Notes under the pieces: model-generated | The model's database searches: none | Seen by the model: the letters and a program-made list of their open reading frames with translations, nothing else | Told to the model about the DNA's origin: nothing | Origin: a phage | Sequence record: PV419677.1 | Direction: 5' to 3' (one strand) | Length of the DNA stretch: 64,000 nucleotides | Part shown: piece after piece, positions 1 to 64,000 of the stretch | Layout of the letters: each line of letters starts with the position of its first letter | Position numbering within the stretch: position 1 is the first letter of the stretch | Made by a program: the position numbers and the translations under genes

Positions 1-158
1 GTCAAATTGTGTGGCAGGTCTTGACGAATCCACGCTTTATAAAGCGCTTCTTTAATCGGACCTGCAAGCTGCCACTTTGTTCCGTTTTGACTAATAACAT
101 AATCAGCAGTCGTATCTTTACCACTGCGTTTTTTACCCACAATCGCAATTAATTTCAT
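1..158 (-). CDS. 1: dNMP kinase (T4 gene 1), N-terminal portion only; ORF runs off the window start
   Basis: Reverse translation from ATG at 158 gives MKLIAIVGKKRSGKDTTADYVISQNGTKWQLAGPIKEALYKAW..., with P-loop GKKRSGKDT and a close match to the recalled T4 gp1 N-terminus; start overlaps the upstream stop (ATGA). Confidence 0.7.
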   Translation of the reverse strand, partial: MKLIAIVGKKRSGKDTTADYVISQNGTKWQLAGPIKEALYKAWIRQDLPHNL

Positions 159-754
159 ACGTTTCTCATAGATGGATGCATTGACTTAGACCTGATTTCC
201 TGTTGCATTGCTGCATTACTATCAATCTGTGGTCTACCTTCTATTATTATACCATCAATTTCTACAGCAAAAGACTTAAAGTTAAAAGTTGCTGTTGCAT
301 TGATAGCCGGGTCAGAATCTTCTTTATATGAGTACTGAATCTCTGACAGGTCGGACGGCCATGCTCCATAGTAATGGATTGACATGACAATTTTGTCCTT
401 GTTGTTATCTAAGATATGAAGCGTGACCGCTTCGGGGCGACCCTTCGGATGCCATGCTTTTGATTCGTGTGTGATGTAGTTGTTGAGCGAGAGCATCCAT
501 TTATAGATGTCAAGCCATGCTCTTAAGTCTTTGTCACACAGAAAGTTAACAATCAGTGGGTCGAATTCTATTGTACTACCAGGAAGGCTGGAGCGATTTA
601 TACCTTGTGTTCCGCCCGGAACATCCGTCACAGGAATGTGAACTCCAGGGAGGGTAACATCTTGAACGTTGAGTTTAAAGGTCTGTGTGAGGTTTGAATC
701 GCTTACCTCTAATATAAAGTTAGTCGTGTTAGTTTGATTATATAAACCTGACAT
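155..754 (-). CDS. 3: tail completion / sheath stabilizer protein gp3 (assigned by position between genes 1 and 2)
   Basis: 199 aa ORF in track; SD AAGGTG upstream of ATG at 754; synteny 1-3-2-4 as in T4; sequence not independently recognised. Confidence 0.5.
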   Translation of the reverse strand: MSGLYNQTNTTNFILEVSDSNLTQTFKLNVQDVTLPGVHIPVTDVPGGTQGINRSSLPGSTIEFDPLIVNFLCDKDLRAWLDIYKWMLSLNNYITHESKAWHPKGRPEAVTLHILDNNKDKIVMSIHYYGAWPSDLSEIQYSYKEDSDPAINATATFNFKSFAVEIDGIIIEGRPQIDSNAAMQQEIRSKSMHPSMRNV

Positions 755-766
755 AATGCACCTTGT

Positions 767-804
767 TTGCTTTAAAACAATCAGTGTTATAATGGTTCTA
801 GACC
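767..804 (+). promoter_or_regulatory. MotA-type middle promoter module (TTGCTTTA, 13 nt, TATAAT) followed by palindromic element GGTTCTAGACC; oriented antisense to the downstream HNH gene
   Basis: TTGCTTTA at 767-774, TATAAT at 788-793, GGTTCTAGACC at 794-804; same module recurs at 37917-37955, 43231-43266, 61727-61764 and in variant form at 27761-27797. Confidence 0.45.
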
Positions 805-839
805 TTTTGTCCTTACCAATAACACTGACCGATAATAGA

Positions 840-1514
840 TTATTTTATTAATGTGTTAAGTCTTAGCTTAGTCATAAACGGATAACGTTCCAACATTGGC
901 TTTACCCAGTATCGAGGATGCAATTCCTTTTTATATGCTAGGACCAACTCTCGAGCTTGCTCGACGGTATCAACTCCGAAGTTTTTACACATTTCTTGCC
1001 TATCTTTTTCCCACCGGCGCTTTCTCAATTCATCCTGAATCTCTTTATTTTTAAAATGTTCATTATTGCGAGAATGTTTTGTACCCTTGGTTGGACTGTA
1101 ATGTCTTCCTTTGACAAACCCATCCGGAACATCTTCCCATGGAAATAGTTTTATCGATTTGACACCATTATTAAAGTAAACTTTACCGGTTTGACTTTTA
1201 GAAATATTGTCAGCGTGCCTACGTCTTAACCAACCAAATAATTTATTATTGCGTTTCAAATACTTGCTTGACTGACTCATAGATGTGGCGGCAAAACTTA
1301 AACCTGGATTTGTATGATATATTTTAACCAATAGTTGATGGGCTACATAATGTTCCTCTGGAGTCAAATCGACCAGATTATCTGGGTCATTGGAACCGCC
1401 CATACATTTTGGAATGATGTGATGAGATTCTTTATATGAAATCAGGACCCTATTACGGGCCCTTTCAATTAACGATAAATATATAAACTGATAATTCAAA
1501 GTGAATTTCTCCAT
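840..1514 (-). CDS. HNH homing endonuclease (freestanding, Mob-like)
   Basis: Motif [31 protein letters not shown] is a classic HNH core; AT-rich relative to neighbours; absent from this position in T4; start overlaps the 3' end of gene 2 by 19 nt. Confidence 0.8.
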
Positions 1515-2332
1515 ACTTTCTGTGAAGAAAATCTTTTGCCTTTTGAAAAAAACTGCTGAAGGGGGAGTAATACAACGTTTGCCCAGTCGCTGGGCTTGAT
1601 TTCAGTGATAGTACCTTTTATATTGCCAGGTATATATGCTTTAATCATCTGGTCAGCCCCTTTAAATCCCTTCACCTTTGACCAATCAATCTTCAGATGA
1701 GTCTTGTTTGTAATCGTAGGAGTATTGGCATATTGTTTAAGAAGTTCCTCAAGGAACTCTTGACGTGCCTTCGGTGGAATATAGTGCAAGTTCAAACCAT
1801 ACATCAAATTGTGCTTACCTAGCCCAAGATAAATGATTAACGGATATTTGTCCCAGTATGGAAGAGTATCCTTATGCTTTGCATCATAGATATAAGCATA
1901 AAGTTTGCCCGGTTGAGGTTTAGCCGTTACGTGCCCACGAACTGATTTCTTAATTGTCTCTGCGAACCATCTGGCAGATTTGGTGTTGCTTGCAGCACCT
2001 TCGTTAGCAATCTTATCTCTTATGCTCTTTCTAAAGCTATTCACCATTATCAGCTGGCGTTCTGCCTTCGTAAGTTTACCAGCAGGTTTCTTTTTGAGTT
2101 TAGATACTTTATAAGCAGTCTGAATTCTTGAATTGTATCTTGACATGCTTTTGGTAAAGGTCGAATAGTTGATTCCTTTCTCTTCAGCAAACTTCTTCGA
2201 GGTCATTCCCTTTTCTTTTGCTGTATAAAATTCAACCCCTATCTCAACCCATTGTTGTTCGGATTTACTGGGTTTCGGACCTGGTTTATCTGCAGATTCA
2301 TTGATAAATGTAAAAATACTCATCCTTTCCAT
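1496..2332 (-). CDS. 2: gp2 DNA end-protector protein
   Basis: 278 aa (T4 gp2 about 274 aa); synteny between genes 3 and 4. Confidence 0.75.
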
Positions 2333-3048
2333 CCTTCTATAAAATTAATCAAATCATTTTTTAAATAGTATGGTAAGGTTTCTGTATAGCCATCGACCAT
2401 AATATCTTTATTCAAATAACCTCTGTCTTTTATATATAATACAGATATTGCGGATTCTAACATTTTGGCTTGTGCACCCAGTTCAAATTCTCGATAATAT
2501 AATTTGGAACTAATGCATTTGGAAAAATGATTTTGCTGCCACAATCTAAAATCATGATTGGAAGTTATACCATACTTTAAAGCAGTTCCGCCCGGATATT
2601 CTATTTTATTAACATAAACAATAGCAGGTTTCTTTGCGTTAAATCCTTTGTGACAACAGTTTGGACATCCTTTGTTTTTTGTTGTAAAGTTGTTTAGATT
2701 TGTAATCCAACTGGTTGAACATGTAGAACACTTTATATAGGCTTTTGATTTTGTAAAAGTTGAATATGTGGTATCCCATTTATCAAAACTATACAATGGA
2801 TTCACGGAATTTATTCTTGTGATTGCATCTAATTCAGATATTAATTTGCTTTCACCATAAGAACGTTTTAAATTACAATTAGAACACCAACTTTTTGTTT
2901 TTAACTTATGCTTTAAAACAGTTGCTTTGTATTTGCATGTTTCTTCACATATAAAGCACTTTACAAATATCAAAGTTTTTGATTTATTAAAATCGCCTTG
3001 TCCCACTATCTCGCCATTTGTGATGTTAAAATCTGAACAATCGTACAT
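2320..3048 (-). CDS. Cys-rich protein (four CxxC pairs) with GIY-YIG-like C-terminal half; putative nuclease inserted between genes 2 and 4
   Basis: N-terminal [23 protein letters not shown]; C-terminal [29 protein letters not shown]...YREFELG resembles the GIY(10-11)YIG, Arg and Glu pattern of I-TevI-type domains; start ATG overlaps gp4 stop (TAATG), stop overlaps gp2 start. Confidence 0.45.
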
Positions 3049-3500
3049 TATAAACCCTTATATCCCATTTTTCTAAGCGCATCTTCAGTAATCAATCTAA
3101 ACTGGATGCCCATTTTATCGGCTACGGCCTGCGCTGCTTTCCACTTATCCTTGTTGACGGCCCAAGTGTACATTTCGTTCATGAATCTCTTCTTGCTCGC
3201 GGCAGTCGTATTAACTGGTTTTGCTGGAGGCCTTGTTTCCTTTTTGGGTTTGACCTCAAAGAAAAACTGTTGTCCATTTGAGAATTTCACCCACATATCC
3301 ATGTAATATCTGCGTTTTTTACCATCCGCATTACTGAAATATGGAATAATTACGGTCTCTGACCCCCATTGCACCACATCTGGATGATTATCCAACCAGT
3401 TAAATACAAATTTTTCCCAGTTTGACCTGTATGTGATTTTCTTCCAGTCTCCTTTGTACTTGGCAACGTTTTTTGGCTGCCACTTCCCGGAGTATGCCAT
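3048..3500 (-). CDS. 4: gp4 head completion protein
   Basis: 150 aa, same length as T4 gp4; SD AGGAGG before ATG at 3500; synteny. Confidence 0.75.
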   Translation of the reverse strand: MAYSGKWQPKNVAKYKGDWKKITYRSNWEKFVFNWLDNHPDVVQWGSETVIIPYFSNADGKKRRYYMDMWVKFSNGQQFFFEVKPKKETRPPAKPVNTTAASKKRFMNEMYTWAVNKDKWKAAQAVADKMGIQFRLITEDALRKMGYKGL

Positions 3501-3548
3501 ATAGCCTCCTAATAAATATTGATATACTTATTTATAAATGGAGGCTTT

Positions 3549-4151
3549 ATGCTTTTTTCATTTTTTAACCCAATTGATTATGATGCTAAAACAATCAGAA
3601 AAAACTCGGCATCATTAACGAAAGAAGACGTCTTAAGCATCCCAATGACTGACATCTTCAGAAACTATCGTGCATATTTTGATAAGGTTGCGGTTAATTA
3701 TACACCGAAAACATATTACATCGCTGGAGCTCCAAGACCTGAAGAACTTGCATATCAGCTCTATGGTAATACTCAACTCTATTGGGTTCTCCTTATGCTT
3801 AATGATATCTATGACCCGTATTATGGTTGGATATGTTCACAAGAATCATCATATCAGGCATCAATTCAACGCTATTCGAATATAGGTGGTAATCAGGTTC
3901 TTTATCATGTAAATGAAGATGGTGAAAAATTCTGGAATCTTGTTTCTTATCCTGATAATCCATACACATGGTATGATAAAGGTGATAAGAACAAATTATA
4001 CCCACAGTATGAAGGCCCATTAGCTGCAGTGGATATCTACGAAGATGCTATTCGCAAAAATGAATATAAACGAGAAATAAAGATAATCGACCCTAATGAT
4101 ATCGAATCATTTATTTCGGCATTAATCCGCGAGATGGAGAAGGCGCTATGA
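3549..4151 (+). CDS. 53: gp53 baseplate wedge protein
   Basis: Track ORF begins at a TTG (3519); ATG at 3549 preceded by GGAGG gives MLFSFFNPIDYDAKT..., matching the recalled T4 gp53 N-terminus; about 200 aa. Confidence 0.85.
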   Translation: MLFSFFNPIDYDAKTIRKNSASLTKEDVLSIPMTDIFRNYRAYFDKVAVNYTPKTYYIAGAPRPEELAYQLYGNTQLYWVLLMLNDIYDPYYGWICSQESSYQASIQRYSNIGGNQVLYHVNEDGEKFWNLVSYPDNPYTWYDKGDKNKLYPQYEGPLAAVDIYEDAIRKNEYKREIKIIDPNDIESFISALIREMEKAL

Positions 4152-5890
4152 TTAATATGTCAGATAGTGTAAGTTGGTTCGTCGGTGTTGTCGAAGACCG
4201 AATGGACCCACTTCAACAAGGTCGTGTTCGTGTTCGTGTATGGGGTATGCATCCATATGAGAAATCGCAAGGGCCTGTAAAAGGTATCAGAACTGAAGAC
4301 CTGCCCTGGATGTCTGTATTGATGCCAACATCATCTGCATCGGTTTCCGGTATTCAAACTGCCATGACTGGTATGGTCCCGGGTACTCAAGTATATGGTC
4401 ACTTTTTGGACAAATGGAAGCTCAATGGATTAGTCCTTGGTACATATGGCTCAGCATCAAGACAGAAGGCAAACACAACAGAAGGTTTTAGTGACCCCAC
4501 AGGGCAATATCCGCTTTATGTGGGCAATGATGCTGCTGCGCTTAACCGAGGCGGTGAGGTCGGTTATGATGACACTTCAAACGTAATTCAGGATGCAAAC
4601 CTTGATTTGGGTATTAACCCTGATGGCCTTGATTTGAGTCAAGTTAAGCCAGATGATAATCCTAATTTCACAATTGAAAATATGCTTCACCGCGATGAAG
4701 GTCTTCGTCTGAAAGTATATTGGGACACTGAAGGTTATCCTACTATAGGTATAGGACACTTAATTACACCACAACCTATTAGAGATATGAATCAGATAAA
4801 CAAAATATTATCCAATCAAATAGGCCGTGAAGTTAAAGGTAACCCTGGTGCAATATCAATGGACGAGGCTTCTAAGTTATTCCAAGAAGACCTTAAAAAA
4901 GTCCAAAATGATATAGGTAGACATAGTGTTGTAGGTCCGGTTTACAATAAAGAAAACCGTTCAAGACAAATGGCTCTTGAAAACATGGCTTTCCAAATGG
5001 GATTAGGTGGACTTGCTAAATTCCGTGGAATGCTTAGTGCAATGTTAATAGGCGATTATAAAAAGGCATTTGAAGAAGCTCGCAATTCAGTATGGTTTAA
5101 CCAAACTAAAGGACGTGCATCAAGGGTATCAATGATTATCCTTACTGGTAATATGGAATCATATGGTATTATGGCCCCTAAAGAAATGGAATTTAAAGGG
5201 CGTTCATATAGGATGATTCAAACCTTTGCGGCCCCTACAAATTCTGACCCGGCCGACCCGTGGACTCCAGAAGATACGAGGATTCTATTTAAAGAGCCAG
5301 AATCAAGTTACAAGGGCGAATATCCTTATGTACAGACAATGCAAACCGAAGGCGGACATATTCAGGAATTCGATAACACTCCAGGACAAGAACGTTATCG
5401 ACTGATTCATCCGACCGGTTCCTATGAGGAAGTTGCACCAGATGGTCGTAAGACTTCGAAGACGGTAGCCGATGGCTATTATATGACCCAGGGTGATTCA
5501 AGCACTTATGTTGGCGGGAATAATAAAGTCAACGTTGGCGGTGATGAAACCTATTACAATATGGCTAACGTTCGTCGTCAGACTGATGGAAACGAAAGTA
5601 TTCATATCAGAGGGAATGAAACCAAAACTATCGAAGGTGATGGTACAATTATCGTCAAAGGTAATGTAAGTATTCTTGTCGAAGGTAATGCTGAAATAAC
5701 TGTCAAAGGCGATGCAAAAACTCTTGTCGAAGGTGACCATGATTATACGGTAAATGGTAATGTCAAATGGTCCGTTAATGGAAACGTTGATATGACCGTG
5801 GCTGGCAATTGGTCCGAAACAATGTCAACAATGAGTTCTATTGCATCTGGTCAATATACTATTGATGGTTCGAGGATTGACATTGGCTAA
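4148..5890 (+). CDS. 5: gp5 baseplate central spike with lysozyme domain
   Basis: 580 aa; lysozyme core EGLRLKVYWDTEGYPTIGIGHL (T4 lysozyme-like); C-terminal beta-helix repeats (VKGNVSILVEGNAEITVKGDAKTLVEGD...). Confidence 0.95.
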   Translation: MINMSDSVSWFVGVVEDRMDPLQQGRVRVRVWGMHPYEKSQGPVKGIRTEDLPWMSVLMPTSSASVSGIQTAMTGMVPGTQVYGHFLDKWKLNGLVLGTYGSASRQKANTTEGFSDPTGQYPLYVGNDAAALNRGGEVGYDDTSNVIQDANLDLGINPDGLDLSQVKPDDNPNFTIENMLHRDEGLRLKVYWDTEGYPTIGIGHLITPQPIRDMNQINKILSNQIGREVKGNPGAISMDEASKLFQEDLKKVQNDIGRHSVVGPVYNKENRSRQMALENMAFQMGLGGLAKFRGMLSAMLIGDYKKAFEEARNSVWFNQTKGRASRVSMIILTGNMESYGIMAPKEMEFKGRSYRMIQTFAAPTNSDPADPWTPEDTRILFKEPESSYKGEYPYVQTMQTEGGHIQEFDNTPGQERYRLIHPTGSYEEVAPDGRKTSKTVADGYYMTQGDSSTYVGGNNKVNVGGDETYYNMANVRRQTDGNESIHIRGNETKTIEGDGTIIVKGNVSILVEGNAEITVKGDAKTLVEGDHDYTVNGNVKWSVNGNVDMTVAGNWSETMSTMSSIASGQYTIDGSRIDIG

Positions 5891-5924
5891 TATACTTCCA
5901 ATGAGCACTGACCTAGGAGACTCC

Positions 5925-6422
5925 ATGGAAGGAGCCTCAATCGATGTTACGTTTACAGCTCAATTAGAAACAAACGAAACATTAGTCGAAATAAATATAA
6001 CTGAATATGAGGCCACCCCTGGCGTTAATGTTGAGGGTAATCATCTTTATGGTGTTTATGAATCCGTGTTCGGATTTGCGGATGATGCACTTAAATATCG
6101 GCTTAATGACGAATTTAAAACTGCTGGTTCATGGGAAGACCTTCCTACCGATAAGAGTACTCAATTGTATCTCTGGAGGGCCCCATCGAGCCTCCAGAAG
6201 GTCTTTTCATACACGGTAACCCTAACCTATGACTTTCAAGAAGAGAGCTCTGGCGGAGACACAGGGAACTCTGGTGGCAGTAATAGCCGTGCAGTTAATG
6301 AGACCGACCCACCTCCTGCGCCAGTAAGAAAGACAATGACAAAAGTTTACACAAAAACTATCGTTGGCAACTGGTCAAGATGGGCAGATAAATTGCGTTC
6401 ATACGTATACGCGAGGGATTAA
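5925..6422 (+). CDS. gp5.1-like protein
   Basis: ATG at 5925 has SD AGGAG 5 nt upstream; track ORF (5841) overlaps gp5; alternative start 5901 lacks SD. Confidence 0.5.
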
Positions 6423-6715
6423 TGGCTGGATTAAGTTTTAATCAATGTGTTACAGCAGGCCACGAAGCATGGCCGCCGACTGTAATTAATGCAACTCAAG
6501 GTAAAGTATTCACCGGGGGAATTCCAGTATTAGTTGCCGGAGACCCTATTACCGAGCATACCGAAATTAAAAAACCATATGAAACCCATGGCGGAGTAAC
6601 ACAACCAAGAACTTCAAAGGTATTCGTCACCGGTAAGAAAGCTGTTCAAATGGCAGACCCGATTTCATGTGGTGATACTGTGGCTCAAGCCTCGGGGAAG
6701 GTGTTCATAAAATGA
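6422..6715 (+). CDS. 5.4: gp5.4 PAAR-repeat spike tip protein
   Basis: 97 aa (same as T4 gp5.4), position after 5.1. Confidence 0.75.
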
Positions 6716-7389
6716 ATAAAGAATTTAATTTTGTGTATATAACCACAAACCTTAAAAATGGTAAAAAGTATATAGGTAAACATTCCACGGATGATATGTT
6801 TGATGGATATTATGGTACAGGAGAGCTTATCAAAAAAGCTTATAAAAAATATGGAAAGGATTTGTTTGAGACAAAAATAATAAAATTTTTTGATACTGAA
6901 GATGAGGCTTACGACTACGAAGAATTTTTAGTAGACGAATCTATAATTTATGATGATAGATATTATAATATAGATTTGGGTGGCAAAGGAAGTATGCGAG
7001 GAAGAAAACATAAGGAATCTTCAAAGAAGCAAATATCAGACAAAATGAAGGGTAGGTCAAAGCCACCACGAAGTAAAGAATATATTGAAAATTTTGAAAA
7101 AGCTATGGCCAAAAGGAGAAAGCCTAAACCACCTCCTAAGCCGAGGGTTTTTGTTAGAGGAGAAGAACATCCTTTATATAAAAGATCAAGACCGCAATCT
7201 GTTATTGACCTATGTAAACTTAATAATAGAAAACACCCCATATGGCAATCATATGATATTTTATTCAAATTATGGAAAGAAAATGATAAGCCAGGTTGGA
7301 GAAAAATGACCAGATTAGCCATTGAAAACGGATTTCCAAATACGGCTTATGATAAAATGATAAAACAATTTAAACAGGATTCAGAATAA
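6712..7389 (+). CDS. GIY-YIG homing endonuclease (Seg-like), inserted between 5.4 and 6
   Basis: N-terminal [18 protein letters not shown] (GIY...YIG), YYGTG, YNIDLGG; basic Lys/Arg/Pro-rich C-terminal DNA-binding region; strongly AT-rich; ATGA overlap with gp5.4 stop and TAATG overlap with gp6 start; no gene at this position in T4. Confidence 0.8.
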
Positions 7390-9335
7390 TGGCTACTCCT
7401 ACGAATTACCAATTAACAAGAACCGTTAACGCTATCCCAAAAGTATTTGTGGGAGCTACGTTTGAAGAAATTAAAAAGAATATCATCGACTGGTTATCAA
7501 GCCAGGATGAATTTAAGGATTATGATTTCGTAGGTTCGCGAATGAATATCCTGATTGACATGCTTGCATATAATACATTGTATATGCAGCAGTTTGCTAA
7601 TACAGCGGTTTATGAATCATTTATCGGAACTGCAAACTTAAGGTCTTCAGTTGTTCAGGCTGCGCAGGATAATGGATATCTTCCATCTTCTCGCTCGGCT
7701 GCAAAGACTTCGGTTATGTTGACATGTTCTCATGCTCTGCAGCCATCGAATATTGAAATCCCACGAGGAACTAAATTCCTGGCTTATGCTCGTGATACAT
7801 CAGCCGACCCTTATGTTTTTGTTACCACGGAAAACGTTATCGCGGTTAAAGATATTAACAACCAATACCTTCCGATTGTATCTCTGGCACAGGGTCGTAT
7901 TATTCGTACGGAACTTTTATATGACCCGAAACAACCTATTCTTATCCGCGACCCGGATATTGACCGCAAAGAAGTTAAGTTATATGTGAATGGTGTTGAG
8001 TGGGATGACTGGACGAATAAATCAATGGTTCACGCTGGTTCGACTTCCACCATATTTTATATGCGTGAAACAATCGATGGCTATACCGAATTTTTCTTCG
8101 GTGAAGGCGAATCCACCAAATCTGTGGCCGGTGGCGTTATGGAAGCCAACTATATTGGCGGTCTTAAACCTGTGCAAGATTCAACAATTGTTATTGAGTA
8201 TCTTCGTACTTCCGGGGCAGATGCAAACGGCGCTGTCGATTTCAGTTATGCTGATACGTTGTCTTATATCACAGTGGATAAGATTACCGAAAACTATAAT
8301 AACGACCCTGATTATGTCGGTGCCGATGGCGGTGGTGACCCAGAAGATATCGAACGTATCCGTGAACTGGCTGTTGTTAAACGTGAAGCGCAGATGCGTG
8401 CTGTCACCGGAACGGATTATGATACCTTCGTATCCGAAAGATTTGGCTCAATCGTGCAAGCCGTACAGACGTTTACAGACGCTAATAAACCAGGGTATGC
8501 GTTTATATCAGTTAAGCCTAAATCGGGCTTGTATCTCACTGCAGTGCAGCGTGAGGACATCCAGAACTACCTTAGCGAGTTCAACGTATCAACAATTACA
8601 CCATCGGTAATTTCTCCGGATTATTTGTTCCTTAAACATAATATCAAAGTGTCTTATGCGCTGAACAAATTGCAAGAATCTGAACAATGGTTGCAAGCAC
8701 AAATCATTAATCAGATTGACCGTTATTATATTGATGAAGTTGAAATCTTTAACAGAAGTTTTGCTAAGTCAAAAATGCTTACATACGTGGATAATACCGA
8801 CCATAGTATTCTTGGTTCGTCTGCAACCATTTCGATGGTGCGTGAGGTCCTGAACTTCTTTAAGACTCCGGAATCCGGCATTAAATACTATAACCAGTAT
8901 GGCAACCGTTCAGTCGAATCAAGCGAATTTGAATTTGTTCCGACTACAGGTGAAGCCTATAACGTTCGCATTGTTGCAACTGATAAAGATTCTCGCGGTG
9001 ATGGCAAAATGGTAATTGGTCCATTCCGTCCGGGTGATGTTATCGAAAACGTAAACATCCAGCCTTACCTGCAAGATGACTTTAATAAAATGGAAGCTCC
9101 GGCTGACCAAACAGTTTATTACGCAATTGGCGAAATTGACTATTACTCTGATTATATTTTTTGGGATATCGCTGCGATTGGATTGACCTCCGACCGCTTT
9201 GAAGTTCAATCAATCGAACTTTATGCAAGTCCCAACCAAGATAATATATACACGCAAGATGGTTCACTGATTGTATTTGAGAATGACCTTCGTCCACAAT
9301 ATACAAAGATTGACCTTGAACCGATTACACTATAA
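7389..9335 (+). CDS. 6: gp6 baseplate wedge protein
   Basis: 648 aa (T4 about 660), synteny. Confidence 0.9.
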   Translation: MATPTNYQLTRTVNAIPKVFVGATFEEIKKNIIDWLSSQDEFKDYDFVGSRMNILIDMLAYNTLYMQQFANTAVYESFIGTANLRSSVVQAAQDNGYLPSSRSAAKTSVMLTCSHALQPSNIEIPRGTKFLAYARDTSADPYVFVTTENVIAVKDINNQYLPIVSLAQGRIIRTELLYDPKQPILIRDPDIDRKEVKLYVNGVEWDDWTNKSMVHAGSTSTIFYMRETIDGYTEFFFGEGESTKSVAGGVMEANYIGGLKPVQDSTIVIEYLRTSGADANGAVDFSYADTLSYITVDKITENYNNDPDYVGADGGGDPEDIERIRELAVVKREAQMRAVTGTDYDTFVSERFGSIVQAVQTFTDANKPGYAFISVKPKSGLYLTAVQREDIQNYLSEFNVSTITPSVISPDYLFLKHNIKVSYALNKLQESEQWLQAQIINQIDRYYIDEVEIFNRSFAKSKMLTYVDNTDHSILGSSATISMVREVLNFFKTPESGIKYYNQYGNRSVESSEFEFVPTTGEAYNVRIVATDKDSRGDGKMVIGPFRPGDVIENVNIQPYLQDDFNKMEAPADQTVYYAIGEIDYYSDYIFWDIAAIGLTSDRFEVQSIELYASPNQDNIYTQDGSLIVFENDLRPQYTKIDLEPITL

Positions 9336-9354
9336 GCCTCTTCGGAGGCTTTTT
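9335..9354 (+). terminator. terminator-like hairpin between genes 6 and 7
   Basis: AGCCTC-TTCG-GAGGCT followed by TTTTT right after gp6 stop; SD AAGGA then gp7 ATG at 9364. Confidence 0.4.
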
Positions 9355-9363
9355 AAGGAAACC

Positions 9364-12300
9364 ATGATGAGTGTTAAAGCCCCTTATGTAACCAGCTTAC
9401 GGATTGATAAACTATCTGCTAACCAGGTTAGCATAAAATGGGATAATGTTGGCGCCAACTTTTATTATTTTGTTGAGATTGCTACGACAAAAGAAAATGG
9501 TGTTGCTATTCCAGAAGAAAATCTGTTATGGAGGAATTTAGGTTATACTCCAGACAATGAATGGTTCGAACAAGATTTTATTCGTCCAGTATCATTTTAC
9601 AAAATGCGTGTTGCTGTTGCAGCAATGGGTTTTGAACAATCTGATTGGGTTTATACCGAAGAATTTGAAACCTTTGCAACTAACGCATACACATTTGAGC
9701 ACATGCGTGAATTTACATTAACAAATAAATTCATCGAAGAAAAATTCACAAACAATAACCAAGCTTATATCAACTTTAATAATGATGCAATTATGGCATC
9801 GCTGATGTCTGAAGATTTTAGCTTTACTCCTGCGTATTCTCATTTGTCTTCAATTTCAAACTATGTATTAAAAGAAGACCAATATCATGAAATTCAGGGT
9901 AACATTCAGCCGGTATGTAACGATGTTAATCGTACAATGATTGCTGAACTTGGTGGCGTACTGTATTTGTTTGAACGATTCCAGACAACTGTCAAAGTCT
10001 CCAATGATAAAGGGCAGAACTGGTATTATGTAAAATTGTTTAATGACCGTATCGGTAACCCAGTATCGCGCACAATTTATTATCAATCAGATACAACAAC
10101 TTACGTACTCGGGTATGACCGAATTTTTTACGGCCGCAAATCAAGTGACATAAGATGGTCTGCTGATGATGTTCGATTCAGTTCCCAGGATATAACATTT
10201 GCAAAAATTGGTTCGGATATCAATCTTGGATTTGATATTGAAATATTTGGCACATACGCAAGACTTCCTGCTTATATCTCGACAATTGCTGAAGCAATCA
10301 CTACGACCGATTCCATGATTTACGTTGCCGGGCGCGACCGCGTGTACAAAGCTAAATCTTCTGATGCTCCAATTGATAACGACCCCAACTCCCCAACATT
10401 CGGTGAAAAATTATTTGAAGCTGGATATAGCACAATAAGTGGTAACCCCAAAGCTGTTTGTTACAAGATGGATTCAATTGACGGTGAAGTGTTTGCATTA
10501 ATCACGGGTGAAGTAAAAGAAGAGCGACAAGACCCGACTAAACCTGAAAACGTTGTCGATTCGTTATCTAAGGGCGTTTATAAATTAAATGCTGACACCG
10601 ATACATGGACACGAGTTTTTGGTAACACAGAGGATGAACGTCGACGTATTGAACATGGTTACACAAGCATGTCAACCGACGGAATTGAACTTTTTATCAG
10701 TTCAAGTAACTTCCGTTATTCCGTAGAGCCGGATACTGAACTCCCTGCTAAGTATCCTGAAGAAGTTAATGAAGCAGTCAAATATGTGTATGATGAACAA
10801 TGGATACATGACAAGCATTATTTGATGATGAGTTTTAGGTCGAATAAAGATTCAGGTTGGGAAGAGTTTAAACCTGGCCGTATGTCATATTACGCTGAAC
10901 CGTTCTTTAACTGGTCTCGTCGTGATGATACTCGTTGTTGGATTACTACGTCAGACAGAGCTCTGGTTGTATATAATGACATGCTATATCAAAAGATTAT
11001 CGATACCTTTGGTGGTTCATCCCCTGAACGTATTGTACACGAATACTGGAATAAAGGTCAAGTAAAAGTTACTTCGCCTAACATCGAATTCAATGGCTTT
11101 AAAAAATACGCCTCGGGTATTATGTTACACAAAAATACTGGAGAGCTTATTGGCTATTTTGAATTTGACTATCGTAGACGTGATGAAGTTAGATTAATCT
11201 GGAAACCGAAAGAAGTTATGTTCACTGCAGAATTACAGAACCAGGAACATGATATTCCATGGACACCAGATAATGACGAACAAGAGAAAGACCCAGACTT
11301 GCGTCCTCTTTTAACAAAGATGGTTCCGGATAGTTATTTGCTCCAGGATAGCAACTTTGAAAAATTCTGTGAATATTATTTGCAGTTTATCAGTGATGGC
11401 TCTGGTACCTATTATAACAACCTTTTGAACTTGATTCGCAACCAGTACCCGCGCGAGGAAGATGCATGGGAATACCTTTGGAGCGAAATGTACAAAAGAA
11501 ATATATATTTGTCAAAGACCAAGCGTGACGAAGTAGTTCGTTTCTTTGAAGCAAGACAGTCTGATTTTTGGGCCACTAAGGGTACTGAAGCATCCTATAA
11601 GTTTTTGTTCAAATTGTTATATAATGAAGACGTTGAAATCGATATTGAATCCAAGAACGGAACCGAGTATGACATAATCGTCGAATCTGATAACATCAGC
11701 GAAGATATTGTTGGACAAACAATTTACACACCAACTGGTCGCAGTAACGTTACTTATATGGAACGTGACTACAAACAGGGTAAATTGAGATGGCGTATCA
11801 CGATTCATAACTTACTTGGTCGCTTTATTGTTGGGCAAGAAATTAAATCCGAAAGGACTTCCTTTGAAGGTATGATTGTTCAGGGTGTTCGTGGGAAAGA
11901 ATTACTTAGCAACAACATCGATTATATCAACCGAAATCGTTCTTACTATGTAATGACCATTAAATCAAGTCTCCCAACATCTCGTTATCGTAATGACGTA
12001 TTGCGATTTGTTCATCCGGTTGGATTTGGATTCGTTGGAATTACATTATTGACAATGTTTGTTAATGCTGGTCTGTCATTAAAACATACAGAAACTATTA
12101 TCAATAAACTGAACAACTATCGTTGGTCGTCTGGTATTCCGTCAGAATGGTGCGACCGTATCGCAGTTATTGGGGCCGATGGAAACATTGAGCATAGTCC
12201 TGTTACAGGTGAAGCAGTATATAATATTGCTCCTAATGCAGGTTTACCATTCCCATTACCAGCAGATTACGATGCCGAAAACGATTTTTCGGATTTTCAT

Positions 12301-12462
12301 GGGACTCTCCCGTCTGAACGTCGTAAAAAATACAGTCCATTGTTTGACCAGTCTGCCGTGACTTTTGCTAACTGGCGCAATTTGGTTAATCAACGTCTTA
12401 AGGATGATATTGGTAATCCACGCGACCCGAAAGACCCCACACAGGTAAAGGTAAATGAATAA
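9364..12462 (+). CDS. 7: gp7 baseplate wedge protein
   Basis: From ATG 9364: MMSVKAPYVTSLRIDKLSANQVSIKWDNVGANFYYFVEIA..., near-identical to the recalled T4 gp7 N-terminus; 1032 aa equals T4 gp7; the track start 9271 overlaps gp6 and is rejected. Confidence 0.9.
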   Translation: MMSVKAPYVTSLRIDKLSANQVSIKWDNVGANFYYFVEIATTKENGVAIPEENLLWRNLGYTPDNEWFEQDFIRPVSFYKMRVAVAAMGFEQSDWVYTEEFETFATNAYTFEHMREFTLTNKFIEEKFTNNNQAYINFNNDAIMASLMSEDFSFTPAYSHLSSISNYVLKEDQYHEIQGNIQPVCNDVNRTMIAELGGVLYLFERFQTTVKVSNDKGQNWYYVKLFNDRIGNPVSRTIYYQSDTTTYVLGYDRIFYGRKSSDIRWSADDVRFSSQDITFAKIGSDINLGFDIEIFGTYARLPAYISTIAEAITTTDSMIYVAGRDRVYKAKSSDAPIDNDPNSPTFGEKLFEAGYSTISGNPKAVCYKMDSIDGEVFALITGEVKEERQDPTKPENVVDSLSKGVYKLNADTDTWTRVFGNTEDERRRIEHGYTSMSTDGIELFISSSNFRYSVEPDTELPAKYPEEVNEAVKYVYDEQWIHDKHYLMMSFRSNKDSGWEEFKPGRMSYYAEPFFNWSRRDDTRCWITTSDRALVVYNDMLYQKIIDTFGGSSPERIVHEYWNKGQVKVTSPNIEFNGFKKYASGIMLHKNTGELIGYFEFDYRRRDEVRLIWKPKEVMFTAELQNQEHDIPWTPDNDEQEKDPDLRPLLTKMVPDSYLLQDSNFEKFCEYYLQFISDGSGTYYNNLLNLIRNQYPREEDAWEYLWSEMYKRNIYLSKTKRDEVVRFFEARQSDFWATKGTEASYKFLFKLLYNEDVEIDIESKNGTEYDIIVESDNISEDIVGQTIYTPTGRSNVTYMERDYKQGKLRWRITIHNLLGRFIVGQEIKSERTSFEGMIVQGVRGKELLSNNIDYINRNRSYYVMTIKSSLPTSRYRNDVLRFVHPVGFGFVGITLLTMFVNAGLSLKHTETIINKLNNYRWSSGIPSEWCDRIAVIGADGNIEHSPVTGEAVYNIAPNAGLPFPLPADYDAENDFSDFHGTLPSERRKKYSPLFDQSAVTFANWRNLVNQRLKDDIGNPRDPKDPTQVKVNE

Positions 12463-13459
12463 TTCATCTGTAGTTTATCGTTCGATAATTACCTCGAAAT
12501 TTCGAACTGAAAAAATGTATAACTTTTATAAAATGATTGGTAATGAGCCCGACCAGAATACGATGTATGTAACATTCGGTCGTGCTGAACCCTGGGCTTC
12601 GAATGAGAATGACCCGGGGTTCGCCCCTCCTTATCCGGTTGATACAGCACAAGGTGTTGAAGATACTTGGACCAATATGATGGGGGCAGTCAAAGTTTAT
12701 AAATCAATGCTTGATTGTGTTGTCCCACGTAAAGACTGGGGCGATATCAGATATCCTAATCCGCTTAACTTCCAGGTAGGGGAAATTGTTGTAGCTAACA
12801 GTGCTCCATATAACCGAACTGATGTTGGTAAAGGTTGGATGGTTTATCGTTGTGTAGATGTTCCTGATGTTGGGACTTGCTCCATTTATTCCATTATCAA
12901 TAAAGAAGAGTGCTTAAAACTCGGTGGTAAATGGACGGCGGAATATAACTCGACGAGAGCTCCAGCAGGGACTGGCGACACTGAAGGACGAGTTGATATG
13001 GGCGATGGTTATCTCTGGGAATATTTGTATGAGATTCCGCCTGATGTATCCATCAACCGTTGTACTAACGAATATATTGTTGTTCCATGGCCTGAAGAAA
13101 TCGAAGAAGACCCGTCACGCTGGGGTTACAAAGATAATATCAGCTGGCAACAAGATGATTTCGGTTTAATATATAGAATCAAAGGATATACAATCAGATT
13201 TAAAGCATTTATGGATTCCATTTACTTCCCAGAATTCAGTCTCCCGGGAAACAAAGGCTTCCGACAGCTGTCGATTATATCCAACCCACTTGAAGTTAAA
13301 GTACATCCTAATGACCCAAATATCAAAGCAATCAAAGAATACTACGATGCAATTGATTTGGACCGTCATTCTGGGGAAATGATTTATATGGAAAACCGCC
13401 CACCAATTATTCGTGCAATGGACCAGACAGAAGAAGTTAACATTATTTTTGAATTCTAA
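12455..13459 (+). CDS. 8: gp8 baseplate wedge protein
   Basis: 334 aa equals T4 gp8; MNNSSVVYRSIITSKFRTEKM... matches recalled T4 gp8. Confidence 0.9.
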   Translation: MNNSSVVYRSIITSKFRTEKMYNFYKMIGNEPDQNTMYVTFGRAEPWASNENDPGFAPPYPVDTAQGVEDTWTNMMGAVKVYKSMLDCVVPRKDWGDIRYPNPLNFQVGEIVVANSAPYNRTDVGKGWMVYRCVDVPDVGTCSIYSIINKEECLKLGGKWTAEYNSTRAPAGTGDTEGRVDMGDGYLWEYLYEIPPDVSINRCTNEYIVVPWPEEIEEDPSRWGYKDNISWQQDDFGLIYRIKGYTIRFKAFMDSIYFPEFSLPGNKGFRQLSIISNPLEVKVHPNDPNIKAIKEYYDAIDLDRHSGEMIYMENRPPIIRAMDQTEEVNIIFEF

Positions 13460-13462
13460 CTA

Positions 13463-13486
13463 GGGACCTTCGGGTCCCTTTTTTAT
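13463..13486 (+). terminator. rho-independent terminator
   Basis: GGGACC-TTCG-GGTCCC plus T-run. Confidence 0.6.
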
Positions 13487-13488
13487 TC

Positions 13489-13496
13489 TATAAATA
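13489..13496 (+). promoter_or_regulatory. T4-type late promoter (TATAAATA) for gene 9
   Basis: Exact TATAAATA about 28 nt upstream of gp9 ATG. Confidence 0.6.
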
Positions 13497-13523
13497 TAGC
13501 TATATCAATAACGAGGCTTACCT

Positions 13524-14393
13524 ATGATTAATCAAACCCCAAAATTATTAGTAGACATCGGCGAGATTGGTAACGCCAGCACCGGTGATATTCTATATGA
13601 AGGCGGTCGTAAACTGAACGTGGATTTAGACAGTTTGTATAATACATTTGGCGACCAGCGTCTATACTCCGTGAACAATGGAGAAAACACCCAGGTCCTT
13701 CATGCGACTGGATACTATCAAAAAGCTACAAATATCATCGAATGGAACTCAACTGTTGCTCTCGGTTCTATGCGTGATGTCAATACTGCCGAAGGTGTTA
13801 TCACCGCAAGAATTGCAAAAGGTAAAGCAGGCGAAGGTGTTATCTTTATTAACTCCAATGGTTCATTATCCACCTCGATGCCTCTGGAAGTTGAACTACA
13901 AGGCACGGATTCATTCCTGACCGCTGCAACGAACAAAATGAAATTTACTCAGCCTTATACAAAAATTACATTGTGGTGTATTGACGATGCTAACGGCGTA
14001 GGGACCTGGGACTACAAAATTGAAAGTATGTTTGGTAACCAATCTGTATTGCTCGACAAAACATACAATATGAGCTCGGTTGTTCGTGATATTCCAATCG
14101 CTTACCGCGCAGATTATAAAACTATCAAATTGATGCTTACGGCTATTTCAACAGACGAAACTAAATACAAAGCATCAGAAATGTTACTTTACATCGACCT
14201 TAAGGACCGCAAGGTATATAGCACAGAATACGCTGTAATCAGACGTGGACAAGCTAACGACGATGATGAGATATATGCCATCGATTTTAGAATTGATAAC
14301 CAGGACATCATACAGGCGGCTATAAGCTCACCCACTGCCATGAAGCTCGCTATTAAAGTAATTTCCGCCCAAACAATCGGAGTACCGGTATAA
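13524..14393 (+). CDS. 9: gp9 baseplate protein (long tail fibre socket)
   Basis: 289 aa (T4 288), synteny. Confidence 0.85.
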   Translation: MINQTPKLLVDIGEIGNASTGDILYEGGRKLNVDLDSLYNTFGDQRLYSVNNGENTQVLHATGYYQKATNIIEWNSTVALGSMRDVNTAEGVITARIAKGKAGEGVIFINSNGSLSTSMPLEVELQGTDSFLTAATNKMKFTQPYTKITLWCIDDANGVGTWDYKIESMFGNQSVLLDKTYNMSSVVRDIPIAYRADYKTIKLMLTAISTDETKYKASEMLLYIDLKDRKVYSTEYAVIRRGQANDDDEIYAIDFRIDNQDIIQAAISSPTAMKLAIKVISAQTIGVPV

Positions 14394-16204
14394 TGAAACA
14401 GAATTTAAAAATTGGCAATATGGTTGATGATGGTACTGGTGATTACCTTCGTCTCGGCGGTCAAAAAATAAATAATAACTTTGATGACCTTTATTATCAG
14501 CTAGGGGACGGTGAAAATCCCCATGCAGCTGGTGCATGGAAAACTTGGACTACGCAAGAAGGCACCGAGTTGTCCGCTGTTATGGGTCGAAGCTATACCA
14601 TCGATACATCAGCCGGCGCAGTTCGAGTTATCCTTCCAAAAGGAACAACTCAAGAATACAATTATGTAATTCGCTTGCGTGATGTGTTTGCTACCTGGCA
14701 AATCAACCCGGTGACAATTGTTCCTGCAGTTGGGGATACGATTAAAGGCTCACCGAATCCAGTAGAAATTAAACGCAACTTAGCTGACCTTGAACTTGTA
14801 TATTGTTCACCAGGTCGTTGGGAATATATCGATAATAAACAAGTCGATAAAATTTCAAATAACGACGTTGCCACAGTTGCATCCCAACAGTTTATTGCCA
14901 CCGAAGGACAAACTGACTTTATCAATGTGTTTGGTGCTATTCCATATAGCATATCGAACTTAGAAGTCAAACATCGTGGTAACGACCTGTTTTATGGTAA
15001 AGATGATATTTTCGACCCGGTGAATGCTGAATTTGGTTCCCCTGGTGCAAACCCTGGTGAAATCGTTGCGCTTGATGGTAAAAGCATCCGTCTGAAAATG
15101 CCATGTGCTGAAGGTGATACTGTTATCATCCGAACATTTAATGATGGTATTGCTCAATGGCGTAGTTCGTATAATCGTCGTGATATACTTGTTCGTAGTC
15201 AAGACAGGACCAAAGAAACAACAATTAATGGCTCTTTGATTGTTACGGATTTGACAACCAAACACACCTTTACAATTGAAGAACTTGGTATTTCTCCGGG
15301 TAGCCCAATTAACCCAAACGCATGTCAGGTATTCATTAACAGTATTTTACAACACCAAGCCGGGACCGCAGGAACTCCAGTATTTTATTGCGAAGGTGCA
15401 CAAGGTTCTACTGCTGCAGAATGTAGTGCAAATGGTGGTAGCTGGTCTGAATCAAACCAGGATTATTTGCTGCAATTTGATGATGATAACCGTATCGAAG
15501 GCATTAGCATTTACCGTGAATTTGAAGACGGTGATATTCTGTCGGTCATTTGGTACAATAACGATATCGGCACAACTATGACCATGGATGAAATCCGTGA
15601 TGAGACTGATACTCTTTATGTTTCTCAGGGAAATACGTTGAGCCTAACCGGTCGTGTGCGTATTACAGATTTTGATAATCCGTTTGCACCAAACGTTGAA
15701 CCAGTCGGTCTTCAGGAAGTTGTTCCATCTTCTGTTGGCGCTATCTTTGAATTATTCTATCCGGTCGGTACAATTTACGAAAATACGGTTAACCCAAATA
15801 ACCCGGTTACTTATATGGGATTTGGTTCATGGAAACGTTTGAAAGAACGTGTAATTGTTGCCTGGTCAGACGACCCTGCCTCAAACTTCCATACAAACAA
15901 TAATGACCTGGATTCTGGTGGTAACCCACAAGCGACAGCAGGTGGTACAGGTGGTAGCGTTGAAGTTCATATTAAAGATATAAACGTACCTAAACTTGAA
16001 ACTGATGAGAAGGTTTTAGTTGTTGATGATAATGGTCCGATTGTTGTCGGTGGTTGTCAGGTAGACCCAGATGCACAAGGTCCAGCCTATACCAAATACA
16101 GAGAAGACAAAGCCACCATTAATCAGGCGCAAGACCCTCAAGCTCAACCAGTTTATACAATGCCTCCATATTTGATTGCTCATCGCTGGGTAAGGATTGC
16201 TTAA
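14393..16204 (+). CDS. 10: gp10 baseplate wedge / short tail fibre attachment
   Basis: 603 aa (T4 602), synteny. Confidence 0.9.
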   Translation: MKQNLKIGNMVDDGTGDYLRLGGQKINNNFDDLYYQLGDGENPHAAGAWKTWTTQEGTELSAVMGRSYTIDTSAGAVRVILPKGTTQEYNYVIRLRDVFATWQINPVTIVPAVGDTIKGSPNPVEIKRNLADLELVYCSPGRWEYIDNKQVDKISNNDVATVASQQFIATEGQTDFINVFGAIPYSISNLEVKHRGNDLFYGKDDIFDPVNAEFGSPGANPGEIVALDGKSIRLKMPCAEGDTVIIRTFNDGIAQWRSSYNRRDILVRSQDRTKETTINGSLIVTDLTTKHTFTIEELGISPGSPINPNACQVFINSILQHQAGTAGTPVFYCEGAQGSTAAECSANGGSWSESNQDYLLQFDDDNRIEGISIYREFEDGDILSVIWYNNDIGTTMTMDEIRDETDTLYVSQGNTLSLTGRVRITDFDNPFAPNVEPVGLQEVVPSSVGAIFELFYPVGTIYENTVNPNNPVTYMGFGSWKRLKERVIVAWSDDPASNFHTNNNDLDSGGNPQATAGGTGGSVEVHIKDINVPKLETDEKVLVVDDNGPIVVGGCQVDPDAQGPAYTKYREDKATINQAQDPQAQPVYTMPPYLIAHRWVRIA

Positions 16205-16869
16205 TGAAAACATTAACGAATAAAAAGGCTGGAGTAATTTCCCGCCTTGCTAGTTGCTTAGAATTTCAAAATACATCAAAAAATATTACGGCTGTCATGG
16301 GTCAACGAGCAATCGGCGGCCCATCTGCAACACAAACAACCGAGGGTATTTTTTATCCAACAGTTCAGAGCGCAATAGATGATATTGCGTTTCGATATGA
16401 GCTTCCGGTTGGCAGTGTAATTACTAATACGAATAACCTTTCTCCTGCGGCAATCAGTCAGTCGGATAAAATTAAATTTACCGGGTCTATTTCTGGTGCT
16501 GGAGTTGGTGATACTGTTTTATTTTTCATTTTTGGTATTCCAGTTGAGGTTATTGTCGGGGATTCGGCTGTATTAGTTGCTTCCAAGGTTAACGATGCTT
16601 TGCTGGCGGCTGTTGCTGATAGTTTAATTGTATCAAGCTCTGCAATTGATAGTGTAGACCAGTCTATATTAAATATTACATATAACGACTATCAAAACCA
16701 TAATTTTGCACCTTTTACTCAATATGGTTGTACGCTTAGCCAGACTATTATACAGCAACCGCGCGGTGGTTATGGTTCCTGGGAATATCTTGGAACTTCA
16801 ACCCAGACATTATCAGGTGGCACAGCAGATGGCGCAATTTCACTTTACCATTATAAGCGAGTATCGTAA
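16204..16869 (+). CDS. 11: gp11 baseplate protein
   Basis: 221 aa (T4 219), synteny. Confidence 0.85.
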   Translation: MKTLTNKKAGVISRLASCLEFQNTSKNITAVMGQRAIGGPSATQTTEGIFYPTVQSAIDDIAFRYELPVGSVITNTNNLSPAAISQSDKIKFTGSISGAGVGDTVLFFIFGIPVEVIVGDSAVLVASKVNDALLAAVADSLIVSSSAIDSVDQSILNITYNDYQNHNFAPFTQYGCTLSQTIIQQPRGGYGSWEYLGTSTQTLSGGTADGAISLYHYKRVS

Positions 16870-18419
16870 TGACAACGACTAACACGCTAAAACACATTAG
16901 CGATAAATCCGAATATAAAACATTCGACCCGACGGGAACAGCTTTCCCGTCGACTGTTACCAACGTACAAGAGGCTTTAGGGTCTCTTAATAAAATTGCG
17001 TTAGATGGATATATCCCAGCCTCATCCGAAACGACCGCAGGACTCATCAGGCTAGCCACCACACAAGAAGTTATTGATGGTATTAGTCCAGACTCTGCAG
17101 TTACTCCAGCGACCTTAAAAGCTCGTTTAGACATTCCTACGCAAGCTACAGAAACTTATGTAGGTATTACCCGTTATGCAACCAATGCCGAAGCAATTGC
17201 CGGGACAGTAACCGATGCAGCTATTGTTCCATCTTCATTAAAAGCAACAATTGATAATGTTTTTACTGTTCGTGTTGGTACTGAAAATAACCTGGGTGTT
17301 CTTCGTATTAGTACCGAGGATGCAGCTTTAGCTGGCACAGATGACACAACCGCTATGTCTCCGTTGAAAGTTGCTCTGGCAATTGGCAAAGCAACAGCGG
17401 CGCTTCCAACTTATTCAACTGCCACACAAACTGTTTCTGGTTTAGTACGAATTGCTACAAATGCTGAAGTGCAAGCAGGAACCCTGGGTGACGGTGTAGC
17501 AATTTCTCCAGCAGGTTTAAATGCTCGTACAGCAACACAAGACCGCGCTGGGATTATTCGTCTTGGTAATCAGTCAGAGATTAATAACAGTGCTGATGGT
17601 GTTGCGGTAACTGGCGCAACTCTTAATGGTCGTGGAGCCACAACCGATAATCGCGGCGTCGTTAGATTAACTACTCAGGCTGGGGTTGCTCCTGGTGGTG
17701 ATGGTGCCGGTGCACTGGCTTGGAATGCTGATGTAATCAACACTCGCGGTGGTCAACGAATTAATGGAAGTCTTTCTTTAGATTATATTTCCACCGGCAA
17801 TTTTGATTCCAATACAGCTCATATGGGCGGTCAATTACTTTCTACACAGCGTTATGCTTCTGAACGGGTTCCAGTTGGAACGGTGATGATGTTCGCAGGT
17901 GATAGTGCTCCTCCTGGCTGGATTATGTGTCACGGCGGCACCGTTAATGGGGACCAATTCCCCGACTATCGAAATACTGTTGGAACTCGTTTCGGTGGCG
18001 ATTGGACCAACGTCGGTATTCCTGATATGCGTGGTTTGTTTGTTCGTGGTGCTGGTACCGGTGGACATATTCTGAATAACCGCGGTCAAGATGGTTATGG
18101 CAAAGACCGTTTGGGTGTTGGTTGTGATGGTTCATGGGTCGGTGGTGTACAAGCTCAGCAAATGTCATATCATAAACACGCGGGTGGTTGGGGTGAATAC
18201 CAACGTAACGAAGCTCCATTTGGTGCATCAGTTTATCAAGGTTATCTGGGTACAAGAAAATATGCAGACTGGGATAACGCTTCATATTTTACTAACGATG
18301 GATTTGAACTCGGTGGCGGCAGAGATGCTTTAGGTACGTTAAACCGTGAAGGTCTTATTGGTTATGAAACTCGCCCATGGAATATGTCTTTAAACTATAT
18401 TATCAAAATTCATTACTAA
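16869..18419 (+). CDS. 12: gp12 short tail fibre
   Basis: 516 aa (T4 527); Ala/Thr/Gly-rich repetitive fibre sequence. Confidence 0.9.
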   Translation: MTTTNTLKHISDKSEYKTFDPTGTAFPSTVTNVQEALGSLNKIALDGYIPASSETTAGLIRLATTQEVIDGISPDSAVTPATLKARLDIPTQATETYVGITRYATNAEAIAGTVTDAAIVPSSLKATIDNVFTVRVGTENNLGVLRISTEDAALAGTDDTTAMSPLKVALAIGKATAALPTYSTATQTVSGLVRIATNAEVQAGTLGDGVAISPAGLNARTATQDRAGIIRLGNQSEINNSADGVAVTGATLNGRGATTDNRGVVRLTTQAGVAPGGDGAGALAWNADVINTRGGQRINGSLSLDYISTGNFDSNTAHMGGQLLSTQRYASERVPVGTVMMFAGDSAPPGWIMCHGGTVNGDQFPDYRNTVGTRFGGDWTNVGIPDMRGLFVRGAGTGGHILNNRGQDGYGKDRLGVGCDGSWVGGVQAQQMSYHKHAGGWGEYQRNEAPFGASVYQGYLGTRKYADWDNASYFTNDGFELGGGRDALGTLNREGLIGYETRPWNMSLNYIIKIHY

Positions 18420-18427
18420 GGACCAAA

Positions 18428-20053
18428 ATGATTAATAAACTCAGTCTCAAAGAACTGCCGTATAGCATCGGTATTCCAGACGAAGGTCAACAGAGAATTC
18501 GTTGGATACAAAACGGCGATTGTATGACTGCGGCCAGTACCAAATATGGTCATGATGGTAATTTGAACGCCGCTGCAGTTGGCGTTCAAACAAACGTAGA
18601 TACACTCGACGACAACTCAAATGCATCTAAAGAAAAAATAAACGAAATTATTGATAACGTCAATAATATTCAGGAAGCTTTGAATATAACAACTAACACG
18701 GAAGTTGTTAAACAAATTGAAAAAAACCGTACAGATATTCTTGACCTTGATGAACGTCAATTTAATACCGAATTGTTATCAAGCGAAACATCTGAAGACC
18801 TTAAAAAGTTAAAAGAAGATGTTGGTGTTTATGACCCGTTAACCGATTCATATTATCGCACAGTTCGTAATGACCTCGTATGGATTAAAAATGAATTAGG
18901 CCAGTATGTTGACCAAGATATAAATGGTCTCCAGGTTATCGGCAATCCGTCAAAAGGCATGAAACGCCGCATCATCGATAACAGTTCGGCTATTGTTGCT
19001 CATGGAGTTCGTATTAAGACTCTTGAAGATAACTATCATGATTCTGATGTTGGTTCTCTTAACGTAAAAGTAATTAAAATTCGTGAAGAATTAGGTGAGT
19101 CTACTTTAGCAACAGGTAAACCGGCTGTATTTGTTCGACTGAATACTCTTGATGGTAAAGCAGTTGAAATTGACGAAGATATTGCCAACATTCAAGAAGC
19201 TATTGGTTTTGGTACCGGACTTGCAATTACAACTCGCGTTGAAAATCTTGGTGGACGTGTTTCGGTCAATGAAACAGATATTGCGGATATCAAACCAAGA
19301 CTTGCTAAGGTTGAAGCTGATATCGGCACCGCTCTGGAACCGTTAACAATTAATGGTCGAATCAGTGCTTTGCGTTCGGATGTTAATGGCTTACAGGTTG
19401 TTGTTGGCCAGGATTCAAGCTCTGGTTTACGTGGTACCACTGCATGGCTTTCTCAGAGAATCGGTACAGAGCAATCTCCGGAGCCAAACACTATCACGTA
19501 TAAGTTGAATGCGACCACTACACTGGCTAACGAAACTGCATCAGGCCTTCAGGATGTACAGGCCGAAATCGGTACAAATAACACTGGTATGAAAGGCTCT
19601 ATTTTGACTTTAACTAGCCAGATGAATGGTACAAACCCTAACGGTGCTACCGTGGCTGAACGTGGTGTTCTTCCAGTTGTAATTAACTTGGATATGCTGA
19701 TGGCGTCCAAGCTGAACGACGCACCATTGGACAATAAGTTATATGGTCGCAAGCAAGGAAACTGGACTGAAATTATCGATACCAGAACCGAGATTGATGC
19801 AATTAAACTCGATACTGCAAAAATTGCACCATTAACCACTCGCGTGACAACCCTTGAAGGTACAGTAACTCCGCTCCCTGGTCGCCTGGATGCGGCCGAG
19901 GCGAAGATAACTACTTTAGAAGGTAAAGTATCAGCCTTAGAAACAGAGCTCGCCAAAAGGCCTCCTGTCGCTCCTGCAGCTGATGGTCTCCCTTATGTGC
20001 TCGTTGATAATGCATGGGTTCTTTTGTCTACATTCGTGACTGTTGGACCATAA
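18428..20053 (+). CDS. wac: fibritin (whisker antigen control)
   Basis: From ATG 18428 (SD AAGGA): MINKLSLKELPYSIGIPDEGQQRIRWIQNG..., matching recalled T4 Wac; C-terminal foldon-like ...VLVDNAWVLLSTF...; track start 18377 overlaps gp12. Confidence 0.85.
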   Translation: MINKLSLKELPYSIGIPDEGQQRIRWIQNGDCMTAASTKYGHDGNLNAAAVGVQTNVDTLDDNSNASKEKINEIIDNVNNIQEALNITTNTEVVKQIEKNRTDILDLDERQFNTELLSSETSEDLKKLKEDVGVYDPLTDSYYRTVRNDLVWIKNELGQYVDQDINGLQVIGNPSKGMKRRIIDNSSAIVAHGVRIKTLEDNYHDSDVGSLNVKVIKIREELGESTLATGKPAVFVRLNTLDGKAVEIDEDIANIQEAIGFGTGLAITTRVENLGGRVSVNETDIADIKPRLAKVEADIGTALEPLTINGRISALRSDVNGLQVVVGQDSSSGLRGTTAWLSQRIGTEQSPEPNTITYKLNATTTLANETASGLQDVQAEIGTNNTGMKGSILTLTSQMNGTNPNGATVAERGVLPVVINLDMLMASKLNDAPLDNKLYGRKQGNWTEIIDTRTEIDAIKLDTAKIAPLTTRVTTLEGTVTPLPGRLDAAEAKITTLEGKVSALETELAKRPPVAPAADGLPYVLVDNAWVLLSTFVTVGP

Positions 20054-20054
20054 C

Positions 20055-20076
20055 AAAAGGGCTTCGGCCCTTTTTT
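20055..20076 (+). terminator. rho-independent terminator
   Basis: GGGC-TTCG-GCCC with flanking A/T runs. Confidence 0.6.
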
Positions 20077-20078
20077 CG

Positions 20079-20086
20079 TATAAATA
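20079..20086 (+). promoter_or_regulatory. late promoter TATAAATA for gene 13
   Basis: Exact TATAAATA 19 nt upstream of gp13 ATG. Confidence 0.6.
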
Positions 20087-20104
20087 CAGTAAAGAGGAAA
20101 ACAT

Positions 20105-21043
20105 ATGGCAACTGAATCATACAACCCGAAACAATTAAAAGATGCAATCCTTCGACGTCTTGGTGCTCCAATTACGAATATCGAAGTTACGACCGAACAG
20201 GTCTATGATTGCATCCAGCGTGCATTAGAATTATATGGCGAATATCATTATAATGGTTATAACAAAGGTTATCAGGCTTTTTATATCGGTCATGATGACG
20301 TTTCACAACAGAAATTTCGCGATGGTGTTTTCGATTTAAAAGGCCGTAATATTTTTGCAGTAACGCAGATTATTCGTACTAACGTCGGTTCATTAACTTC
20401 GATGGATGGTCAAGCTACATATCCATGGTTCACAGATTTTGTTCTGGGACTGGCCGGGATTAACGGTGGAATGGGTAGCTCATGTAACAGCTTTGGTCCA
20501 AATGCTTTTGGTGCAGACCTTGGTTATTTTACACAGCTTATGCAATATCGTTCAATGATGCAAGACCTGATGGTTCCGCTTCCGGATTACTGGTATAATG
20601 ACGATACTGAACAACTTAAAATTATGGGCAACTTCCGTCAGGGAGATGTGATTGTAATTGAAGTTTATACCAAATCGTATAACGGCGTGGATTCAATGGT
20701 AGGTAATACAGCTGGATATGGTTTTGCTTCGGCCGATTGTGATAATCCGTGGAATGCTGGCGCACAGTGGGATAACCCGGCACGCAGAATAAGCGGCATG
20801 AGAGCAGGTGAGGACCTTGGACTTCAAGATGGCGCATACAACAACCGTTGGGTGAAAGACTATGCCACGGCGCTCGTTAAGGAAGTTAACGGCAACGTAT
20901 TGGCTAAACACCAGGGGATGATGATGCCAGGTGGTACCACGGTTGATGGTGTTCGTTTAATTGAAGAAGCTCGTATGGAAAAAGAACGTCTCCGCGAAGA
21001 ACTTGACCTGCTGGATGCACCGACTCCTATATTGGTGGGCTAA
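20105..21043 (+). CDS. 13: gp13 neck protein
   Basis: 312 aa (T4 309), synteny. Confidence 0.85.
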
Positions 21044-21828
21044 TGGCTACTTATGACGCAAGATTATTCGCCCGGCTCGAAGACGGGACCGGGTATGACA
21101 ATACCAATGCTACAGAGATATTGAACCCTTATGTAAACTTTATGCATCATGAAAATACTCAGACTTTAGCCGATGCTATTGTTGCTGAAAGTATTCAAAT
21201 GCGCGGAATGTCTCTTTATTATATCCCAAGACAATTCGTTAAACCGGATTTATTATTCGGTGAAGACCTCCAGAGTAAATTTGATAAAGCATGGAAATTT
21301 GCTGGATATCTGGATACGTTCGATGCATATCAGGGTGATGGTTCTATCTTTAGTAAATTCGGTATGACTGTGAACGATGAAATTACAATATCCATTAACC
21401 CTAATCTGTTTAAACACCAATGTAACGGAACTGAACCTATTGCCGGGGATTTGATTTATTTCCCTCTTGATAACAGCCTGTTCGAAATTACATGGGTGCA
21501 ACCTTATGACCCATTCTATCAGGTAGGTCAAAATGCTATCCGTAAAATCACCGCGAGCAAATACATTTACTCCGGAGAAGAGCTTAAACCCGAATTGCAA
21601 CGGAATGAAGGTATTAATATTCCAGAATTCAGTGAGCTCGATTTACAACCAATCCACAATATCGATGGTCTTACAGATATCAGCGATATCCCTTATGCTG
21701 AATCCAATGAGATTAACGCAGAAGCAGCTGAATATGTTAAACCATATTTTGTGCAGAATGGTCGTGGACTTGAGGCTCCTCCGAAGGCAAAACAGGATAG
21801 CTTTGACGATAGTTTCTTTGATGAATAA
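21043..21828 (+). CDS. 14: gp14 neck protein
   Basis: 261 aa (T4 256), synteny. Confidence 0.85.
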
Positions 21829-21871
21829 ATACATTTATTAATGCGCCCGAACTGGGCGCCTGGAGGTTACT

Positions 21872-22743
21872 TTGTTTGGGCATTTTTATAATTCGTCTCT
21901 GCGTCGCTATATCGTTTTAATGGGCGATTTATTTTCCCATGTACAAGTGGCCAGAACCAGAGAAGACACTGGACTTAAATATATTAAGGTCCCTATTTCT
22001 TATGCTTCAAAAGAAAAATTCATGATGCAGCTTGGAAAATGGACCGCTATTCAGAATACACCGACTCCTGACATGTCACCACAAGAACGTGCTGCTCAGA
22101 AGGCTAAAATCGAGACCGTATTGCCCCGTATGAACCTGCATATGGTTGACTTGATGTATAACGGGCAATATAAAACGGCTCTCCAGAATCACACACAGGC
22201 GCGATTTGCTAATAACGACCCCCGCAAGCAGATATCTCAATATTCTCCTGTACCGGTCAAAATGATTTTCGAGCTTGGAATATATACAAGGCATCAAGAT
22301 GATATGTTCCAGATTATCGAACAAATCATGCCTTACTTCCAGCCACATTTTAATACAACTATCACAGAACTTTATACGAATGAAATTACGTTCGAACGTG
22401 ATATAAGAATCGTATTGCAGTCCATAGCAATGGATGAGCAAATTGAAGGTGATGCAATGACTCGTCGTAGACTCGAATGGTCCATTATGTTCGAAGTTAA
22501 CGGTTGGTTATATCCACCGGTCAAGGAAGTAGCCGGGGAAATCCGTACTATCTATCTTGACTTCTTTGCAAATTCCAGAGAGCTTGCACCGGAAGGTAAT
22601 TTCGAATCTGTTGACTCGGAAGCCGTTCCACGAGACGTCGACCAAGAAGACTGGCAAGGCGAATCTGTTCAAACCTATTCGCAGGATATTCCTGTACCGG
22701 TTGACCCAGCACCTCCAGCTCCAAGAAAAAATAGGGTACCATT

Positions 22744-22747
<4 letters not shown>
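21872..22747 (+). CDS. 15: gp15 tail sheath stabilizer / tail terminator
   Basis: [21 protein letters not shown] matches recalled T4 gp15 N-terminus; apparent TTG initiation codon with GGAGG 5 nt upstream. Confidence 0.85.
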
Positions 22748-25054
<2,307 letters not shown>

Positions 25055-25083
25055 AAGTAAAGCAAACTATTAGAGGACTCAAA

Positions 25084-27063
25084 ATGGCTTTATTATCCCC
25101 GGGCATTGAGCTCAAAGAAACAACGGTACAAAGCACTGTTGTTCGTAACGCGACGGGTCGTGCGGCGCTGGTTGGTAAATTCCAGTGGGGCCCAGCTTTC
25201 CAGGTAACTCAAATTACAAACGAAGTTGAACTTGTTGATTTGTTTGGTGGTCCGAATAATGAAACAGCAGATTACTTTATGAGTGGGATGAACTTCCTGC
25301 AATATGGTAATGACCTCCGTACTGTACGTGTTGTTAACCGTGACGAAGCTAAAAACGCATCCCCTATTGCTGGCAATATTGAAACTACCATCGTAACTGC
25401 TGGTACAAACTATGCTGTCGGTGATGTTATTCAGGTTAAACACAACCAGACTGTTGTTGAACCGGCTGGCCGTGTGACCAAGGTCGACGTTGATGGTAAA
25501 ATTCTGGCAATCTTTATTCCTACAAATAAGATTATTGCATTTGCCAAAACTATTAACCAGTATCCTAATTTAGGTAGTGCATGGACCGCGGAAGTTACAA
25601 CCACTTCTTCTGGTGTATCTGGTACCATCACCGTTGGGAAAATTGTTACCGATTCTGGCATTCTGTTGACTGAAGCAGAAAACAGTGAAGAAGCAATTAC
25701 TTCTCTGGAATTCCAGGCATCACTAGCAAAATATGCAATGCCAGGTGTTGTTGCTCTTTATCCAGGTGAAATCGGTTCGACTTTGGAAGTTGAAATCGTA
25801 TCTAAAGCTGACTTTGAAAAAGGCGCAGCTGCAAATCTGAATATTTTCCCAGGCGGCGGAACGCGTGCTTCTGTGGCTCGTGCCGTGTTTAACTATGGCC
25901 CGCAGTCTGAAAACCAATATGCAATTATCGTTCGCCGCGATGGCGCAATCGTCGAAAACGTTGTTTTGTCTACCAAACAGGGCGAAAAAGATGTTTACGG
26001 TAATAACATTTACTTGGATGACTACTTTGCAAAAGGTACTTCCAACTACATCTATGCAACATCTCGCAACTGGCCTGCAGGCTTCAGTGGTATCATCAAT
26101 CTGTCTGGTGGTATTTCTGCAAACGATAAGATTACCGCTGGTGATTTGATGCAAGGTTGGGACCTGTTTGCTGACCGTGAAGCACTGCATATTAACCTGC
26201 TTATCGCTGGTGCTGTTGCCGGTGAAGGTGATGCGACTGCTTCCACTGTTCAGAAACACGTGGTTTCTATTGCTGACGAACGTCAGGATTGTCTGGCATT
26301 TATTTCCCCGCCGAAAGGTCTGTTGGTTAACGTTCCTCTGACCCGTGCAGTGGATAACCTGATTGACTGGCGTACAGGTGCTGGCGCATTTGATACTGAT
26401 AACATGAATATCAGCACGACTTATGCAGCGATTGATGGCAACTATAAATATCAGTATGATAAATATAATGACGTTAACCGTTGGGTTCCTCTGGCAGCTG
26501 ATATGGCTGGTCTGTGTGCTCGTACTGATGATGTTTCTCAGCCTTGGATGTCTCCGGCTGGTTATAACCGCGGTCAGATTCTGAACGTTCTGAAATTGGC
26601 TGTTGAACCACGTCAGACCCAACGTGACCGCATGTATCAAGAAGCTATCAACCCGGTTGTTGGTTTCGCAGGTGGTGATGGTTTTGTTCTGTATGGTGAT
26701 AAGACTGCAACTAAAGTTCCATCTCCGATGGACCATATTAACGTTCGTCGTCTTACGAATATGCTGAAGAAAAATATCGGTGATGCATCCAAATATAAAC
26801 TGTTTGAGCTTAACGATAACTTCACTCGTGCATCATTCCGTATGGAAACTTCTCAATACTTGGATGGTATTCGTGCACTTGGTGGCATTTATGAAGGTCG
26901 TGTAGTTTGTGATACTACTAACAACACCCCGGCGGTTATAGACCGAAATGAGTTTGTTGCTAGCATATATTTTAAACCAGCAAGGTCGATAAATTTTATC
27001 ACGCTTAATTTCGTAGCAACAAGCACGGGCGCTGATTTTGATGAGTTGATTGGAGCGAACTAA
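25084..27063 (+). CDS. 18: gp18 tail sheath protein
   Basis: 659 aa equals T4 gp18. Confidence 0.95.
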   Translation: MALLSPGIELKETTVQSTVVRNATGRAALVGKFQWGPAFQVTQITNEVELVDLFGGPNNETADYFMSGMNFLQYGNDLRTVRVVNRDEAKNASPIAGNIETTIVTAGTNYAVGDVIQVKHNQTVVEPAGRVTKVDVDGKILAIFIPTNKIIAFAKTINQYPNLGSAWTAEVTTTSSGVSGTITVGKIVTDSGILLTEAENSEEAITSLEFQASLAKYAMPGVVALYPGEIGSTLEVEIVSKADFEKGAAANLNIFPGGGTRASVARAVFNYGPQSENQYAIIVRRDGAIVENVVLSTKQGEKDVYGNNIYLDDYFAKGTSNYIYATSRNWPAGFSGIINLSGGISANDKITAGDLMQGWDLFADREALHINLLIAGAVAGEGDATASTVQKHVVSIADERQDCLAFISPPKGLLVNVPLTRAVDNLIDWRTGAGAFDTDNMNISTTYAAIDGNYKYQYDKYNDVNRWVPLAADMAGLCARTDDVSQPWMSPAGYNRGQILNVLKLAVEPRQTQRDRMYQEAINPVVGFAGGDGFVLYGDKTATKVPSPMDHINVRRLTNMLKKNIGDASKYKLFELNDNFTRASFRMETSQYLDGIRALGGIYEGRVVCDTTNNTPAVIDRNEFVASIYFKPARSINFITLNFVATSTGADFDELIGAN

Positions 27064-27095
27064 GACTTTACTTCTGATTTAACTTGGGTTATAAT

Positions 27096-27118
27096 GCGCG
27101 TATAATATAAATACGCGC
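27096..27118. repeat. GC-clamped inverted repeat enclosing a late-promoter box, upstream of the HNH gene
   Basis: GCGCGTA-taatataaa-TACGCGC; TATAAATA at 27105-27112 sits in the loop. Confidence 0.5.
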
Positions 27119-27130
27119 AAGGATTTACAA

Positions 27131-27736
27131 GTGATTATTTCTAAATTTGTTGAAGTTCAAATACGAAATCATGCAAAGTGGTGGAGCGAATACTTAGGTA
27201 AAACTCTAACATATCATGATGTGATTTCTGTACCAGTTGAACAAATGCCAGATAATAGTAATAAAAAGATTGAATGTTCCTGTGATGAATGTGGTGCACA
27301 TTTTGAACGTGGTATTCAGTTGCTTCGGCGCGTTGATAAACATTTATGTAAGACCTGCGCAAGAAAAGATGTGGGTGCAAAAGTTTCTGTAAAAATGGCT
27401 GGAGTATCAAGATTTGATTTACGAGGAGAAAACCACCCTAGATGGAAAGGTAATCGCAAAGAATATGATTTGTATGCCCAGCGCATTCATGCATTAACTC
27501 GTGGAAAACATCTAAAGAATATTTGGTCAACATGGGAAAATGCAGATAAGATAGGAAAATGTGGAGAAGAAGGTGCATATCAGCTTGACCATAAAGTTTC
27601 TATTGCATATGGATTTTATAATCATATACCAGAGACAGTTATCGCTTCGCTCAACAATTTAGAAATAGTCACTTGGGAATCTAATAGGTCCAAAGGAAAA
27701 TCAAATAGTATTGACTTATGGGATATATTATCCTGA
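27131..27736 (+). CDS. HNH homing endonuclease with N-terminal zinc ribbon, inserted between genes 18 and 19
   Basis: CSCDEC...CKTC zinc ribbon; ENHPRWKG; YQLDHKVSIAYGF...NNLEIVTWESNRSKG (HNH core); GTG start with SD AAGGA; no gene here in T4. Confidence 0.8.
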   Translation: MIISKFVEVQIRNHAKWWSEYLGKTLTYHDVISVPVEQMPDNSNKKIECSCDECGAHFERGIQLLRRVDKHLCKTCARKDVGAKVSVKMAGVSRFDLRGENHPRWKGNRKEYDLYAQRIHALTRGKHLKNIWSTWENADKIGKCGEEGAYQLDHKVSIAYGFYNHIPETVIASLNNLEIVTWESNRSKGKSNSIDLWDILS

Positions 27737-27760
27737 CAGTAAATGTAATTAAGCAGTAAA

Positions 27761-27813
27761 CCGTAGAACCATTATACAATGCTATAAATAAAAGCATATC
27801 ATCGGTTCTACGG
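27761..27813. repeat. perfect 10-bp inverted repeat (CCGTAGAACC / GGTTCTACGG) with a 33-nt loop carrying promoter signals on both strands
   Basis: Plus-strand TATAAATA at 27783-27790; minus-strand TATAAT (27771-27776) with MotA-like box TGCTTTT upstream, directing transcription antisense into the HNH gene. Confidence 0.5.
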
Positions 27814-27871
27814 ACTCCTCAGAGCTCCTCCAGCGACCTAAATACATTTATTGATGAATCATATTACCTAG

Positions 27872-27879
27872 TATAAATA
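27872..27879 (+). promoter_or_regulatory. late promoter TATAAATA for gene 19
   Basis: Exact TATAAATA about 50 nt upstream of gp19 ATG; followed by palindrome CGCGTACGCG (27893-27902). Confidence 0.55.
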
Positions 27880-27931
27880 CATGCATCAGGGACGCGTACG
27901 CGCGACCTGTGTCTATAAAGAGGATTCCTTA

Positions 27932-28423
27932 ATGGAACTTACTGATATATCCAGAGCCTTCGAATCCGGCGACTTTGCTCGTCCTAACCTGTTCGAAGTC
28001 GAAATCCCATTCCTGGGTAAAAACTTTGCTTTCCATTGTAAAGCAGCCCCGATGCCAGCAGGCATTGTAGAAAAAGTTCCTGTCGGTTACATGAACCGTA
28101 AAATCAACGTTGCGGGCGACCGTACATTTGATGACTGGACTATTACGATTTATAACGACGATGCTCATAAAGTTCGTCAAGCAATTGTTGATTGGCAAAA
28201 CCTGTGTCACGGTATGACTAACGAAATCACCGGTGCAGCTCCTGCTGATTATAAGAAAACCGCTACTGTCCGCCAGTTCCATCGTGATGGCAAGACCGTT
28301 ACGAAAGAAGTTGTTATTACCGGCATGTGGCCAACCAACGTTGGGGAAGTCCAGATGGATTGGGATTCGAACAACGAAATTGAAACGTTCGAAGCAACGT
28401 TCGCAATTGACTGGTGGGAATAA
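27932..28423 (+). CDS. 19: gp19 tail tube protein
   Basis: From ATG 27932: MELTDISRAFESGDFARPNLFEVEIPFLG..., matches recalled T4 gp19; 163 aa equals T4; track start 27881 rejected. Confidence 0.9.
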   Translation: MELTDISRAFESGDFARPNLFEVEIPFLGKNFAFHCKAAPMPAGIVEKVPVGYMNRKINVAGDRTFDDWTITIYNDDAHKVRQAIVDWQNLCHGMTNEITGAAPADYKKTATVRQFHRDGKTVTKEVVITGMWPTNVGEVQMDWDSNNEIETFEATFAIDWWE

Positions 28424-28424
28424 G

Positions 28425-28432
28425 TATAAATA
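28425..28432 (+). promoter_or_regulatory. late promoter TATAAATA for gene 20
   Basis: Exact TATAAATA, then hairpin ATGAGGC-TTCG-GCCTCAT at 28441-28458. Confidence 0.55.
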
Positions 28433-28480
28433 AAGTTATTATGAGGCTTCGGCCTCATTTCCCAAACTTCGGAGACTCTA

Positions 28481-30055
28481 ATGGCAGGTTTTAACACAAT
28501 ACTAAATTTTCTTAAGCCTTGGGCTAAAGAAGATGAACAAGAATATAAGCAACAAGAAAAAAATAATTTAGAGTCAATGACCGGGCCGAAGTTTGACGAT
28601 GGGGCTCGCGAAATTGAGTCACAAGAACAAAACGTCCCGTATAATGCATTGATGCAACAGATGTTCGGGAGTAATGAACCTGAAGTAAAAAATACCAGGG
28701 AATTAATTGACACCTACCGCAACTTACTAAATAATTATGAAGTTGATAACGCGGTGCAAGAAATTGTGTCTGATGCTATCGTTTTTGAAGACGGTAAAGA
28801 TGTTGTAGCTCTTAACCTTGATGCTACCGAATTTAGTCAGAAAATTAAAGACCGAATCCTTGAAGAATTTTTGGAAGTTAATAACCTCCTTAATTTCGAG
28901 CGTAAAGGTTCTGACCATTTTAAACGTTGGTATGTGGATTCTCGAATTTTCTTCCACAAAATTATCAACCCAGCAAAACTTAAAGATGGAGTTCAAGAAC
29001 TTCGTCGCCTTGACCCAAGACAAATCCAGTTCATTCGTGAAATCGTTACACGCATGGAAAATGGTACAAAAATTGTCGACGGTTACAGAGAATATTTTGT
29101 ATACGATACTGGCCATGAAAGTTATTGTGCCGATGGTCGTATATATGAAGCAGGTACTAAAATAAAAATTCCTCGTGCGGCAATTGTATATGCACATTCT
29201 GGATTACTTGATTGCTGTGGTAAGAATATCATCGGATACTTGCAACGAGCAATTAAACCTGCAAACCAATTAAAACTATTAGAAGATGCTTTAGTCATTT
29301 ATCGTATAACTCGTGCCCCAGACCGCCGAGTCTTTTATATCGATACCGGGAATATGCCGTCTCGTAAAGCAGCAGCACATATGCAACATATTATGAACAC
29401 GATGAAAAACCGTGTCGTATATGATGCAACCACGGGTAAAATCAAAAACCAACAGCACAACATGTCTATGACAGAAGACTATTGGTTGCAACGTCGTGAT
29501 GGTAAAGCTGTCACCGAAGTTGATACTCTTCCGGGAGCGCAAGGCATGTCGGATATGGACGATGTTCGCTGGTTTAAGAACAACCTATATCAGGCTCTCC
29601 GAATTCCATTATCTCGTATCCCTAATGACCAAAACAGCGGCGTTATGTTTGATGCGGGCGCGACAATTACTCGCGATGAATTGAATTTCTCTAAATGGAT
29701 TAGGCAGCTACAGAATAAATTTGAAGAAGTTTTCCTCGACCCGCTTAAAACCAACCTTATCCTGAAAAAAATTATTTCAGAAGAGGAATGGGAAAAGGAA
29801 CTAAATAATATTAAAGTTACGTTCAACCGTGATAGCTATTTCACCGAAATGAAAGACGCAGAAATCATGGAACGCAGAATCAATATGCTAACGATGGCTG
29901 AACCGTTTATCGGTAAATATATTTCGCATCAAACGGCTATGAAGGACTTCCTCCAGATGTCTGATGAAGAAATTAATCAAGAAGCTAAGCAAATTGAATT
30001 GGAGTCCAAAGAGGCTCGTTTCCAAAACCCTGAAGAAGAAGAAGAGGATTTCTAA
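28481..30055 (+). CDS. 20: gp20 portal protein
   Basis: 524 aa equals T4 gp20. Confidence 0.9.
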
Positions 30056-30303
30056 TGGATGATTTATTTGAAGCCATTAAATCAAACGACCTCGTAGCCG
30101 TTCGCAAATATTTTGCTGAAAACATTGGCCCAGTATGCGGTAGTTTGATTGAAGAACGTAAGATTGAAATTGCACGTTCCATCATGATTGAAGGCGAAGA
30201 GCCTAAAGAAGATGATGAAGACGGTAAAGCAGAAAAGAAAGACAAAAAAGAATCTGATGACGCTGACGAAGGCGACGATGATGAAGATGAGGACGATGAA
30301 TAA
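30055..30303 (+). CDS. 67: gp67 prohead core protein
   Basis: 82 aa, acidic C-terminus ([12 protein letters not shown]), synteny. Confidence 0.7.
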
Positions 30304-30731
30304 TGTTTATTATCCCTGATGATTACGAATTAACTCTTGAAAACATTGAAAGTGTTTCCGAAGAAGCTCAGGGACAATTTGATTCATTATCTGAAGCCTT
30401 AGAAAAAGACGATATAAATATTATTGTAGAAAACATGTTTGCAGCCGGTGAATATGAAAAAGCAACGGTTATCGGCGCGCTGAATGAAGGTGTTCAGCTT
30501 AACGAATTTATCGTTAAACATGTATCGTCTCGCGGTGAGTTAACCCGCACAAAAGACCTAGCTACTCGTAAGCGTAATGCTTTCCAAACAACTGGTCTTT
30601 CTAAAGCTAAACGTCGTCAAATTGCCCGTCTGGCTACTAAAACAAAAAGAGCAAACCCATCTACGCAAATCAGAGCAGAGCGCAAGCGCAAAAAAGCTCG
30701 AGCTAAGCGTAAAGCATTCGGACTTGATTAA
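30303..30731 (+). CDS. 68: gp68 prohead core protein
   Basis: 142 aa (T4 141), synteny. Confidence 0.7.
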
Positions 30732-31369
30732 TGGAACAGAAACCAGAGTTACTAATTGAACACTGGGGTCAACCGGGCGAAATTAAAGATGGTGTACCGA
30801 TGTTGGAATCTCATGACGGTTCCAGCAGCGGTTTAAAGCCAGGACTTTATATTGAAGGTATTTTCCTACAAGCTGAAGTTGTTAACCGTAATAAACGACT
30901 TTATCCTAAACATATTTTGGAAAAAGCCGTTGCTGATTATATGACAGAACAGGTTGCTACTAAACAAGCTTTAGGAGAATTAAATCATCCGCCCCGTGCT
31001 AACGTCGACCCTATGCAAGCCGCTATTATTATTGAAGATATGTGGTGGAAAGGTAATGATGTATATGGCCGCGCACGTATTATCGAAGGCGACCATGGCC
31101 CAGGTGATAAACTTGCTGCAAATATAAGAGCAGGTTGGATTCCAGGTGTATCTAGTCGTGGACTTGGTTCCTTGACTAAATCAGCAAAAGGTTATAGCAT
31201 CGTTAATGAAGGTTTTAAATTGACGGTTGGAGTAGATGCAGTATGGGGGCCAAGTGCTCCGGACGCTTGGGTCAAACCAAAGCAGATTACAGAATCACAA
31301 ACGGCAGTTGCCGATACCAGTGCCGATGACGCCTTTATGGCTCTCGCAGAGGCTTTAAAGACGTTATAA
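30731..31369 (+). CDS. 21: gp21 prohead core protease
   Basis: 212 aa equals T4 gp21. Confidence 0.85.
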   Translation: MEQKPELLIEHWGQPGEIKDGVPMLESHDGSSSGLKPGLYIEGIFLQAEVVNRNKRLYPKHILEKAVADYMTEQVATKQALGELNHPPRANVDPMQAAIIIEDMWWKGNDVYGRARIIEGDHGPGDKLAANIRAGWIPGVSSRGLGSLTKSAKGYSIVNEGFKLTVGVDAVWGPSAPDAWVKPKQITESQTAVADTSADDAFMALAEALKTL

Positions 31370-31372
31370 ATA
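31365..31372 (+). promoter_or_regulatory. late promoter TATAAATA for gene 22
   Basis: Exact TATAAATA overlapping gp21 stop. Confidence 0.55.
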
Positions 31373-31401
31373 AATGTATATCTTAACAACAGGACTACAA
31401 A

Positions 31402-32220
31402 ATGCTTAAAGAACAACTCATTTCTGAAGCTCAGAATATCGATGCTTCCGTTGCTCTCGATAGTATTTTCGAATCAGTTAATTTGTCCCCGGAAGCGAAA
31501 GCTACCTTCGGCACTGTATTCGAAGCTACCGTCAAGCAACACGCCATCAAACTGGCAGAATCTCACATTCACGCCATCGCTGAAAAAGCTGAAGAAGAAG
31601 TCGAAAAGAATAAAGAAGAAGCCGACGAAAAAGCAGAGAAAAAACTGAAAGAATCTGCAGCTAAATTCCTGGACCACGTTGCTAAAGAATGGCTCGCTGA
31701 AAATAAACTGGCTGTCGACCGTGGCATTAAAGCTGACCTGTTCGAATCCATGTTCACCGGCATGAAAGAACTGTTCGTTGAGCACAACGTTGTTGTTCCA
31801 GAAGAATCTGTCGATGTTGTTGCAGAAATGCAGGAAGAACTGGCTGAACAGAAAGAAGAAACCGCTAATCTGTTCGAAGAAGTTGCTAAGCGTGATGCTT
31901 ATATCAATTATGTCCAACGTGAAGTTGCGTTGACTGAAGCGACTAAAGACCTGACTGAATCTCAAAAAGAAAAAGTTGGTTCTCTGGTAGAAGGCATGGA
32001 ATACTCTGATGCATTCGGTACCAAAATTGGCGCTATCGTTGAAATGGTTAAAGGTCAGGTAGAACCCACCGGCAAACCAATCACCGAAGCCGCTATAAAT
32101 AAAAATGTAGACGATGCTGCGGCACTGAATTACATTTCAGAAGCAGTTGAAGAAAAAGGCGCCAAGCCTACCCTGTCCTTCGCGGACTTGTCTGCTCTCG
32201 CAGCATCACGAATTTCTTAA
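31402..32220 (+). CDS. 22: gp22 prohead scaffold protein
   Basis: 272 aa, Glu/Lys-rich coiled-coil composition. Confidence 0.85.
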   Translation: MLKEQLISEAQNIDASVALDSIFESVNLSPEAKATFGTVFEATVKQHAIKLAESHIHAIAEKAEEEVEKNKEEADEKAEKKLKESAAKFLDHVAKEWLAENKLAVDRGIKADLFESMFTGMKELFVEHNVVVPEESVDVVAEMQEELAEQKEETANLFEEVAKRDAYINYVQREVALTEATKDLTESQKEKVGSLVEGMEYSDAFGTKIGAIVEMVKGQVEPTGKPITEAAINKNVDDAAALNYISEAVEEKGAKPTLSFADLSALAASRIS

Positions 32221-32241
32221 TTTAATAAGGTTATACAACAC

Positions 32242-33801
32242 ATGAAAAAGAATGCATTAGTTCAAAAATGGTCCGCTCTGTTGGAAAACGAAGCTCTTCC
32301 GGAAATCGTTGGTGCTTCCAAACAAGCTATCATCGCTAAAATCTTTGAAAACCAGGAACAAGATATTCTGACCGCTCCTGAATACCGTGACGAAAAAATC
32401 TCCGAAGCATTTGGTTCTTTCCTGACCGAAGCTGAAATCGGTGGTGACCATGGTTATGATGCTACCAATATCGCTGCTGGCCAGACCTCTGGTGCAGTAA
32501 CTCAGATTGGGCCGGCAGTTATGGGCATGGTTCGTCGTGCTATCCCGCATCTGATTGCGTTTGATATTTGTGGCGTACAGCCTCTGAACAACCCGACTGG
32601 CCAGGTATTTGCCCTGCGTGCAGTTTACGGTAAAGACCCTGTAGCTGCTGGTGCTAAAGAAGCTTTCCACCCGATGTATGCTCCGAACGCTATGTTCTCT
32701 GGTCAGGGCGCTGCTCAGACTTTTGAAGCACTGGCTGCAGGTAAAGTTCTGGAAGTTGGTAAAATTTATTCTCACTTCTTCGAAGCAACTGGTTCCGCAC
32801 ACTTCCAGGCTGTTGAAGCTGTAACCGTTGATGCTGGCGCTACTGATGCTGCTAAACTGGATGCTGAAGTTACCAAACTGCTCGAAGCTGGTCAGCTGGC
32901 TGAACTGGCTGAAGGTATGGCTACCTCCATCGCCGAACTGCAAGAAGGTTTTAACGGTTCCTCTGATAACCCGTGGAACGAAATGGGCTTCCGTATTGAC
33001 AAACAAGTTATCGAAGCTAAATCTCGTCAGCTGAAAGCAAGCTACTCTATCGAACTGGCACAGGACCTGCGCGCTGTTCATGGTATGGATGCTGATGCCG
33101 AATTGAGTGGTATTCTGGCTACCGAAATTATGCTGGAAATCAACCGCGAAGTTATCGATTGGATTAACTACTCCGCACAGGTTGGTAAATCTGGTATGAC
33201 CAACACCGTTGGCGCTAAAGCTGGTGTGTTTGACTTCCAGGACCCGATTGATATCCGTGGTGCTCGTTGGGCTGGTGAAAGCTTCAAAGCTTTACTGTTC
33301 CAGATTGATAAAGAAGCCGCTGAAATCGCTCGTCAGACCGGTCGTGGTGCAGGTAACTTCATCATCGCTTCCCGTAACGTAGTTAACGTACTGGCTGCTG
33401 TTGATACTTCTGTTAGTTATGCTGCTCAGGGTCTGGGTAAAGGTTTCAACGTTGACACCACTAAAGCTGTGTTCGCTGGTGTTCTGGGTGGCAAATACCG
33501 TGTCTATATCGACCAGTATGCTCGTGCAGATTACTTCACCATCGGTTACAAAGGCGCTAACGAAATGGATGCTGGTATCTACTACGCACCATATGTTGCA
33601 CTGACCCCGCTGCGTGGCTCTGACCCGAAAAACTTCCAGCCGGTTATGGGCTTCAAAACCCGTTACGGTATCGGTATCAACCCGTTTGCTGACCCTGCTG
33701 CTCAGGCTCCGACCAAGCGCATTCAGAACGGCATGCCGGATATCGTTAACAGCCTTGGCTTGAACGGTTACTTCCGCCGCGTATATGTTAAAGGAATTTA
33801 A
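32242..33801 (+). CDS. 23: gp23 major capsid protein
   Basis: 519 aa (T4 521). Confidence 0.95.
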   Translation: MKKNALVQKWSALLENEALPEIVGASKQAIIAKIFENQEQDILTAPEYRDEKISEAFGSFLTEAEIGGDHGYDATNIAAGQTSGAVTQIGPAVMGMVRRAIPHLIAFDICGVQPLNNPTGQVFALRAVYGKDPVAAGAKEAFHPMYAPNAMFSGQGAAQTFEALAAGKVLEVGKIYSHFFEATGSAHFQAVEAVTVDAGATDAAKLDAEVTKLLEAGQLAELAEGMATSIAELQEGFNGSSDNPWNEMGFRIDKQVIEAKSRQLKASYSIELAQDLRAVHGMDADAELSGILATEIMLEINREVIDWINYSAQVGKSGMTNTVGAKAGVFDFQDPIDIRGARWAGESFKALLFQIDKEAAEIARQTGRGAGNFIIASRNVVNVLAAVDTSVSYAAQGLGKGFNVDTTKAVFAGVLGGKYRVYIDQYARADYFTIGYKGANEMDAGIYYAPYVALTPLRGSDPKNFQPVMGFKTRYGIGINPFADPAAQAPTKRIQNGMPDIVNSLGLNGYFRRVYVKGI

Positions 33802-33823
33802 TCCTAGATTAAGTTAAATAAAA

Positions 33824-33847
33824 AGGGACCCTTGGGGTCCCTTTCTT
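33824..33847. terminator. bidirectional hairpin terminator between gene 23 and the convergent small ORF
   Basis: AGGGACC-cttgg-GGTCCCT followed by T-rich run. Confidence 0.55.
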
Positions 33848-33851
33848 GTTT

Positions 33852-34133
33852 TCATACCATACCATTTAAATGAACTTCTACCCGCCGCTTGATGAGGTCT
33901 CTGAAGTTAACATTGTTTTCTTGAAGTTTCAACCAGTTACCATTTTTATCTTTAGTGTGAGTAGAATAATTACCATTCCACCAGAAATCAGTGTCATATG
34001 CTAAGTTTTCATATTTTTTAACTAGTTTGTTCAGAGCATTGCCATTAACACCATTTGGGTATTTGTTGACCAATGCAATAACTTCAATTTCCAATTTTTT
34101 AAAGGTATTCAGAAGGAAAGTTGCTTTGTTCAT
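33852..34133 (-). CDS. hypothetical early protein at the T4 segD position (not a GIY-YIG protein)
   Basis: About 93 aa from ATG 34133 (SD GGAG); own early promoter upstream; opposite strand to the flanking late genes 23 and 24. Confidence 0.5.
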   Translation of the reverse strand: MNKATFLLNTFKKLEIEVIALVNKYPNGVNGNALNKLVKKYENLAYDTDFWWNGNYSTHTKDKNGNWLKLQENNVNFRDLIKRRVEVHLNGMV

Positions 34134-34169
34134 TTTAGACTCCATTGTTTGGTAACTCAGTATGAAATC

Positions 34170-34199
34170 ATTATGTCTTATCTTAATCGGGTTGTAAAC
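34170..34199 (-). promoter_or_regulatory. sigma70-type early promoter (GTTTAC, 18 nt, CATAAT)
   Basis: -35 GTTTAC (34199-34194), -10 CATAAT (34175-34170); 24-nt core identical to the copy at 57682-57705. Confidence 0.5.
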
Positions 34200-34205
34200 A
34201 ACTTT

Positions 34206-34213
34206 TATAAATA
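34206..34213 (+). promoter_or_regulatory. late promoter TATAAATA for gene 24
   Basis: Exact TATAAATA 27 nt upstream of gp24 ATG. Confidence 0.6.
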
Positions 34214-34239
34214 AAGTATATCACAAAAGGAAAGCGCAA

Positions 34240-35520
34240 ATGGCAAAGATTAACAAATTACTGCGCGAGTCAACTATTACTACCAGCAACTCCTTGGGCC
34301 GCCCGAATCTTGTTGCTTTGACCCGCGCTACGACTAAATTGATTTACCGCGATATCATCGCTGAACAACGTACTAACCAGCCTGTTGCTGCACTGTATGG
34401 TGTTAAATATCTTACTCCTGATAACGAATTCAGTTTCCAGACGGGCGCTACTTATGGAGGTGAAGTCGGTTCTAAAGACCGTACAACTATTCCAGAGTTA
34501 GCTACAGCCACTCAACCTGTGGCTAAAGGCGAATATGTAAAATACCAAAATATCGTTTATAAAGCTCTGGTTGATAATCCATTTGCATCGACCACAGAAA
34601 CAGTGTTATCTGATGTTCTGCAAGAAGGTCTTATTGCATCGACTATTCGTTTAGTTCCTGATGCGGCACACACCGAGAAATTCGAAGCTGGTGATGTTGA
34701 AATTAGCAATGCTGTATTCCAGGTTAACAAATGGAATGCCCCGGTTAAAACACGTAAATTGAAAACTGCATTAACTGTTGAACTTGCTCAGGATATGGAA
34801 GCAAATGGTTTTAACGCTCCTGCATTCTTGGAAGACCTGCTTGCCACTATTATGGCAGATGAAATTAACAAAGATGTTCTTCAGTCTCTTATTACCGTTT
34901 CCAAGCGTTATAAAGTAACTGGCGTTTCTGACAATGGCACCATCGATTTAACATACGATGCAGCCCCAGAAGGTGCACGTAAACTGTACGAACTGGTTTG
35001 CGAAATGAACTCCGAAATTCAGAAAACTACATCTTATTCCGGTACCTTTGTTGTTGCCTCTAGCCGTGTTGCTGCTATGTTGGCCGGTTCTGGTTGGTTG
35101 AAACACAGGCCAGAAGACGAACAGTGGCTCCCCGAAACAGCGTACGGTTATTTGATTAATGGCCTCCCTGTATTCTGTGATGTTAACAGTCCATTGGATT
35201 ATGTAACTGTTGGTGTTAAAGAAAATTACGGCGGAAACGAAGTCGTAGGCTCAATTTTCTATGCTCCTTATACCGAAGGCCTGGACTTGGATGATGAAGA
35301 GCACGTTGGTGCGTTTAAGGTCATTGTGGACCCAGACAGCTTGCAGCCATCTATCTCTCTGATGGTTCGTTACGCACTTTCAGCTAACCCGTACACCGTT
35401 GCTAAAGACGATAAAGAAGCTCGTATTATCGATGCAACCAATATGGATTTAATGGCCGGTCAGAGCAATATGTCTTATCTGCTCGGTGTTAAACTTCCGC
35501 CAATCATTTATGAGGCGTAA
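34240..35520 (+). CDS. 24: gp24 capsid vertex protein (copy A, T4-like)
   Basis: 426 aa; MAKINKLLRESTITTSNSLGRPNLVALTRATTKLIY... matches recalled T4 gp24. Confidence 0.9.
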   Translation: MAKINKLLRESTITTSNSLGRPNLVALTRATTKLIYRDIIAEQRTNQPVAALYGVKYLTPDNEFSFQTGATYGGEVGSKDRTTIPELATATQPVAKGEYVKYQNIVYKALVDNPFASTTETVLSDVLQEGLIASTIRLVPDAAHTEKFEAGDVEISNAVFQVNKWNAPVKTRKLKTALTVELAQDMEANGFNAPAFLEDLLATIMADEINKDVLQSLITVSKRYKVTGVSDNGTIDLTYDAAPEGARKLYELVCEMNSEIQKTTSYSGTFVVASSRVAAMLAGSGWLKHRPEDEQWLPETAYGYLINGLPVFCDVNSPLDYVTVGVKENYGGNEVVGSIFYAPYTEGLDLDDEEHVGAFKVIVDPDSLQPSISLMVRYALSANPYTVAKDDKEARIIDATNMDLMAGQSNMSYLLGVKLPPIIYEA

Positions 35521-36804
35521 ATGCAAAAGATTAATGCACTAATTCACGAATCAACATTAACGGCGGCCAACCAGGTCGCCCGTCCTAATTTGCTTTCTTA
35601 TACTCAAGCCACGAATAAACGAATTTTTAAAGCGCTCGTGGCCGAACAGAAAACTACCCAGCCTGTTGCAGCGCTGTATGGTGTTCGTGTTCTGAACCCA
35701 GATGATAAAATGACTTATCTCGGTGGAGCAACATTTGCAGGTCAGATTGGTATGTTCGAGCGTAAGAATATTCCAGAATTTACAAACAAAGACGAAGCTT
35801 ATGCAGTCGGCGATATGTTCCAGTTTGAAAGTGTTGTGTTCAAAGTTTTGGAAGCATCCCCATTCGCCGGTACACTCGAAACTGATTTAGGTGAAGTTAT
35901 TTCTGAAGCCATTGCTGCTGGGCATATAAGAATGATGTCAGATGCTGCTTTCACTGATAAATTTGAAAAGGGGCATCCTGAAATTGCTGAAGCTGGTTTT
36001 CGTATCGATAAATGGCAGACTGAAGTTAAATCCAGAAAGTTGAAAACTTCTTTAACTGTCGAGCTTGCCCAGGACCTGGAAGCAAACGGTTTTGATGCAA
36101 CAGACTTCATCGATAATATTCTCGGCATTCAAATGGCAGAGGAAATTAATAAGGATGTATTGCAATCCCTTATTACTGTTAGTTCCCGCTTCAAGGTGCA
36201 AGGTGTTTCGGAAAAAGGTGTATTGAATCTTACTGACCCGAAATATGATAATGCCCAGGACCGCGCACGAACCCTGTATTATTATATGTGTGAAATGAAT
36301 TCTGCAGTTCAACGTCAGACTTCGTTTGCTGGTACATATGCAGTTGCTTCTTCCCGTTGTGCAGCTATTTTAGCCGCTTCTGGCTGGGTTGAGAAAAAGG
36401 AAGACCAGGATGAATTGGCCTATGGTGTTCTGAAGAACGGTTTGCCTCTTTACGCTGATATGAATAGTCCATGCGATTATGTTATTGTTGGTGTAAATGC
36501 GGATATGGGTGAAGGTCAGACGGTCGCATCTTTATATTATGCGCCTTATACGGAAGGACTTAGCGAAGTTGATGATGAGGGTGATACCTCGGTTGGGGAA
36601 TTCAAGGTTATTGTTGACCCTGAAAGCTTACAGCCTACGGTTGCACTGTTAGCTCGTTATGCTTTGACTGCGAACCCTTACACCGTTGCTAAAGATGATA
36701 AAGAAGCTCGCCTTATTGATGGAGCTGATATGGATAAGATGGCTAACCAAAGTCAATTGAGTTCTTATCTTGGCGTTAAACTTCCACCGCTGGAAAAAGA
36801 ATAA
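35521..36804 (+). CDS. gp24 paralog (copy B, diverged)
   Basis: 427 aa; collinear with copy A, conserved blocks TQPVAALYGV, KSRKLKT.LTVELAQD.EANGF, EINKDVLQSLITVS, YAPYTEGL, FKVIVDP.SLQP, ANPYTVAKDDKEAR; ATG directly abuts copy A stop. Confidence 0.85.
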   Translation: MQKINALIHESTLTAANQVARPNLLSYTQATNKRIFKALVAEQKTTQPVAALYGVRVLNPDDKMTYLGGATFAGQIGMFERKNIPEFTNKDEAYAVGDMFQFESVVFKVLEASPFAGTLETDLGEVISEAIAAGHIRMMSDAAFTDKFEKGHPEIAEAGFRIDKWQTEVKSRKLKTSLTVELAQDLEANGFDATDFIDNILGIQMAEEINKDVLQSLITVSSRFKVQGVSEKGVLNLTDPKYDNAQDRARTLYYYMCEMNSAVQRQTSFAGTYAVASSRCAAILAASGWVEKKEDQDELAYGVLKNGLPLYADMNSPCDYVIVGVNADMGEGQTVASLYYAPYTEGLSEVDDEGDTSVGEFKVIVDPESLQPTVALLARYALTANPYTVAKDDKEARLIDGADMDKMANQSQLSSYLGVKLPPLEKE

Positions 36805-36825
36805 GGGCCTTGCGGCCCTTTTTTT
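36805..36825 (+). terminator. rho-independent terminator after gene 24 copy B
   Basis: GGGCC-TTGC-GGCCC followed by T7. Confidence 0.6.
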
Positions 36826-37831
36826 ATTCACTAATTAATGCAATCCATACATGTCTTAATGTTTCTTTTACATTTGCGATAAGTTGCTTTTTAACTTCAA
36901 CAGGATTTTCTGTCTGGGTTAATTCAAGTCCTTCACGACCCGCTTCTTCCAGGATATCCTGGACAGTCAAACCCATTACCTTCCCAAAATCCTTCGGCGA
37001 TACTTCCCCAATCTTACTGATAACATTGTTAATACGGTTGACAGTCACATAATCAGTAAACTTCCATAAAACATCCAGGTCTTCCTGGGACAACACAACA
37101 GCAGCCTTAATAGGCTTATCAGACTTTTTCTTTTCGCTGAATTTAGAGTTCTTACATTTAATCGCTACACGCTCGCCGTTAGGTAACCATGCAGGAACAT
37201 CAGGTTTTAATACAAATCCTTCAGCAGTGAATACTTTACCTTCCACTTTTGCATCAAAATCAGTGGTATTTGCTGTAGTCAATCCTGCGTTATCCACTGT
37301 AAAATTGTAATCAGGGACCACAGAATCCAGGTCATTAGGGAGCTTAATCAAGTCTTCAAAGCTACCTGTGGCCAGGCGTGGAGCAACTTTAAACTTATGA
37401 ATAATACAAAAGGCTTCCATAAGTGTGTCAGTCAGGACGGATTCAGAGCCATCTTCCTTAGTAACGCGGATATCAAACACATAGAAATCTTTATCGCCGT
37501 AATCCACATTCTTCTGGATACCTGTACCAGCAAACTCACCATAAATCTGGTAAGCCTGGTAATTAATATCCTGTAAAAGTTTCTGCACAGATTTAATAGA
37601 ATCTGCGTAGTTCTTTAATACAATTTCATAACCATAGAAATCTTCTGCAGGTAGGATAGGTCCAGTGCGTTTCGCGCATGTCACATTGTCTTGTTCAATG
37701 ATTAATGAAAAGTTGGTACCATGAATCTTTTCACGAGCTACCCATTCACCGCTGGTGAAGCCTTGCAGGCGAATCTTTTCAATGAACTTGTTATTATAGT
37801 GATTTTCAAGGCTGTTGTATTTCTTAAACAT
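36824..37831 (-). CDS. rnlB: RNA ligase 2
   Basis: 335 aa; [12 protein letters not shown]...[13 protein letters not shown] (KxHGxN nucleotidyltransferase motif), close to recalled T4 Rnl2. Confidence 0.9.
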
Positions 37832-37916
37832 AATCTCTCACTTTTGATGTTATAAATATCATTATAAATTAGACCCGCTATACTTTTTTTCTCTGAAAGG
37901 AATTAATAGTCACAAA

Positions 37917-37955
37917 GGGTCTAGAACCATTATACCGCATTTTTATTTGAAGCAA
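37917..37955 (-). promoter_or_regulatory. MotA-type middle promoter module with GGTTCTAGACC element, upstream of rnlB
   Basis: Minus strand: TTGCTTCA (37955-37948), 13 nt, TATAAT (37934-37929), then GGTTCTAGACCC. Confidence 0.5.
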
Positions 37956-37961
37956 AAAGGG

Positions 37962-38225
37962 TCAGAATTTTACATACAGCATTGGCTTGGATTCTTGCCA
38001 ATCATAATTCCAGGTAAAAGATGTAAATTTTTCTGCTCGCAGAAATTCAGATATCTTTGCGCGGTTTCCTTCTTCATACTCTTTTTCAGAAACTGCCATA
38101 TTAACAGCATCTTTGCCATTCTCGGCGGCGGCGATAGCCACTTTGCGAAATATAGAAATAAAGTCATTTGCAACTTTATCTTGTGACTCTTTGGCTATTT
38201 GGCGTAGTTCTTCTGCGAATGTCAT
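37962..38225 (-). CDS. hypothetical protein (T4 24.2 position)
   Basis: 87 aa ORF from track, synteny only. Confidence 0.5.
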   Translation of the reverse strand: MTFAEELRQIAKESQDKVANDFISIFRKVAIAAAENGKDAVNMAVSEKEYEEGNRAKISEFLRAEKFTSFTWNYDWQESKPMLYVKF

Positions 38226-38425
38226 TTCTTCACCTTTTTGTTATTCAAACGTTTACGATAAACAATCTTTTCTTTCGCTTTAAATTTAGCTTTGGCTTGT
38301 TCTACATCAACCCAGGCCTTTGCCATCTCTTTAGCAGTCCCGCCTAATACCTTGGCGATTTCAATAAATGTCATACCAGATTCATGCAGAAAATGTACTT
38401 TAACCTTATCCATAATGATTCTCAT
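38222..38425 (-). CDS. small helix-turn-helix-like protein (T4 24.3 position)
   Basis: 67 aa; ESGMTFIEIAKVLGGTAKEMAKAW resembles an HTH DNA-binding motif. Confidence 0.45.
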   Translation of the reverse strand: MRIIMDKVKVHFLHESGMTFIEIAKVLGGTAKEMAKAWVDVEQAKAKFKAKEKIVYRKRLNNKKVKK

Positions 38426-38567
38426 GTTGAGTTAGTGAAGTTATCTTAACATGGAATTTTTAACTTGTAAACATGATTTTTATGCCAGATGAACAATTGC
38501 ATGGTATGGTCACAAAGACTCACTAGAGAAGGGTCCAGGTAACATTTGCCCAGTACCATAAAAATAA

Positions 38568-38590
38568 AGGGACCCGAAGGTCCCTTTTTA
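38568..38590. terminator. bidirectional hairpin terminator downstream of hoc
   Basis: GGGACC-CGAA-GGTCCC flanked by A/T runs. Confidence 0.55.
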
Positions 38591-38591
38591 A

Positions 38592-39725
38592 TTAATAAAC
38601 GTAATCGTATATAATACCAGTTTCTAAAGCGGTGCGATGAATAACTCGACCATTACGAGATTCTTGTACATCAACCTCTGGATAGTCGGTAATCATTTTT
38701 TGAAGTGTGTATCGGTGCAAATAATACGGGCTATCCGGGTCATCAGTTTTCCAGTCTTGGCCGGCAAGAGTCATTTTCTGAATTTCATCCATAACCCACC
38801 AACCACACCAGATATAAGCTGAATTACGTACTGGCAATGGGTGAATATATGGTAATTCGCCATCTGGAACTGGTGCGACTTTAGCCGTGACTGTTACATT
38901 ACCAGTTTTGGTAACGGTTACAGGGTTATAATCTGTAGCAGATACAACAACAGAAACTTCAATTAACTGGGAACCTTCGGCGCTTGTATCGATTGCTAAA
39001 GTATCCGTGGTACCAGCGACTGGTGAACCATCTTTCTTCCAAGAATAGGCAAAAGTAGCACCAGCAGGCGCACCGGCTACAGTAGCTTTAAAAGAAGCCG
39101 GAGTTCCTTCAGGAACATTAATAGAGGTCGGTGCTAAAGTAACAGAAACACCCGACATAGTTTTCTTAACAAAAGTTACCGCAGCTCCTTTAGATGCGGT
39201 GCCATTATTATAATCGGGTGCAGAAACAGTAACTTCACAGTTCAATGTATAATTTGCTTCTGCTGATTCGGTGACGGTAATAGTTTTACCAGTTTGACCT
39301 GCGATTACGCTAGTGTTACGTTTCCAAACGTAAGCGATTGTTGCACCAGAAGGAGCGCCTGTCACGTTAGCAGTAACAACTTGAGATTGCCCCACTTCTT
39401 TAGTAACAGAGGCAGGGTCTAAAGTCAATGTAATAGCAGGCATTGTTTTATTCTGGATAGTTAAAGTTGTCTCAGCCTCAGCAGTTTCCGGTTCACCGTC
39501 TGCCGGAGTGGTAGTTGCAACAACTTTAATAGTCTTACTGCCTGCTGGGCCAACAGCGACATAATCCATTGCTGCAGTCACAGAAGATTGAGGAACGCCA
39601 TCAACGGTCCATACAAATGATTCAACACCTTCAGCTGCAGCACCAGAGCCGGTTGCAGTGAAATTGGTTGTTGCTCCAATAACGGCCGTAGCCGCCAAAG
39701 GAGCAATAGCTACGGTATAAGCCAT
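38592..39725 (-). CDS. hoc: Hoc, highly immunogenic outer capsid protein (Ig-like domains)
   Basis: 377 aa; C-terminal ...VTVTKTGNVTVTAKVAPVPDGELPYIHPLPVRNSAYIWCGWWVMDEIQKMT... nearly identical to recalled T4 Hoc. Confidence 0.9.
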   Translation of the reverse strand: MAYTVAIAPLAATAVIGATTNFTATGSGAAAEGVESFVWTVDGVPQSSVTAAMDYVAVGPAGSKTIKVVATTTPADGEPETAEAETTLTIQNKTMPAITLTLDPASVTKEVGQSQVVTANVTGAPSGATIAYVWKRNTSVIAGQTGKTITVTESAEANYTLNCEVTVSAPDYNNGTASKGAAVTFVKKTMSGVSVTLAPTSINVPEGTPASFKATVAGAPAGATFAYSWKKDGSPVAGTTDTLAIDTSAEGSQLIEVSVVVSATDYNPVTVTKTGNVTVTAKVAPVPDGELPYIHPLPVRNSAYIWCGWWVMDEIQKMTLAGQDWKTDDPDSPYYLHRYTLQKMITDYPEVDVQESRNGRVIHRTALETGIIYDYVY

Positions 39726-39734
39726 AATAAACCC

Positions 39735-40400
39735 TTATTTTAAAGTGACAAAAGATGAGTTACGAGTTTCTCGTATTAGAACAGACCCATTACGATTGAT
39801 GTAATAAATCAAACTGAATAGGGTTTGATGCGCGGTGGGATGTGGGAAAGCAGTTGGACGTTCTTTCCAATCCGGAGTCTCAGAAATCCACTGATAAATC
39901 CACCATGGAACAGTACAGAATCCAGGGTTCTTGCCAATAAGCATAAGATTTGGACTAAAGTTTTTTGGTAGAGCAAATACAGGTTTTTCAGATTCGATAA
40001 CCTTAGCAACAGCTGCTTCGAACTTTTCTTCGATAAAAGGAACATCTTCTTCGACCAAAACAACTGGTTCTTCGATTTCAACAACTTCAACCTTTGCTTC
40101 GGTTGGAGCATCAAATAAGAGTTTAGCTTCTTCTTTAGCTGACTCATCGCCATCAAATTTAGCACCTGACAATTCATCGTCAGCATCAATAAGGTCGGTG
40201 ATGCTCAGGCCTTCATTATCATCAGGCATAGGCATGTCAGCAAATGCTTTAAGTCCTGCTTCCAGGTCAGCCAACATATTATCAAAGGTTTTTGTTTTCT
40301 TAACATCAACGCCAAGTGATGCTGCATATTCGGCTAATTTTTCTTTGGCTTCTTTTTTCTCGAGGACACGAATTTCCTCAATGTAGTTCTTGTCAATCAT
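39735..40400 (-). CDS. inh: Inh-like protein (inhibitor of prohead protease), assigned by position
   Basis: 221 aa acidic protein between hoc and uvsW as in T4. Confidence 0.5.
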   Translation of the reverse strand: MIDKNYIEEIRVLEKKEAKEKLAEYAASLGVDVKKTKTFDNMLADLEAGLKAFADMPMPDDNEGLSITDLIDADDELSGAKFDGDESAKEEAKLLFDAPTEAKVEVVEIEEPVVLVEEDVPFIEEKFEAAVAKVIESEKPVFALPKNFSPNLMLIGKNPGFCTVPWWIYQWISETPDWKERPTAFPHPTAHQTLFSLIYYINRNGSVLIRETRNSSFVTLK

Positions 40401-40418
40401 GATGAACCTCGGTTAGTG

Positions 40419-40426
40419 TATAAATA
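40419..40426 (+). promoter_or_regulatory. late promoter TATAAATA for uvsW
   Basis: Exact TATAAATA 29 nt upstream of uvsW ATG. Confidence 0.55.
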
Positions 40427-40454
40427 TAGATATATTTATTACCTTGGAATCATC

Positions 40455-41954
40455 ATGGATATTAAAATCAACTTTCTAAATTTTAGTCACGTGCATGTTG
40501 AATGTGAAGATGGAATCTTCTACGAACTCCGTGATTACTTCAGCTTCGAAGCTGAAAACTATCGCTTCAATCCAAAATTCAAGCAGGGAGTTTGGGACGG
40601 ACGAATCCGCCTCCTGGATTACAATCGTAAATTACCATACGGTTTGGTTAATCAAATTAAAAAGTTCGCTGACCAGTTTGGCTATTCATTCTGGATTGAC
40701 CCACAAATCACCGAGAAAGAAGAAATCTCTCGCGAAGAATTCGACAAATGGGTCGAGTCAAAAGAAATCTATTCAGGCAATACTAAGATAACTCCTCATT
40801 GGTATCAATCTGACGCCGTATATGATGGTCTGGTCAACAGAAGAAAGATTCTGAACTTACCTACGTCTGCGGGTAAAAGCCTCATCCAGGCGCTTCTGGC
40901 GCGATATTATCTCGAGAACTATGAAGGCAAAGTACTTATCCTTGTTCCTACAACTGCGCTCGTTGACCAGATGATTAATGACTTTGTTGATTATCGTCTG
41001 TTCCCTCGTGAAGCTTGTCTGGGTATTCGTTCTGGTACCAAACGCGATTCTGATGCGATGATTTATGTATCGACTTATCAGACGGCTGTAAAACAACCTA
41101 AAGAATGGTTTGAACAGTTTGGTCAGTTTATGAATGACGAATGTCATATGGCGACAGGTAAATCAATTTCGACGGTTATCGAAGGCCTTACGAATTGTAT
41201 GTTTAAATTTGGTTTGTCAGGTTCACTCCGTGACGGCAAAGCCAACCTTATGCAATATATGGGTCTGTTTGGTGATATCTTTAAACCGGTATCAACATCT
41301 AAATTGATGGAAGATGGTCAGGTCACTGACCTTAAAATAAATAGTATTTTCCTTCGTTACCCTGATGAATTTACCGTTAAAATGAAAGGTAAAACTTATC
41401 AGGATGAAATTAAGGTAATTACAAAAGCTACACGCCGAAATAAATGGGTAACAAATCTTGCTCTCAAGCTTGCTAAAAAAGATGAAAACGTCTTTTTGAT
41501 GTTTAAGAATATCGAGCACGGTAAATCGATGTTTGAAATGCTTAAGGAAGCTGGTCATGAGAAAGTGTATTATGTTTCCGGGGAAGTTGATACCGAAACT
41601 CGTAATGCATTAAAGGTCATGGCAGAGAATGGAAAAGGAATTATTGTTGTAGCTTCATACGGTGTATTTTCGACGGGTATTTCCGTTAAAAACCTCCATC
41701 ATATTATTTTCGCTCACCCGGTCAAATCAAAGGTAATTGTACTCCAGACAATTGGCCGCGTGCTTCGAAAACATGAATCCAAATCGACCGCAAACGTTTT
41801 TGATATCGTGGATGATATGGGGGTCAAACCCAAATCAGCAAATGCTAAAAAGAAATATGTTCATTTGAACTTTGCTCTAAAGCATGGTCTTGAACGCATA
41901 CAACGATATGCAGACGAACAATTCAATTATGTAATTAAACAGGTGGAAATATAA
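40455..41954 (+). CDS. uvsW: UvsW helicase
   Basis: From ATG 40455: MDIKINFLNFSHVHVECEDGIFYELRDYFSFEAENYRFNP..., matches recalled T4 UvsW; helicase motifs PTSAGKS and DECH. Confidence 0.9.
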   Translation: MDIKINFLNFSHVHVECEDGIFYELRDYFSFEAENYRFNPKFKQGVWDGRIRLLDYNRKLPYGLVNQIKKFADQFGYSFWIDPQITEKEEISREEFDKWVESKEIYSGNTKITPHWYQSDAVYDGLVNRRKILNLPTSAGKSLIQALLARYYLENYEGKVLILVPTTALVDQMINDFVDYRLFPREACLGIRSGTKRDSDAMIYVSTYQTAVKQPKEWFEQFGQFMNDECHMATGKSISTVIEGLTNCMFKFGLSGSLRDGKANLMQYMGLFGDIFKPVSTSKLMEDGQVTDLKINSIFLRYPDEFTVKMKGKTYQDEIKVITKATRRNKWVTNLALKLAKKDENVFLMFKNIEHGKSMFEMLKEAGHEKVYYVSGEVDTETRNALKVMAENGKGIIVVASYGVFSTGISVKNLHHIIFAHPVKSKVIVLQTIGRVLRKHESKSTANVFDIVDDMGVKPKSANAKKKYVHLNFALKHGLERIQRYADEQFNYVIKQVEI

Positions 41955-42181
41955 TGAAATCCTTTGAAGAAATTATGTACGAAGCATCAATTGAAGGCTT
42001 TATGGCTAAGATTGGTTCCTGTCAGACCATGGACGGTCTGAAGGAGTTGGAAGGCTATTATAAAAAACGCAGCAAAGAAGCCGAACTAAAAGATTCCGAT
42101 GATATCAGTGTTCGCGATGCTCTTGCCGGTAAACGCGCCGAGCTTGAGGATATGGACGAAGACGAAGACGAAGATTTCTAA
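41954..42181 (+). CDS. UvsW.1-like small acidic protein
   Basis: 75 aa, synteny. Confidence 0.6.
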   Translation: MKSFEEIMYEASIEGFMAKIGSCQTMDGLKELEGYYKKRSKEAELKDSDDISVRDALAGKRAELEDMDEDEDEDF

Positions 42182-42238
42182 ATAAAAAGGCCCCAACCAA
42201 AAGGAAGGGGCAAAACCAAAAATGGTTAACAACACTAG

Positions 42239-42406
42239 CTAAATTAAAAGTTGGGTCTCGTTCAGTTGCTCTTCTGTATTTTCCGTAACTGGCAAACTCT
42301 GAACATAATTATAACAGGCGCCCGGATGCACCGGACCTTGGTCTGTATCCACAACCAATGCAGAATCGATTGGAGTTTTACAGACAACACAAATCTTATC
42401 TGACAT
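42239..42406 (-). CDS. small zinc-ribbon-like protein (55 aa), not in ORF track
   Basis: Hand translation: MSDKICVVCKTPIDSALVVDTDQGPVHPGACYNYVQSLPVTENTEEQLNETQLLI; strong SD GAGGAG 6 nt upstream. Confidence 0.45.
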   Translation of the reverse strand: MSDKICVVCKTPIDSALVVDTDQGPVHPGACYNYVQSLPVTENTEEQLNETQLLI

Positions 42407-42434
42407 GATTGTCTCCTCAGTTAAACTTACATAT

Positions 42435-42545
42435 CTATTTAGTGCTCTTCATAATAGCAGCACGAGCTTTCATCTCATTAACAATTTCAGTTATTCGGTT
42501 TGCAGAGATAACCATCTCGTCGAGAATCTTACTAATATTTTTCAT
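42435..42545 (-). CDS. possible small ORF (36 aa), translationally coupled to the upstream gene
   Basis: ATG immediately follows upstream TAA (TAAATG); MKNISKILDEMVISANRITEIVNEMKARAAIMKSTK. Confidence 0.3.
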   Translation of the reverse strand: MKNISKILDEMVISANRITEIVNEMKARAAIMKSTK

Positions 42546-42779
42546 TTAATTTTCCTTAAAGTATCTCATACCAGTATCTATCCCCATATTGTGAGAATAG
42601 AACGCATCATCGATGTATCCTGCAAATTTACCTTTAACATAGATAACATCTTCACCGCAAGGGTGGTCAGCGCAGATACGAATATCTGCACGATTCAATT
42701 TCCATTCCTTCATCATATACTTAATTTCTTCTTCGAACTCTTCGTCTTGGTTAAACGCATCGTCGATAGAATATCGCAT
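42546..42779 (-). CDS. hypothetical protein downstream of uvsY (uvsY.-1 position)
   Basis: 77 aa ORF, start overlaps uvsY stop. Confidence 0.6.
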   Translation of the reverse strand: MRYSIDDAFNQDEEFEEEIKYMMKEWKLNRADIRICADHPCGEDVIYVKGKFAGYIDDAFYSHNMGIDTGMRYFKEN

Positions 42780-43213
42780 TATTTGCCTGCCTCGAATTGT
42801 CTTATTTCTAACATATGTTTAAGTGCGAAACTTCGCGACTTAACACCATCTAATGCAGCGCTACAGAAGTCCTGGAGTAGTGCCCAATACTGAATTGAAG
42901 TATCAATCTTCAGTATGTTTGAATCTGCTGCCATGACTGTTTTCAATTCCGACTTCTCGTATACATCCATGCATACCTCTTCCCCTGGGTCACCTCTTCC
43001 AGTATAATGGTCTAGTCGTTTTTTCAGTGCAGTTTTCTTCTGAATCTCAAGACGCATTATTTCTTTCTTGCAGTTGGTATACAATCTCAACCATTTGCTA
43101 TGCAACAAAACGTTGTTTTGTGTTTCATATTGAAGTTGCGTACCATCAATTTTTAAATCCGCATCTAACTCATCCTGAAAGACTTCTAACTTATATTCAA
43201 TCTCTGTTTTCAT
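42779..43213 (-). CDS. uvsY: UvsY recombination mediator
   Basis: From ATG 43213: MKTEIEYKLEVFQDELDADLKI..., aligns with recalled T4 UvsY start; the track start 43243 lies inside the promoter palindrome. Confidence 0.85.
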   Translation of the reverse strand: MKTEIEYKLEVFQDELDADLKIDGTQLQYETQNNVLLHSKWLRLYTNCKKEIMRLEIQKKTALKKRLDHYTGRGDPGEEVCMDVYEKSELKTVMAADSNILKIDTSIQYWALLQDFCSAALDGVKSRSFALKHMLEIRQFEAGK

Positions 43214-43230
43214 AATGTATCCAATGTAAG

Positions 43231-43266
43231 GGTCTAGAACCATTATACAGCCATAAAATTAAAGCA
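43231..43266 (-). promoter_or_regulatory. MotA-type middle promoter module with GGTTCTAGACC element, upstream of uvsY
   Basis: Minus strand: AATGCTTTA (box at 43266-43260, overlapping gp25 stop), 12 nt, TATAAT (43247-43242), GGTTCTAGACC (43241-43231). Confidence 0.55.
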
Positions 43267-43656
43267 TTAACCGTTTTGACTTAGCTGAATCCTGATTTGT
43301 TCGAGGGTGTCAGGGTCATCAACAATGCTGAACTGAACCGTTACGATAATGGAGTTATCATCATACATAGGGACAACTGCAACCTGTAGATTGCTTATTC
43401 TTGGTTCGAAGTTCCGCACCGCGGAGACGATGTTGCGTTTAATGGTATCTGTAATTAACGGTGTGATATTCTCAAAAAGCTGATTACTTATATCACATCC
43501 AAATTCAGGCATAAAAGGCCGTGACCCTTTTCTTGTGGTGATTATTCCCAGAAGACTGTTCTTAACAGACCTTGCACCAGTTACTTTAGCAACGTCTTTA
43601 TCCCAACTTGTAGATAAGTCGGGAGATACATCGCTATACATTTTGTTTATATTCAT
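43267..43656 (-). CDS. 25: gp25 baseplate wedge protein
   Basis: 129 aa; LLGIITTRKGSRPFMPEFGCD...FSIVDDPD matches recalled T4 gp25. Confidence 0.9.
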   Translation of the reverse strand: MNINKMYSDVSPDLSTSWDKDVAKVTGARSVKNSLLGIITTRKGSRPFMPEFGCDISNQLFENITPLITDTIKRNIVSAVRNFEPRISNLQVAVVPMYDDNSIIVTVQFSIVDDPDTLEQIRIQLSQNG

Positions 43657-44313
43657 TTACATAAACTTAAAGAATTCTTTAAGCCCCTTAATTACATGGA
43701 CAGAATGCGCTCCGCACTCACAAGAGATAGGAATAGCCATTTGGACCTGTGGCTTGAGAAGTTCTTCGGTTAGTGCATTTATATCATCGAGGGTAATTGC
43801 GTTGTATAGGTCCTCGATTTCGGCTTCATTTAAGTCATCAACAACGATGCGCTCGCCACCTTCCGTGATAATATATTCGATACAACAAGCAATCATTTTA
43901 CCTTTATCGCCGTCTTCAAACAACCCAGGATAACGGAATTTAATTTTAAATGCCCCGAAATCACGAATAACTTCAGACTCATCCACGATGCTTGCACGAC
44001 TTATAGTCACAGGAATATCTTGTTCCTTTCCGCATTCGCATACCCATGTATGCTCGACGTTAACAGCTCCGAGACTATTTGCCCAGAGATTAATAAGAAG
44101 CAGCTCGGCTTCCTGTTTGTTTAACCCTTTAGCATCAGTGCATTTATTAAGCAGTTCAATTATTGCAGGTTCCATACGCTTTTCTAATTTTGCCTGAAGC
44201 AAATCTTTGTATTCGCGCAATGTAAAAGCCCTACAATTTATAGTTTTATTTTTAATTTGGACAATAAATTCATAAGTCATAATTTGCTCCTTTACTGTAT
44301 TTATAAATATCAA
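43657..44313 (-). CDS. 26: gp26 baseplate hub protein
   Basis: 218 aa (T4 208), synteny. Confidence 0.8.
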   Translation of the reverse strand: MIFINTVKEQIMTYEFIVQIKNKTINCRAFTLREYKDLLQAKLEKRMEPAIIELLNKCTDAKGLNKQEAELLLINLWANSLGAVNVEHTWVCECGKEQDIPVTISRASIVDESEVIRDFGAFKIKFRYPGLFEDGDKGKMIACCIEYIITEGGERIVVDDLNEAEIEDLYNAITLDDINALTEELLKPQVQMAIPISCECGAHSVHVIKGLKEFFKFM

Positions 44314-44333
44314 TAAAGATAAAAGGGGATTCT

Positions 44334-45086
44334 ATGGCCAATATCGTAAGATGTGAAATGCCAGACGGAGTTCATCGTTTCAAACCGTTTACAGTCGCTG
44401 ATTACCGTGATTTACTGCTTGTGCGAAACGACATGAACAACAAACCCGTCGAAGAACAAAAACAATTATTAGACGAACTGTTGGAAGATTATTTTGGAGA
44501 GTATCCGAAAGCATGGAGACCATACATATTCTTGAAGGTATTCACTTCCTCTATCGGTAAGACAAAAGTCCCGGTAGCGTTCGAATGTCAAAAATGTAAA
44601 AAGACAAAGCAGACTTTGTTTAATATGAGCCAAGGTCCATTGACAAATCCAACAATGGAAACCGCGGGGATAAAAATACAATTTAAGTTCCCTGAAGTAG
44701 AATATAAAGATAAGTCGGAGCTTGTTCTAAACACCATCCAGACTGTCGAAGACTCAGAACAAAAATACAATTGGGAAGACCTTCCTGAAGAAACGAAGAT
44801 GCAGGTTATTGATGCAATTGATATAGAGAGTCTCGAAGAGCTCCTTAAGAAAATGCATTCAGTTTATATTCCATTTACATATGGTTGCTGCGAAAAACAC
44901 AAAACCGAATATACAGACTTGATTGATGTCTTTAAGCTTATCCTTAACCCGGATGAAGTCTTTGTATTTTATCAAATTAACCACTTACTGGTAAAGAATC
45001 AATATACACTGGATAGCATCATGCACATGATTCCTATCGAACGAGGTATTGCTTTATCGTTAGTTGAGAAGGACTTGAAGAAATGA
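44334..45086 (+). CDS. 51: gp51 baseplate hub assembly catalyst
   Basis: 250 aa (T4 249), synteny. Confidence 0.85.
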
Positions 45087-46252
45087 CAGCTAAATCTATG
45101 CAGCGTGAAGGTTTTCCTAATATCAGTATACGCCTTTACGAAGATTATGATGCCTGGCTCGAACACCGTTTTGTAGAACTGGCTGCGACATTTACAACCA
45201 TGACCATGCGTGATTCCCTTTACGGAAGAAACGAAGGTCTGTTGCAATTCTACGACACAAAGAACTTACATACAAAAATGAACGGTGAACAAATTATACA
45301 AGTCTCCGTTAAGAATGCCAACTCAGACCGAACCCAATCCAGAATATATGGAAGCAAACACTTTGCAGTTTCTGTGGATTCAAAAGGCGATAATATAATT
45401 ACAATTCAGCTGGCTCCGATTCATGAAATCGAAGACCTGAAATTTAGTCGTATGTTTTACCCGAGTGTACAAGAAACATTAGTCGAAATGACCGGGGTAA
45501 TTTATCAGGATAGACCGTTGCTTTCTCCACCAATAAACGGCATAAACGTTTATGCTCCTAACGTTCCATGGTGTGATTCGATGAACCGATATATGGAATT
45601 CATAAGGGAAGTTGGTCTGGCAGTAGAAACTGATAAATTTGTTTTTGTATGGGAAGATATTGATGGAATAAGTATCCAGGATTATGAATGGTTAACATCA
45701 CAAGAGCCAATTAATTTCGTGGTGGGTGAACCTCGATTGGTCGGCCAGTTTGTACAAAACCTCGAGACTCCATTGGCCTTCGATTTTGAATGGTTAACAA
45801 AGGCGAACCAACACACAAGAAAACCATACGAAAACGCAACCGTGTATGCACATTCATTCCTTGACAAGAACGCAACCAGAATAACTTTTGGGGAAGGACA
45901 AAACAGCATTCTGGTATCTCGTTCAGGCGGCTATTCGGATTATACATACCGAAACGGTTTCGAAGAAGCGCAACGATTAATAACCATGTCTCAATATGAT
46001 GGTTACGCGCATTGCAAAACATACGGGAACTTTGAATTAACCCCGGGTGATAAGATAAATTTCTATGACCCGAAGAACCAATTCAAATATGATTTTTACG
46101 TAGACGAAGTTATTCATGAAGTGAGTAACAATACATCAATTACAAACCTCTATATGTTTACCAATGGTAAGCCTATTGAAGTTGAAGAGCCACCAAAGGT
46201 TAAAAATGAACTTAAAACTGATTCTGCCGACGAAGAAAATACAGCTGGGTGA
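45083..46252 (+). CDS. 27: gp27 baseplate hub protein
   Basis: 389 aa (T4 391), synteny. Confidence 0.9.
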
Positions 46253-46724
46253 TAAAGAGATTCACATTCCTAAGCTGGGTCTTAAACATCACAATCTGAT
46301 TAAAAACGAACCTAACCCATACGCTGCATTAAGAAAGATTATGCAATCGATATTCCCTAATCTTACAGCAGCTGAATCCGACTTTGTATCTTTACATCTT
46401 CTGGAATTTAATGGTAAGCTAAAAGACAAACGTGAGATTGATGGGTTTACATATAAGCTGGATGATGTTTATATCTGTCAGCGCCTTGAATTCTCTTATC
46501 AAGGAAAAACATTTAAATTCCGCTCTAATAAACCGTATGAAGAATTCGGACCAGTTGACAATCTTCTGGAGACTCTTTATCTCGGGGAAGACGTTCCAGA
46601 CTTTCTGGATATGCCTGCTTTTGTTGCTAAGTGGGCAGACGATATCACAAGCACATTAGCAATCCCGGGACCGAATGGTCCTGTTAAGGGGTTACTGAAA
46701 ATAATGGAACTCCTAAATGAATAA
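46164..46724 (+). CDS. 28: gp28 baseplate hub distal protein
   Basis: 186 aa from track start; alternative ATG 46206 gives 172 aa (T4 177). Confidence 0.75.
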
Positions 46725-48462
46725 GAACTCCGAACAAACGAGCTTCAGACGCAGTGGACCGAATAAAAAGCTTATTGAAGAATTAGCACCACAAAGGAGG
46801 GCGGAAGCCCTCTCTGCCGAACAGAATGACGAACTATCGAATCTGAATACAACTCTTACAAATACACAAGCTGCAACCGAACTTGTGTCGGAAGCTATTG
46901 AGGATAAGGGTAATCAGATTATCGAGAATATCCAAACCAATAATGGAGTCCTCCAGGATATCAGTGCTGGGGTCGAACTGACGGCCGAAGCCACCGAGAA
47001 GACTCAACAAGGGATTAAAAACCTCACGGATATTCTCTCGGATAAACTCGACAAACTCAGCGCAATGATAAGTGGTAAACTAGGCGTCACGTCTCCTGTG
47101 GCTGGTTCTGAAAGCCTTAAACCCGTAGAGGATGCACTACCAGAGCCTGAAGAGAATAAGCCCACAGCGAGCGTTCCAGAGCTCATACCACCTGAAGAAC
47201 AAAAGCCAGACGCAGACTTCATTCCGGAACCAGAACAACCAAAAAACGATGCAGAAGGCAAAGAGACTAATACCTGGTCACTTGGCGATAAGCTTGACAC
47301 CCTTTCGAAGATAACCGAAAAAGGATTTAAGGCATCGATTTCTGTTGCTGACCGAATCTCCGGGATGTTGTTCAAATACACAATTACGGCCGCTGCTGAA
47401 GCAGCCAAGCTTATTGGTGGATTATTGCTGTTGGTATTTGGTATCGATGCGATACGAGTTTATTTTCAATATTTCATGAAACAATTCGAAAAAGGATGGG
47501 CCGAATTTAATGACAAGTTCAAAGAATGGGGACCGTTACTCGAAGGACTAATGACTTGGGCTAAGAATGCTGAAGCGATGTTTAGTGAAAGGAACTGGTT
47601 GGGATTAGCTGAAGCTATTATCCGTGGGATGGTTAACTTAACGAAGAACATGGCTCAACTTCTTATGCTTGGGATTTCGAAACTGATTTCAGCTATCTTA
47701 AGCAAAATCCCTGGGATGGGCGATTTAGCGGATAATGTGGAAGCCTCGGCTTTGATGTCTTATCAGCAAAATACAGGGGCAACTCTGGATGATGAAGACC
47801 AAACCAAGATAGCAAAATATCATGACAAACGTTCGGCTGAAGCAATGAAAGCTGCAGAGAAGATGAATAAGAAGTATAAGGATAAGCCTGAACTAATTAA
47901 TCAAGCCGAAAAATATGGTAACCTTACCAAGGAACAAGCTGACCAACTTCGCGCGGGTGGTATTGACACAAGCTTCAGAGACCTTCCAGAAGAAGAACGT
48001 CTGGACTATTTCAAGAAGCGTGACAAAGCACAGGCTGATATTATTCGTTTGACCCAAACTGCTGACAACCTAATGAAGCCAGATGCGACCGATAAAAAGA
48101 ATGCGCTGGAAATGAGAGCTAACATTGAAAAACAATTAGCTGACCCTGCTATGGCGAAAGGTGGAGCTCCGAAAGACTTGAATATGCGTGCTCTCCTGGA
48201 AAAACTTGATAAGTCTCTTGAGAAGTTCAAAGATGAACCGAAGGTTAAACCGCCAGACATTAAGACTTCTCCGGATGCGCAACAAGCCGCGAAGGTTGAT
48301 GAAGGCATGAAGGCCAAAGAAAATAAATACAAGGATGTACCAGCTCAGGCCCAAATTAACACGGTCAATAATATTCAGAAGACTTCCAGGACGCACTACA
48401 ATATGCCTCCCCAAAGTTCAACCCCTGCCCCTGGCATGAGACAGGCTACGAGAATTAACTAA
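46717..48462 (+). CDS. 29: gp29 tail tube length tape-measure / hub protein
   Basis: 581 aa (T4 590), synteny. Confidence 0.85.
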   Translation: MNKNSEQTSFRRSGPNKKLIEELAPQRRAEALSAEQNDELSNLNTTLTNTQAATELVSEAIEDKGNQIIENIQTNNGVLQDISAGVELTAEATEKTQQGIKNLTDILSDKLDKLSAMISGKLGVTSPVAGSESLKPVEDALPEPEENKPTASVPELIPPEEQKPDADFIPEPEQPKNDAEGKETNTWSLGDKLDTLSKITEKGFKASISVADRISGMLFKYTITAAAEAAKLIGGLLLLVFGIDAIRVYFQYFMKQFEKGWAEFNDKFKEWGPLLEGLMTWAKNAEAMFSERNWLGLAEAIIRGMVNLTKNMAQLLMLGISKLISAILSKIPGMGDLADNVEASALMSYQQNTGATLDDEDQTKIAKYHDKRSAEAMKAAEKMNKKYKDKPELINQAEKYGNLTKEQADQLRAGGIDTSFRDLPEEERLDYFKKRDKAQADIIRLTQTADNLMKPDATDKKNALEMRANIEKQLADPAMAKGGAPKDLNMRALLEKLDKSLEKFKDEPKVKPPDIKTSPDAQQAAKVDEGMKAKENKYKDVPAQAQINTVNNIQKTSRTHYNMPPQSSTPAPGMRQATRIN

Positions 48463-48470
48463 GGAATAAC

Positions 48471-49565
48471 ATGAAAGTAAAAGAACTCGATATTGATATT
48501 GCGGGTTTGTTTAACGGAGGTTCTAAGACCTCCGCGGGGCAGTCAAAAGCTGCCCCGACTCAAGCTACTATTGTGGCGCAATATCCAGCAGAACGAGCTT
48601 CCGGTAATGATTCTTCAGATGATATGCGAGTTAATGACCTTTATAAAAATGGTCTGTTATTCACGGCATACAATTTCAGTTCAAGAACATCTCCGGAATT
48701 ACGCTCAGACAGGTCAAGCCAATTGACTTCATTAAAGAAAGTTTCAAATGGTGCTTCATTTAACCCGGTTAAAAGTTTAACATCTTTTGCTAAATCGAAA
48801 TTAACCGGGGCTGGCTCAACAGGTAAAAGTTTTGATTCAAATGCTGTTGCAAATATCCTGTTGCCTCGTTCGAAGTCTGATGTAGAATCCGTGTCGCATC
48901 GATTCAATGATGTTGGTGAATCTCTTATTACGAAAGGGGGTGGCTCAGCCACTGGTATTCTTAGTAACATTGCATCGACTGCAGTTTTCGGCGCACTCGA
49001 ATCAGTTACAAACGGTGTAATGGCCGACCACGGTGAACAGATTTACACAACCGCACGAAGCATGTATGCTGGTCCGGATAACAGGACAAAAGTTTATACC
49101 TGGGAGATGACTCCACGTTCGGCCCAGGACTTAATCCAGATAGTGAAGATATACGAGATTTTTAACTATTACTCCTATGGGGAAACCGGTAAAAGTTCGT
49201 TTGCTTCCGAGCTGAAAGAAAAAATCGATACATGGTATAAATCCACCTTCAAAAAGGAAGCAATCGATAACTTTGACGGCAAGTTGCTCGGTGAAGAGAT
49301 AACAAGCTTCCTAACGAACGTTCTGGTGGTCTCTAACCCTACTATCTGGTATATCCGCAACTTCGGTGATACAAGCTCGTACGATGGTCGTGGGGAGCTA
49401 TTTGGGCCATGTCAGATTCAGAGCATAAGATTTGATAAATCTCCGGATGGTCATTTCGGCGGATTAGCTATTGCTCCTAACCTGCCATCGACTTTTGTAC
49501 TTGAAATCACTTTCCGTGAAATCATTACGCTTAACCGTGGCTCGTTATATGCGGAGGGTTTCTAA
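48471..49565 (+). CDS. 48: gp48 baseplate tail tube cap
   Basis: 364 aa equals T4 gp48. Confidence 0.85.
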   Translation: MKVKELDIDIAGLFNGGSKTSAGQSKAAPTQATIVAQYPAERASGNDSSDDMRVNDLYKNGLLFTAYNFSSRTSPELRSDRSSQLTSLKKVSNGASFNPVKSLTSFAKSKLTGAGSTGKSFDSNAVANILLPRSKSDVESVSHRFNDVGESLITKGGGSATGILSNIASTAVFGALESVTNGVMADHGEQIYTTARSMYAGPDNRTKVYTWEMTPRSAQDLIQIVKIYEIFNYYSYGETGKSSFASELKEKIDTWYKSTFKKEAIDNFDGKLLGEEITSFLTNVLVVSNPTIWYIRNFGDTSSYDGRGELFGPCQIQSIRFDKSPDGHFGGLAIAPNLPSTFVLEITFREIITLNRGSLYAEGF

Positions 49566-50524
49566 TGTTTACTTTACAAGAATTCCAAACGCAGGCGATT
49601 AATATCGACTTACAAAGGAATAACCTTTTTAGTGTGGTCTTCGCGACCACACCTTCCTCCAAATCTCAGAATCTTCTGGACCAGTTTGGTGGCGCATTAT
49701 TCAGCAACCTTCCTGTTAACTCAGATTGGTTTGGTTTAACGCAAGGCGACTTAACTCAAGGGATAACAACTCTTGTTACTGCTGGGACACAAAAGCTTAT
49801 TCGCAAATCAGGGATAAGCAAATATCTTATCGGGGCAATGAGTAACCGTGTTGTGCAATCATTATTGGGGGAATTCGAGGTTGGTACTTACCTGCTTGAT
49901 TTCTTTAATATGGCCTATCCAACGGCTGGTCTATTGGTCCACTCTGTTAAGCTTCCGGATAACACGTTGAACTACGAAATGGACCTCAACCATAACGCAC
50001 CAAATATCAAGATAACAGGAAGAGAATATTCTCCATTGGTATTGAGCTTTAGAATGGATTCAGAGGCAGGGAACTACAGAGCATTTAACGATTGGGTTAA
50101 CTCTGTGCAAGACCCAGTTACCCAGCTAAGGGCCTTGCCTGAAGACGTTGAAGCTGATATTCAGGTTAACCTTCACTCACGTAATGGATTGCCACATACG
50201 GTTGTTATGCTAACCGGTTGTGTTCCTGTAAGTGTATCAGCGCCTGAATTGAGTTATGAAGGGGATAATCAGATAGCTACATTTGATGTTACTTTTGCTT
50301 ATCGCGTTATGTCAACTGGCGCGGTGGGAAGAGCTGCTGCATTGGAATGGTTAGAAGATAAGGTTATTAAGGGTGTATCTGGTATTAGTTCAGATAACAA
50401 CTTGAACGCAGAAGTTGCCAAATTGAGTCGCTTGTCTGGTGCTCAATCTGGATTAACAAGTCTGTACAATACGTTCACTGGTTCTGGGAGAACAATCTCC
50501 GGTGGAAGTCAACGTATATTATAA
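49565..50524 (+). CDS. 54: gp54 baseplate tail tube initiator
   Basis: 319 aa (T4 320). Confidence 0.85.
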   Translation: MFTLQEFQTQAINIDLQRNNLFSVVFATTPSSKSQNLLDQFGGALFSNLPVNSDWFGLTQGDLTQGITTLVTAGTQKLIRKSGISKYLIGAMSNRVVQSLLGEFEVGTYLLDFFNMAYPTAGLLVHSVKLPDNTLNYEMDLNHNAPNIKITGREYSPLVLSFRMDSEAGNYRAFNDWVNSVQDPVTQLRALPEDVEADIQVNLHSRNGLPHTVVMLTGCVPVSVSAPELSYEGDNQIATFDVTFAYRVMSTGAVGRAAALEWLEDKVIKGVSGISSDNNLNAEVAKLSRLSGAQSGLTSLYNTFTGSGRTISGGSQRIL

Positions 50525-50530
50525 AAAGAA

Positions 50531-50553
50531 AGGGACCCGAAGGTCCCTTTTTA
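50531..50553. terminator. bidirectional hairpin terminator
   Basis: AGGGACC-CGAA-GGTCCCT plus T-run. Confidence 0.55.
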
Positions 50554-50841
50554 TTTGCGGAATGAAATGAAACCTGCTGCAGTCATTACAGCTTCTTTCT
50601 TAGCAAAGACTGTAATTGCAATTGGTGCTTCAGATTCAAGTTGTCCAGTTACTACACCATTAAAAATATTTTCTGTTTGTTCAGAATTTACAAAGTTTTC
50701 AACAGGGCGAAGGTCAAACTTCTTATCTTCACCAAATACACGGCGCAATTCATTACCCACCGCGCTGTCAAACTCTTCTGAAGCCGGGATAACATTCTCA
50801 ACTACCAGTTCCTGACCGTTAAAGCGAAAAGATGATTTCAT
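50551..50841 (-). CDS. hypothetical early protein downstream of alt (alt.-x position)
   Basis: About 96 aa from ATG 50841 (SD GAGGA); early promoter and shared leader upstream. Confidence 0.5.
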   Translation of the reverse strand: MKSSFRFNGQELVVENVIPASEEFDSAVGNELRRVFGEDKKFDLRPVENFVNSEQTENIFNGVVTGQLESEAPIAITVFAKKEAVMTAAGFISFRK

Positions 50842-50872
50842 TTTGTTTTCCTCATGTGTAATTGATATGAAC

Positions 50873-50902
50873 ATTGTATCGCACTTCCTTGTGCTTGTAA
50901 AC
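50873..50902 (-). promoter_or_regulatory. sigma70-type early promoter (GTTTAC, 18 nt, TACAAT)
   Basis: -35 at 50902-50897 (abuts alt stop), -10 at 50878-50873; leader and RBS 18-mer shared with the cd.3 promoter at 61354-61371. Confidence 0.5.
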
Positions 50903-50904
50903 CC

Positions 50905-52965
50905 CTATGAAAGGAATTTAGGAGGAATAGCTTCCAAATTAATACAACTAGCAAGAATACCAAGCCCTTGATTGACTTTCTTCGTTACCCCAGAGGATGC
51001 AAACGATGCAAAGTCAACAGATTCTACTGGCTCTTCTGTTTCCTCGCCCTGATAAACGACAAGCTCACCAGTTTCCATCAACACATCACCATCATAGATA
51101 ACTGCATTTTCATCCAGTTGGTCCGTAGTCTGGATATCAGCTTCCAACATTTTGACGTTCGCGTTTCCTTGATACGAAGCATCAGTAATTTTGGTAATCT
51201 TAACTACAGTCCCACGAGGAAGAATAACTTCCTGCTCGGATGGGTTGCCTGACAATTCCCCAGGAACAATTACGTTAATTAAGTCCGCCCCAGAAATTTT
51301 CCAACCAACATGCATCATTACGTGGTCGCGGCGTGCTTCCGGCATATCTGGTAAAACAATTTCGTCATCAGCCTGGAAAGATGTCCCATCACGATAGTCC
51401 TGATGAACTGCAGCCATAGCAACGTTCGCCACCCAGCCACCAAAGATAATCGGTTTAAACGACGTTGATACATAGTTCCTGAAATAAAATAATTTAGATT
51501 TCTTAATTTTATCAAATGTAGGAACGTTTAAATATTGACCACGCCAAAGAGTTGTATTAGGTGGCAACTTATGTCCAATTTCAAAGGCCGAATCCAATTC
51601 CTTAATTGTTTCGACAACTCTGTCTAGATTTAGGAATTCAGCTTCTTCTTCATAATATTTGCCCATCAAATAATTATTAATATCGGCATAGTTTGCTCCA
51701 CAATAATCTGCAATTGCTTCTCGCTGACCATAATGGAAACGGTTGTCAGTATACCCTGCTGTGAAATTAAGAGTATTTTCTGATGCTTCTTCAGCAAAGT
51801 CTTTAACTGCAACACGAATGGCGCTTGTGTATTCTTTTTCCCAGAGCGAGGCTGCATAAGTGGCTGCATCCACGTTAGGAGGAGCATCATTCATTTTTCT
51901 TTCGATAAATGCGGCTTTGCGAAGGTTAAGAATCTCTGCGCATGATTCGGCAAAAATCTGCATCTGCTTCATACTACCAACTGGAGCACGTTTAAGTTCG
52001 CGATGCATACGATTAAAAATTGGGTCAGAGTCTTCAACACGAATTTCTTCTTTCCAAACACCATTTGCTCGCATAGCCGTATCTGCTGCGCGCATACGAG
52101 CCATAGTATTCGTTTCGGAAGGTCGAACAAAAATTTCCAGTTCTTCATAATCATCGATAAGTTCTGCCGTAGCCGGGCGACTAAACTTAGCAGCTTCTGC
52201 ATCGATTTCGTCCCAACCTTCTGGCACGGAATCCATTGGGGCGTACTGGGCTTGTGCAATAGCTCGGCGACTGATTTTAGTTTTCTGGGCAACAGCAGCA
52301 TCGGTCTTTTTGTTTGCTGCGTCAATCAGAATCTCGGCTGCAATTTCTTGTTTGGATACTTGTGCACCATTATCTTTATTGGTGAATACATCACCAACTT
52401 TAGTTTCGACTTTTTTATATTTCTCAGGGACTGGTGGCATACCATCAACCGAAAGTAGGTCAACACCCCTTTTGTACATAATTACATAAGCGTTCTTTTT
52501 ACCAAGGCCAGAAGCATTCGGAAGAACATGATAACGTCCGCTGGTTTTCATTTGAATCAGTCGATTCATAATACGAATAATAGCTTGGTCTTGTCCTTTC
52601 ATCTTTTTGGATGGGAAACGGAACAAGACTACATCAGGTTTGCCTAGTTTAATGCTTTCCCAGACTGTAGTAAAAATCAAGTTAATTGCATCAAGAGGTT
52701 TTTCACCTAAACCACCCTTCAGAGGAACAGCATGACCGTGTGAAGTTCCGGATAACAGGAATACCTCGGCAATTGCATCGCCGCGTTTATATTGTTTAAC
52801 TGTTTCTTTGCCCGTGAATTGCATCAAACGAGCCATAAGAGAATTGGTCCCAGGAACACCGAATTGCCAAACCTGTGGGACCTTGTATTTTGGATTCATA
52901 TTAATGACAGGATAACCGAAGGCTTCGATATATTTGTCAAAGAGTTCATTTAATTGTTCAGACAT
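50905..52965 (-). CDS. alt: Alt ADP-ribosyltransferase (virion-packaged)
   Basis: 686 aa (T4 682), position between 54 and 30; late promoter immediately upstream. Confidence 0.85.
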   Translation of the reverse strand: MSEQLNELFDKYIEAFGYPVINMNPKYKVPQVWQFGVPGTNSLMARLMQFTGKETVKQYKRGDAIAEVFLLSGTSHGHAVPLKGGLGEKPLDAINLIFTTVWESIKLGKPDVVLFRFPSKKMKGQDQAIIRIMNRLIQMKTSGRYHVLPNASGLGKKNAYVIMYKRGVDLLSVDGMPPVPEKYKKVETKVGDVFTNKDNGAQVSKQEIAAEILIDAANKKTDAAVAQKTKISRRAIAQAQYAPMDSVPEGWDEIDAEAAKFSRPATAELIDDYEELEIFVRPSETNTMARMRAADTAMRANGVWKEEIRVEDSDPIFNRMHRELKRAPVGSMKQMQIFAESCAEILNLRKAAFIERKMNDAPPNVDAATYAASLWEKEYTSAIRVAVKDFAEEASENTLNFTAGYTDNRFHYGQREAIADYCGANYADINNYLMGKYYEEEAEFLNLDRVVETIKELDSAFEIGHKLPPNTTLWRGQYLNVPTFDKIKKSKLFYFRNYVSTSFKPIIFGGWVANVAMAAVHQDYRDGTSFQADDEIVLPDMPEARRDHVMMHVGWKISGADLINVIVPGELSGNPSEQEVILPRGTVVKITKITDASYQGNANVKMLEADIQTTDQLDENAVIYDGDVLMETGELVVYQGEETEEPVESVDFASFASSGVTKKVNQGLGILASCINLEAIPPKFLS

Positions 52966-52990
52966 AATAGGTTCCTTATAAAATATGATG

Positions 52991-52998
52991 TATTTATA
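52991..52998 (-). promoter_or_regulatory. late promoter TATAAATA for alt
   Basis: Exact TATAAATA on minus strand 26 nt upstream of alt ATG. Confidence 0.55.
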
Positions 52999-53000
52999 CT

Positions 53001-53020
53001 AAAAAAGGGCCGAAGCCCTT
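53001..53020 (-). terminator. rho-independent terminator after gene 30
   Basis: Minus strand GGGC-TTCG-GCCC followed by T6. Confidence 0.55.
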
Positions 53021-53023
53021 TTG

Positions 53024-54556
53024 TTATTTTAACCCGGTCTTTGACCAGTCGCCAAATACATCTTCGAATGTGTCTGCATGGTCTTTATCGAAACGGAACC
53101 CTTTAATAATCGGCAGGAACAATGCAACCGTATTATCTTTACGAGTCTCGGAAGTCAACCAACCATTGCATTCACAGTCGGCAATCATTCCAACCAATTC
53201 ACCTTTACGAGCTTTAACCATCAAGGCTTCACGGTCCATTTTATGACGCTCCTCAATCGGAATAGTAACCCATTTTTTGGTTTTCTTATCTTTAACTTGA
53301 GTTGTGTCTTTAAAACCAGAACCACAGTTATTTGTAATCTTACCACAAGAAGAACGAAGCACCACACCGCCAATCTTATTCGGGTCTTTATCGTGCTCGT
53401 AATATCCAATGATTTCCATTGCAATATCAATTACTTCTTTGAACTTATATAGGTTCTTTGAGCGCTTGTTTTCCCAAATCGATGCCATGTTCTTAAGGAT
53501 AATACCTTCAAGACCTTCATCCACGTATTTCTTATAGATAACTTTCGCTTCATCAAGATTGTTAACAACATGGTTTTCAATCAGAATCATGCGGTCAAAA
53601 CCATGCAGCACCACGTTATCTGCAATCATTTTTTCCAGAACAGCAAAACGCACATCGTATTTCAACGGATTGAGAATCTTAACATCAGAATAGACTTCAA
53701 TCAGCGGAACATAATCCCAAACCTGGAATTTCATACAAGAAGCTTCTGCTGCAGAAATAGTTCCTTTCAATGATTTGTTTGCCATACCATTTGAAAAGGT
53801 TCTTGATTCAGCAGTTTCTTTTGCTTTGCTAAGTTCAGGCACATCGTCAAAAAGGAAGCCCAAACCGTCATTCTGGGGAGCTACTTTCTGTTCATGGTAT
53901 ACTAACTCGCCATCAATTAAAACGCCCTCAGGATGTCTCTCACGCGCTTCACGAGTAGCTTCAATCAATTCCTTTTTAAGGAGGTCAAGCTTGAGGTATT
54001 CATTACCAGCGCGGGATAACAATCGAACATCATCCAACTCATCGCCACGAACTTCTGCAAAACACCGAGCGCCATCGGCTTTCAATTGTGCAAAGGCCGG
54101 GAACTTAATGTTCTTAGCAATACCAGCTTCATCATAAGAAGAAGCGAGCATCTGCGGTTGTTCAGGAATTAAACCTTTCCAAACCTTATTCGCAATTGAT
54201 ACAGACGCACCACATTCCAGGTCACGCATCATCACGCGGCGAAGAACTTCAACATCATCTTTTTTACCATCTGCAATATAACCAGATAATTCCTCGATTG
54301 CCGCATTACCTGTTAATTTACGCGGGGCTAATGTGAATTCGATAAAGTCAAGCATATCATCGATATTCAGCATTCCAAAGCTTTGGGTAGTTAACCCAGC
54401 GTTTGGCCATTTCTTGATATAGAACTGGATGCCTTTGGAATATGTCAAACGATACACACGTTTAAGGGTTTCATTGTCAGAATACGATTCCAGGATAGCT
54501 TGTTTCTCTTTAGTGGAATCGGTTGCAGCAATTTCATTTAAAATATCTAAAATCAT
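53024..54556 (-). CDS. 30: ATP-dependent DNA ligase gp30
   Basis: 510 aa; MILDILNEIAATDSTKEKQAILE...AFAQLKADGARCFAEV (adenylation KxDG motif) matches recalled T4 ligase. Confidence 0.95.
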   Translation of the reverse strand: MILDILNEIAATDSTKEKQAILESYSDNETLKRVYRLTYSKGIQFYIKKWPNAGLTTQSFGMLNIDDMLDFIEFTLAPRKLTGNAAIEELSGYIADGKKDDVEVLRRVMMRDLECGASVSIANKVWKGLIPEQPQMLASSYDEAGIAKNIKFPAFAQLKADGARCFAEVRGDELDDVRLLSRAGNEYLKLDLLKKELIEATREARERHPEGVLIDGELVYHEQKVAPQNDGLGFLFDDVPELSKAKETAESRTFSNGMANKSLKGTISAAEASCMKFQVWDYVPLIEVYSDVKILNPLKYDVRFAVLEKMIADNVVLHGFDRMILIENHVVNNLDEAKVIYKKYVDEGLEGIILKNMASIWENKRSKNLYKFKEVIDIAMEIIGYYEHDKDPNKIGGVVLRSSCGKITNNCGSGFKDTTQVKDKKTKKWVTIPIEERHKMDREALMVKARKGELVGMIADCECNGWLTSETRKDNTVALFLPIIKGFRFDKDHADTFEDVFGDWSKTGLK

Positions 54557-54566
54557 TAATCACCTC

Positions 54567-54848
54567 TTAGTCGTTGGCTCTATTATATGCCACGTCTTCC
54601 AAAAGCAAATCCAACCGCTTATGATAAGTGAACACAAATTTAGTTGCCCCATCTGGTTTCATTTTGGTCATGAAGTGAACATAGATAAATCCTTGCTCAA
54701 CGCATTCACGCCAAACGGGGTTATCTTTAGCCGGATTAATATCAAACGAGTAATTATGATTCACATGACGAATAAACTGGTTAACATGACCGTAATCCAT
54801 CGTGGTAGTTGGACCACGGTCAGAAATAGTATGAACGACAAACATCAA
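54567..54848 (-). CDS. hypothetical protein (30.1 position)
   Basis: 93 aa ORF, synteny only. Confidence 0.45.
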   Translation of the reverse strand: MMFVVHTISDRGPTTTMDYGHVNQFIRHVNHNYSFDINPAKDNPVWRECVEQGFIYVHFMTKMKPDGATKFVFTYHKRLDLLLEDVAYNRAND

Positions 54849-55669
54849 TTACCCCCTTGGCCACCGGTCGGTTGATTGTACCAGTATTCAATACCAGTAC
54901 CTACACGCTGGCCATATTGATATGGATATCCTGGATTATATCCAGGAGTCCACGGTTGACCAGGCTGCCAGCCTTGCTGCATTTGTTGTTGAAGGCGTCG
55001 AGTTTCACGAAACAGCTCTTCCAGTTTACGGAGTTCATCTGGAGTGAATTCTGGTTTGACCGGTTCATCTTTGTGTTTCAGTTTAAGCTGTCCAGCAACA
55101 TCGTCCCAATTAAAAACTTTGGAAGCTGTTTTAGGAATAGCATCACGTTCGCCGCGGGCCATCCAATAAACCGGAACCTCAAGAATTTCACTCGCATGGT
55201 CGCAATGGTGTGCAAGGTCATCAATATAACAAATGACATTATATTTGTCTTTTGCCTTCTGAAACAAATCCTCTTTAGAGGCTGTATGACCACACATCAT
55301 CACTTCTTTAAACGCTCCAGGGAACAAAGCATTCAGGTTAAATTGACGATTCAAGCGTGCGTCAATGGAATCACCCAGGGCTGTAACAGCCACAAAATCA
55401 TATTGCTCTTTGAGGTTATTAATAACCCTTAATGCATCCGCATAAGGAGACAAATAGCGAATAAAGTCTGAACAGTTATATTTTTCAATTAACTGCGCGC
55501 CTAACTCTTCATCACAATTGAAAAGTTTACCAGGGGTCACAAATTTTTCATCCTGAATCATCTTAAGGATATGTTCCAGGGGTAAATTATATTTTTGGGC
55601 GAAATAAGGCAAGCCAGACTGCCATGACAAACATACGCCATCAATATCTGTTAAAATAACGGGTTTCAT
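54845..55669 (-). CDS. HAD-superfamily phosphatase-like protein with Gln/Pro/Gly/Tyr-rich C-terminal tail
   Basis: MKPVILTDIDGVCL (HAD motif I DxDG), VICYIDD (motif IV); last about 50 aa are low complexity (QQQMQQGWQPGQPWTPGYNPGYPYQYGQ...GGQGGN). Confidence 0.55.
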   Translation of the reverse strand: MKPVILTDIDGVCLSWQSGLPYFAQKYNLPLEHILKMIQDEKFVTPGKLFNCDEELGAQLIEKYNCSDFIRYLSPYADALRVINNLKEQYDFVAVTALGDSIDARLNRQFNLNALFPGAFKEVMMCGHTASKEDLFQKAKDKYNVICYIDDLAHHCDHASEILEVPVYWMARGERDAIPKTASKVFNWDDVAGQLKLKHKDEPVKPEFTPDELRKLEELFRETRRLQQQMQQGWQPGQPWTPGYNPGYPYQYGQRVGTGIEYWYNQPTGGQGGN

Positions 55670-56133
55670 AATGCATCTCTCAATTGGTTAAGTATGTCAA
55701 TAAATTCTTGTTCAGTCAATATTGTATCATGAACAGTAAGGTGGCTCGCCATCGAATGCTTTAAAACTTTGCCTTTTGTAGCTTGTAATGCGTCGCGGAA
55801 TCCTTTGTTTTGGAGCGCTGCTTCAAAATATGCACTTGTATACAGCTCTTTCCATGATGCAGAGTATCTTGAAAAGGGAATTCCAAGCCAGAAAAGCGTC
55901 CCACGGTCCGCAGCTCTTGCATAAGCTCTTCCACTTTGCTGGGCGGCCAATCCGGACATCCCAAATATACGTTTTTGTTGTTCATGATTTCTCACCTTGC
56001 ACCCTTGTAGGAAGCCTTCAAGACCCCCAAACTGGATACCCTCCATAACAAAAGGCCATTTGGCAAAGTTACTTAATGCACATGATGGCCACGGGAAATT
56101 GCTTCTTATTTCTAACTCAGACATTTTTGACAC
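55666..56133 (-). CDS. NADAR / YbiA (DUF1768)-like protein
   Basis: ALSNFAKWPFVMEGIQFGGLEGFLQGCK resembles the YbiA core DFSNFAAWP...F.TSEHYFQA.K; assignment by recalled motif only. Confidence 0.4.
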   Translation of the reverse strand: MSKMSELEIRSNFPWPSCALSNFAKWPFVMEGIQFGGLEGFLQGCKVRNHEQQKRIFGMSGLAAQQSGRAYARAADRGTLFWLGIPFSRYSASWKELYTSAYFEAALQNKGFRDALQATKGKVLKHSMASHLTVHDTILTEQEFIDILNQLRDAL

Positions 56134-56329
56134 TGATAATCTCTACATCAGCCCAATGACCATAACCAGGTAAACGGTCTTTAATAGATAATCCGCCGTC
56201 AGATTTCAGCATTTTAATTGTTTTAGTATATGGTTCAATATTTCGGGCCCATGGACTTACGTCAGTCACGCGATAAGTAACTTCAACCATTTCTGTTCCC
56301 AAAATTTTCTGAATCAGTTTCTTAAACAT
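56117..56329 (-). CDS. hypothetical protein (30.x cluster)
   Basis: 70 aa ORF, overlapping start/stop with neighbours. Confidence 0.4.
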   Translation of the reverse strand: MFKKLIQKILGTEMVEVTYRVTDVSPWARNIEPYTKTIKMLKSDGGLSIKDRLPGYGHWADVEIISVKNV

Positions 56330-56330
56330 A

Positions 56331-56525
56331 TTATCCTCGCTTTAAGCATTTGATTACAGACAACTCACCACCCATGCGAACGTCTTCAGTTCCATCAACC
56401 CACAAGACTGCATATGCTTCTTTAATTTGGGTATTGCCTAATTTAAACGCAGGCAGGACCTTTGAAATCATTCCAGGAATACCCACACCTTTTAACTGAA
56501 CAGTTTGTGATAAGAATAATTTCAT
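56331..56525 (-). CDS. hypothetical protein (30.x cluster)
   Basis: 64 aa ORF. Confidence 0.4.
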   Translation of the reverse strand: MKLFLSQTVQLKGVGIPGMISKVLPAFKLGNTQIKEAYAVLWVDGTEDVRMGGELSVIKCLKRG

Positions 56526-56812
56526 TAGAACCTCATCTGGAAACCGTGTGATTTAACATTACCGCCATTAATATCAGATGAATTAATTTCGCGCGCCACG
56601 GTTGGGTCAATATTAATGTCACGACTAAGCTTAGTGATTGCCAGAGTATCGCGTCCATTAACAGTCCGGAATTCTAGTGGGCAAACCACATCAACATAGT
56701 TCTTAATGGAATCACGTGTTGGTTCACACCCAGCAGGAACATTAGGGCCTTTTTTAGAGAGAACAACTTCACAGAAATTTTTACGTGTATCAAAGTAAGT
56801 AGTCATAAACAT
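56525..56812 (-). CDS. hypothetical protein (30.x cluster)
   Basis: ATG 56812 with SD GAGGA; GC hairpin GGGGGC-TTTC-GCCCCC (56827-56842) immediately upstream. Confidence 0.45.
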   Translation of the reverse strand: MFMTTYFDTRKNFCEVVLSKKGPNVPAGCEPTRDSIKNYVDVVCPLEFRTVNGRDTLAITKLSRDINIDPTVAREINSSDINGGNVKSHGFQMRF

Positions 56813-56852
56813 AGTATTTTCCTCAAGGGGGCTTTCGCCCCCCCATTTAAGA

Positions 56853-57218
56853 TTAGATATCAAATTCATTAAGAACTACATCAAAGATTGCTTCCAGGTG
56901 TTCAGGTTTTGCTTTGTTGCTCAGGATGTGACGAATCCAAGTTTTAACCAGAAGCTTGCGATTAACACCATTCCAGCAAGGATGGGTTCCTAAATCACGT
57001 TCACGGAAATCATCATCTAACGCGATTTTGAATACCGAGCCTTCCATCGTGATTGAAAGAGTGATACCATTTTCAAATCGCATATAAACGTAGTTAGGAG
57101 TCATATATTGTTCAATTTCACACACTGAACCGTTTTGATGTTTCCACAAGCAAATAACTTCAGAAGAACCTGGGATGCAGTTAGAAACATATTTGCGTTC
57201 AAAGTTGATGTAGTTCAT
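56853..57218 (-). CDS. hypothetical protein (30.x cluster)
   Basis: 121 aa ORF, SD GGAG. Confidence 0.5.
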   Translation of the reverse strand: MNYINFERKYVSNCIPGSSEVICLWKHQNGSVCEIEQYMTPNYVYMRFENGITLSITMEGSVFKIALDDDFRERDLGTHPCWNGVNRKLLVKTWIRHILSNKAKPEHLEAIFDVVLNEFDI

Positions 57219-57289
57219 TTTATTCTCCAGTTGTTTTCATTTGTTGGTACAGGTTTATAATATCATAACCTGTACCAAAGTAAACTGTT

Positions 57290-57658
57290 TTATGCGACTT
57301 TAATCCAATTATCTAAATTTAATTCACCCTTAGCTTTCATTTTTTCAATCAGAAGGTCTGCAGTGGTGCGACCATTTTGATACCATGTAACATCTTCAGA
57401 ATAACCAGTTTCTTCATCTTCATAGGTCTTACAACGAATCTTACCCAAAATCAAAGTTTTCAGTTCGTAGGTATCACCAGTAAAAAAGTTTGTTACCATA
57501 ATTTTCCAAGAGAAGTCATCAGAAGGACCTTCTGGAGTCATGCAACCTACAAATTCAAACTGCTCTTTATACAAGTGCCATTGCATCTCTTTAGTTTCGA
57601 TTGCTTTGTAGCCGTCGTGGTCTTTACCTTTGATGTATGAGTTAAGATTGATTTTCAT
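57290..57658 (-). CDS. hypothetical protein (30.x cluster)
   Basis: 122 aa ORF, SD GGAG, early promoter upstream. Confidence 0.5.
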   Translation of the reverse strand: MKINLNSYIKGKDHDGYKAIETKEMQWHLYKEQFEFVGCMTPEGPSDDFSWKIMVTNFFTGDTYELKTLILGKIRCKTYEDEETGYSEDVTWYQNGRTTADLLIEKMKAKGELNLDNWIKVA

Positions 57659-57699
57659 TTTATGCTCCAGTGTTTTATTGTGTAACTCAGTATGAAATC

Positions 57700-57729
57700 A
57701 TTATGCACTGGACCAACCCTGTTGTAAAC
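57700..57729 (-). promoter_or_regulatory. sigma70-type early promoter (GTTTAC, 18 nt, CATAAT)
   Basis: -35 at 57729-57724, -10 at 57705-57700; core identical to the promoter at 34170-34199. Confidence 0.5.
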
Positions 57730-57750
57730 CCCTTTATGGAAAATAAAAAA

Positions 57751-57770
57751 AGGGACTCCGAAGAGTCCCT
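57751..57770 (-). terminator. rho-independent terminator (minus strand)
   Basis: AGGGACTC-TTCG-GAGTCCCT followed by U-run on minus strand. Confidence 0.55.
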
Positions 57771-57774
57771 GAAC

Positions 57775-57936
57775 TTATGCTTTCGGCTTACCAAAGCAAG
57801 CTGCATCGGCACGCAATACCGCACGAGCACGAGCCTGAAGTTTATCAGTCACCTGATTGATTCGCTTGTTGGACGCACGCTTGTAACCAGCGCGTTTGGA
57901 GGAGTCATCAACAACTTTAACTTCTTTCTTAGCCAT
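57775..57936 (-). CDS. small basic protein (53 aa), not in ORF track
   Basis: Hand translation: MAKKEVKVVDDSSKRAGYKRASNKRINQVTDKLQARARAVLRADAACFGKPKA; followed by terminator. Confidence 0.4.
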   Translation of the reverse strand: MAKKEVKVVDDSSKRAGYKRASNKRINQVTDKLQARARAVLRADAACFGKPKA

Positions 57937-58325
57937 ATTAAATTCTCTTTAAAATAGAATGCAGGACTTATTGGCATTGCCTGCGCAAGCCCTCGAAGGG
58001 AACATTAGGTTTCGGATATTTAACGACAGGATAACCATAAACCTCGTCATCATAGCTCTTATCTGTTGCACACCGTTAGCTTAAAGGTTCCGGGTTCGAT
58101 TTCTCGAGGATAAGATATATACTGATGGATATATAGGCCTTGAGGCGTACTCCCGATTGGCCATCACCTCGGGGTAGCATGCACTTGCCGCTATAAAATA
58201 ACATTCAAGAGGTACACCGTAAAACTGCCGAGGTCTTAAAACTATAATGATTCGCAAATCATTAATCAGACAGTTCGACGGCTCCTCGATTTTAGCTCAC
58301 ACTAAGGCAGTGAATCTCCAATAAA
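57937..58325. other. ORF-free region (~390 bp) with tRNA-like T-arm fragment and several local inverted repeats
   Basis: No ORF with SD on either strand; CCGGGTTCGATT at 58081-58092 resembles a tRNA T-stem/loop without a complete cloverleaf. Confidence 0.3.
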
Positions 58326-58580
58326 TTACTTCAATGTTACCACAAAGTGACGAACTGCTTTTCGTGCAGCAGATGCCAGCGGCTTAGCAAATTTCAGTTC
58401 ATCTTTTGCTTCGAGCACTGCGCGAAGGTCGGTTTGAACCGGGTTAAGATGTTTGAAATACTGCAGAATTTCCAGTGCTTCGGCTTCAACATCAATAGAT
58501 GCGCCGTAGTTTTCGTGACCGTTATTCCATGCAGTGCGTTGCAGTTCGAGAGCGTGTTGTAATTGTTTGTTTAAAGACAT
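58326..58580 (-). CDS. rIII: rIII-like protein (lysis inhibition accessory)
   Basis: 84 aa from ATG 58580 (SD GAGG): MSLNKQLQHALELQRTAWNNGHENYG...; size and position between the 30.x cluster and gene 31 as T4 rIII. Confidence 0.55.
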   Translation of the reverse strand: MSLNKQLQHALELQRTAWNNGHENYGASIDVEAEALEILQYFKHLNPVQTDLRAVLEAKDELKFAKPLASAARKAVRHFVVTLK

Positions 58581-58720
58581 TTTAGAAGCCTCAATATGAG
58601 GTGAATATTTGGTGGACACGTTCTTCTGAATTTCACTTCCTTTCGGCAAGTCTCTCAGTTGTAGTCCACCGTTTAGGATTCTCCGGTTAACTAACTGGTC
58701 CGGCAGCCAATCCATATTAT

Positions 58721-58728
58721 TATTTATA
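58721..58728 (-). promoter_or_regulatory. late promoter TATAAATA (minus strand) upstream of rIII
   Basis: Exact TATAAATA on minus strand. Confidence 0.4.
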
Positions 58729-58737
58729 ACGCTAATT

Positions 58738-59085
58738 TTACTTATAAAGACAAGGAACAGCTTTATAATGACAGGTCACAAATTTCTGCTTAACTTCTTT
58801 AGCCTGCTTAAGTCCCAGTGCAACCAGAGGATGTGGAACGTTTGCAATCTTGCCAACCGGAAGAGGAGTCAAATCACCTACTTCGCAGAAGCCTTCAGGA
58901 ACATCCGGACCAACCGAAAATACTTCACACATCTCCGGGATTTCACCCTGATGGAGTTTTCCGATAACGATGCCTGATGCCGTAGTTTCTTCATCACCAG
59001 CTTGCTTTGGCTCAGAAACCAAAATAATATATTCACCTACTGCTTTAATTGGTAATTCCATATTTAATCCATGTTGTTTGGTCAT
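58738..59085 (-). CDS. 31: gp31 co-chaperonin (GroES analogue)
   Basis: 115 aa; [29 protein letters not shown]...[14 protein letters not shown] matches recalled T4 gp31. Confidence 0.9.
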
Positions 59086-59116
59086 GTATTAATAATAGCA
59101 TGCATTGTTTGAAGCA

Positions 59117-59416
59117 TTAAAGAACGAGCAGAGTCTCGGTCTGCAGTCCATTCACGGAAATCAATTTATTGAAACAGAATGAACGCCATTCATTAAGCTT
59201 GGTATCAAATACCCGGATATAGCTAACTGGTTCTTTATTGACTTCTGGTCCAGGGGCCTGGATTTCTTTATACGGAAGCAGGTCCAGGTCGCGAGTACAA
59301 GTCATACGACGAACACTGCCATCTGCTTTTTCAAACAGAACTTCGTGAAAGCCAACAGACAAAATAGTCTTGACTTTTTCACGGAGGCGAATTGTTTCTT
59401 GTTCAGTTAAAATCAT
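59117..59416 (-). CDS. hypothetical protein (31.1 position)
   Basis: 99 aa ORF, synteny. Confidence 0.5.
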   Translation of the reverse strand: MILTEQETIRLREKVKTILSVGFHEVLFEKADGSVRRMTCTRDLDLLPYKEIQAPGPEVNKEPVSYIRVFDTKLNEWRSFCFNKLISVNGLQTETLLVL

Positions 59417-59418
59417 AA

Positions 59419-59652
59419 TTATTCCAAAACAGTTTTAATAGTGGTTGCATTCCGCTCTTTTAGAGCACTCAGCAGGGATTTGCATTTTTCAAAAACCGGG
59501 TCCGTTTTATACCGGATGCTTTCGTCAATCCATTCGGATTTATAGTAAGACTTCCAACGAGAGAAGAAATACTTTTTGTATTCCACTGAAAAAGAGATTA
59601 TACCCGTCCCCCGAGGACTAAGACTGGTTATTTTAACCATACGAAATTTCAT
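59419..59652 (-). CDS. hypothetical protein (31.2 position)
   Basis: 77 aa ORF, synteny. Confidence 0.5.
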   Translation of the reverse strand: MKFRMVKITSLSPRGTGIISFSVEYKKYFFSRWKSYYKSEWIDESIRYKTDPVFEKCKSLLSALKERNATTIKTVLE

Positions 59653-60233
59653 TATTCACCACAAAATTCGTTAATGTTTTCCCAGTTCAATTTGTCTAGA
59701 CTGCGCTTAGGCACATTGAACACCTCAATTCCTGCGTTCTTCAGGATATCATCCCAACCAGGAATATTCTTGTCATACGTTTCACAGTAAACCAATTTCT
59801 TGATTCCTGATTGGGAGATTGCTTTTGCGCAATCAGGACAAGGAGAAAGCGTCACATACATAGTAGCGCCTTCAATTGACGAACCCATTCTTGCTGCGAA
59901 CAGAATCGCATTAAGCTCAGCATGGATTTCGTTGTTCTTTGACCAGGCAGAATGGGCTTCGCGATGGGCTTTCGCCAATACAAAACGGTCAACCTTGCTG
60001 AATCTCACGCATTCTGGCTTATGTCCAGGGACGAGAACGGGTTTAGGTTTATTCAGTAACCAACCTTGCTCTTCCGCATGCTCGCAACAGTTGACCCCAC
60101 CTGCAGGGGAACCATTATACCCTGTAGAAATAATGCGCCCATTCTTTTCAATAACAGCTCCCACTTTCCAGGAGCAACATTTGGATTCTTGAGATACAAG
60201 GTATGCGATTTGCAGAACAGTAGTTGGTTTCAT
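59652..60233 (-). CDS. cd: dCMP deaminase
   Basis: 193 aa equals T4 Cd; zinc-binding HAELNAI and PCPDC motifs. Confidence 0.9.
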   Translation of the reverse strand: MKPTTVLQIAYLVSQESKCCSWKVGAVIEKNGRIISTGYNGSPAGGVNCCEHAEEQGWLLNKPKPVLVPGHKPECVRFSKVDRFVLAKAHREAHSAWSKNNEIHAELNAILFAARMGSSIEGATMYVTLSPCPDCAKAISQSGIKKLVYCETYDKNIPGWDDILKNAGIEVFNVPKRSLDKLNWENINEFCGE

Positions 60234-60569
60234 TTACATCACCACGAGATAATTGGTTTTAATAGTTTCAACACGATATAATTCATGTCGCAATTTAGTA
60301 ATGCTCTTAACATGTGTTGTAATTATACTATCACCGTCGCTGAAGCGTTTTTTCTTATCGTCAAAAATCACCCCAAACATTCGCTCACCAATTTCTACAG
60401 GAGCTTCTGTGATAACAACCGCATCATAATTACTTGGGTGAATACTTTTAAACAGAGCATCATTCGCAAGCGTTACTTTGATAAATGCAGTTGTTTCTGG
60501 GTCCAACTTACGATGGTCACCTAAATCATTTTTAAGTGATTCTTTGAAAATATCCATTAAATTCATCAT
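60234..60569 (-). CDS. hypothetical protein (cd.1 position)
   Basis: 111 aa ORF. Confidence 0.5.
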   Translation of the reverse strand: MMNLMDIFKESLKNDLGDHRKLDPETTAFIKVTLANDALFKSIHPSNYDAVVITEAPVEIGERMFGVIFDDKKKRFSDGDSIITTHVKSITKLRHELYRVETIKTNYLVVM

Positions 60570-60811
60570 TGAATATACACTCGCTGCGCTTCAACCAGAC
60601 CATCAGAACCCAATTTCAGTTGGGTAAACTGGTCACCACCTTTTAGAGTAATTTTCGGATTAATGACAATCATAAAACTGCGTGCAGATTCCTGAATAAC
60701 TTGCAAAGTCGCAGCAGGGAATCGCTGTGATACGCGGTTAATCATCTCTTGAGCAAATTCCTTCACTTTTTCGTGAAACTCTTCAACAGTAATTGGGGTT
60801 TCGCTAAGCAT
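60566..60811 (-). CDS. hypothetical protein (cd.2 position)
   Basis: 81 aa ORF. Confidence 0.5.
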   Translation of the reverse strand: MLSETPITVEEFHEKVKEFAQEMINRVSQRFPAATLQVIQESARSFMIVINPKITLKGGDQFTQLKLGSDGLVEAQRVYIQ

Positions 60812-61353
60812 CAGATTGCCTCCTGTTTAACTTGTTTAACGATAGAAACTTTTGTGATATCACCTTTGATAATATAGCAATCTTCTGCAGTACCACGGTT
60901 TAACAGGCGTTCTGCTTCGTCTTCCGCATATTCTTTTGACACATGACGAGAGTTAATCTCAATCTTGCCATTTTTAACCACAAGCAATTTCCAAACTGAT
61001 GCAAGTTTTACTGGCACAGGTTCAACTTCTGGCTTAACACCAACTTCCGCCTGGATGAAATATTTGAATTCATCTGATAATGGACCAACAGAAACAAACA
61101 TTGCCCCACGATGCCTGTTCTGCTCGTCAGATATTTTTACCAAATCCACAAAATCATTTTCATCAATCAGACGAATCTCACAAACTTTTTTACCGCCGCT
61201 AACATTATCAGGTAAAATCTTAACTTCAAACGGAGTCATACCGATGTATCCAGCAATTTGGTAATTAGATGCCCATCCACCAGAGACAAACTGTTTTTTG
61301 GCATTTTCAGATACAAATTTGTAAAACTTACCTTCTTCAAAGAAATCGCTCAT
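60811..61353 (-). CDS. hypothetical protein (cd.3 position)
   Basis: 180 aa ORF; SD GAGGA; early promoter upstream. Confidence 0.55.
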   Translation of the reverse strand: MSDFFEEGKFYKFVSENAKKQFVSGGWASNYQIAGYIGMTPFEVKILPDNVSGGKKVCEIRLIDENDFVDLVKISDEQNRHRGAMFVSVGPLSDEFKYFIQAEVGVKPEVEPVPVKLASVWKLLVVKNGKIEINSRHVSKEYAEDEAERLLNRGTAEDCYIIKGDITKVSIVKQVKQEAI

Positions 61354-61382
61354 TTTGTTTTCCTCATGTGTTGATGAAATTC

Positions 61383-61411
61383 ATTATACACCATCCATGG
61401 TGAAAGTAAAC
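61383..61411 (-). promoter_or_regulatory. sigma70-type early promoter (GTTTAC, 17 nt, TATAAT)
   Basis: -35 at 61411-61406 (abuts upstream stop), -10 at 61388-61383. Confidence 0.5.
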
Positions 61412-61413
61412 AC

Positions 61414-61692
61414 TTAAATTGCTTCGACAACTACCGTTTGTTTCTGGAAGTCCATTTTGCATGAAATAGCCAAAATGTGGTTATCAATTTTAAATGGAAC
61501 AATTGCAAATGCTGCACCAGGCGTGAGTTGAACAGTGATTGCATCAACTGCATCCGGGAACATGATTTCCAGAATAGCAGACAAACGACCGTGCACTTTT
61601 AGTTCAGTCGACACGTCGACGCTTTCGTATAGATAATCAGATACAATCTGACTAAAAAGTACTTTAACAATTTCAGAATATGTAGGAAACAT
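61414..61692 (-). CDS. hypothetical protein (cd.4 position)
   Basis: 92 aa ORF. Confidence 0.5.
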   Translation of the reverse strand: MFPTYSEIVKVLFSQIVSDYLYESVDVSTELKVHGRLSAILEIMFPDAVDAITVQLTPGAAFAIVPFKIDNHILAISCKMDFQKQTVVVEAI

Positions 61693-61726
61693 TTCTTTTC
61701 TCGCTTAGTTATTGGGGCTATCCAAA

Positions 61727-61764
61727 GGACCTAGACCCCATTATACCATAAAATTTTTAAAGCG
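61727..61764 (-). promoter_or_regulatory. MotA-type middle promoter module, variant palindrome (GGGGTCTAGGTCC)
   Basis: Minus strand: CGCTTTA (61764-61758), 12 nt, TATAAT (61745-61740), palindrome-like element. Confidence 0.45.
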
Positions 61765-61972
61765 TTAATGGACGGTATGCACCTTGACATTAACGATAAA
61801 TCGGTCAATGACTTCAGTCAGCGGAACGAATTCAACATAATATTCGCCCTTGTACCGTTCGTTGATGTCATTACGCAGTGCAGCCAGGTTATTGATAAGA
61901 GCAGGAGACATATTCTGACCTACCAGTTTCTGAAGCTCTTTATAAGCTTCTTCTTCAACTTCATGGTGTTTG

Positions 61973-61980
<8 letters not shown>
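61765..61980 (-). CDS. hypothetical protein (cd.5 position)
   Basis: Start ATG 61980 overlaps upstream stop (ATGTATAA); track start 62049 lies inside the upstream ORF. Confidence 0.45.
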
Positions 61981-63388
<1,408 letters not shown>

Positions 63389-63392
<4 letters not shown>

Positions 63393-63907
63393 ACACCAAG
63401 CTCCTTATAAAGTTCTTCGCGACAAGTTTTAAGGATTTTACCAGTTTCATAAGCTGCGCTTTCAGAAACATCACCAAGTGTAGCGGCAGCTTGCATTTGT
63501 CCATGACGTTTAGCCGCGTATTCAAAACTTTTTACTAGCTCACGAATACGTTCTTTTTCATTGTATTCTTCAATGAATTCTGGGTATTCCCAAACAGGTC
63601 GCATCATACGATACCAATGCTGAATAGTGATATAATTACTTCCATCCAGATTAATAATTTGTGAAGGCTTAATAGCACCCGGAGCATAAAAAGTTACCTG
63701 TCTTACTACATCAATACCGTCCACCATAGCCCAAGCAAAATCAAAAGTTGCCTTCTTTTCAATTGGTGTACTTGCACAGGACCCTAATTTTAAGAGCTTT
63801 TGTAATGCAGGGGATTTAACACCTGAAATGTATTCAGGATTAGCTACAAAAGAATTGTCACGTAAAGTCATAGTCATTTCCTCAAATTTTATAATCCGTG
63901 GGAGCAT
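63389..63907 (-). CDS. hypothetical protein; possibly Alc by size and position, unverified
   Basis: 172 aa ORF upstream of pseT; sequence not recognised. Confidence 0.3.
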
Positions 63908-64000
63908 TATACTCTACTCCCATAAGTTTGTACACTACTTACCAAAAATACCATGCATGCACATGCTAAACACGATTCCAAAACAAAAACATGCAGCACC

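What the first reader, a model, noticed from the sequence alone, without database searches (positions are those of the whole stretch)
27064..27931. HNH endonuclease gene between tail sheath (18) and tail tube (19), bracketed by palindromes that each carry a late-promoter box
T4 has only a short intergenic region between genes 18 and 19. Here an 868-bp insert holds a zinc-ribbon plus HNH endonuclease ORF (27131-27736). Upstream is GCGCGTA-taatataaa-TACGCGC with TATAAATA in the loop. Downstream is a perfect 10-bp inverted repeat CCGTAGAACC / GGTTCTACGG (27761-27813) whose loop holds another TATAAATA, followed by the gene-19 late promoter and the palindrome CGCGTACGCG (27893-27902). The repeated promoter copies and GC-rich palindromes (unusual in this AT-rich genome) look like an insertion footprint, or like structures that gate read-through of late transcripts into gene 19.
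Basis: partly seen in the sequence, partly recalled or inferred. Interest (0 to 1): 0.6.

Follow-up and report, generated by a model that had tools for sequence, protein, structure and literature searches.

The report
Homing endonuclease gene between sheath and tube
This is an optional, selfish nuclease gene wedged between the tail sheath and tail tube genes of a T4-like phage. It is an ordinary kind of mobile element from an unstudied family, and most of the hairpins and promoters around it belong to the phage rather than to the insertion.

Summary
The window is a Gaprivervirus (VR7/SP18-like T-even phage). The ORF at 27131-27736 is real. It has four invariant Cys (zinc finger) and a C-terminal His-Me/HNH-like nuclease domain. 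It is optional: only 6 of 96 related phage records carry it, and close relatives have a 204-bp gene 18-19 spacer.

The insert is about 678 bp (27064-27741), not 868 bp, and has no target-site duplication. The downstream 10-bp inverted repeat, both downstream TATAAATA boxes and the CGCGT(A/T)CGCG element also occur in insert-free relatives, so they are native. Only the upstream hairpin belongs to the cassette. It follows a sigma-70-type early promoter (TTTACT-N17-TATAAT), which matches the published PeSL promoter/stem-loop layout.

Full-length family members always sit between gp18 and gp19, even in Shewanella, Acinetobacter, Sinorhizobium and environmental T4-like phages. In two genera, ORF-bearing and empty alleles are about 99% identical across the gene 18 3' end. 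The exception is 9-13 mostly synonymous changes packed into 30 nt (window 26974-27003). I infer this is the nuclease's target, made immune in carriers.

Verdict: a free-standing homing endonuclease gene of an uncharacterised family. It is a new member of a known kind, of modest interest.

The parts
25084..27063 (+). Gene 18 (tail sheath), the upstream flanking core gene.
   Evidence: ORF list. Annotated as tail sheath in VR7 and EAWsc9.
26974..27003 (+). Patch of dense, mostly synonymous substitutions in gene 18 (codons KPARSINFIT) linked to carriage of the nuclease gene. Predicted recognition/cleavage region, immune in this genome (TCG ATA AAT TTT ATC).
   Evidence: 12 of 30 nt differ from empty EAWsc9, against 0-2 differences per 30 nt further upstream. 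The same patch distinguishes RB3/PST from T4. The ATA-AAT signature occurs in 12 of 14 close family loci and 6 of 63 empty loci.
27064..27741 (+). The inserted cassette (about 678 bp): promoter, hairpin, RBS and nuclease ORF. GC content is 0.353, against 0.442 for gene 18 and 0.457 for gene 19.
   Evidence: Alignment to the empty allele. GC content.
27067..27095 (+). Sigma-70-type early promoter of the cassette: TTTACT (-35), 17-nt spacer, TATAAT (-10).
   Evidence: Fits the published T4/PST PeSL promoter consensus TTTACW-N17-TAYWAT (PMC4122927). Only 2 matches in 64 kb against 0.21 expected. The same layout is conserved in L019, DCP80, EnA02 and Roth19.
27095..27119 (+). Cassette hairpin: 9-bp stem TGCGCGTAT / ATACGCGCA with a 7-nt loop. 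It begins at the last base of the -10 hexamer.
   Evidence: -13.1 kcal/mol, z = -4.0, matched or beaten by 0 of 200 shuffles. The stem is conserved in VR7, DCP80 and L019 with different loops. Other cassettes have a hairpin of different sequence at the same position.
27106..27113 (+). TATAAATA late-promoter box spanning the loop and 3' arm of the cassette hairpin. Possible late start near 27120.
   Evidence: Present in the window, VR7 and Acinetobacter phage locus L045. Absent from the equivalent loop in L019 and DCP80, and from the cassette upstream regions of EnA02 and Roth19.
27075..27137 (+). Predicted outer helix (27075-27079 and 27082-27086 pairing with 27128-37) that covers the GUG start codon. 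It can form only in read-through RNA from gene 18.
   Evidence: MFE fold, z = -2.7. Comparable pairing, with different sequences, is predicted in DCP80, L019 and Roth19 but not in EnA02. Inferred, weak.
27119..27123 (+). Shine-Dalgarno AAGGA, 7 nt upstream of the GTG start.
   Evidence: Read from the sequence. Conserved in VR7, DCP80 and L019.
27131..27736 (+). Nuclease ORF of 201 aa. It has an N-terminal domain, a CxxC...CxxC treble-clef zinc finger (C51, C54, C73, C76), a GENHPRW motif, and a C-terminal His-Me/HNH-like domain (D153, H154, N176, N185).
27742..27931 (+). Native gene 18-19 intergenic region, homologous to the 204-bp spacer of empty relatives.
27761..27813 (+). Native hairpin: 10-bp perfect stem, 33-nt loop carrying TATAAATA (27783-27790). 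Not part of the insert.
   Evidence: Present in empty EAWsc9, VR20 and VR25. -19.2 kcal/mol, z = -6.0. Absent in VR26.
27819..27852 (+). About 33-nt replaced segment linked to nuclease-gene carriage in Gaprivervirus. It marks the downstream end of the linked haplotype.
   Evidence: The window, VR7 and DCP80 share one version. EAWsc9, VR20 and VR25 share another.
27872..27879 (+). Gene-19 late promoter box TATAAATA. Native.
   Evidence: Identical in empty relatives.
27887..27909 (+). Small 5'-UTR hairpin of the gene-19 late transcript, containing CGCGTACGCG. Native.
   Evidence: Fold (z = -1.7, weak). Relatives that keep this element read CGCGTTCGCG.
27932..28423 (+). Gene 19 (tail tube), the downstream flanking core gene.

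Best explanation
The ORF at 27131-27736 is a free-standing homing endonuclease gene of an uncharacterised HNH-like family that is specific for the gene 18/gene 19 junction of T4-like phages.

Proposed mechanism:
1. In a mixed infection, the enzyme cuts the gene 18 3' end of a co-infecting phage that lacks the gene. The predicted site lies in the nearly invariant KPARSINYITLNFV coding sequence, about 60-90 nt before the stop codon, where empty alleles read AGC ATY AAC TAC AT.
2. Recombinational repair from the carrier genome copies the cassette and the flanking DNA into the recipient.
3. The carrier is protected by synonymous changes at the site (TCG ATA AAT TTT AT in this window).

The cassette carries its own expression signals. 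These are a T4-type early (sigma-70) promoter, a GC-rich hairpin starting at the last base of the -10 hexamer, a Shine-Dalgarno sequence and a weak GTG start. In this lineage there is also a TATAAATA late box in the hairpin loop. The hairpin, and possibly an outer helix over the start codon, can form only in read-through RNA from the abundant late gene-18 transcript. They probably attenuate that read-through or block translation from it. Transcripts started at the cassette's own promoters lack the 5' arms.

Shown here: the gene is optional, the insert boundaries are defined, the family is locus-specific, the polymorphism patch is linked to carriage, and the nuclease residues are conserved. Inferred: cleavage activity, the exact target, and the roles of the promoter and hairpin.
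For: Optional among close relatives: 6 of 96 records cover the whole query, while more than 25 Gapriverviruses have the flanks only. The empty allele was read directly.

Boundaries and composition: the boundaries are precise and there is no duplication. The cassette GC content is lower than its flanks.

Locus specificity: tblastn finds 239 places in 238 records. Every context inspected lies between sheath and tube, including Thanatos-2, phiM7, RB3, PST, EnA02, Roth19, S16 and Ci1. Among IMG/VR loci found with the family profile, the members matching the family profile over its full length that had enough flank all lie between the gp18 C-terminus and gp19. Only relatives matching mainly the C-terminal part lie elsewhere.

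Target signature: T4 versus RB3/PST and EAWsc9 versus window/VR7 show 0-4 differences per 30 nt over the last 450 nt of gene 18, except 9-13 differences in the -90 to -60 block. ATA-AAT occurs in 12 of 14 close family loci and 6 of 63 empty loci (Fisher p = 4e-8, not corrected for phylogeny). Downstream of the insert, T4 and RB3 are identical.

Regulation: the promoter match, the hairpins, and the published precedents PMC2839356, PMC4122927 and PMC2988022.
Against: No nuclease activity or homing has been shown for any family member, and I found no literature on it.

The ATA-AAT patch is not exclusive. Six empty loci carry it, and more distant family members (38% identity or less) sit next to the 'sensitive' codons. 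The patch could therefore partly be hitch-hiking DNA rather than immunity.

The association test ignores shared ancestry.

The late box in the hairpin loop is not conserved across cassettes. The start-codon-covering helix is weak and is absent in EnA02.
Confidence: 0.78

Rival explanations
1. The palindromes and duplicated late-promoter boxes are the footprint or ends of the insertion event. This would be a transposon-like or site-specific insertion bracketed by inverted repeats.
For: Palindromes do lie on both sides of the ORF, and three TATAAATA boxes fall within 868 bp.
Against: The downstream hairpin, both downstream TATAAATA boxes and the CGCGTTCGCG element are present in empty alleles. 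T4 has two hairpin-plus-TATAAATA units with no insert. The two palindromes are unrelated in sequence, and there is no target-site duplication. Cassettes in other phages have entirely different upstream hairpins.
Confidence: 0.03
2. The gene moves as a PeSL-type regulatory cassette, by recombination between promoter/stem-loop motifs. Its own nuclease plays no part, and the ORF is just cargo.
For: The upstream region fits the PeSL layout: stop codon, TTTACT-N17-TATAAT, stem-loop, Shine-Dalgarno, start (PMC2839356, PMC4122927). Hairpins flank the ORF on both sides.
Against: The family keeps the same locus in phages whose intergenic hairpins and promoters share no sequence. Many cassettes have no promoter at all (RB3, PST, S16, Ci1, Thanatos-2). 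The dense synonymous patch inside gene 18, about 60-90 nt from the junction, is not explained by exchange at intergenic motifs.
Confidence: 0.1
3. The protein is a domesticated nuclease that benefits the phage rather than a selfish element. It might exclude competing phages, act against satellites, or process DNA. Its position is kept for expression reasons.
For: Homing nucleases of T4 contribute to exclusion of T2 (PMC2993671), and domesticated derivatives of such genes are known (PMC10448857). The ORF is intact with all invariant residues, and it has its own early promoter.
Against: It is absent from most close relatives, which are viable phages. Exclusion of competitors is itself a consequence of homing-type cleavage, so this explanation overlaps with the main one rather than replacing it.
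Confidence: 0.07
4. The ORF is an inactive relic of a homing endonuclease gene that is drifting.
For: Empty alleles that carry the 'immune' patch (L166, L172, L029, L044, L046, L047) show that the gain-and-loss cycle operates at this locus. There is a diverged mosaic segment relative to VR7 in the middle of the ORF.
Against: The reading frame is full length, and every invariant and nearly invariant residue of the family is kept. The expression signals are intact.
Confidence: 0.07

Closest known systems
Free-standing homing endonuclease genes of T-even phages (SegF, SegG, SegB, MobE; intronless homing)
   Same: An optional ORF in the spacer between two conserved genes. It is sporadic among close relatives. 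It has lower GC than its flanks. A nuclease domain is joined to a separate DNA-binding region. The predicted target lies in a neighbouring conserved gene some distance from the insertion point, and flanking polymorphisms are linked to carriage (PMC2988022).
   Different: It sits in the late structural operon between genes 18 and 19, a position not listed for any T4 element. The protein family is unrelated to MobE by profile comparison. The domain order is reversed, with the nuclease at the C-terminus. No biochemical data exist.
HNH / His-Me finger nucleases (for example I-HmuI, Gme HNH 4h9d, GVE2 HNH 5h0o)
   Different: No Pfam or NCBIfam HNH model is matched. Structural scores are weak. The four-Cys cluster lies in a separate N-terminal treble-clef domain, not around the active site.
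F-CphI / DHHRN family (Endo VII-motif homing endonucleases; PMC6083498)
   Same: A free-standing phage homing endonuclease with a C-terminal His-Me catalytic domain. The C-terminal domain gives a weak hit to the 'endonuclease VII' phrog_1035 (E = 7e-4).
   Different: It lacks the defining DHxH, the conserved Arg before the Asn, and the CX2C zinc site flanking the catalytic residues. Here the sequence reads DHKVS...NL...N-R.
PeSL promoter-early stem-loop cassettes of T4-like phages (PMC2839356, PMC4122927)
   Same: The 67 nt between the gene 18 stop and the GTG start hold a TTTACW-N17-TAYWAT promoter, a stable stem-loop just downstream of the -10 hexamer, and then a Shine-Dalgarno sequence and start codon. 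This matches one of the five described PeSL subclasses.
   Different: It lies in the conserved late-gene block rather than in a hyperplastic region. It is attached to a nuclease gene. In this lineage it carries an added late-promoter box in the loop.
Hairpin plus late-promoter translational control of I-TevI, segB and Aeh1 mobE, and the seg43(25) hairpin just upstream of the RBS (PMC2988022)
   Same: A stable hairpin lies immediately upstream of the RBS, and a promoter is positioned so that its own transcripts cannot form the structure. This resembles seg43(25), whose hairpin does not itself contain the RBS.
   Different: The inner hairpin does not sequester the Shine-Dalgarno sequence. Only a weak outer helix covers the GUG. 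The conserved promoter is early-type, and the late box is not conserved among cassettes.

Membership tests
Free-standing homing endonuclease gene (intronless homing) | Optional ORF between two conserved genes, with sporadic presence among close relatives | tested here: met
   6 of 96 related records carry it, and many Gapriverviruses are empty. About 7 of 79 IMG/VR T4-like loci carry a family member.
Free-standing homing endonuclease gene (intronless homing) | Encodes a nuclease domain with conserved catalytic residues | tested here: met
   D153, H154, N176 and N185 are invariant in 29 sequences. The predicted fold and HNH structural neighbours agree. This is a prediction only.
Free-standing homing endonuclease gene (intronless homing) | Polymorphisms or a co-conversion tract in the flanking conserved gene, linked to carriage | tested here: met
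   9-13 changes are packed into one 30-nt block of gene 18 in two genera. The linked haplotype spans 26979-27852 in Gaprivervirus.
Free-standing homing endonuclease gene (intronless homing) | Site-specific cleavage of the allele lacking the gene, with the carrier allele resistant | not testable with these tools
   Requires expressed protein and DNA substrates.
Free-standing homing endonuclease gene (intronless homing) | Unidirectional inheritance of the gene and its flanks in mixed infection | not testable with these tools
   Requires phage crosses.
HNH / His-Me finger nuclease superfamily | Beta-beta-alpha-metal core with the catalytic His at the end of the first strand and Asn/His ligands on the second strand and helix | tested here: met
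HNH / His-Me finger nuclease superfamily | Significant match to curated HNH sequence models (Pfam, NCBIfam) | tested here: not met
   No HNH family appears even at E up to 10. A PDB profile search finds only zinc-finger matches.
T4 Mob family (MobA-E) | Sequence relationship to MobE, which has an N-terminal HNH followed by a C-terminal DNA-binding region | tested here: not met
   hhalign of the family profile against T4 MobE gives probability 0.1%. The domain order is the opposite. MobA-D were not compared.
DHHRN (Endo VII-motif) homing endonucleases | The D-H-x-H, R and N catalytic set with flanking CX2-4C / CX2C zinc ligands | tested here: not met
   The alignment shows DHKVS with no second His and no Cys pairs around the site (compared with PMC6083498). 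There is only a weak phrog_1035 hit.
PeSL (promoter-early stem-loop) cassette | Sigma-70-like promoter with the T4/PST-type consensus TTTACW-N17-TAYWAT in an intergenic spacer | tested here: met
   27067-27095. There are 2 matches in the window against 0.21 expected. Conserved in related cassettes.
PeSL (promoter-early stem-loop) cassette | Stable stem-loop within or next to the promoter, followed by the Shine-Dalgarno sequence and start of the downstream gene | tested here: met
   Hairpin at 27095-27119, -13.1 kcal/mol, z = -4.0. AAGGA at 27119-27123 and GTG at 27131.
PeSL (promoter-early stem-loop) cassette | Demonstrated promoter and terminator/attenuator activity | not testable with these tools
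   Needs reporter fusions or transcript mapping.
Hairpin/late-promoter translational control (I-TevI type) | RBS sequestered in a structure that forms only on read-through transcripts, with the promoter inside the structure | tested here: inconclusive
   The inner hairpin excludes the Shine-Dalgarno sequence. An outer helix covers the GUG in the window, VR7, DCP80, L019 and Roth19, but not in EnA02. A late box in the loop occurs only in the window, VR7 and L045.

The most novel reading that the evidence does not exclude
This may be one pan-T4-superfamily homing endonuclease family that has tracked a single, almost invariant coding sequence (gp18 KPARSINYITLNFVAT) across phages of Enterobacteria, Shewanella and Acinetobacter and across uncultured T4-like phages. 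It would carry the same 'ATA AAT' immunity codons with it. That would mean either cross-genus homing with co-conversion or repeated convergent immunity. A second, distant lineage of the family (VR26 type) occupies the other end of the same spacer and may target the first codons of gene 19, so two related selfish nucleases would compete for one spacer.
Probability: 0.45. Interest if true: 0.5.

Novelty: new member of a known kind. Interest (0 to 1): 0.35.

Why it matters
Free-standing homing endonucleases drive localized gene conversion and partial exclusion between T4-like phages. None has been described in the tail sheath/tube operon. This family is usually annotated 'hypothetical' (as gp19.1), is sometimes truncated in annotation because of its GTG start, and is once mislabelled as a restriction enzyme.

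The analysis yields a concrete 30-nt candidate target in a highly conserved structural gene, together with natural sensitive and immune alleles in well-known phages (T4 versus RB3/PST). That makes the prediction cheap to test. If confirmed, it would add a new specificity to the phage nuclease toolbox. It would also explain mosaic patches at the gene 18/19 boundary that matter for phage taxonomy and for engineering therapeutic T-even phages.

Tried and rejected
- Pfam, NCBIfam and PADLOC-style naming: Pfam and NCBIfam gave no HNH hit, only sub-threshold zinc-finger matches. PADLOC was not run.
- PDB sequence and profile searches: only zinc-finger-like hits (mS66/DUF4379).
- Foldseek against the PDB: nothing at E below 0.1.
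- Rfam on 26900-28000: no family.
- Simple terminator scan: neither hairpin is followed by a T-run, so neither is called an intrinsic terminator.
- Relationship to T4 MobE: none.
- DHHRN/Endo VII family: the motif is not met (against PMC6083498).
- Literature searches for gp19.1, VR7 or homing endonucleases at the sheath/tube junction: nothing relevant.
- Sampling Tequatrovirus junctions from IMG/VR with T4 gp19: only 15 loci returned, too few for a within-genus test. It did reveal empty alleles that carry the immune patch.
- Target-site duplication or shared terminal repeats of the insert: none found.
- The MAFFT three-way alignment misplaced the gap, so I replaced it with a pairwise global alignment.
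Full report
**What the window is.** The region carries the T4 late structural genes in T4 order: gp17 at 23219-25051, gp18 tail sheath at 25084-27063, gp19 tail tube at 27932-28423 and gp20 portal at 28481-30055. Megablast of 26600-28400 against phage genomes finds Gaprivervirus relatives (VR7, RZ, DK-13, SP18, VR20 and others) at about 92-95% identity.

**Checking the observation.**
- The upstream palindrome is slightly longer than described. It is a 9-bp stem, TGCGCGTAT (27095-27103) pairing with ATACGCGCA (27111-27119), around a 7-nt loop. It folds at -13.1 kcal/mol, z = -4.0.
- TATAAATA occurs 20 times in the window against 4.9 expected. Sixteen are on the + strand, so these boxes are mostly real late promoters.
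- The downstream 10-bp inverted repeat folds at -19.2 kcal/mol, z = -6.0. About seven perfect 10-bp inverted repeats within 60 nt occur in the window.
- The perfect palindrome CGCGTACGCG is a single-base peculiarity of this genome. The five relatives that retain this element read CGCGTTCGCG.

**What is insert and what is native.** Only 6 of 96 matching records cover the whole query. More than 25 close relatives match both flanks but lack about 664 bp. I read the empty allele of phage EAWsc9 and aligned it pairwise to the window.
- Homology is about 99% up to 26978, drops over the last 85 nt of gene 18, is lost from the stop codon to 27741, and resumes at 27742 (AATG...).
- The insert is therefore about 678 bp (27064-27741). 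It replaces about 14 nt and has no duplicated target.
- In Tequatrovirus the same comparison (T4 versus RB3 and PST) gives an equally clean junction. The cassette replaces 9 nt after the gene 18 stop, and the native sequence resumes directly after the ORF's stop codon.
- The downstream hairpin with its TATAAATA, the gene-19 TATAAATA and the CGCGTTCGCG element are all present in empty EAWsc9, VR20 and VR25.
- Insert-free T4 also has two hairpin-plus-TATAAATA units in its spacer.

These elements are therefore the phage's own intergenic signals, not an insertion footprint. Cassette GC content is 0.353, against 0.442 for gene 18 and 0.457 for gene 19.

**The protein.**
- The ORF matches phrog_5104 (unknown function) at E = 2.8e-75.
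- Pfam and NCBIfam give no HNH hit. There is only a sub-threshold treble-clef zinc-finger match, DUF4379.
- Twenty-eight homologues from the large protein collection are nearly all unnamed.
- Their alignment shows invariant C51, C54 and C73 and near-invariant C76. It also shows a conserved GENHPRW motif and an invariant YQLDH(K)...NL...W..N(R).K block.
- The AlphaFold model (mean pLDDT 86.9) places D153-H154 at the end of a strand, followed by a strand at 177-181 and a helix at 182-188.
- Predicted viral structures give many neighbours labelled HNH, homing endonuclease or NUMOD.
- An exhaustive profile search finds 5106 cluster representatives. Some distant ones carry NUMOD3 or DUF7487.
- The family profile shows no relationship to T4 MobE. 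It also lacks the DHxH/CX2C signature of the Endo VII-type F-CphI family (PMC6083498).

I therefore call it a His-Me/HNH-like nuclease with an N-terminal zinc-finger DNA-binding part. This is well supported as a prediction but not proven.

**Locus specificity.**
- tblastn finds the family in 238 phage records, with 239 places in all.
- Every context I opened lies between sheath and tube. These were VR7, RB3, PST, Shewanella phage Thanatos-2, Sinorhizobium phage phiM7, Enterobacter EnA02, Klebsiella Roth19, Salmonella S16 and Citrobacter Ci1.
- Among IMG/VR loci recovered with the family profile, the members matching the family profile over its full length that had enough flank all lie between a gp18 C-terminus and gp19. 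Only relatives matching mainly the C-terminal part lie elsewhere.
- In a gp19-anchored sample of 79 T4-like loci, about 7 carry a member and the rest are empty.
- There are two insertion sub-sites. Type A lies directly after the gene 18 stop (this window). Type B is a distant lineage, about 33% identical, that abuts the gene 19 ATG. It is found in VR26, L018, L020, L034 and HMGUkp2.

**A candidate target.** I compared carrier and empty alleles over the last 450 nt of gene 18 in two genera. Each 30-nt block shows 0-4 differences, except the block at -90 to -60 from the stop, which shows 9-13 mostly synonymous changes.
- Empty alleles read AGC ATY AAC TAC ATY (Ser-Ile-Asn-Tyr-Ile).
- Carriers read TCG, AGT or GCG followed by ATA AAT TWT AT.
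- In the window the block is 26974-27003.
- In T4 versus RB3 nothing else differs: downstream of the insert the two are identical.
- ATA-AAT is present next to 12 of 14 close family members (profile E of 1e-60 or better) and in 6 of 63 distinct empty loci. Fisher p = 4e-8, uncorrected for shared ancestry.
- The signature recurs next to family members in Shewanella and Acinetobacter phages and in uncultured phages with quite different gp18 sequences.
- Empty alleles with the patch exist (L029, L044, L046, L047, L166, L172).
- More distant family members sit beside the 'sensitive' codons. That is compatible with different specificities and with the usual gain-and-loss cycle, but it weakens exclusivity.

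The peptide KPARSINYITLNFVAT is almost invariant across the superfamily. That is the kind of site homing endonucleases favour. I infer that the enzyme recognises or cuts here and that carriers are immune. This is inference, not demonstration.

**The cassette's control region.**
- The sequence 27067-27095 reads TTTACT-N17-TATAAT. This is an exact fit to the published T4/PST-type PeSL early-promoter consensus TTTACW-N17-TAYWAT (PMC4122927). There are only two matches in 64 kb against 0.21 expected.
- The hairpin starts at the last base of the -10 hexamer, which is one of the five PeSL subclasses described (PMC2839356). The Shine-Dalgarno sequence AAGGA and a GTG start follow.
- The same order (promoter, hairpin, Shine-Dalgarno, GTG) recurs with unrelated hairpin sequences in EnA02 and Roth19, and with the same stem but different loops in L019 and DCP80.
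- Promoter-less cassettes (RB3, PST, Thanatos-2, S16, Ci1) keep only a tetraloop hairpin.
- The conserved unit is therefore the hairpin, with or without the early promoter. The TATAAATA in the loop is found only in the window, VR7 and one Acinetobacter phage locus.
- Transcripts from either cassette promoter would begin inside or after the stem, so the hairpin forms only on read-through RNA from gene 18.
- The minimum-energy fold adds an outer helix (27075-27086 with 27128-27137) over the GUG. Analogous pairing is predicted in DCP80, L019 and Roth19 but not in EnA02.

This resembles the hairpin/promoter logic known for I-TevI, segB and Aeh1 mobE, and the seg43(25) hairpin that sits just upstream of the RBS (PMC2988022). 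The evidence here is weak.

**Comparison with known systems and verdict.** The element behaves like the free-standing homing endonuclease genes of T-even phages and meets every membership criterion that sequence data can test. Cleavage and homing remain untested. It is not a Mob-family or DHHRN-family protein. I found no literature on it, and T4's catalogued elements include none at this locus.
- The footprint reading of the palindromes and promoter copies does not.
- The read-through-gating idea remains plausible.
- This is a new member of a known kind, and I score its interest as modest at 0.35. The testable target prediction and the family's reach across the T4 superfamily are its most useful aspects.

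Noticed in passing
window 27932-27965; L003 1171-1857; L018, L020, L034, L164: A second, distant lineage of the same nuclease family (about 33% identity) sits at the other end of the spacer, with its stop codon 3 nt before the gene 19 ATG. Most of its carriers have AGA/AGG for Arg8 of gp19, where most empty alleles have CGY. The window lacks this second gene, yet its gene 19 starts ATG GAA CTT ... AGA GCC TTC like VR26. This may be a leftover co-conversion tract or an immune allele.
   Followed up: partly
L004 1998-2648 (phage DCP80) versus window 27131-27736: DCP80's nuclease gene is chimeric. Its N-terminal half resembles the RB3/Klebsiella-type lineage (with the PLGAxxxG insertion), while its C-terminal part and downstream DNA are nearly identical to the window. 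The window ORF also has a diverged mosaic segment relative to VR7 at about 27370-27500. Alleles of this gene evidently recombine with each other.
   Followed up: partly
L166, L172, L029, L044, L046, L047 (gene 18 3' ends): Six loci with an empty gene 18-19 spacer nevertheless carry the carrier-type ATA-AAT codons in gene 18. This is as expected after loss of the nuclease gene, or after spread of immune alleles without it.
   Followed up: partly
window 50873-50901 (- strand): This is the only other match in the window to the PeSL promoter consensus (TTTACA-N17-TACAAT). It has a GCAC...GTGC stem-loop between the -35 and -10 elements, and it lies just downstream of the minus-strand ORF 50905-52965.
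   Followed up: no
window 24548-24555 and 26443-26450: TATAAATA boxes lie inside gene 17 and inside gene 18 on the coding strand. They are possible internal late promoters.
   Followed up: no
L162 (Salmonella phage S16), L161 (Klebsiella phage Roth19), several records: There are annotation problems in public records. S16 annotates only the last 106 codons of the nuclease ORF (gp100.1), although tblastn matches residues 1-200, probably because the GTG start was missed. Roth19 labels the ORF 'type II restriction endonuclease' and gp18 'TssC'. Several records call gp19 'tail fibers protein'.
   Followed up: partly
L003 964-1010 (VR26): VR26 lacks the 10-bp arms of the Gaprivervirus downstream hairpin but keeps its loop with TATAAATA. 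It has a different hairpin (AGGGGATGAAAGTCCCCT) directly after the gene 18 stop. It also carries the carrier-type gene 18 patch although it has no type A gene.
   Followed up: no

What the first reader, a model, noticed from the sequence alone, without database searches (positions are those of the whole stretch)
34240..36804. Tandem, diverged duplicate of capsid vertex gene 24
Two back-to-back ORFs (426 and 427 aa; the stop of the first directly abuts the ATG of the second) are both collinear with T4 gp24 over their whole length. Copy A is close to the recalled T4 protein. Copy B keeps the conserved blocks but differs at roughly 40-45% of positions by eye, so it is an old, maintained paralog rather than a recent duplication. 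T4 has one gene 24. Two vertex-protein paralogs could mean two chemically distinct classes of pentameric vertex, a decoy or decoration subunit, or capsid-geometry adaptation.
Basis: partly seen in the sequence, partly recalled or inferred. Interest (0 to 1): 0.6.

Follow-up and report, generated by a model that had tools for sequence, protein, structure and literature searches.

The report
Two tandem capsid vertex genes
This T4-like phage carries two back-to-back, both-functional versions of the capsid corner (vertex) protein gene; the pair is real, ancient and already annotated in dozens of sequenced relatives, but nobody appears to have worked out what the second copy does.

Summary
ORF A (34240-35520, 426 aa) and ORF B (35521-36804, 427 aa) are full-length gp24 homologues, 55% identical to each other. 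A is 69% and B 56% identical to T4 gp24.

It is not new. The window is a Gaprivervirus, about 98% identical to ECML-359, UPEC07 and vB_YenM_P8. GenBank has annotated the pair as 24a/24b (JS98, JS10, IME08), 24(1)/24(2) (VR7) or "capsid vertex protein I/II". About 92-94 of 1378 gp24-bearing phage records carry it.

What I add:
- **Origin.** B is not a copy of A. A groups with T4 gp24; B belongs to a separate deep clade.
- **Linkage.** In every locus checked, B sits directly downstream of a canonical gp24.
- **Expression.** One late promoter, start/stop gaps of -4 to +1 nt, and one terminator.
- **Selection.** Both copies are under strong purifying selection (dN/dS 0.02-0.15). B evolves more slowly than A.
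- **Processing.** Both keep the gp21 protease cleavage motif.
- **Cassette swap.** Close relatives (SP18, P479, MX01) with 99% identical gp23 replace the whole A+B block by one gp24 of a third type, with breakpoints at the gene borders.

The best reading is two co-expressed shell vertex subunits. How they share the vertices is unknown. Interest is modest.

The parts
34206..34213 (+). T4-type late promoter motif TATAAATA, 26 nt upstream of the ATG of copy A. It is the only such motif on the + strand between 33700 and 37000, and there is none inside A or B.
   Evidence: The same motif lies upstream of the first gene in all 21 tandem loci examined.
34240..35520 (+). gp24 copy A (426 aa), the canonical capsid vertex protein and orthologue of T4 gp24 (69% identity). 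It keeps the N-terminal L-R-E|S protease motif.
35506..35523 (+). A/B junction. A GAGG Shine-Dalgarno sequence lies inside the last codons of A, and the TAA stop directly abuts the ATG of B. This arrangement is consistent with translational coupling.
   Evidence: In all 21 tandem loci the gap is -4 to +1 nt (ATGA, TAATG, TAAATG or TAATATG) with a GAG/GAGG sequence upstream. FBB1-like loci have TAATG.
35521..36804 (+). gp24 copy B (427 aa), a member of a distinct 'downstream gp24' paralogue family (24b, 24(2), vertex protein II). It is 55% identical to A and 56% to T4 gp24, and keeps the I-H-E|S protease motif.
36803..36826 (.). G+C-rich hairpin followed by a T run (AAGGGCCTTGCGGCCCTT TTTTT). 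It is a bidirectional intrinsic terminator that ends the A-B late transcript and the convergent rnlB transcript.
33820..33846 (.). Bidirectional terminator hairpin after gene 23. It separates the gp23 transcript from the A-B unit.
32242..33801 (+). Gene 23 (major capsid protein), the lattice into which gp24 pentamers fit. It is 99.2% identical to gp23 of phage P479, which has only one gp24.

Best explanation
A and B are two different, co-expressed structural vertex proteins of the same prolate T4-type capsid. They are transcribed late as one bicistronic message: a TATAAATA promoter at 34206, then A, then B, then the terminator at 36803. B is probably translated by coupling to A. Both enter the prohead with an N-terminal 10-residue propeptide that the gp21 protease removes, and both contribute to the 11 non-portal pentameric vertices. 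A is the canonical gp24. B is an ancient partner paralogue that has stayed physically linked to a canonical gp24 ever since it arose.

Shown here: gene structure, homology, conserved linkage, co-divergence, purifying selection, and retention of the cleavage motif and of most pan-gp24 invariant residues.

Inferred: that B is in the virion, and that it forms or joins pentamers.

Not resolved: whether A and B make separate homopentamers on different vertex classes (for example the distal apex versus the ten shoulder vertices of a prolate head) or mix within pentamers.

Evolutionary corollary (inferred): the one-gene state of T4 and its near relatives is probably a secondary loss of B. The gp24 locus also behaves as a swappable cassette, either [A+B] or a single type-C gene.
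For: - **Full-length gp24 homology of both copies.** E = 2.8e-193 for A and 4.3e-148 for B against 1yue. Both exceed the Pfam PF07068 threshold.
- **One transcription unit.** There is a single late-promoter motif upstream of A and none inside A or B. Terminator hairpins bracket the unit. A Shine-Dalgarno sequence sits in the last codons of A. The -4 to +1 nt junction and the promoter are conserved in 21 of 21 tandem loci and in FBB1-like loci.
- **Selection.** dN/dS is 0.03-0.15 for A and 0.02-0.10 for B. For pairs that are not saturated it is 0.038/0.028, 0.031/0.053 and 0.069/0.048 (A/B).
- **Co-divergence.** The A and B distance matrices correlate with Mantel r = 0.955 (0 of 5000 permutations reach this value). 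The slope of 0.68 means B evolves more slowly than A. The within-genome A-B distance is constant at 0.62-0.69.
- **Strict linkage.** All 16 IMG/VR loci with a B-type gene and the window and four GenBank loci have A directly upstream. All 60 best A-type GenBank records contain two gp24 places. All 6 loci holding the more distant B-family proteins (66-70% identical) are also the downstream member of a pair.
- **Conserved residues.** B keeps 72 of the 82 columns that are invariant in 15 single-copy gp24s from distant genera. Both copies keep the (L/I)-x-E|S motif at residues 8-11. According to a review of the T4 head, 10 residues are removed from T4 gp24 by gp21 (PMC9958956).
- **Altered neighbour contacts.** Changes fixed in the B clade at otherwise invariant positions cluster in the N-arm (T4 positions L27Y, T32N, L34R, K56R, Y57V). 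The same review says this arm moves to the outer surface on capsid expansion and contacts neighbouring subunits. This suggests B has a different set of neighbour contacts.
Against: - I found no direct evidence that B is in virions. Nothing turned up in the searchable literature on proteomics, cryo-EM or genetics of these genera.
- Close relatives (SP18, P479, DK-13 and RZ in Gaprivervirus; MX01, AnYang and KIT01, which carry a 92% identical copy, MX01 being a confirmed Dhakavirus) have gp23 up to 99.2% identical but only one gp24, of a third type, and no second copy elsewhere in the genome. Two vertex proteins are therefore not required by this capsid lattice.
- A five-fold vertex has no obvious need for two subunit species.
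- The AlphaFold model of B was unusable (mean pLDDT 45), so I could not compare interfaces.
Confidence: 0.55

Rival explanations
1. Conditional or redundant vertex proteins. A and B are alternative, interchangeable vertex subunits. Each can fill all vertices on its own. Keeping both broadens the conditions under which heads assemble or stay stable (temperature, pH, host chaperone background).
For: Relatives with the same gp23 manage with one gp24, so a single species can do the job. Several pair-bearing phages are described as low-temperature or psychrophilic: the VR phages (from my own memory of Kaliniene et al.) and vB_YenM_P8, which lyses its host down to 6 deg C (PMC11269248). T4 that lacks gp24 because of a bypass mutation is reported to be less stable at low pH (PMC10580926).
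Against: Pure redundancy does not explain dN/dS of 0.02-0.1 in both copies across lineages whose synonymous sites are saturated. Nor does it explain why no A-only or B-only genome was seen among about 94 GenBank records, 16 IMG/VR loci and 6 metagenomic loci. The single-gp24 relatives belong to the same two genera, so low-temperature growth is not obviously tied to the pair. I did not test this.
Confidence: 0.2
2. Counter-defence role. B is a decoy or insensitive variant that blunts host immune sensors that recognise the vertex protein. It would not be a necessary building block.
For: The capsid vertex protein is needed to trigger type IV Thoeris, and a T6 A380V mutant escapes it (PMC13243611). 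The most divergent stretch between A and B (T4 residues 71-128, 31-39% identity) is also the most variable within each clade, as expected for a surface under diversifying pressure. The locus is exchanged as a cassette between close relatives, which is a pattern typical of arms-race loci.
Against: A is still present and would still be sensed. The residue equivalent to T6 A380 is alanine in A, B and the type-C gene alike. B is the more conserved of the two copies (slope 0.68), which is the opposite of what an arms-race gene would show. B keeps the protease site and 88% of the pan-gp24 invariant residues, which points to real assembly constraints.
Confidence: 0.1
3. B has left the vertex for another shell or assembly role. 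It might occupy a special position next to the pentons, act as an assembly or nucleation factor for A, or serve as a docking site for a decoration protein.
For: B carries clade-fixed substitutions at universally conserved N-arm positions. A and B are never found apart. In FBB1-like phages two further + strand genes, one with a faint collagen-repeat match, follow directly after B. VR7 has a collagen-repeat gene and an extra Hoc-like gene nearby.
Against: The window itself lacks those extra genes. B has the same length and the same collinear domain order as gp24, with only short gaps. Nothing in the sequence marks a new domain or a lost one.
Confidence: 0.1
4. B is a decaying or non-functional duplicate, or the pair is an assembly or annotation artefact.
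For: None, apart from T4 managing with a single gene.
Against: B is an intact ORF in every genome examined. Its dN/dS is 0.02-0.10. It is conserved in tandem across lineages with saturated dS. The arrangement recurs in independent isolates and metagenomes from many laboratories.
Confidence: 0.02

Closest known systems
Gene pairs 24a/24b of phages JS98, JS10 and IME08 (Dhakavirus), 24(1)/24(2) of vB_EcoM-VR7, and 'capsid vertex protein I/II' of VR5, VR20, VR25, VR26 and CJ20
   Same: This is the same locus, the same order and the same two orthologous genes. VR7 A and B are 97% and 98% identical to the window's copies, and JS10 A and B are 89% and 91% identical. The window belongs to this group (98.7% nucleotide identity to ECML-359).
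   Different: Nothing differs structurally. Those records only name the genes. I found no paper in the searchable library that discusses or tests the second copy.
T4 gp24, the pentameric capsid vertex protein (PDB 1yue, 5vf3, 7vrt)
   Same: It has the same family and length, and the same position between gene 23 and rnlB. It also has a late promoter and a 10-residue propeptide ending in Glu. A is its orthologue (97% bootstrap, 24 of 24 quartets).
   Different: T4 has one gene and this phage has two. B is 56% identical to T4 gp24 and lies outside the clade that holds T4 gp24 and A.
The gp23-to-gp24 duplication itself (major capsid protein specialised into a vertex protein)
   Same: It follows the same principle. 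A shell-protein gene duplicated in tandem, and the copy specialised for a different lattice position (reviews PMC9958956 and PMC3012670).
   Different: That event separated hexamer and pentamer roles, and its products are only about 20-28% identical. Here both products look like pentamer-type proteins and are 55% identical. No distinct lattice position for the second one is known.
Single 'type C' gp24 of Shigella phage SP18, P479, DK-13, RZ and, at 92% identity, MX01, AnYang and KIT01
   Same: It occupies the same genomic slot in the same two genera. Flanks are 97-100% identical right up to the start codon of A and again directly after the stop codon of B.
   Different: It is one gene of 1281 bp in place of two genes totalling 2565 bp. 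Type C is 69% identical to A, 69% to T4 gp24 and 54% to B.
Paired pentamer (vertex) paralogues of bacterial microcompartments, such as CsoS4A/CsoS4B of alpha-carboxysomes (recalled from memory, not tested here)
   Same: They are two tandemly encoded paralogous proteins that both form the five-fold vertices of one icosahedral shell, and their division of labour is unclear.
   Different: The fold and the lineage are unrelated. This is an analogy only.

Membership tests
T4 gp24 capsid vertex protein (Pfam PF07068, HK97-like fold) | Full-length sequence homology to T4 gp24, and closer to gp24 than to gp23 | tested here: met
   A: E = 2.8e-193, residues 1-424 against 1yue. B: E = 4.3e-148, residues 1-424. 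gp23 chains score only about 1e-11 over residues ~155-393. The window's own gp23 is 28% identical over 250 residues.
T4 gp24 capsid vertex protein (Pfam PF07068, HK97-like fold) | Pfam Gp23 family score above the curated threshold | tested here: met
   A scores 329 bits and B 327 bits against a cut-off of 24.4.
T4 gp24 capsid vertex protein (Pfam PF07068, HK97-like fold) | Short (10-residue) N-terminal propeptide ending in the (L/I)-x-E motif cut by the gp21 prohead protease | tested here: met
   A begins MAKINKLLRE|ST and B begins MQKINALIHE|ST. The motif is kept in all A-clade and B-clade sequences. The cleavage rule comes from PMC9958956. Actual cleavage cannot be tested with these tools.
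T4 gp24 capsid vertex protein (Pfam PF07068, HK97-like fold) | Late gene located between gene 23 and rnlB in the head-gene cluster | tested here: met
   The order is gp21, gp22, gp23, a 97-aa ORF, A, B, then rnlB on the opposite strand. The late-promoter motif is at 34206.
T4 gp24 capsid vertex protein (Pfam PF07068, HK97-like fold) | Three-dimensional fold equal to gp24 | tested here: inconclusive
   The AlphaFold2 model of B built from a 29-sequence alignment had mean pLDDT 45 and pTM 0.31, so I did not use it. The fold is inferred only from 56-69% identity to solved chains.
T4 gp24 capsid vertex protein (Pfam PF07068, HK97-like fold) | Forms pentamers at the 11 non-portal vertices and is present in virions | not testable with these tools
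   I found no proteomic or structural data for pair-bearing phages.
Downstream gp24 paralogue family ('24b', '24(2)', 'vertex protein II'), as delimited here | Falls in the monophyletic B clade, separate from canonical gp24 | tested here: met
   B plus the FBB1-like downstream copies are monophyletic in 100% of 300 NJ bootstraps. A and B as sisters: 0%. Quartets favour (B,dn|A,up) by 31-38 sites against 1-9.
Downstream gp24 paralogue family ('24b', '24(2)', 'vertex protein II'), as delimited here | Encoded immediately downstream of a canonical gp24, with an overlapping or abutting stop and start | tested here: met
   The gap is 0 nt in the window. It is -4 to +1 nt in 21 of 21 loci, and the same holds in L045-L050.
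Pseudogene or frameshifted remnant | Disrupted reading frame or relaxed selection (dN/dS near 1) | tested here: not met
   The ORF is intact at 427 aa and its dN/dS is 0.02-0.10.
Recent in-situ tandem duplication of the resident gene 24 | The two copies are each other's closest relatives, with low synonymous divergence or tracts of gene conversion | tested here: not met
   A groups with T4 gp24 to the exclusion of B (97% bootstrap, 24 of 24 quartets). pS is 0.60-0.75. Third-codon-position identity is 42% and the longest identical run is 17 nt.

The most novel reading that the evidence does not exclude
The ancestral capsid of a large part of the Tevenvirinae used two distinct vertex proteins, and T4's single gene 24 is a secondary simplification. 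In phages that keep the pair, A and B occupy chemically different vertex classes of the prolate head, for example the single distal apex versus the ten shoulder vertices, or they form obligate mixed vertices. If so, the textbook picture of eleven identical gp24 pentamers does not hold for these phages.
Probability: 0.25. Interest if true: 0.65.

Novelty: already known. Interest (0 to 1): 0.33.

Why it matters
The T4 head is the reference model for how large prolate capsids assemble, and gp24 is its textbook specialised penton. About 7% of sequenced gp24-bearing phages carry a second, strongly conserved vertex-protein gene that nobody seems to have characterised. These include many phages being developed for therapy or food safety in the genera Dhakavirus, Gaprivervirus, Gelderlandvirus and Marfavirus.

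If both proteins are in the shell, these phages offer a natural system for asking how a capsid tells vertex positions apart. Nature has already provided a control: sister phages with the same major capsid protein and only one vertex gene.

The practical value is small. The result matters for annotation (the second copy should not be called a major capsid protein or left unannotated) and for engineering capsid display on these phages.

Tried and rejected
- **Literature.** Eight full-text searches and about 15 papers produced no discussion, proteomics, cryo-EM or genetics of the second gp24. The JS98 paper (Zuber 2007), the Fokine 2005 gp24 structure paper and the paper I looked up as PMC5625921 (from memory, the Chen 2017 T4 head structure) are not held. 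Two searches were swamped by irrelevant hits.
- **Structure.** The AlphaFold2 model of B from a 29-sequence alignment had mean pLDDT 45. I discarded it and ran no fold search. I therefore could not map A/B differences onto intra-pentamer versus gp23-facing interfaces, and domain statements rest on sequence position only.
- **Recent duplication or accelerated copy.** Rejected. Tajima relative-rate tests with distant outgroups show no excess of B-specific change (for example 49:40, 48:40 and 38:45). With T4 as the reference the counts are 34:90, which reflects topology and not rate.
- **Gene conversion between A and B.** None detected.
- **Relics of a lost second copy in single-copy genomes.** tblastn at E <= 10 against 24 single-copy loci found only gp23. 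The loss scenario therefore has no fossil support.
- **Thoeris escape site.** The residue equivalent to T6 A380 is the same in A, B and type C, so it gives no support to a sensor-escape role.
- **gp23 tree as a species tree.** It is too conserved to resolve genus relationships, with deep-node bootstraps of 16-46%. I did not use it to count losses.
- **Foreign composition.** GC and GC3 of B (0.426 and 0.336) match those of A (0.434 and 0.368), so there is no compositional sign of recent import.
Full report
**1. The observation**

Two ORFs on the + strand, 34240-35520 (426 aa, "A") and 35521-36804 (427 aa, "B"), are separated by nothing: the TAA stop of A is followed at once by the ATG of B.
- BLASTP of A against B gives 55% identity and 75% positives over the whole length, E = 1e-172.
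- Both match the T4 gp24 sequence of PDB 1yue from end to end. A has E = 2.8e-193 and B has E = 4.3e-148.
- Matches to gp23 chains are about 1e-11 and only partial. The window's own gp23 (32242-33801) is 28% identical to A over 250 residues.
- Both score about 328 bits on Pfam PF07068, whose threshold is 24.4.

So the finding is real and far beyond chance. A is 69% identical to T4 gp24 and B is 56%. T4 has one gene 24.

**2. What genome this is, and whether the pair is known**

The 3-kb region is 98.7% identical to Escherichia phage ECML-359. It is 98.3-98.6% identical to Yersinia phage vB_YenM_P8, TH40 and UPEC07, and 91.6% identical to vB_EcoM-VR7, the type species of Gaprivervirus.

GenBank already annotates the two genes under several names:
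- 24(1) and 24(2) in VR7
- 24a and 24b in JS10; JS98 and IME08 list 24a for the first copy
- "capsid vertex protein I / II" in VR5, VR20, VR25, VR26 and CJ20
- two "head vertex protein" genes in Salmonella phage STP4-a

Of 1378 phage records with a gp24, 94 carry a B-type gene at 80% identity or more, and 92 carry an A-type gene at 80% or more. All 60 best A-type records contain two gp24 places.

As an observation this is therefore already known. I found no paper in the searchable library that discusses the second copy or tests it. The original JS98 paper is not held.

**3. Anatomy and expression signals**

- The T4 late-promoter motif TATAAATA occurs once on the + strand in 33700-37000, at 34206, which is 26 nt before the ATG of A. 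There is none inside A or B.
- G+C-rich hairpins followed by T runs lie after gene 23 (33820-33846) and directly after B (36803-36826).
- A GAGG sequence sits 8 nt before the ATG of B, inside the last codons of A.

The same layout holds in all 21 tandem loci I extracted. These come from Gaprivervirus, Dhakavirus, Gelderlandvirus, Marfavirus and an unnamed ~175-kb IMG/VR lineage. In each there is a late promoter before the first gene only, and the stop/start gap is -4 to +1 nt (ATGA, TAATG, TAAATG or TAATATG).

This is the signature of a bicistronic, probably translationally coupled, late operon. That reading is inferred from sequence, and I have no expression data.

**4. Both copies are maintained**

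Nei-Gojobori dN/dS between orthologues is 0.03-0.15 for A and 0.02-0.10 for B. For pairs whose dS is not saturated, the A/B values are:
- window vs VR7: 0.038 / 0.028
- two Gelderlandviruses: 0.031 / 0.053
- two Marfaviruses: 0.069 / 0.048

Between A and B, synonymous sites are saturated (pS 0.60-0.75). Third-codon-position identity is 42%, and the longest identical nucleotide run is 17 nt, so there is no gene conversion. GC content is the same in both.

Of 82 alignment columns that are invariant in 15 single-copy gp24s from distant genera, A keeps 80 and B keeps 72. Both keep the (L/I)-x-E|S motif at residues 8-11. In T4 this is where gp21 removes the 10-residue propeptide (PMC9958956).

The changes fixed in B at otherwise invariant positions cluster in the N-terminal arm (T4 positions L27Y, T32N, L34R, K56R, Y57V), with T204I/V and F341Y elsewhere. 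According to the same review, the N-arm moves to the outer surface on expansion and binds neighbouring subunits.

The most divergent stretch between A and B (T4 residues 71-128, 31-39% identity) is also variable within each clade.

**5. Origin: B is not a copy of A**

In neighbour-joining trees, A groups with the single gp24 of T4, Mosigvirus, Karamvirus and Moonvirus to the exclusion of B (97% bootstrap). All 24 four-taxon tests favour (A,T4 | B,outgroup) by 13-27 informative sites against 2-13.

Tajima relative-rate tests with distant outgroups (Krischvirus, Pseudotevenvirus, an Aeromonas phage) show no excess change in B: the counts are 49:40, 48:40 and 38:45. B is therefore a deep lineage and not an accelerated duplicate.

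A search of 5.8 billion proteins found more distant B-family members at 66-69% identity, among them one of two gp24s of Erwinia phage FBB1. In all 6 loci recovered for them, the B-like gene is again the downstream member of a gp23 - gp24 - gp24 array with a 1-nt overlap. The next class down (63% identity, Jiaodavirus-like) is single-copy.

With these sequences added, the bootstrap and quartet support is as follows:
- B plus the FBB1-like downstream copies are monophyletic in 100% of bootstraps.
- A, type C, the T4 group and the FBB1-like upstream copies are monophyletic in 99%.
- A, type C and the T4 group, excluding the FBB1-like upstream copies, form a clade in 97%.
- A and B as sisters are recovered in 0%.
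- Quartets give (B,dn | A,up) 31-38 sites against 1-9.
- The nesting of T4 within the upstream clade is favoured in 35 of 36 quartets, but by modest margins.

Across 12 pair-bearing lineages the distance matrices of the two copies correlate with r = 0.955 (0 of 5000 permutations reach it). The slope is 0.68, so B evolves more slowly than A.

The simplest reading is one ancient origin of the pair, either by duplication or by capture of a gp24 from another T4-like lineage. The two genes then stayed linked and diverged together, and B was lost on the branches leading to the T4 group and to type C. This is an inference from distance trees. A likelihood analysis is still needed, and I found no relic of a lost copy in 24 single-copy loci.

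**6. A dimorphic cassette**

Phage P479 drew attention because its only gp24 is 53% identical to B. It has one gp24 of a third type ("C"): 69% identical to A, 69% to T4 gp24 and 54% to B. Yet its gp23 is 99.2% and its rnlB 96.7% identical to the window's.

The same type-C gene is found in other phages:
- At 99.8% identity in Shigella phage SP18 (Gaprivervirus sp18), DK-13 and RZ.
- At about 92% identity in MX01 (Dhakavirus mx01), AnYang, KIT01 and others.
- In total 19 records, each with only one gp24 place in the genome.

Nucleotide identity between the window and SP18 or P479 is 97-100% through gp22, gp23 and the 97-aa ORF. It drops to 60-77% from about 34239, the ATG of A, and returns to 89-98% directly after 36804, the stop of B.

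So within both genera the slot holds either [A+B] (2565 bp) or [C] (1281 bp), exchanged precisely at the gene borders. This has two consequences. The two-gene state is not demanded by this gp23 lattice, which argues against a capsid-geometry reading. And A and B travel, and are replaced, as a unit: I saw no A-only, B-only or C+B genome.

**7. Mechanism**

I consider it most likely (about 0.55) that both proteins are processed shell subunits that share the 11 non-portal vertices.

Steps shown here: homology, intact ORFs, selection, linkage, co-divergence, expression signals and the cleavage motif.

Steps inferred: incorporation into the virion and pentamer formation.

The way the vertices are partitioned is open. 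A and B could form separate homopentamers on non-equivalent vertices of a prolate head, or they could mix within pentamers. The N-arm substitutions fixed in B hint at different neighbour contacts.

The rivals are:
- Conditional or redundant use (0.2).
- A counter-defence decoy (0.1). This was prompted by the finding that the T6 vertex protein is required to trigger type IV Thoeris (PMC13243611). It is weakened because the escape residue is unchanged and B is the slower-evolving copy.
- A non-vertex shell, assembly or docking role (0.1).
- A dead gene or artefact (about 0.02, refuted).

**8. Verdict**

The finding is real, but it is ordinary as a discovery. The gene pair is present and named in dozens of public genomes, and the window is a near-identical member of that group.

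"Duplicate of gene 24 in this phage" and "T4 is the norm" are too simple.

What remains interesting is the unanswered biological question, together with three points this analysis adds: the deep separate ancestry of B, its unbroken linkage to a canonical gp24, and the [A+B]/[C] cassette dimorphism, which supplies a ready-made experimental control.

Noticed in passing
window 34239-36804 compared with L042 (SP18), L012 (P479) and L043 (MX01): The gp24 slot is dimorphic within Gaprivervirus and Dhakavirus. It holds either the A+B pair or one third-type gp24 (69% identical to A). The exchange breakpoints lie exactly at the start of A and the stop of B, inside flanks that are 97-100% identical.
   Followed up: yes
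window 33852-34145 (- strand): A 97-aa ORF lies between gene 23 and gp24-A, in the position where T4 has the homing endonuclease gene segD. It is conserved in VR7 (ORF190c), JS98 and SP18, and it has no Pfam match.
   Followed up: partly
window 38447-38547: A short patch between 24.3 and hoc is only 45-57% identical to SP18 and P479, although the flanks are 93% identical or better. This is a second small variable spot near the head genes.
   Followed up: no
window 38592-39725 (- strand); L001 8554-10783: The window has one Hoc-like gene (377 aa). VR7 has two additional + strand genes in this region, a collagen-repeat protein and a second Hoc-like protein, and the window lacks both.
   Followed up: no
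L045 2676-4506; L046 4890-6427; L047 5345-6900; L049 2634-4140; L050 4826-6341: In five of the six Erwinia phage FBB1-like tandem loci, two extra same-strand genes follow directly after the B-like gene. One encodes 332-352 aa with a faint collagen-repeat match in one of the loci, and the other encodes 165-279 aa. They could be vertex-associated decoration proteins.
   Followed up: no
L005 2498-3766 (Klebsiella phage R3_1); L012 (P479); ECML-359 record: Three public annotations have gaps. The B gene of R3_1 is annotated with a start 66 nt too late; the true ATG overlaps the stop of A as ATGA. The P479 record leaves gp24 and rnlB unannotated. The ECML-359 record leaves both gp24 genes unannotated.
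   Followed up: partly
window, whole: The late-promoter motif TATAAATA occurs 16 times on the + strand and 4 times on the - strand, which fits a late structural-gene region. ARAGORN finds no tRNA genes in the 64 kb.
   Followed up: no
relative UPEC07 (98.3% identical to window 34000-37000): UPEC07 is the source of the crystallised TadIV-1 sponge that blocks type IV Thoeris (PDB 9WIW). That defence system needs the capsid vertex protein as its trigger in T6. I did not check whether the window phage carries the TadIV-1 gene.
   Followed up: no

What the first reader, a model, noticed from the sequence alone, without database searches (positions are those of the whole stretch)
43231..43266. Dispersed middle-promoter module with a conserved palindrome at the transcript start (5 copies)
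The string MotA box (TGCTTYA), 12-13 nt, TATAAT, GGTTCTAGACC(C)TT occurs at 767-804 (+), 37917-37955 (-), 43231-43266 (-) and in variant form at 61727-61764 (-) and 27761-27797 (-). The promoter part is expected for T4 middle promoters. The invariant palindromic 11-mer right at the predicted +1 to +12 is not part of the canonical promoter and is conserved more strictly than the promoter itself. It could be an operator for a phage or host protein, an RNA 5'-end determinant, or the core of a mobile promoter cassette. In three copies the MotA box abuts or overlaps the stop codon of the upstream gene.
Basis: seen in the sequence. Interest (0 to 1): 0.55.

Follow-up and report, generated by a model that had tools for sequence, protein, structure and literature searches.

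The report
Middle promoters sharing a start-site box
Five phage "middle" promoters in this T4-like genome share an extra conserved stretch that straddles the transcription start; the same promoter subclass exists in T4 and its relatives, sometimes pointing backwards into neighbouring genes, and each phage lineage keeps its own version of the stretch.

Summary
TATAATGGTTCTAGACC occurs exactly three times (copies 1-3), and two variants exist (copies 4-5). Each follows a MotA-type box at 12-13 nt.

The window is a Gaprivervirus (SP18/VR-like T-even phage). Copy 3 is the uvsY promoter, the ortholog of T4 PuvsY (oriF).

The register is wrong. The start sites mapped in T4 for PuvsY and PnrdC.7 fall on the A of TCTA. 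The motif therefore spans about -6 to +8 (discriminator, start site, first transcribed bases), not +1 to +12.

The dyad symmetry is not conserved in relatives, so a palindromic operator is unlikely.

The box defines a subclass:
- T4 has it in 2 (plus one variant) of 58 listed middle promoters, and in two unlisted antisense promoter-like sites.
- SP18 has seven copies.
- Four sites are syntenic across at least 8 lineages: uvsY, downstream of nrdC.8, gp3/gp2 antisense and srd/modA antisense.

Copies within one genome share lineage-specific variants (permutation 0/5000), while the spacers differ. This is concerted evolution without whole-cassette copying.

Best reading: an RNA-polymerase-read initiation box of strong MotA promoters. 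A co-evolving trans factor or an origin-type role is not excluded. It is a new variant of a known kind, of moderate interest.

The parts
767..813 (+). Copy 1, between gp3 (155-754, -) and an inserted HNH endonuclease gene followed by gp2. It points antisense to them. MotA box TGCTTTA 768-774; -10 TATAAT 788-793; box GGTTCT-A-GACCTTTT 794-807; inferred +1 = A800.
   Evidence: The same module lies in the gp3/gp2 gap of SP18, which has no endonuclease gene there, in T4 and in at least 8 lineages.
37909..37955 (-). Copy 2, the sense promoter upstream of rnlB (36824-37831, -). MotA box TGCTTCA 37954-37948; -10 37934-37929; box 37928-37915; inferred +1 = A37922.
   Evidence: The SP18 equivalent is at 108491.
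43222..43266 (-). Copy 3 (the flagged site), the uvsY promoter and positional ortholog of T4 PuvsY/oriF. MotA box TGCTTTA 43266-43260, overlapping the gp25 stop codon (43269-43267); -10 43247-43242; box 43241-43228; inferred +1 = A43235. The likely uvsY start codon is ATG 43213.
   Evidence: The T4 start site 115371 is on the homologous A.
61720..61764 (-). Copy 4 (variant), the sense promoter upstream of the cd.3 homolog (61414-61692, -; DUF7355). MotA box CGCTTTA 61764-61758; -10 61745-61740; box GGGGTCT-A-GGTCCTTT 61739-61724. The A of TCTA is at 61732, one base further from the -10 than in the other copies.
27755..27798 (-). Copy 5 (variant), between gp18 (25084-27063, +) plus an inserted ORF and gp19. 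It points antisense. MotA-like box TGCTTTT about 27796-27790; -10 27776-27771; box GGTTCT-A-CGGTTTAC 27770-27757; inferred +1 = A27764.
   Evidence: It is present in SP18, which has no inserted ORF there.
27804..27813 (+). GGTTCTACGG, the inverted-repeat partner of the box of copy 5 (CCGTAGAACC 27761-27770). With it, the repeat brackets the whole promoter. A late-promoter consensus TATAAATA (27783-27790, +) lies in the spacer, back-to-back with the middle promoter.
   Evidence: conserved in SP18
840..1514 (-). Free-standing HNH homing-endonuclease gene. It is absent from SP18 and inserted right next to copy 1, convergent with it. Context only; not part of the promoter.
27131..27736 (+). Inserted ORF (phrog_5104, weak homing-endonuclease similarity). 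It is absent from SP18 and sits right next to copy 5, convergent with it. Context only.

Best explanation
The five sites are MotA/AsiA-dependent (sigma-appropriation) middle promoters of a Gaprivervirus T-even phage. They belong to a conserved subclass.

In this subclass the -10 hexamer is followed by a conserved 'initiation box'. In this phage it reads GGTTCT-A(+1)-GACC(C)TT. The family consensus is TATAAT-GGTYYT-A-RGTYC-YT. The box is the discriminator (-6 to -1), the start nucleotide and the first 5-8 transcribed bases.

Most likely mechanism (inferred):
- Host RNA polymerase reads the box in the open complex. G at -6/-5 would contact sigma70 region 1.2. A pyrimidine at -1 followed by the A at +1, and G at +2 in this phage, would contact the core enzyme.
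- This fixes initiation at the A, 7 nt after the -10. It also gives a strong, stable promoter that compensates for the lost -35 contact.

Three copies drive genes: uvsY, rnlB and cd.3. Two are conserved antisense promoters (gp3/gp2 and gp18/gp19). They fire into the 3' ends of late genes before late transcription begins.

Shown:
- The sequence anatomy.
- Orthology to mapped T4 promoters.
- Conservation at syntenic sites.
- Restriction to a subclass of middle promoters.
- Lineage-specific co-variation of the box.

Inferred:
- The RNA polymerase contacts.
- Promoter strength.
- Any role of the antisense transcripts.
For: Identity of the phage and of copy 3:
- The window is 99.4% identical to Gapriverviruses.
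- The relative SP18 encodes motA and asiA.
- Copy 3 lies between gp25 and uvsY, as T4 PuvsY does.

Register:
- Hinton 2010 (PMC2988021, Table 1) lists the start sites of PuvsY (115371) and PnrdC.7 (53325).
- Both fall on the A of TATAATGxxTCT-A.

Subclass:
- Only 2-3 of 58 mapped T4 middle promoters carry the box. Most have AT-rich discriminators.
- In SP18, 6-7 of about 23 strict MotA-type matches carry it.

Specificity:
- With a PWM trained on non-T4 lineages, all hits of 15 bits or more in the T4 genome (2) are promoter-linked.
- The same holds for the 6 such hits in SP18, though the PWM was partly trained on Gaprivervirus sequences.

Conservation:
- In an alignment of the gp3/gp2 gap from 7 lineages (gp3 down to 51% identity), TATAATGG, A(+1) and C(+5) are invariant. 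The rest of the gap varies.
- Four syntenic sites carry the module in several genera.

Spacers between the MotA box and the -10 are unrelated among copies. Conservation is therefore block-wise, as expected for functional elements.

G at -6 is invariant in every copy and lineage. This fits the known sigma region 1.2 pocket for G-6. That pocket is established knowledge recalled from memory (Zhang et al. 2012 Science), not tested here.
Against: - All these phages use the same enterobacterial RNA polymerase. Yet copies within a genome share lineage-specific variants: AGACC here, AAGTCC in T4, TGAGTTC in another lineage. Within-genome distance is 3.56 against 4.82 for orthologs, with 0 of 5000 permutations reaching the observed value. 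Reading by the polymerase alone does not predict this.
- G at +2 is not conserved. T4 has A at that position.
- Most T4 middle promoters work without the box.
- No expression or start-site data exist for this phage.
- The antisense copies in T4 are absent from the classical promoter list. I could not check them against the published dRNA-seq table.
Confidence: 0.6

Rival explanations
1. The box is the recognition site of a phage-encoded trans-acting factor that co-evolves with it. The factor could be a protein bound to DNA over -6 to +8, for example a timer or repressor of a sub-regulon of middle promoters. It could also be a factor that recognises the first 6-9 nt of the transcripts. A third possibility is a lineage-specific DNA modification that changes which sequence RNA polymerase prefers.
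For: - Copies in one genome share lineage-specific variants at up to four independent sites, while orthologous sites differ between genera.
- The spacer is not homogenised. At the nrdC.8-downstream site, T4-like, JS98-like and one Gaprivervirus contig share the spacer 'taccaaggatgg' (a second Gaprivervirus contig has 'tcccaaggatgg'), while the box changes between them.
- The box is strictly promoter-linked and is kept despite genome-wide CTAG depletion.
Against: - Dyad symmetry is not conserved, so a classical dimeric operator is unlikely.
- Only half of the box is transcribed.
- The predicted 5' RNAs have no significant structure.
- No candidate factor was identified.
- To my knowledge (from memory, not tested here), T4 PuvsY is fully activated in vitro by RNAP+AsiA+MotA alone. 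An extra activator is therefore not required.
Confidence: 0.25
2. Box promoters are origin-type promoters. Like T4 oriF (PuvsY) and oriG (P34i, antisense inside late gene 34), their transcripts would form persistent R-loops that prime early DNA replication. The antisense copies in late-gene regions would then be additional origins.
For: - Copy 3 is the ortholog of the oriF promoter.
- The anatomy of copies 1 and 5 (a middle promoter pointing against late genes) matches oriG.
- With a PWM trained without T4 sequences, P34i ranks 5th of 60 T4 middle promoters, directly after the four box promoters.
- The review PMC3016281 notes that early T4 DNA synthesis starts mostly in late-gene regions.
Against: - The same review states that no sequence motif is shared among T4 origins. 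It also states that oriF and oriG have little homology and that R-loop formation at oriF needs no specific sequence, only an unwinding element.
- The T4 box promoters at 11.9, 53.3 and 76.0 kb do not coincide with the annotated origins at 16.8, 79.4, 115.3 and 152.9 kb.
- The ranking of P34i is a post hoc observation.
Confidence: 0.12
3. The identity is historical rather than functional. The modules would be copies of a mobile or duplicated promoter cassette, or would be homogenised by short-patch gene conversion in these highly recombinogenic phages. The box itself would have no role.
For: - Within-genome homogeneity.
- Lineage-specific extra copies (rnlB, cd.3 and gp18/gp19 in Gaprivervirus).
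- Copy 5 is bracketed by a 10-bp inverted repeat.
- Homing-endonuclease genes lie next to copies 1 and 5.
Against: - Spacers and flanks share no similarity.
- Four positions are syntenic across genera.
- The box is the best-conserved part of an otherwise variable intergenic region over deep divergence.
- The endonuclease genes are insertions beside pre-existing modules. SP18 has the modules without them.
Confidence: 0.1

Closest known systems
T4 MotA/AsiA-dependent middle promoters (sigma appropriation), specifically PuvsY and PnrdC.7
   Same: - MotA box centred near -30, 12-13 nt spacing and a consensus TATAAT.
- Copy 3 is the positional ortholog of PuvsY.
- T4 PuvsY and PnrdC.7 carry the homologous box (TATAATGAATCTAAGTCC / TATAATGGTTCTAAGCCC). 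Their mapped starts fall on the A of TCTA.
   Different: - The published consensus stops at the -10 (PMC2988021).
- The -6 to +8 box, its restriction to a subclass, its lineage-specific co-variation and the conserved antisense members are not part of that description, as far as my limited literature search shows.
T4 R-loop replication origins oriF (ori uvsY) and oriG (ori34): a middle promoter plus a downstream unwinding element
   Same: - The uvsY promoter is the oriF promoter in T4.
- Antisense middle promoters embedded in late-gene regions resemble oriG.
- P34i has a box-like start region, GGTCCCAGAG.
   Different: - Origin function needs an unwinding element and was not tested.
- T4 box promoters outside uvsY are not mapped origins.
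- The literature reports no shared origin motif.
PeSL 'promoter-early stem-loop' mobile regulatory cassettes of RB49/phi1-type phages (Arbiol et al. 2010; recalled from memory)
   Same: Dispersed, repeated promoter modules at gene boundaries in T4-type genomes.
   Different: - PeSLs are sigma70 early promoters repeated as whole cassettes with a stem-loop, and they mediate module shuffling.
- Here only the functional blocks are conserved.
- Spacers differ and positions are syntenic across genera.
- Only one copy has flanking inverted repeats.
Sigma70 discriminator / core recognition element contacts (G-6 pocket in sigma region 1.2, G+2 pocket in beta; recalled from memory)
   Same: - G at -6 is invariant.
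- The start site is a pyrimidine at -1 followed by a purine at +1, placed 7 nt after the -10.
- This phage has G at +2.
   Different: - Conservation extends to about +8.
- It differs between lineages that share one host polymerase.
Palindromic operators overlapping a start site (lac O1-type)
   Same: A partial dyad (5 of 6 pairs) centred on the start site in copies 2 and 3.
   Different: - The dyad is not conserved in copies 4 and 5, in T4 PuvsY or in other lineages.
- No cognate repressor is known.

Membership tests
MotA/AsiA-dependent middle promoter | MotA box (a/t)(a/t)(a/t)TGCTTtA centred near -30 | tested here: met
   The boxes are TGCTTTA (copies 1 and 3), TGCTTCA (copy 2), CGCTTTA (copy 4) and TGCTTTT (copy 5). 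The C-variant also occurs in the mapped T4 promoters PnrdC.7 and Pdex.2.
MotA/AsiA-dependent middle promoter | Sigma70-type -10 element TAtaaT placed 12 +/- 1 bp after the MotA box | tested here: met
   All five copies have TATAAT, with spacers of 12-13 nt.
MotA/AsiA-dependent middle promoter | The phage encodes MotA and AsiA | tested here: inconclusive
   The genes lie outside the 64-kb window. The 97.7%-identical relative SP18 encodes both.
MotA/AsiA-dependent middle promoter | MotA-dependent transcript start about 7 nt after the -10 | not testable with these tools
   Start sites are mapped only for the T4 orthologs PuvsY and PnrdC.7 (PMC2988021 Table 1). No data exist for this phage or for the antisense copies.
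oriF/oriG-type R-loop replication origin | A middle-mode promoter | tested here: met
   See the rows above. Copy 3 is the positional ortholog of the T4 oriF promoter.
oriF/oriG-type R-loop replication origin | [quoted passage not shown] | not testable with these tools
   These need replication or R-loop assays. Sequence composition alone is not discriminating in a genome of 41% G+C.
Mobile promoter cassette (PeSL-like) | The whole cassette, spacer and flanks included, is repeated | tested here: not met
   Only the MotA box and the -12 to +8 region are shared. Spacers and flanks are unrelated.
Mobile promoter cassette (PeSL-like) | Positions vary between related genomes | tested here: not met
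   Four positions are syntenic across genera. Three further copies are lineage-specific, so some gain or loss does occur.
Palindromic operator | Dyad symmetry maintained across copies and relatives | tested here: not met
   Dyad matches are 5 of 6 pairs in copies 2 and 3. They fall to 2-4 of 6 in copies 4 and 5, in T4 PuvsY and in JS98-like and other lineages.

The most novel reading that the evidence does not exclude
The box marks a hidden regulon inside the MotA middle class. A lineage-co-evolving trans-acting reader, or a lineage-specific DNA-modification context, would recognise the -6 to +8 region. It would co-ordinate uvsY with conserved antisense transcripts against modA and against late genes 2 and 18.

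Alternatively, the box would mark R-loop-prone, origin-type promoters. In that case T-even phages would carry more oriF/oriG-like initiation sites than are mapped.
Probability: 0.25. Interest if true: 0.75.

Novelty: new variant of a known kind. Interest (0 to 1): 0.5.

Why it matters
T4 middle transcription is a textbook system, and PuvsY is one of its standard promoters and is also the promoter of replication origin oriF. The following features do not appear in the reviews I could read:
- A conserved start-site box shared by a small subclass of middle promoters.
- Conservation of that box at four syntenic sites across genera.
- Two sites that are antisense promoters, against modA and against late gene 2, and that are absent from the classical T4 promoter list.
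- Lineage-specific co-variation of the box.

If the box is read only by RNA polymerase, it is a useful addition to promoter models for T4-like phages and to their annotation. If a co-evolving factor reads it, or if it relates to R-loop priming, it opens a testable new layer of T-even gene or replication control.

Tried and rejected
- **Chance or a restriction site.** Rejected. Three exact 17-mers occur, all promoter-linked. TCTAGA and CTAG are otherwise depleted.
- **Palindromic operator.** The dyad is not conserved.
- **A 5' RNA structure shared by the transcripts.** Folding of the predicted 5' regions gives z-scores of -0.5 to +1.0. AGACCC pairs with GGGUCU in the rnlB leader, but the fold is no better than shuffled sequences.
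- **A conserved RNA structure of the gp2-gp3 intergenic region on the late-mRNA strand.** Inverted repeats flank the promoter in several lineages (CAGTGT/ACACTG here, CTGTTG/CAACAG in T4, CCCGGACAGT/ACTGGCCGGG elsewhere). RNAalifold found no consensus pairs. This remains unexplained.
- **A known RNA family.** No Rfam match in the window.
- **Intrinsic terminators downstream of the antisense promoters that would define small RNAs.** None found on the relevant strand.
- **Homing endonucleases as carriers of the modules.** Rejected. SP18 has both modules without the endonuclease genes.
- **A motif shared by all T4 origins.** The oriA and oriE promoter regions lack the box.
- **Promoter features in T4 records.** Neither NC_000866 nor AF158101 carries any at the antisense sites.
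- **The supplementary start-site table of the T4 dRNA-seq preprint.** It is not held.
- **Resemblance of GGTTCnAGnCC to a tRNA T-arm.** Noted, and dismissed as unsupported.

Full report
**What the window is.** The region 42000-45000 is 99.4% identical to Escherichia phages TH22, TH55 and UPEC07, and 97.7% identical to Shigella phage SP18 (Straboviridae, Tevenvirinae, Gaprivervirus). Gene order follows T4 from gene 3 to pseT. The flagged site, 43231-43266 (-), lies between gp25 and uvsY.

**Check of the observation.** All five sites are present as described.
- GGTTCTAGACC occurs exactly three times, and in all three the identity extends to TATAATGGTTCTAGACC.
- Looser matches to the 11-mer are at chance level: 12 found against 9.6 expected.
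- The two variant copies (61745-61727, TATAATGGGGTCTAGGTCC; 27776-27761, TATAATGGTTCTACGG) therefore rest on the combination of a MotA-like box, 12-13 nt spacing and TATAATGG.
- A strict scan for a MotA box plus a -10 finds seven sites in the window. Three of them carry the exact motif.
- The stop codons of the upstream genes do overlap or abut the MotA box in copies 2, 3 and 4.

**Register.** T4 has the homologous module.
- PuvsY reads ATGCTTCA-N12-TATAATGAATCTAAGTCC. PnrdC.7 reads CCGCTTTA-N12-TATAATGGTTCTAAGCCC.
- Hinton's review lists their mapped start sites as 115371 and 53325 (PMC2988021, Table 1). Both are the A of TCTA, 7 nt after the -10.
- By homology, the motif here spans -6 to +5, and with the following (C)TT to about +8. 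It covers the discriminator, the start site and the first transcribed bases, not +1 to +12.
- Inferred starts are A800, A37922, A43235, about A61732 and A27764.

**Anatomy and context.**
- Copies 2, 3 and 4 are sense promoters for rnlB, uvsY and a cd.3 homolog.
- Copy 1 is on the + strand between gp3 and gp2, which are both on the - strand. Copy 5 is on the - strand between gp18 and gp19, which are both on the + strand. Both copies therefore fire antisense into the 3' end of a late gene.
- In this phage, each of these two copies is adjacent to an inserted ORF: an HNH homing endonuclease (840-1514) and a phrog_5104 ORF (27131-27736).
- SP18 lacks both insertions but has both modules. The modules are therefore native intergenic elements.
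- Copy 5 is bracketed by a 10-bp inverted repeat. It is back-to-back with a late-promoter consensus.

**A subclass, not the general consensus.**
- Of the 58 mapped T4 middle promoters, only PuvsY and PnrdC.7 carry the box. PnrdD+ has a variant, GAATCTGACACC. Most of the others have AT-rich discriminators.
- Genome-wide, T4 has two further copies. Both are on the + strand between - strand genes: at 11885 (srd/modA) and at 75988 (gene 3/gene 2). Neither is in the classical list.
- SP18 has seven copies: srd/modA antisense, downstream of nrdC.8, gp3/gp2 antisense, gp18/gp19 antisense, rnlB, uvsY and cd.3.
- I trained a PWM on non-T4 lineages. Every hit of 15 bits or more in the T4 genome is one of these promoters. 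The same holds for SP18, although the PWM was partly trained on Gaprivervirus sequences. Weaker hits are scattered.

**Depth of conservation.**
- I used uvsY, gp3, srd and nrdC.8 proteins to fetch loci from IMG/VR. The four syntenic sites carry the module in many T4-like lineages.
- In an alignment of the gp3/gp2 gap from seven lineages (gp3 identity down to 51%), TATAATGG, A(+1) and C(+5) are invariant. The rest of the gap varies.
- The family consensus is roughly TATAAT-GGTYYT-A-RGTYC-YT.

**Concerted evolution.** Copies in one genome share lineage-specific variants.
- This genus has GGTTCT(A)GACC at four sites.
- T4-like phages have G[GA]NTCTAAG[TC]CC at four sites.
- Another lineage has GGTTTTGAGTTC at two sites, and another has GGTTYTGAGTTCC at two sites.
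- Over 13 nt, the mean edit distance is 3.56 between sites within a genome and 4.82 between orthologous sites of different lineages. None of 5000 permutations reached the observed value.
- The spacers are unrelated among copies. At the nrdC.8-downstream site, T4-like, JS98-like and one Gaprivervirus contig share the same spacer while the box changes between them. Whole-cassette duplication or conversion does not explain this pattern.

**The palindrome.** Dyad symmetry is 5 of 6 pairs in copies 2 and 3. It is only 2-4 of 6 in copies 4 and 5, in T4 PuvsY and in several other lineages. It is not the conserved feature.

**Mechanism.**
- The best-supported reading is an initiation box of a subclass of MotA promoters. 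It would be read in the open complex by host RNA polymerase: the invariant G at -6, usually G at -5, a pyrimidine at -1 followed by the A at +1, and G at +2 in this phage. It would set the start at the A and probably strengthen promoters that have lost the -35 contact. The polymerase contacts are inferred from general knowledge recalled from memory, not tested here.
- The lineage-specific co-variation is not explained by a shared host polymerase. It keeps a co-evolving trans factor, or a modification-dependent contact, as a serious rival.
- The origin reading has some support. Copy 3 is the oriF ortholog. The antisense copies resemble oriG. T4 P34i ranks fifth of 60 with the box PWM, directly after the four box promoters.
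- The origin reading also meets objections. The T4 origin review reports no shared origin motif and no sequence requirement for R-loop formation beyond an unwinding element. The other T4 box promoters are not at mapped origins.

**What the antisense transcripts do** remains unknown. No terminators or significant RNA structures were found, and there is no Rfam match.

**Novelty.** The kind of element is known (MotA-dependent middle promoter), and copy 3 is the ortholog of T4 PuvsY. In the reviews and papers I could search I found no description of:
- the shared start-site box;
- its restriction to a subclass of middle promoters;
- the conserved antisense members;
- the lineage-specific co-variation.

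A 2024-2026 preprint reports 22 antisense T4 start sites, but its table was not available to me. I rate the finding a new variant of a known kind, with interest 0.5.

Noticed in passing
whole window (also SP18, loci L001, L007-L009): GATC is almost absent: 1 site in 64 kb here and 5 in 170 kb of SP18, against 188 in T4. SP18 has no dam gene between gp56 and gp61. CTAG is also depleted: 32 sites against 57 (Markov) or 233 (base composition) expected.
   Followed up: partly
window 840-1514 (-) and 27131-27736 (+): Two free-standing ORFs are absent from SP18. One is an HNH homing endonuclease (phrog_655). The other belongs to phrog_5104, with weak endonuclease similarity. Each is inserted immediately next to a conserved antisense promoter module and is convergent with it. 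The conserved box might serve as part of a homing target, but this was not tested.
   Followed up: partly
window 27761-27813: The 10-bp inverted repeat CCGTAGAACC/GGTTCTACGG brackets the whole copy-5 promoter. A late-promoter consensus TATAAATA (27783-27790, +) sits inside the spacer, giving back-to-back middle and late promoters. The arrangement is conserved in SP18.
   Followed up: partly
window about 37868-37882 (-): A second, degenerate box copy (TATAGCGGGTCTAAT, with no MotA box) lies about 45 nt downstream of copy 2. Its GGGUCU can pair with the AGACCC at the predicted 5' end of the rnlB leader. The fold is no better than shuffled sequences.
   Followed up: partly
window 43213-43243 (-); SP18 114171: The longest uvsY ORF starts at the ATG inside TATAATGG (43243), and SP18 is annotated that way (154 aa). 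That ATG lies upstream of the inferred transcript start. The real start is probably ATG 43213 (MKTEIEYK..., 144 aa), which aligns with the start of T4 UvsY.
   Followed up: partly
T4 NC_000866 11885-11902 (+) and 75988-76005 (+) (loci L004, L003): Two well-formed MotA-type promoters carrying the box lie on the strand opposite to the flanking genes (srd/modA and gene 3/gene 2). They are conserved in several genera but absent from the 58-promoter list of the 2010 review.
   Followed up: partly
gp3/gp2 intergenic region: window 755-839; T4 L003 3956-4061; IMG/VR loci L029, L032-L034: Short inverted repeats of differing sequence flank the antisense promoter in several lineages: CAGTGT/ACACTG, CTGTTG/CAACAG, CCCGGACAGT/ACTGGCCGGG and CCCTG/CAGGG. 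RNAalifold found no common structure, and the meaning is unknown.
   Followed up: partly
window 818-825 and 61706-61713 (-); T4 PuvsY leader: CCAATAAC recurs about 15-25 nt downstream of the start in copy 1, in copy 4 and twice in the T4 uvsY leader. It may be chance.
   Followed up: no
window 43003-43018 (+): TATAATGGTCTAGTCG lies inside the uvsY coding region on the opposite strand. It has no MotA box and encodes RLDHYTG on the coding strand, so it is probably chance.
   Followed up: partly

What the first reader, a model, noticed from the sequence alone, without database searches (positions are those of the whole stretch)
55666..56133. NADAR/YbiA-like protein in the early accessory cluster, next to a HAD phosphatase, DNA ligase and Alt
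The 155-aa ORF carries a YbiA/NADAR-like core. NADAR-family enzymes act on ADP-ribose-type adducts, and phage-encoded members have been proposed to counter ADP-ribosylating host defences. Its neighbours are a HAD-like phosphatase (54845-55669), DNA ligase (gene 30) and the ADP-ribosyltransferase Alt, so this block may be a nucleic-acid damage reversal or anti-defence module rather than a set of unrelated small genes.
Basis: inference. Interest (0 to 1): 0.5.

Follow-up and report, generated by a model that had tools for sequence, protein, structure and literature searches.

The report
Phage anti-DarT enzyme AdfN (gp30.3)

Summary
The ORF is real. It is the ortholog of T4 gp30.3: 84% identical over all 152 residues with no gaps, and in the same gene order. 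Its true start is almost certainly the ATG at 56124, not the GTG at 56133.

Pfam files it under Phage_30_3 (PF08010, E 1.9e-63), not NADAR. Three tests still place it in the NADAR superfamily:
- A profile-profile comparison with E. coli YbiA gives 93.7% probability.
- Foldseek returns the three solved NADAR structures as its top three hits.

The catalytic residues E36 and K43 are present, as is the phage-type H123.

T4 gp30.3 was published as AdfN in 2024-2025. It is a guanine-ADP-ribose DNA glycohydrolase that is necessary and sufficient to overcome DarTG1.

The "module" idea is not supported:
- A T4 transposon screen under DarTG1 depletes 30.3 (log2FC -7.25) but not 30.2, 30.1 or alt.
- 61 of 87 loci with a gp30.3-type NADAR lack the HAD gene within about 6 kb. 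Ligase and alt homologs turned up only in loci that have it.
- alt sits behind a terminator and has its own late promoter.

One small open lead is the upstream 70-aa gp30.4, which is confined to T-even phages.

The parts
55666..56124 (-). adfN / gene 30.3 coding sequence: 152 aa plus stop, start ATG at 56124. A stand-alone NADAR-fold ADP-ribosyl-guanine DNA glycohydrolase.
56125..56133 (-). Probably not translated as part of AdfN; they lie inside gene 30.4.
   Evidence: Homologs and annotated T4 gp30.3 start at MSELEIR; sequence read.
56017..56019 (-). Codon GAA = Glu36, a catalytic residue (E36A weakens T4 AdfN).
   Evidence: Read from the sequence. Invariant in 52/52 diverse homologs. Aligns with the Glu of the YbiA 'SEHYFQAQK' motif. 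Mutant data in PMC11825919.
55996..55998 (-). Codon AAG = Lys43, a catalytic / ADP-ribose-contacting residue (K43A weakens T4 AdfN).
   Evidence: Read from the sequence. K in 46/52 and R in 4/52 homologs. Aligns with the YbiA Lys. Mutant data in PMC11825919.
55756..55758 (-). Codon CAT = His123, the signature residue of phage (gp30.3-type) NADARs in the last strand. It replaces the Glu of YbiA-type and the Asp of DarG1-type NADARs.
   Evidence: Invariant in 52/52 homologs. Aligns with the Glu of YbiA 'LVEHT'. Family distinction stated in PMC11125620 and PMC12945103.
55669..55713 (-). Residues 138-152, the C-terminal helix. It is lost in the frameshifted, DarTG1-sensitive RB69 allele and is intact here.
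   Evidence: The model has a helix at residues 141-154 in 155-aa numbering. RB69 gp30.3 stops at residue 137, while the window protein runs to 152. The truncation reduces activity.
56117..56329 (-). Gene 30.4 (70 aa, function unknown). Its stop overlaps the adfN start by 8 nt (ATGTCTGA). This is expression context and a possible helper, not a demonstrated part of the mechanism.
   Evidence: phrog_2042. Found directly upstream of the NADAR gene in all 15 Tequatrovirus/RB69 loci and in none of the 72 other NADAR-bearing loci. T4 30.4 insertions are depleted under DarTG1, log2FC -1.79, adjusted p 0.014.
54845..55669 (-). Gene 30.2, a HAD-superfamily phosphatase-like protein. Its ATG overlaps the adfN stop by 4 nt (ATGA). 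A neighbour, not part of the anti-DarT function.
   Evidence: Invariant D8xD10, K132 and D150-D151, with T96 nearly invariant. Model pLDDT 87; best Foldseek hit is 5'(3')-deoxyribonucleotidase 2jao at E 2.4e-8. No fitness effect under DarTG1 in T4.
53001..53022 (-). Intrinsic terminator hairpin (GGGC-TTCG-GCCC followed by T6) immediately after the ligase stop. It closes the 30.x-30 transcription unit.
52991..52998 (-). TATAAATA, the T4 late-promoter consensus, 25 nt upstream of the alt ATG (52965). It implies alt is transcribed separately from the 30.x genes.
   Evidence: Sequence. That TATAAATA is the T4 late-promoter consensus is established knowledge, not tested here.

Best explanation
The gene is adfN (T4 gene 30.3) of a Tequatrovirus. 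It encodes a 152-aa protein that consists only of the NADAR catalytic core.

Proposed mechanism: when the phage infects a cell carrying the DarTG1 toxin-antitoxin defence, the DarT1 toxin attaches ADP-ribose to guanine bases of phage DNA and blocks replication. AdfN hydrolyses the bond between guanine and ADP-ribose, using Glu36, Lys43 and the phage-specific His123. This restores normal guanine, so replication can proceed. It behaves as an 'orphan antitoxin' that mimics the host's own DarG1.

Shown here: orthology to T4 gp30.3, the NADAR fold, presence of the catalytic residues, and an intact C-terminal helix. Shown by others for the T4 ortholog: the enzyme activity, guanine (not thymine) specificity, and necessity and sufficiency against DarTG1. 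Inferred: that this 84%-identical allele has the same activity.

The gene sits in a tightly packed co-directional run (30.8 to 30) in which most neighbouring genes overlap or abut, but it acts independently of gp30.2, the ligase and Alt.
For: - Family: PF08010 at E 1.9e-63.
- Orthology: 84% identity to T4 gp30.3 over 152/152 residues with no gaps. Gene order 30.8-30.7-30.6-30.5-30.4-30.3-30.2-30.1-30-alt matches T4.
- Profile link: hhalign of a 52-sequence family profile against E. coli YbiA gives 93.7% probability, E 1.8e-7, over 137 columns. It aligns E36, K43 and H123 with the YbiA Glu, Lys and Glu. HMM against PDB sequences hits YbiA at E 0.005-0.007. 7 of 52 family members also touch Pfam NADAR.
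- Conservation: N19, E36, H123 and T137 are invariant in 52 diverse homologs.
- Literature, PMC11825919: T4 30.3 = AdfN. Deleting it makes T4 and T2 unable to plaque on DarTG1 cells. Plasmid expression rescues RB69. E36A and K43A weaken it. Purified protein removes ADP-ribose from DarT1-modified DNA. It does not counter DarTG2.
- Literature, PMC11125620 and PMC12945103: T4 phage NADAR hydrolyses guanosine-ADPr in vitro but not thymidine-ADPr.
- Screen: HIDEN-SEQ under DarTG1 gives 30.3 log2FC -7.25, adjusted p 0.
Against: - No experiment exists on this particular allele. It differs from T4 AdfN at 24 of 152 residues.
- A direct Pfam NADAR scan does not hit it. NCBIfam and PADLOC give nothing.
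- T4 AdfN does not rescue uninfected E. coli from DarT1, and only partly rescues the non-T-even phages T5 and Bas25. The enzyme-alone picture is therefore incomplete: an unidentified T-even factor contributes.
- NADARs also remove guanosine-ADPr from RNA in vitro, so DNA de-modification may not be the only role.
Confidence: 0.9

Rival explanations
1. The first reader's module hypothesis: gp30.3, the HAD phosphatase gp30.2, DNA ligase and Alt work together as one nucleic-acid damage-reversal or anti-defence unit. For example, NADAR would remove the adduct, the HAD enzyme would process a product or DNA end, and the ligase would seal.
For: - The genes are adjacent and co-directional, with overlapping stop/start codons between 30.3 and 30.2.
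- The 30.3-30.2-ligase order recurs in 26 of 87 loci, across Tequatrovirus, Mosigvirus, and Acinetobacter and Klebsiella (KP15) T4-like phages.
- gp30.2 and gp30.3 have almost the same distribution in phage records, 1439 versus 1511.
- T4 AdfN needs an unidentified T-even factor.
- In Vibrio phage nt-1, a different HAD nucleotidase (NT5C family) overlaps the NADAR gene.
Against: - T4 transposon screen under DarTG1: 30.2 log2FC -0.12 (p 0.61), 30.1 -0.01, alt -0.01, alt.1 +0.02, against 30.3 -7.25.
- NADAR hydrolysis regenerates an intact base, so no nick or phosphate end needs healing (mechanism as described).
- 61 of 87 NADAR loci have no gp30.2 within about 6 kb, and ligase or alt homologs were found only in loci that do have it. 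No other partner recurs.
- In every locus that has both, gp30.2 lies just upstream of the ligase, while the distance from gp30.3 to gp30.2 varies from an overlap to about 1.2 kb.
- In KVP40-like Vibrio phages the true gp30.2 homolog lies elsewhere.
- alt follows a terminator and has a late-promoter motif. In some phages it is on the opposite strand.
Confidence: 0.04
2. AdfN's main or additional job is housekeeping rather than counter-defence. It would remove guanine-ADP-ribose from RNA or DNA created by other ADP-ribosyltransferases, including off-target products of the phage's own Alt, ModA and ModB, or by as yet unknown RNA/DNA-ADP-ribosylating defences.
For: - NADARs of all families remove guanosine-ADPr from RNA as well as DNA in vitro (PMC12945103).
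- Nearly all T4-like phages carry the gene, although DarTG1 is not universal in hosts (the latter from general knowledge).
- Alt-family ADP-ribosyltransferases are encoded nearby.
- The authors themselves suggest further ADP-ribosylating defences may be targets.
Against: - The gene is dispensable on E. coli K-12 lacking DarTG1: 27 of 28 insertion sites are tolerated.
- The one condition in which it is known to become essential is DarTG1.
- Alt, ModA and ModB are known as protein-targeting enzymes, not guanine-targeting ones (general knowledge, not tested here).
Confidence: 0.1
3. It is a YbiA-type metabolic N-glycosidase that hydrolyses reactive riboflavin-pathway intermediates, as annotated for E. 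coli YbiA.
For: YbiA is the best structural and sequence match. RefSeq names E. coli YbiA 'N-glycosidase YbiA'.
Against: - The family-defining last-strand residue is His, not the Glu of the YbiA family, and it is invariant in 52/52 homologs.
- Identity to YbiA is only about 21%.
- The T4 ortholog has a demonstrated DNA de-ADP-ribosylation role.
- YbiA itself also hydrolyses guanosine-ADPr in vitro, so resemblance to YbiA does not argue for a metabolic role.
Confidence: 0.02

Closest known systems
AdfN(T4) = bacteriophage T4 gp30.3, anti-DarT factor NADAR (Johannesman et al., Nat Commun 2025, PMC11825919; Toxins 2024, PMC11125620)
   Same: Ortholog: 84% identity over the full 152 aa with no gaps. 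Same flanking genes (30.4 upstream, 30.2 downstream) with the same overlapping junctions. E36, K43 and H123 are present and the C-terminal helix is intact.
   Different: 24 substitutions, including 4 of the last 8 residues. Nothing suggests a different function. The window phage also lacks alt.1 further downstream.
RB69 gp30.3 (naturally truncated, inactive allele)
   Same: 84% identical over residues 1-137, with the same synteny including 30.4 and 30.2.
   Different: RB69 has a frameshift that removes the last 15 residues (the C-terminal helix) and is DarTG1-sensitive. The window allele is full length.
DarG1, the DarT1-associated NADAR antitoxin (e.g. Geobacter/Trichlorobacter lovleyi NADAR, PDB 8bat)
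   Different: DarG1 has an N-terminal extension (219 aa against 152 aa). It has Asp where AdfN has His123. It is encoded next to its toxin DarT1 and protects uninfected cells. AdfN is a stand-alone phage gene and T4 AdfN does not rescue uninfected cells.
E. coli YbiA (PDB 2b3w), the YbiA-type NADAR / N-glycosidase
   Different: About 21% identity. It has Glu rather than His in the last strand. It is a host housekeeping gene beside the dinG locus, in what PMC11125620 describes as a LexA-controlled operon, and it cannot counter DarT1 in vivo.
AdfN(Bas32) and AdfN(Bas60), NADARs of T5-like and Vequintavirinae phages
   Same: Phage-encoded NADARs that neutralise DarTG1 by the same chemistry.
   Different: They belong to other NADAR clades, were acquired independently, and work without any extra phage factor.
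AdfM (T4 Tk.4), a macrodomain anti-DarTG2 factor
   Same: Same strategy: an orphan antitoxin-like hydrolase carried by T4 that is proposed to reverse DNA ADP-ribosylation.
   Different: It has an unrelated fold (macrodomain) and counters thymidine ADP-ribosylation by DarT2. Whether a tk.4 homolog lies in this window was not examined.

Membership tests
NADAR superfamily (YbiA fold) | YbiA fold: an alpha-helical core flanked by small beta-sheets | tested here: met
NADAR superfamily (YbiA fold) | Sequence-profile relationship to NADAR/DUF1768 (Pfam PF08719) | tested here: inconclusive
   A direct hmmscan of this protein gives no PF08719 hit at E<=0.1. 7 of 52 homologs hit PF08719; where bit scores were listed (three long relatives) they fall below the gathering score, and the best E-value among the 52 is 3.5e-6. 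A profile-profile comparison with YbiA is positive: 93.7% probability, E 1.8e-7, 137 columns. HMM against YbiA gives E 0.005. The relationship is real but beyond the reach of the Pfam NADAR model, which is why Pfam keeps a separate family.
NADAR superfamily (YbiA fold) | Conserved catalytic Glu and Lys of the E-x3-Q-x2-K motif | tested here: met
   E36 and K43 are present. E36 is invariant and K43 is K/R in 50/52 homologs. Both align with the YbiA residues.
NADAR superfamily (YbiA fold) | ADP-ribosyl-guanine glycohydrolase activity | not testable with these tools
   Shown in vitro for T4 gp30.3. Inferred for this allele.
Phage NADAR / gp30.3 / AdfN(T4) family (Pfam PF08010) | Match to PF08010 above the gathering score | tested here: met
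   212.8 bits against a cut-off of 36, E 1.9e-63, covering profile positions 2-138 of 138.
Phage NADAR / gp30.3 / AdfN(T4) family (Pfam PF08010) | Histidine in the last strand, in place of the Glu (YbiA type) or Asp (DarG1 type) | tested here: met
   H123 is invariant in 52/52 homologs and aligns with the YbiA Glu. The criterion comes from PMC11125620.
Phage NADAR / gp30.3 / AdfN(T4) family (Pfam PF08010) | Core domain only, full length with the C-terminal helix (needed for full activity) | tested here: met
   152 aa, with a C-terminal helix in the model. It is not truncated like RB69.
Phage NADAR / gp30.3 / AdfN(T4) family (Pfam PF08010) | Confers resistance to DarTG1 | not testable with these tools
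   Shown for T4 and T2.
DarG1 antitoxin (DarT1-linked, BC4488-type NADAR) | Encoded next to a DarT1 toxin gene | tested here: not met
   The flanking genes are 30.4 and 30.2. The only ADP-ribosyltransferase nearby is Alt (PF03496), 2.7 kb away behind a terminator.
DarG1 antitoxin (DarT1-linked, BC4488-type NADAR) | Asp in the last strand and an N-terminal extension | tested here: not met
   It has His123 instead. It has no extension: 152 aa against 219 aa for 8bat.
YbiA-type N-glycosidase | Glu in the last strand | tested here: not met
   The YbiA 'LVEHT' Glu aligns with His123.
HAD superfamily phosphatase (neighbour gp30.2) | Motif I DxD, motif II Thr/Ser, motif III Lys, motif IV acidic pair, on a Rossmann-like HAD fold | tested here: met
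   D8, D10, K132, D150 and D151 are invariant, and T96 is at least 90% conserved, in 27 homologs. Model pLDDT 87. 108 PDB HAD-family hits at E<=1e-3, the best being 5'(3')-deoxyribonucleotidase 2jao at 2.4e-8. No Pfam or NCBIfam model hits it directly.

The most novel reading that the evidence does not exclude
The 70-aa gp30.4 (56117..56329) could be the unidentified 'T-even factor' that T4 AdfN needs for full activity. Its stop codon overlaps the adfN start.

In favour:
- It is found directly upstream of the NADAR gene in all 15 Tequatrovirus/RB69 loci and in none of the 72 other NADAR-bearing loci. That matches the phage group in which T4 AdfN works fully.
- RB69, which T4 AdfN rescues completely, has it.
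- T4 30.4 insertions are significantly depleted under DarTG1 (log2FC -1.79, adjusted p 0.014).
- The authors of that screen argue against widespread polar effects.

The simpler alternative is that insertions in 30.4 reduce expression of adfN, whose ribosome-binding region lies inside 30.4.
Probability: 0.12. Interest if true: 0.5.

Novelty: already known. Interest (0 to 1): 0.12.

Why it matters
It matters mainly for annotation. Public records of closely related phages label this gene 'hypothetical protein' or mislabel it (for example 'anti-CBASS protein acb1' or 'swarming motility YbiA-like protein'). It can be named adfN with confidence. Because the allele is full length, this phage is predicted to resist DarTG1-carrying hosts, which is relevant to host-range prediction. 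There is no new biology in the gene itself. The only open question it touches is which T-even factor helps AdfN.

Tried and rejected
- A direct Pfam scan for NADAR gave no hit; only PF08010 matched.
- NCBIfam and PADLOC gave nothing for gp30.3 or gp30.2.
- A single-sequence phmmer search against PDB gave nothing.
- The word-indexed homolog search returned only close T4-like relatives. The exhaustive representative search was needed to reach diverse members.
- The sigma-70 promoter scan of 52900-59200 found no more sites than shuffled sequence (18 against 16.8 +/- 4.6), so no promoter is claimed for the 30.x cluster.
- I considered gp30.2 as the missing AdfN helper, because its start overlaps the adfN stop (ATGA). 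I rejected it because T4 30.2 insertions show no DarTG1 phenotype, most NADAR loci lack it, and where present it sits just upstream of the ligase.
- I considered the deoxyribonucleotidase next to the NADAR gene in Vibrio phage nt-1 as a gp30.2 ortholog. It is not: it belongs to Pfam NT5C and shares only the N-terminal HAD motif with gp30.2. The true gp30.2 homolog of KVP40-like phages lies elsewhere.
- Clustering all ORFs within 2.5 kb of the NADAR gene in 86 loci found no recurrent partner outside the T4-type synteny; the largest gp30.2-independent cluster covers 7 loci.
- Domain fusions in long relatives (GDSL lipase, leucine-rich repeats, tandem NADAR copies) show no link to HAD, ligase or ADP-ribosyltransferase domains.
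Full report
**What is there.** The window is part of a T4-like phage (Tequatrovirus). The 2.8 kb around the finding is 98% identical to Escherichia phage vB_EcoM_RZ, and hundreds of T-even genomes match. The minus strand carries a tightly packed run of genes that Pfam, PHROGs and comparison with annotated T4 identify as follows:

| Gene | Coordinates |
|---|---|
| 30.8 | 57290-57658 |
| 30.7 | 56853-57218 |
| 30.6 | 56525-56869 |
| 30.5 | 56331-56525 |
| 30.4 | 56117-56329 |
| 30.3 | 55666-56124 |
| 30.2 | 54845-55669 |
| 30.1 | 54567-54848 |
| 30 (DNA ligase) | 53024-54556 |
| alt | 50905-52965 |

The ORF in the finding is gene 30.3: Pfam PF08010 'Phage_30_3' at E 1.9e-63 and phrog_652. It is 84% identical to T4 gp30.3 over all 152 residues with no gaps.

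**Start codon.** The GTG at 56133 is just the first start codon after the upstream stop. Homologs and the T4 annotation begin at MSELEIR, which is the ATG at 56124. That ATG overlaps the stop of 30.4 by 8 nt, and the 30.3 stop overlaps the 30.2 ATG by 4 nt.

Pfam NADAR (PF08719) does not hit this protein at E<=0.1, NCBIfam and PADLOC are silent, and phmmer against PDB finds nothing.
- A profile of nine close homologs hits E. coli YbiA at E 0.0067 over the SNFA...E..Q..K motif.
- An exhaustive search found 1082 family representatives. A 52-sequence alignment of diverse members (30% mean column identity) aligns to E. coli YbiA by hhalign with 93.7% probability and E 1.8e-7 over 137 columns.
- 7 of the 52 members also touch PF08719.

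**Catalytic residues.** Glu36 and Lys43 are present and align with the YbiA residues. His123 aligns with the last-strand Glu of YbiA. N19, E36, H123 and T137 are invariant in all 52 homologs, and K43 is K or R in 50 of them. A His at this position is the published signature of phage NADARs, against Glu in the YbiA type and Asp in the DarG1 type (PMC11125620; PMC12945103).

**What it does is already published.**
- Johannesman et al. (Nat Commun 2025, PMC11825919) mapped DarTG1 resistance of T-even phages to gene 30.3 and renamed it adfN (anti-DarT factor NADAR). Deleting it from T4 or T2 abolishes plaquing on DarTG1 cells. Plasmid expression fully rescues RB69. E36A and K43A weaken it. Purified protein removes ADP-ribose from DarT1-modified DNA. 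It does not counter the thymidine-modifying DarTG2.
- Two further papers show that T4 phage NADAR hydrolyses guanosine-ADP-ribose in vitro but not thymidine-ADP-ribose.
- RB69 is sensitive because a frameshift removes the last 15 residues. I confirmed that RB69 gp30.3 ends at residue 137, whereas the window protein is full length with the C-terminal helix.
- A T4 transposon screen (HIDEN-SEQ preprint) found 30.3 dispensable on K-12 but lost under DarTG1. In its supplementary table, 30.3 has log2FC -7.25 and adjusted p 0.

The window gene is therefore an active-type adfN allele. Its activity is inferred from orthology and conserved residues, not measured.

**The 'module' idea.** The neighbour calls are correct.
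- gp30.2 has no Pfam or NCBIfam hit, but it has the HAD motifs: D8xD10, K132 and D150-D151 invariant and T96 nearly so, in 27 homologs.
- Its confident model (pLDDT 87) matches 108 HAD structures. The best match is 5'(3')-deoxyribonucleotidase (there is also a weak sequence hit to the same entry, 2jao).
- The ligase and Alt are confirmed.

Functional coupling, however, is not supported.
1. In the DarTG1 screen of T4, 30.2 (-0.12, p 0.61), 30.1 (-0.01), alt (-0.01) and alt.1 (+0.02) are neutral.
2. NADAR hydrolysis regenerates the base, which leaves nothing for a phosphatase or ligase to repair (an inference from the mechanism described).
3. I collected 87 loci with a gp30.3-type NADAR: 80 IMG/VR contigs plus seven annotated phage regions. 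Only 26 have gp30.2 within about 6 kb. In each of these, gp30.2 lies just upstream of the ligase, while its distance from gp30.3 ranges from an overlap to about 1.2 kb. In the other 61 loci no gp30.2, ligase or Alt homolog was detected, and no other partner recurs.
4. gp30.2 and gp30.3 have nearly the same distribution across phage records (1439 against 1511, with similar host genera). That is what one expects of two near-core T4-like genes.
5. In the window, a strong hairpin (GGGCTTCGGCCC followed by T6) comes right after the ligase stop. A TATAAATA motif, the T4 late-promoter consensus, then precedes alt. alt is therefore a separate transcription unit. In some Acinetobacter and Aeromonas T4-like phages it even lies on the opposite strand.

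**Residual open point.** T4 AdfN does not protect uninfected cells from DarT1 and only partly rescues T5 and Bas25, so a T-even factor is thought to assist it. gp30.2 is excluded by the screen.

I noticed that 30.4 insertions are modestly but significantly depleted under DarTG1 (log2FC -1.79, adjusted p 0.014). gp30.4 occurs only in Tequatrovirus/RB69-type loci, always overlapping the adfN start (15 of 87 loci), and RB69 has it. The screen's authors argue that polar effects are uncommon. Even so, the adfN ribosome-binding region lies inside 30.4, so reduced adfN expression remains the simpler reading. I give the helper idea about 12%.

**Verdict.** The module hypothesis is not supported. Novelty: already known. 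Interest is low.

Noticed in passing
window 56117-56329 (-), gene 30.4: This 70-aa ORF of unknown function overlaps the adfN start by 8 nt. It is found only in Tequatrovirus/RB69-type loci (15 of 87 NADAR loci) and always in this position. In published T4 transposon data, 30.4 insertions are depleted under DarTG1 (log2FC -1.79, adjusted p 0.014). That is either polarity on adfN or a helper role.
   Followed up: partly
window 55761-55985 (-), nested in gene 30.3 in another frame: This 74-codon ORF corresponds to T4 gene 30.3' (Pfam PF11097 DUF2883, E 2.5e-25). It is only 59% identical to the T4 version, while the overlapping adfN frame is 84% identical. The frame stays open for 76 codons in nearly all Tequatrovirus loci but not consistently in more distant relatives. 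Constraint on its own sequence looks weak, and it may not encode a functional protein.
   Followed up: partly
window 52966-53023, between ligase and alt: T4 and RB69 have a small gene alt.1 (189 nt) here. The window has only a 58-nt spacer, which holds an intrinsic terminator and a TATAAATA late-promoter motif.
   Followed up: partly
window 54845-55669 (-), gene 30.2; loci L003, L004, L020-L023, L034, L052, L061, L062, L078, L084, L085: The HAD-fold gp30.2 (closest structures: 5'(3')-deoxyribonucleotidases) lies just upstream of the DNA ligase in every locus where both were found, usually adjacent or separated only by gp30.1. This includes distant Acinetobacter and Klebsiella T4-like phages. 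The HAD-ligase pairing is more persistent than the NADAR-HAD pairing and is unexplained. The C-terminal part (about residues 235-274), rich in Q/P/G/Y, is variable and predicted to be disordered. T4 30.2 is non-essential on K-12.
   Followed up: partly
L007 6001-6952 (Vibrio phage nt-1): The gp30.3-type NADAR gene is overlapped at its 3' end by a deoxyribonucleotidase of the NT5C family (Pfam PF06941, E 4.4e-11). This is not an ortholog of gp30.2, and no ligase is nearby. It is a second, apparently independent, pairing of a NADAR with a HAD nucleotidase. The true gp30.2 homolog of a KVP40-like phage sits beside a nicotinamide phosphoribosyltransferase gene and radical-SAM genes.
   Followed up: partly
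proteins P0022, P0025, P0044, P0129 (metagenomic relatives): The gp30.3-type NADAR domain also occurs in longer proteins. Some appear to carry two or three partial or tandem copies (P0022, P0025). One is fused to a GDSL lipase/acylhydrolase domain (P0044) and one to BspA-type leucine-rich repeats (P0129). Their source organisms and functions are unknown.
   Followed up: no
window 57751-57770 (-): A strong terminator-like hairpin (AGGGACTC-TTCG-GAGTCCCT followed by a T-run) lies just downstream of a 53-aa ORF that resembles the annotated T4 gp30.9. It is followed by promoter-like hexamers before 30.8. This may mark the 5' boundary of the 30.8-to-ligase transcription unit. Promoter-like sites in the region are no more frequent than in shuffled sequence.
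   Followed up: no
public phage records matching window 55666-56124: Orthologs of adfN are mostly annotated 'hypothetical protein'. A few appear mislabelled, for example 'anti-CBASS protein acb1' in Klebsiella phage Roth17 and 'swarming motility YbiA-like protein' in Rhizobium phage RHph_Y68.
   Followed up: no
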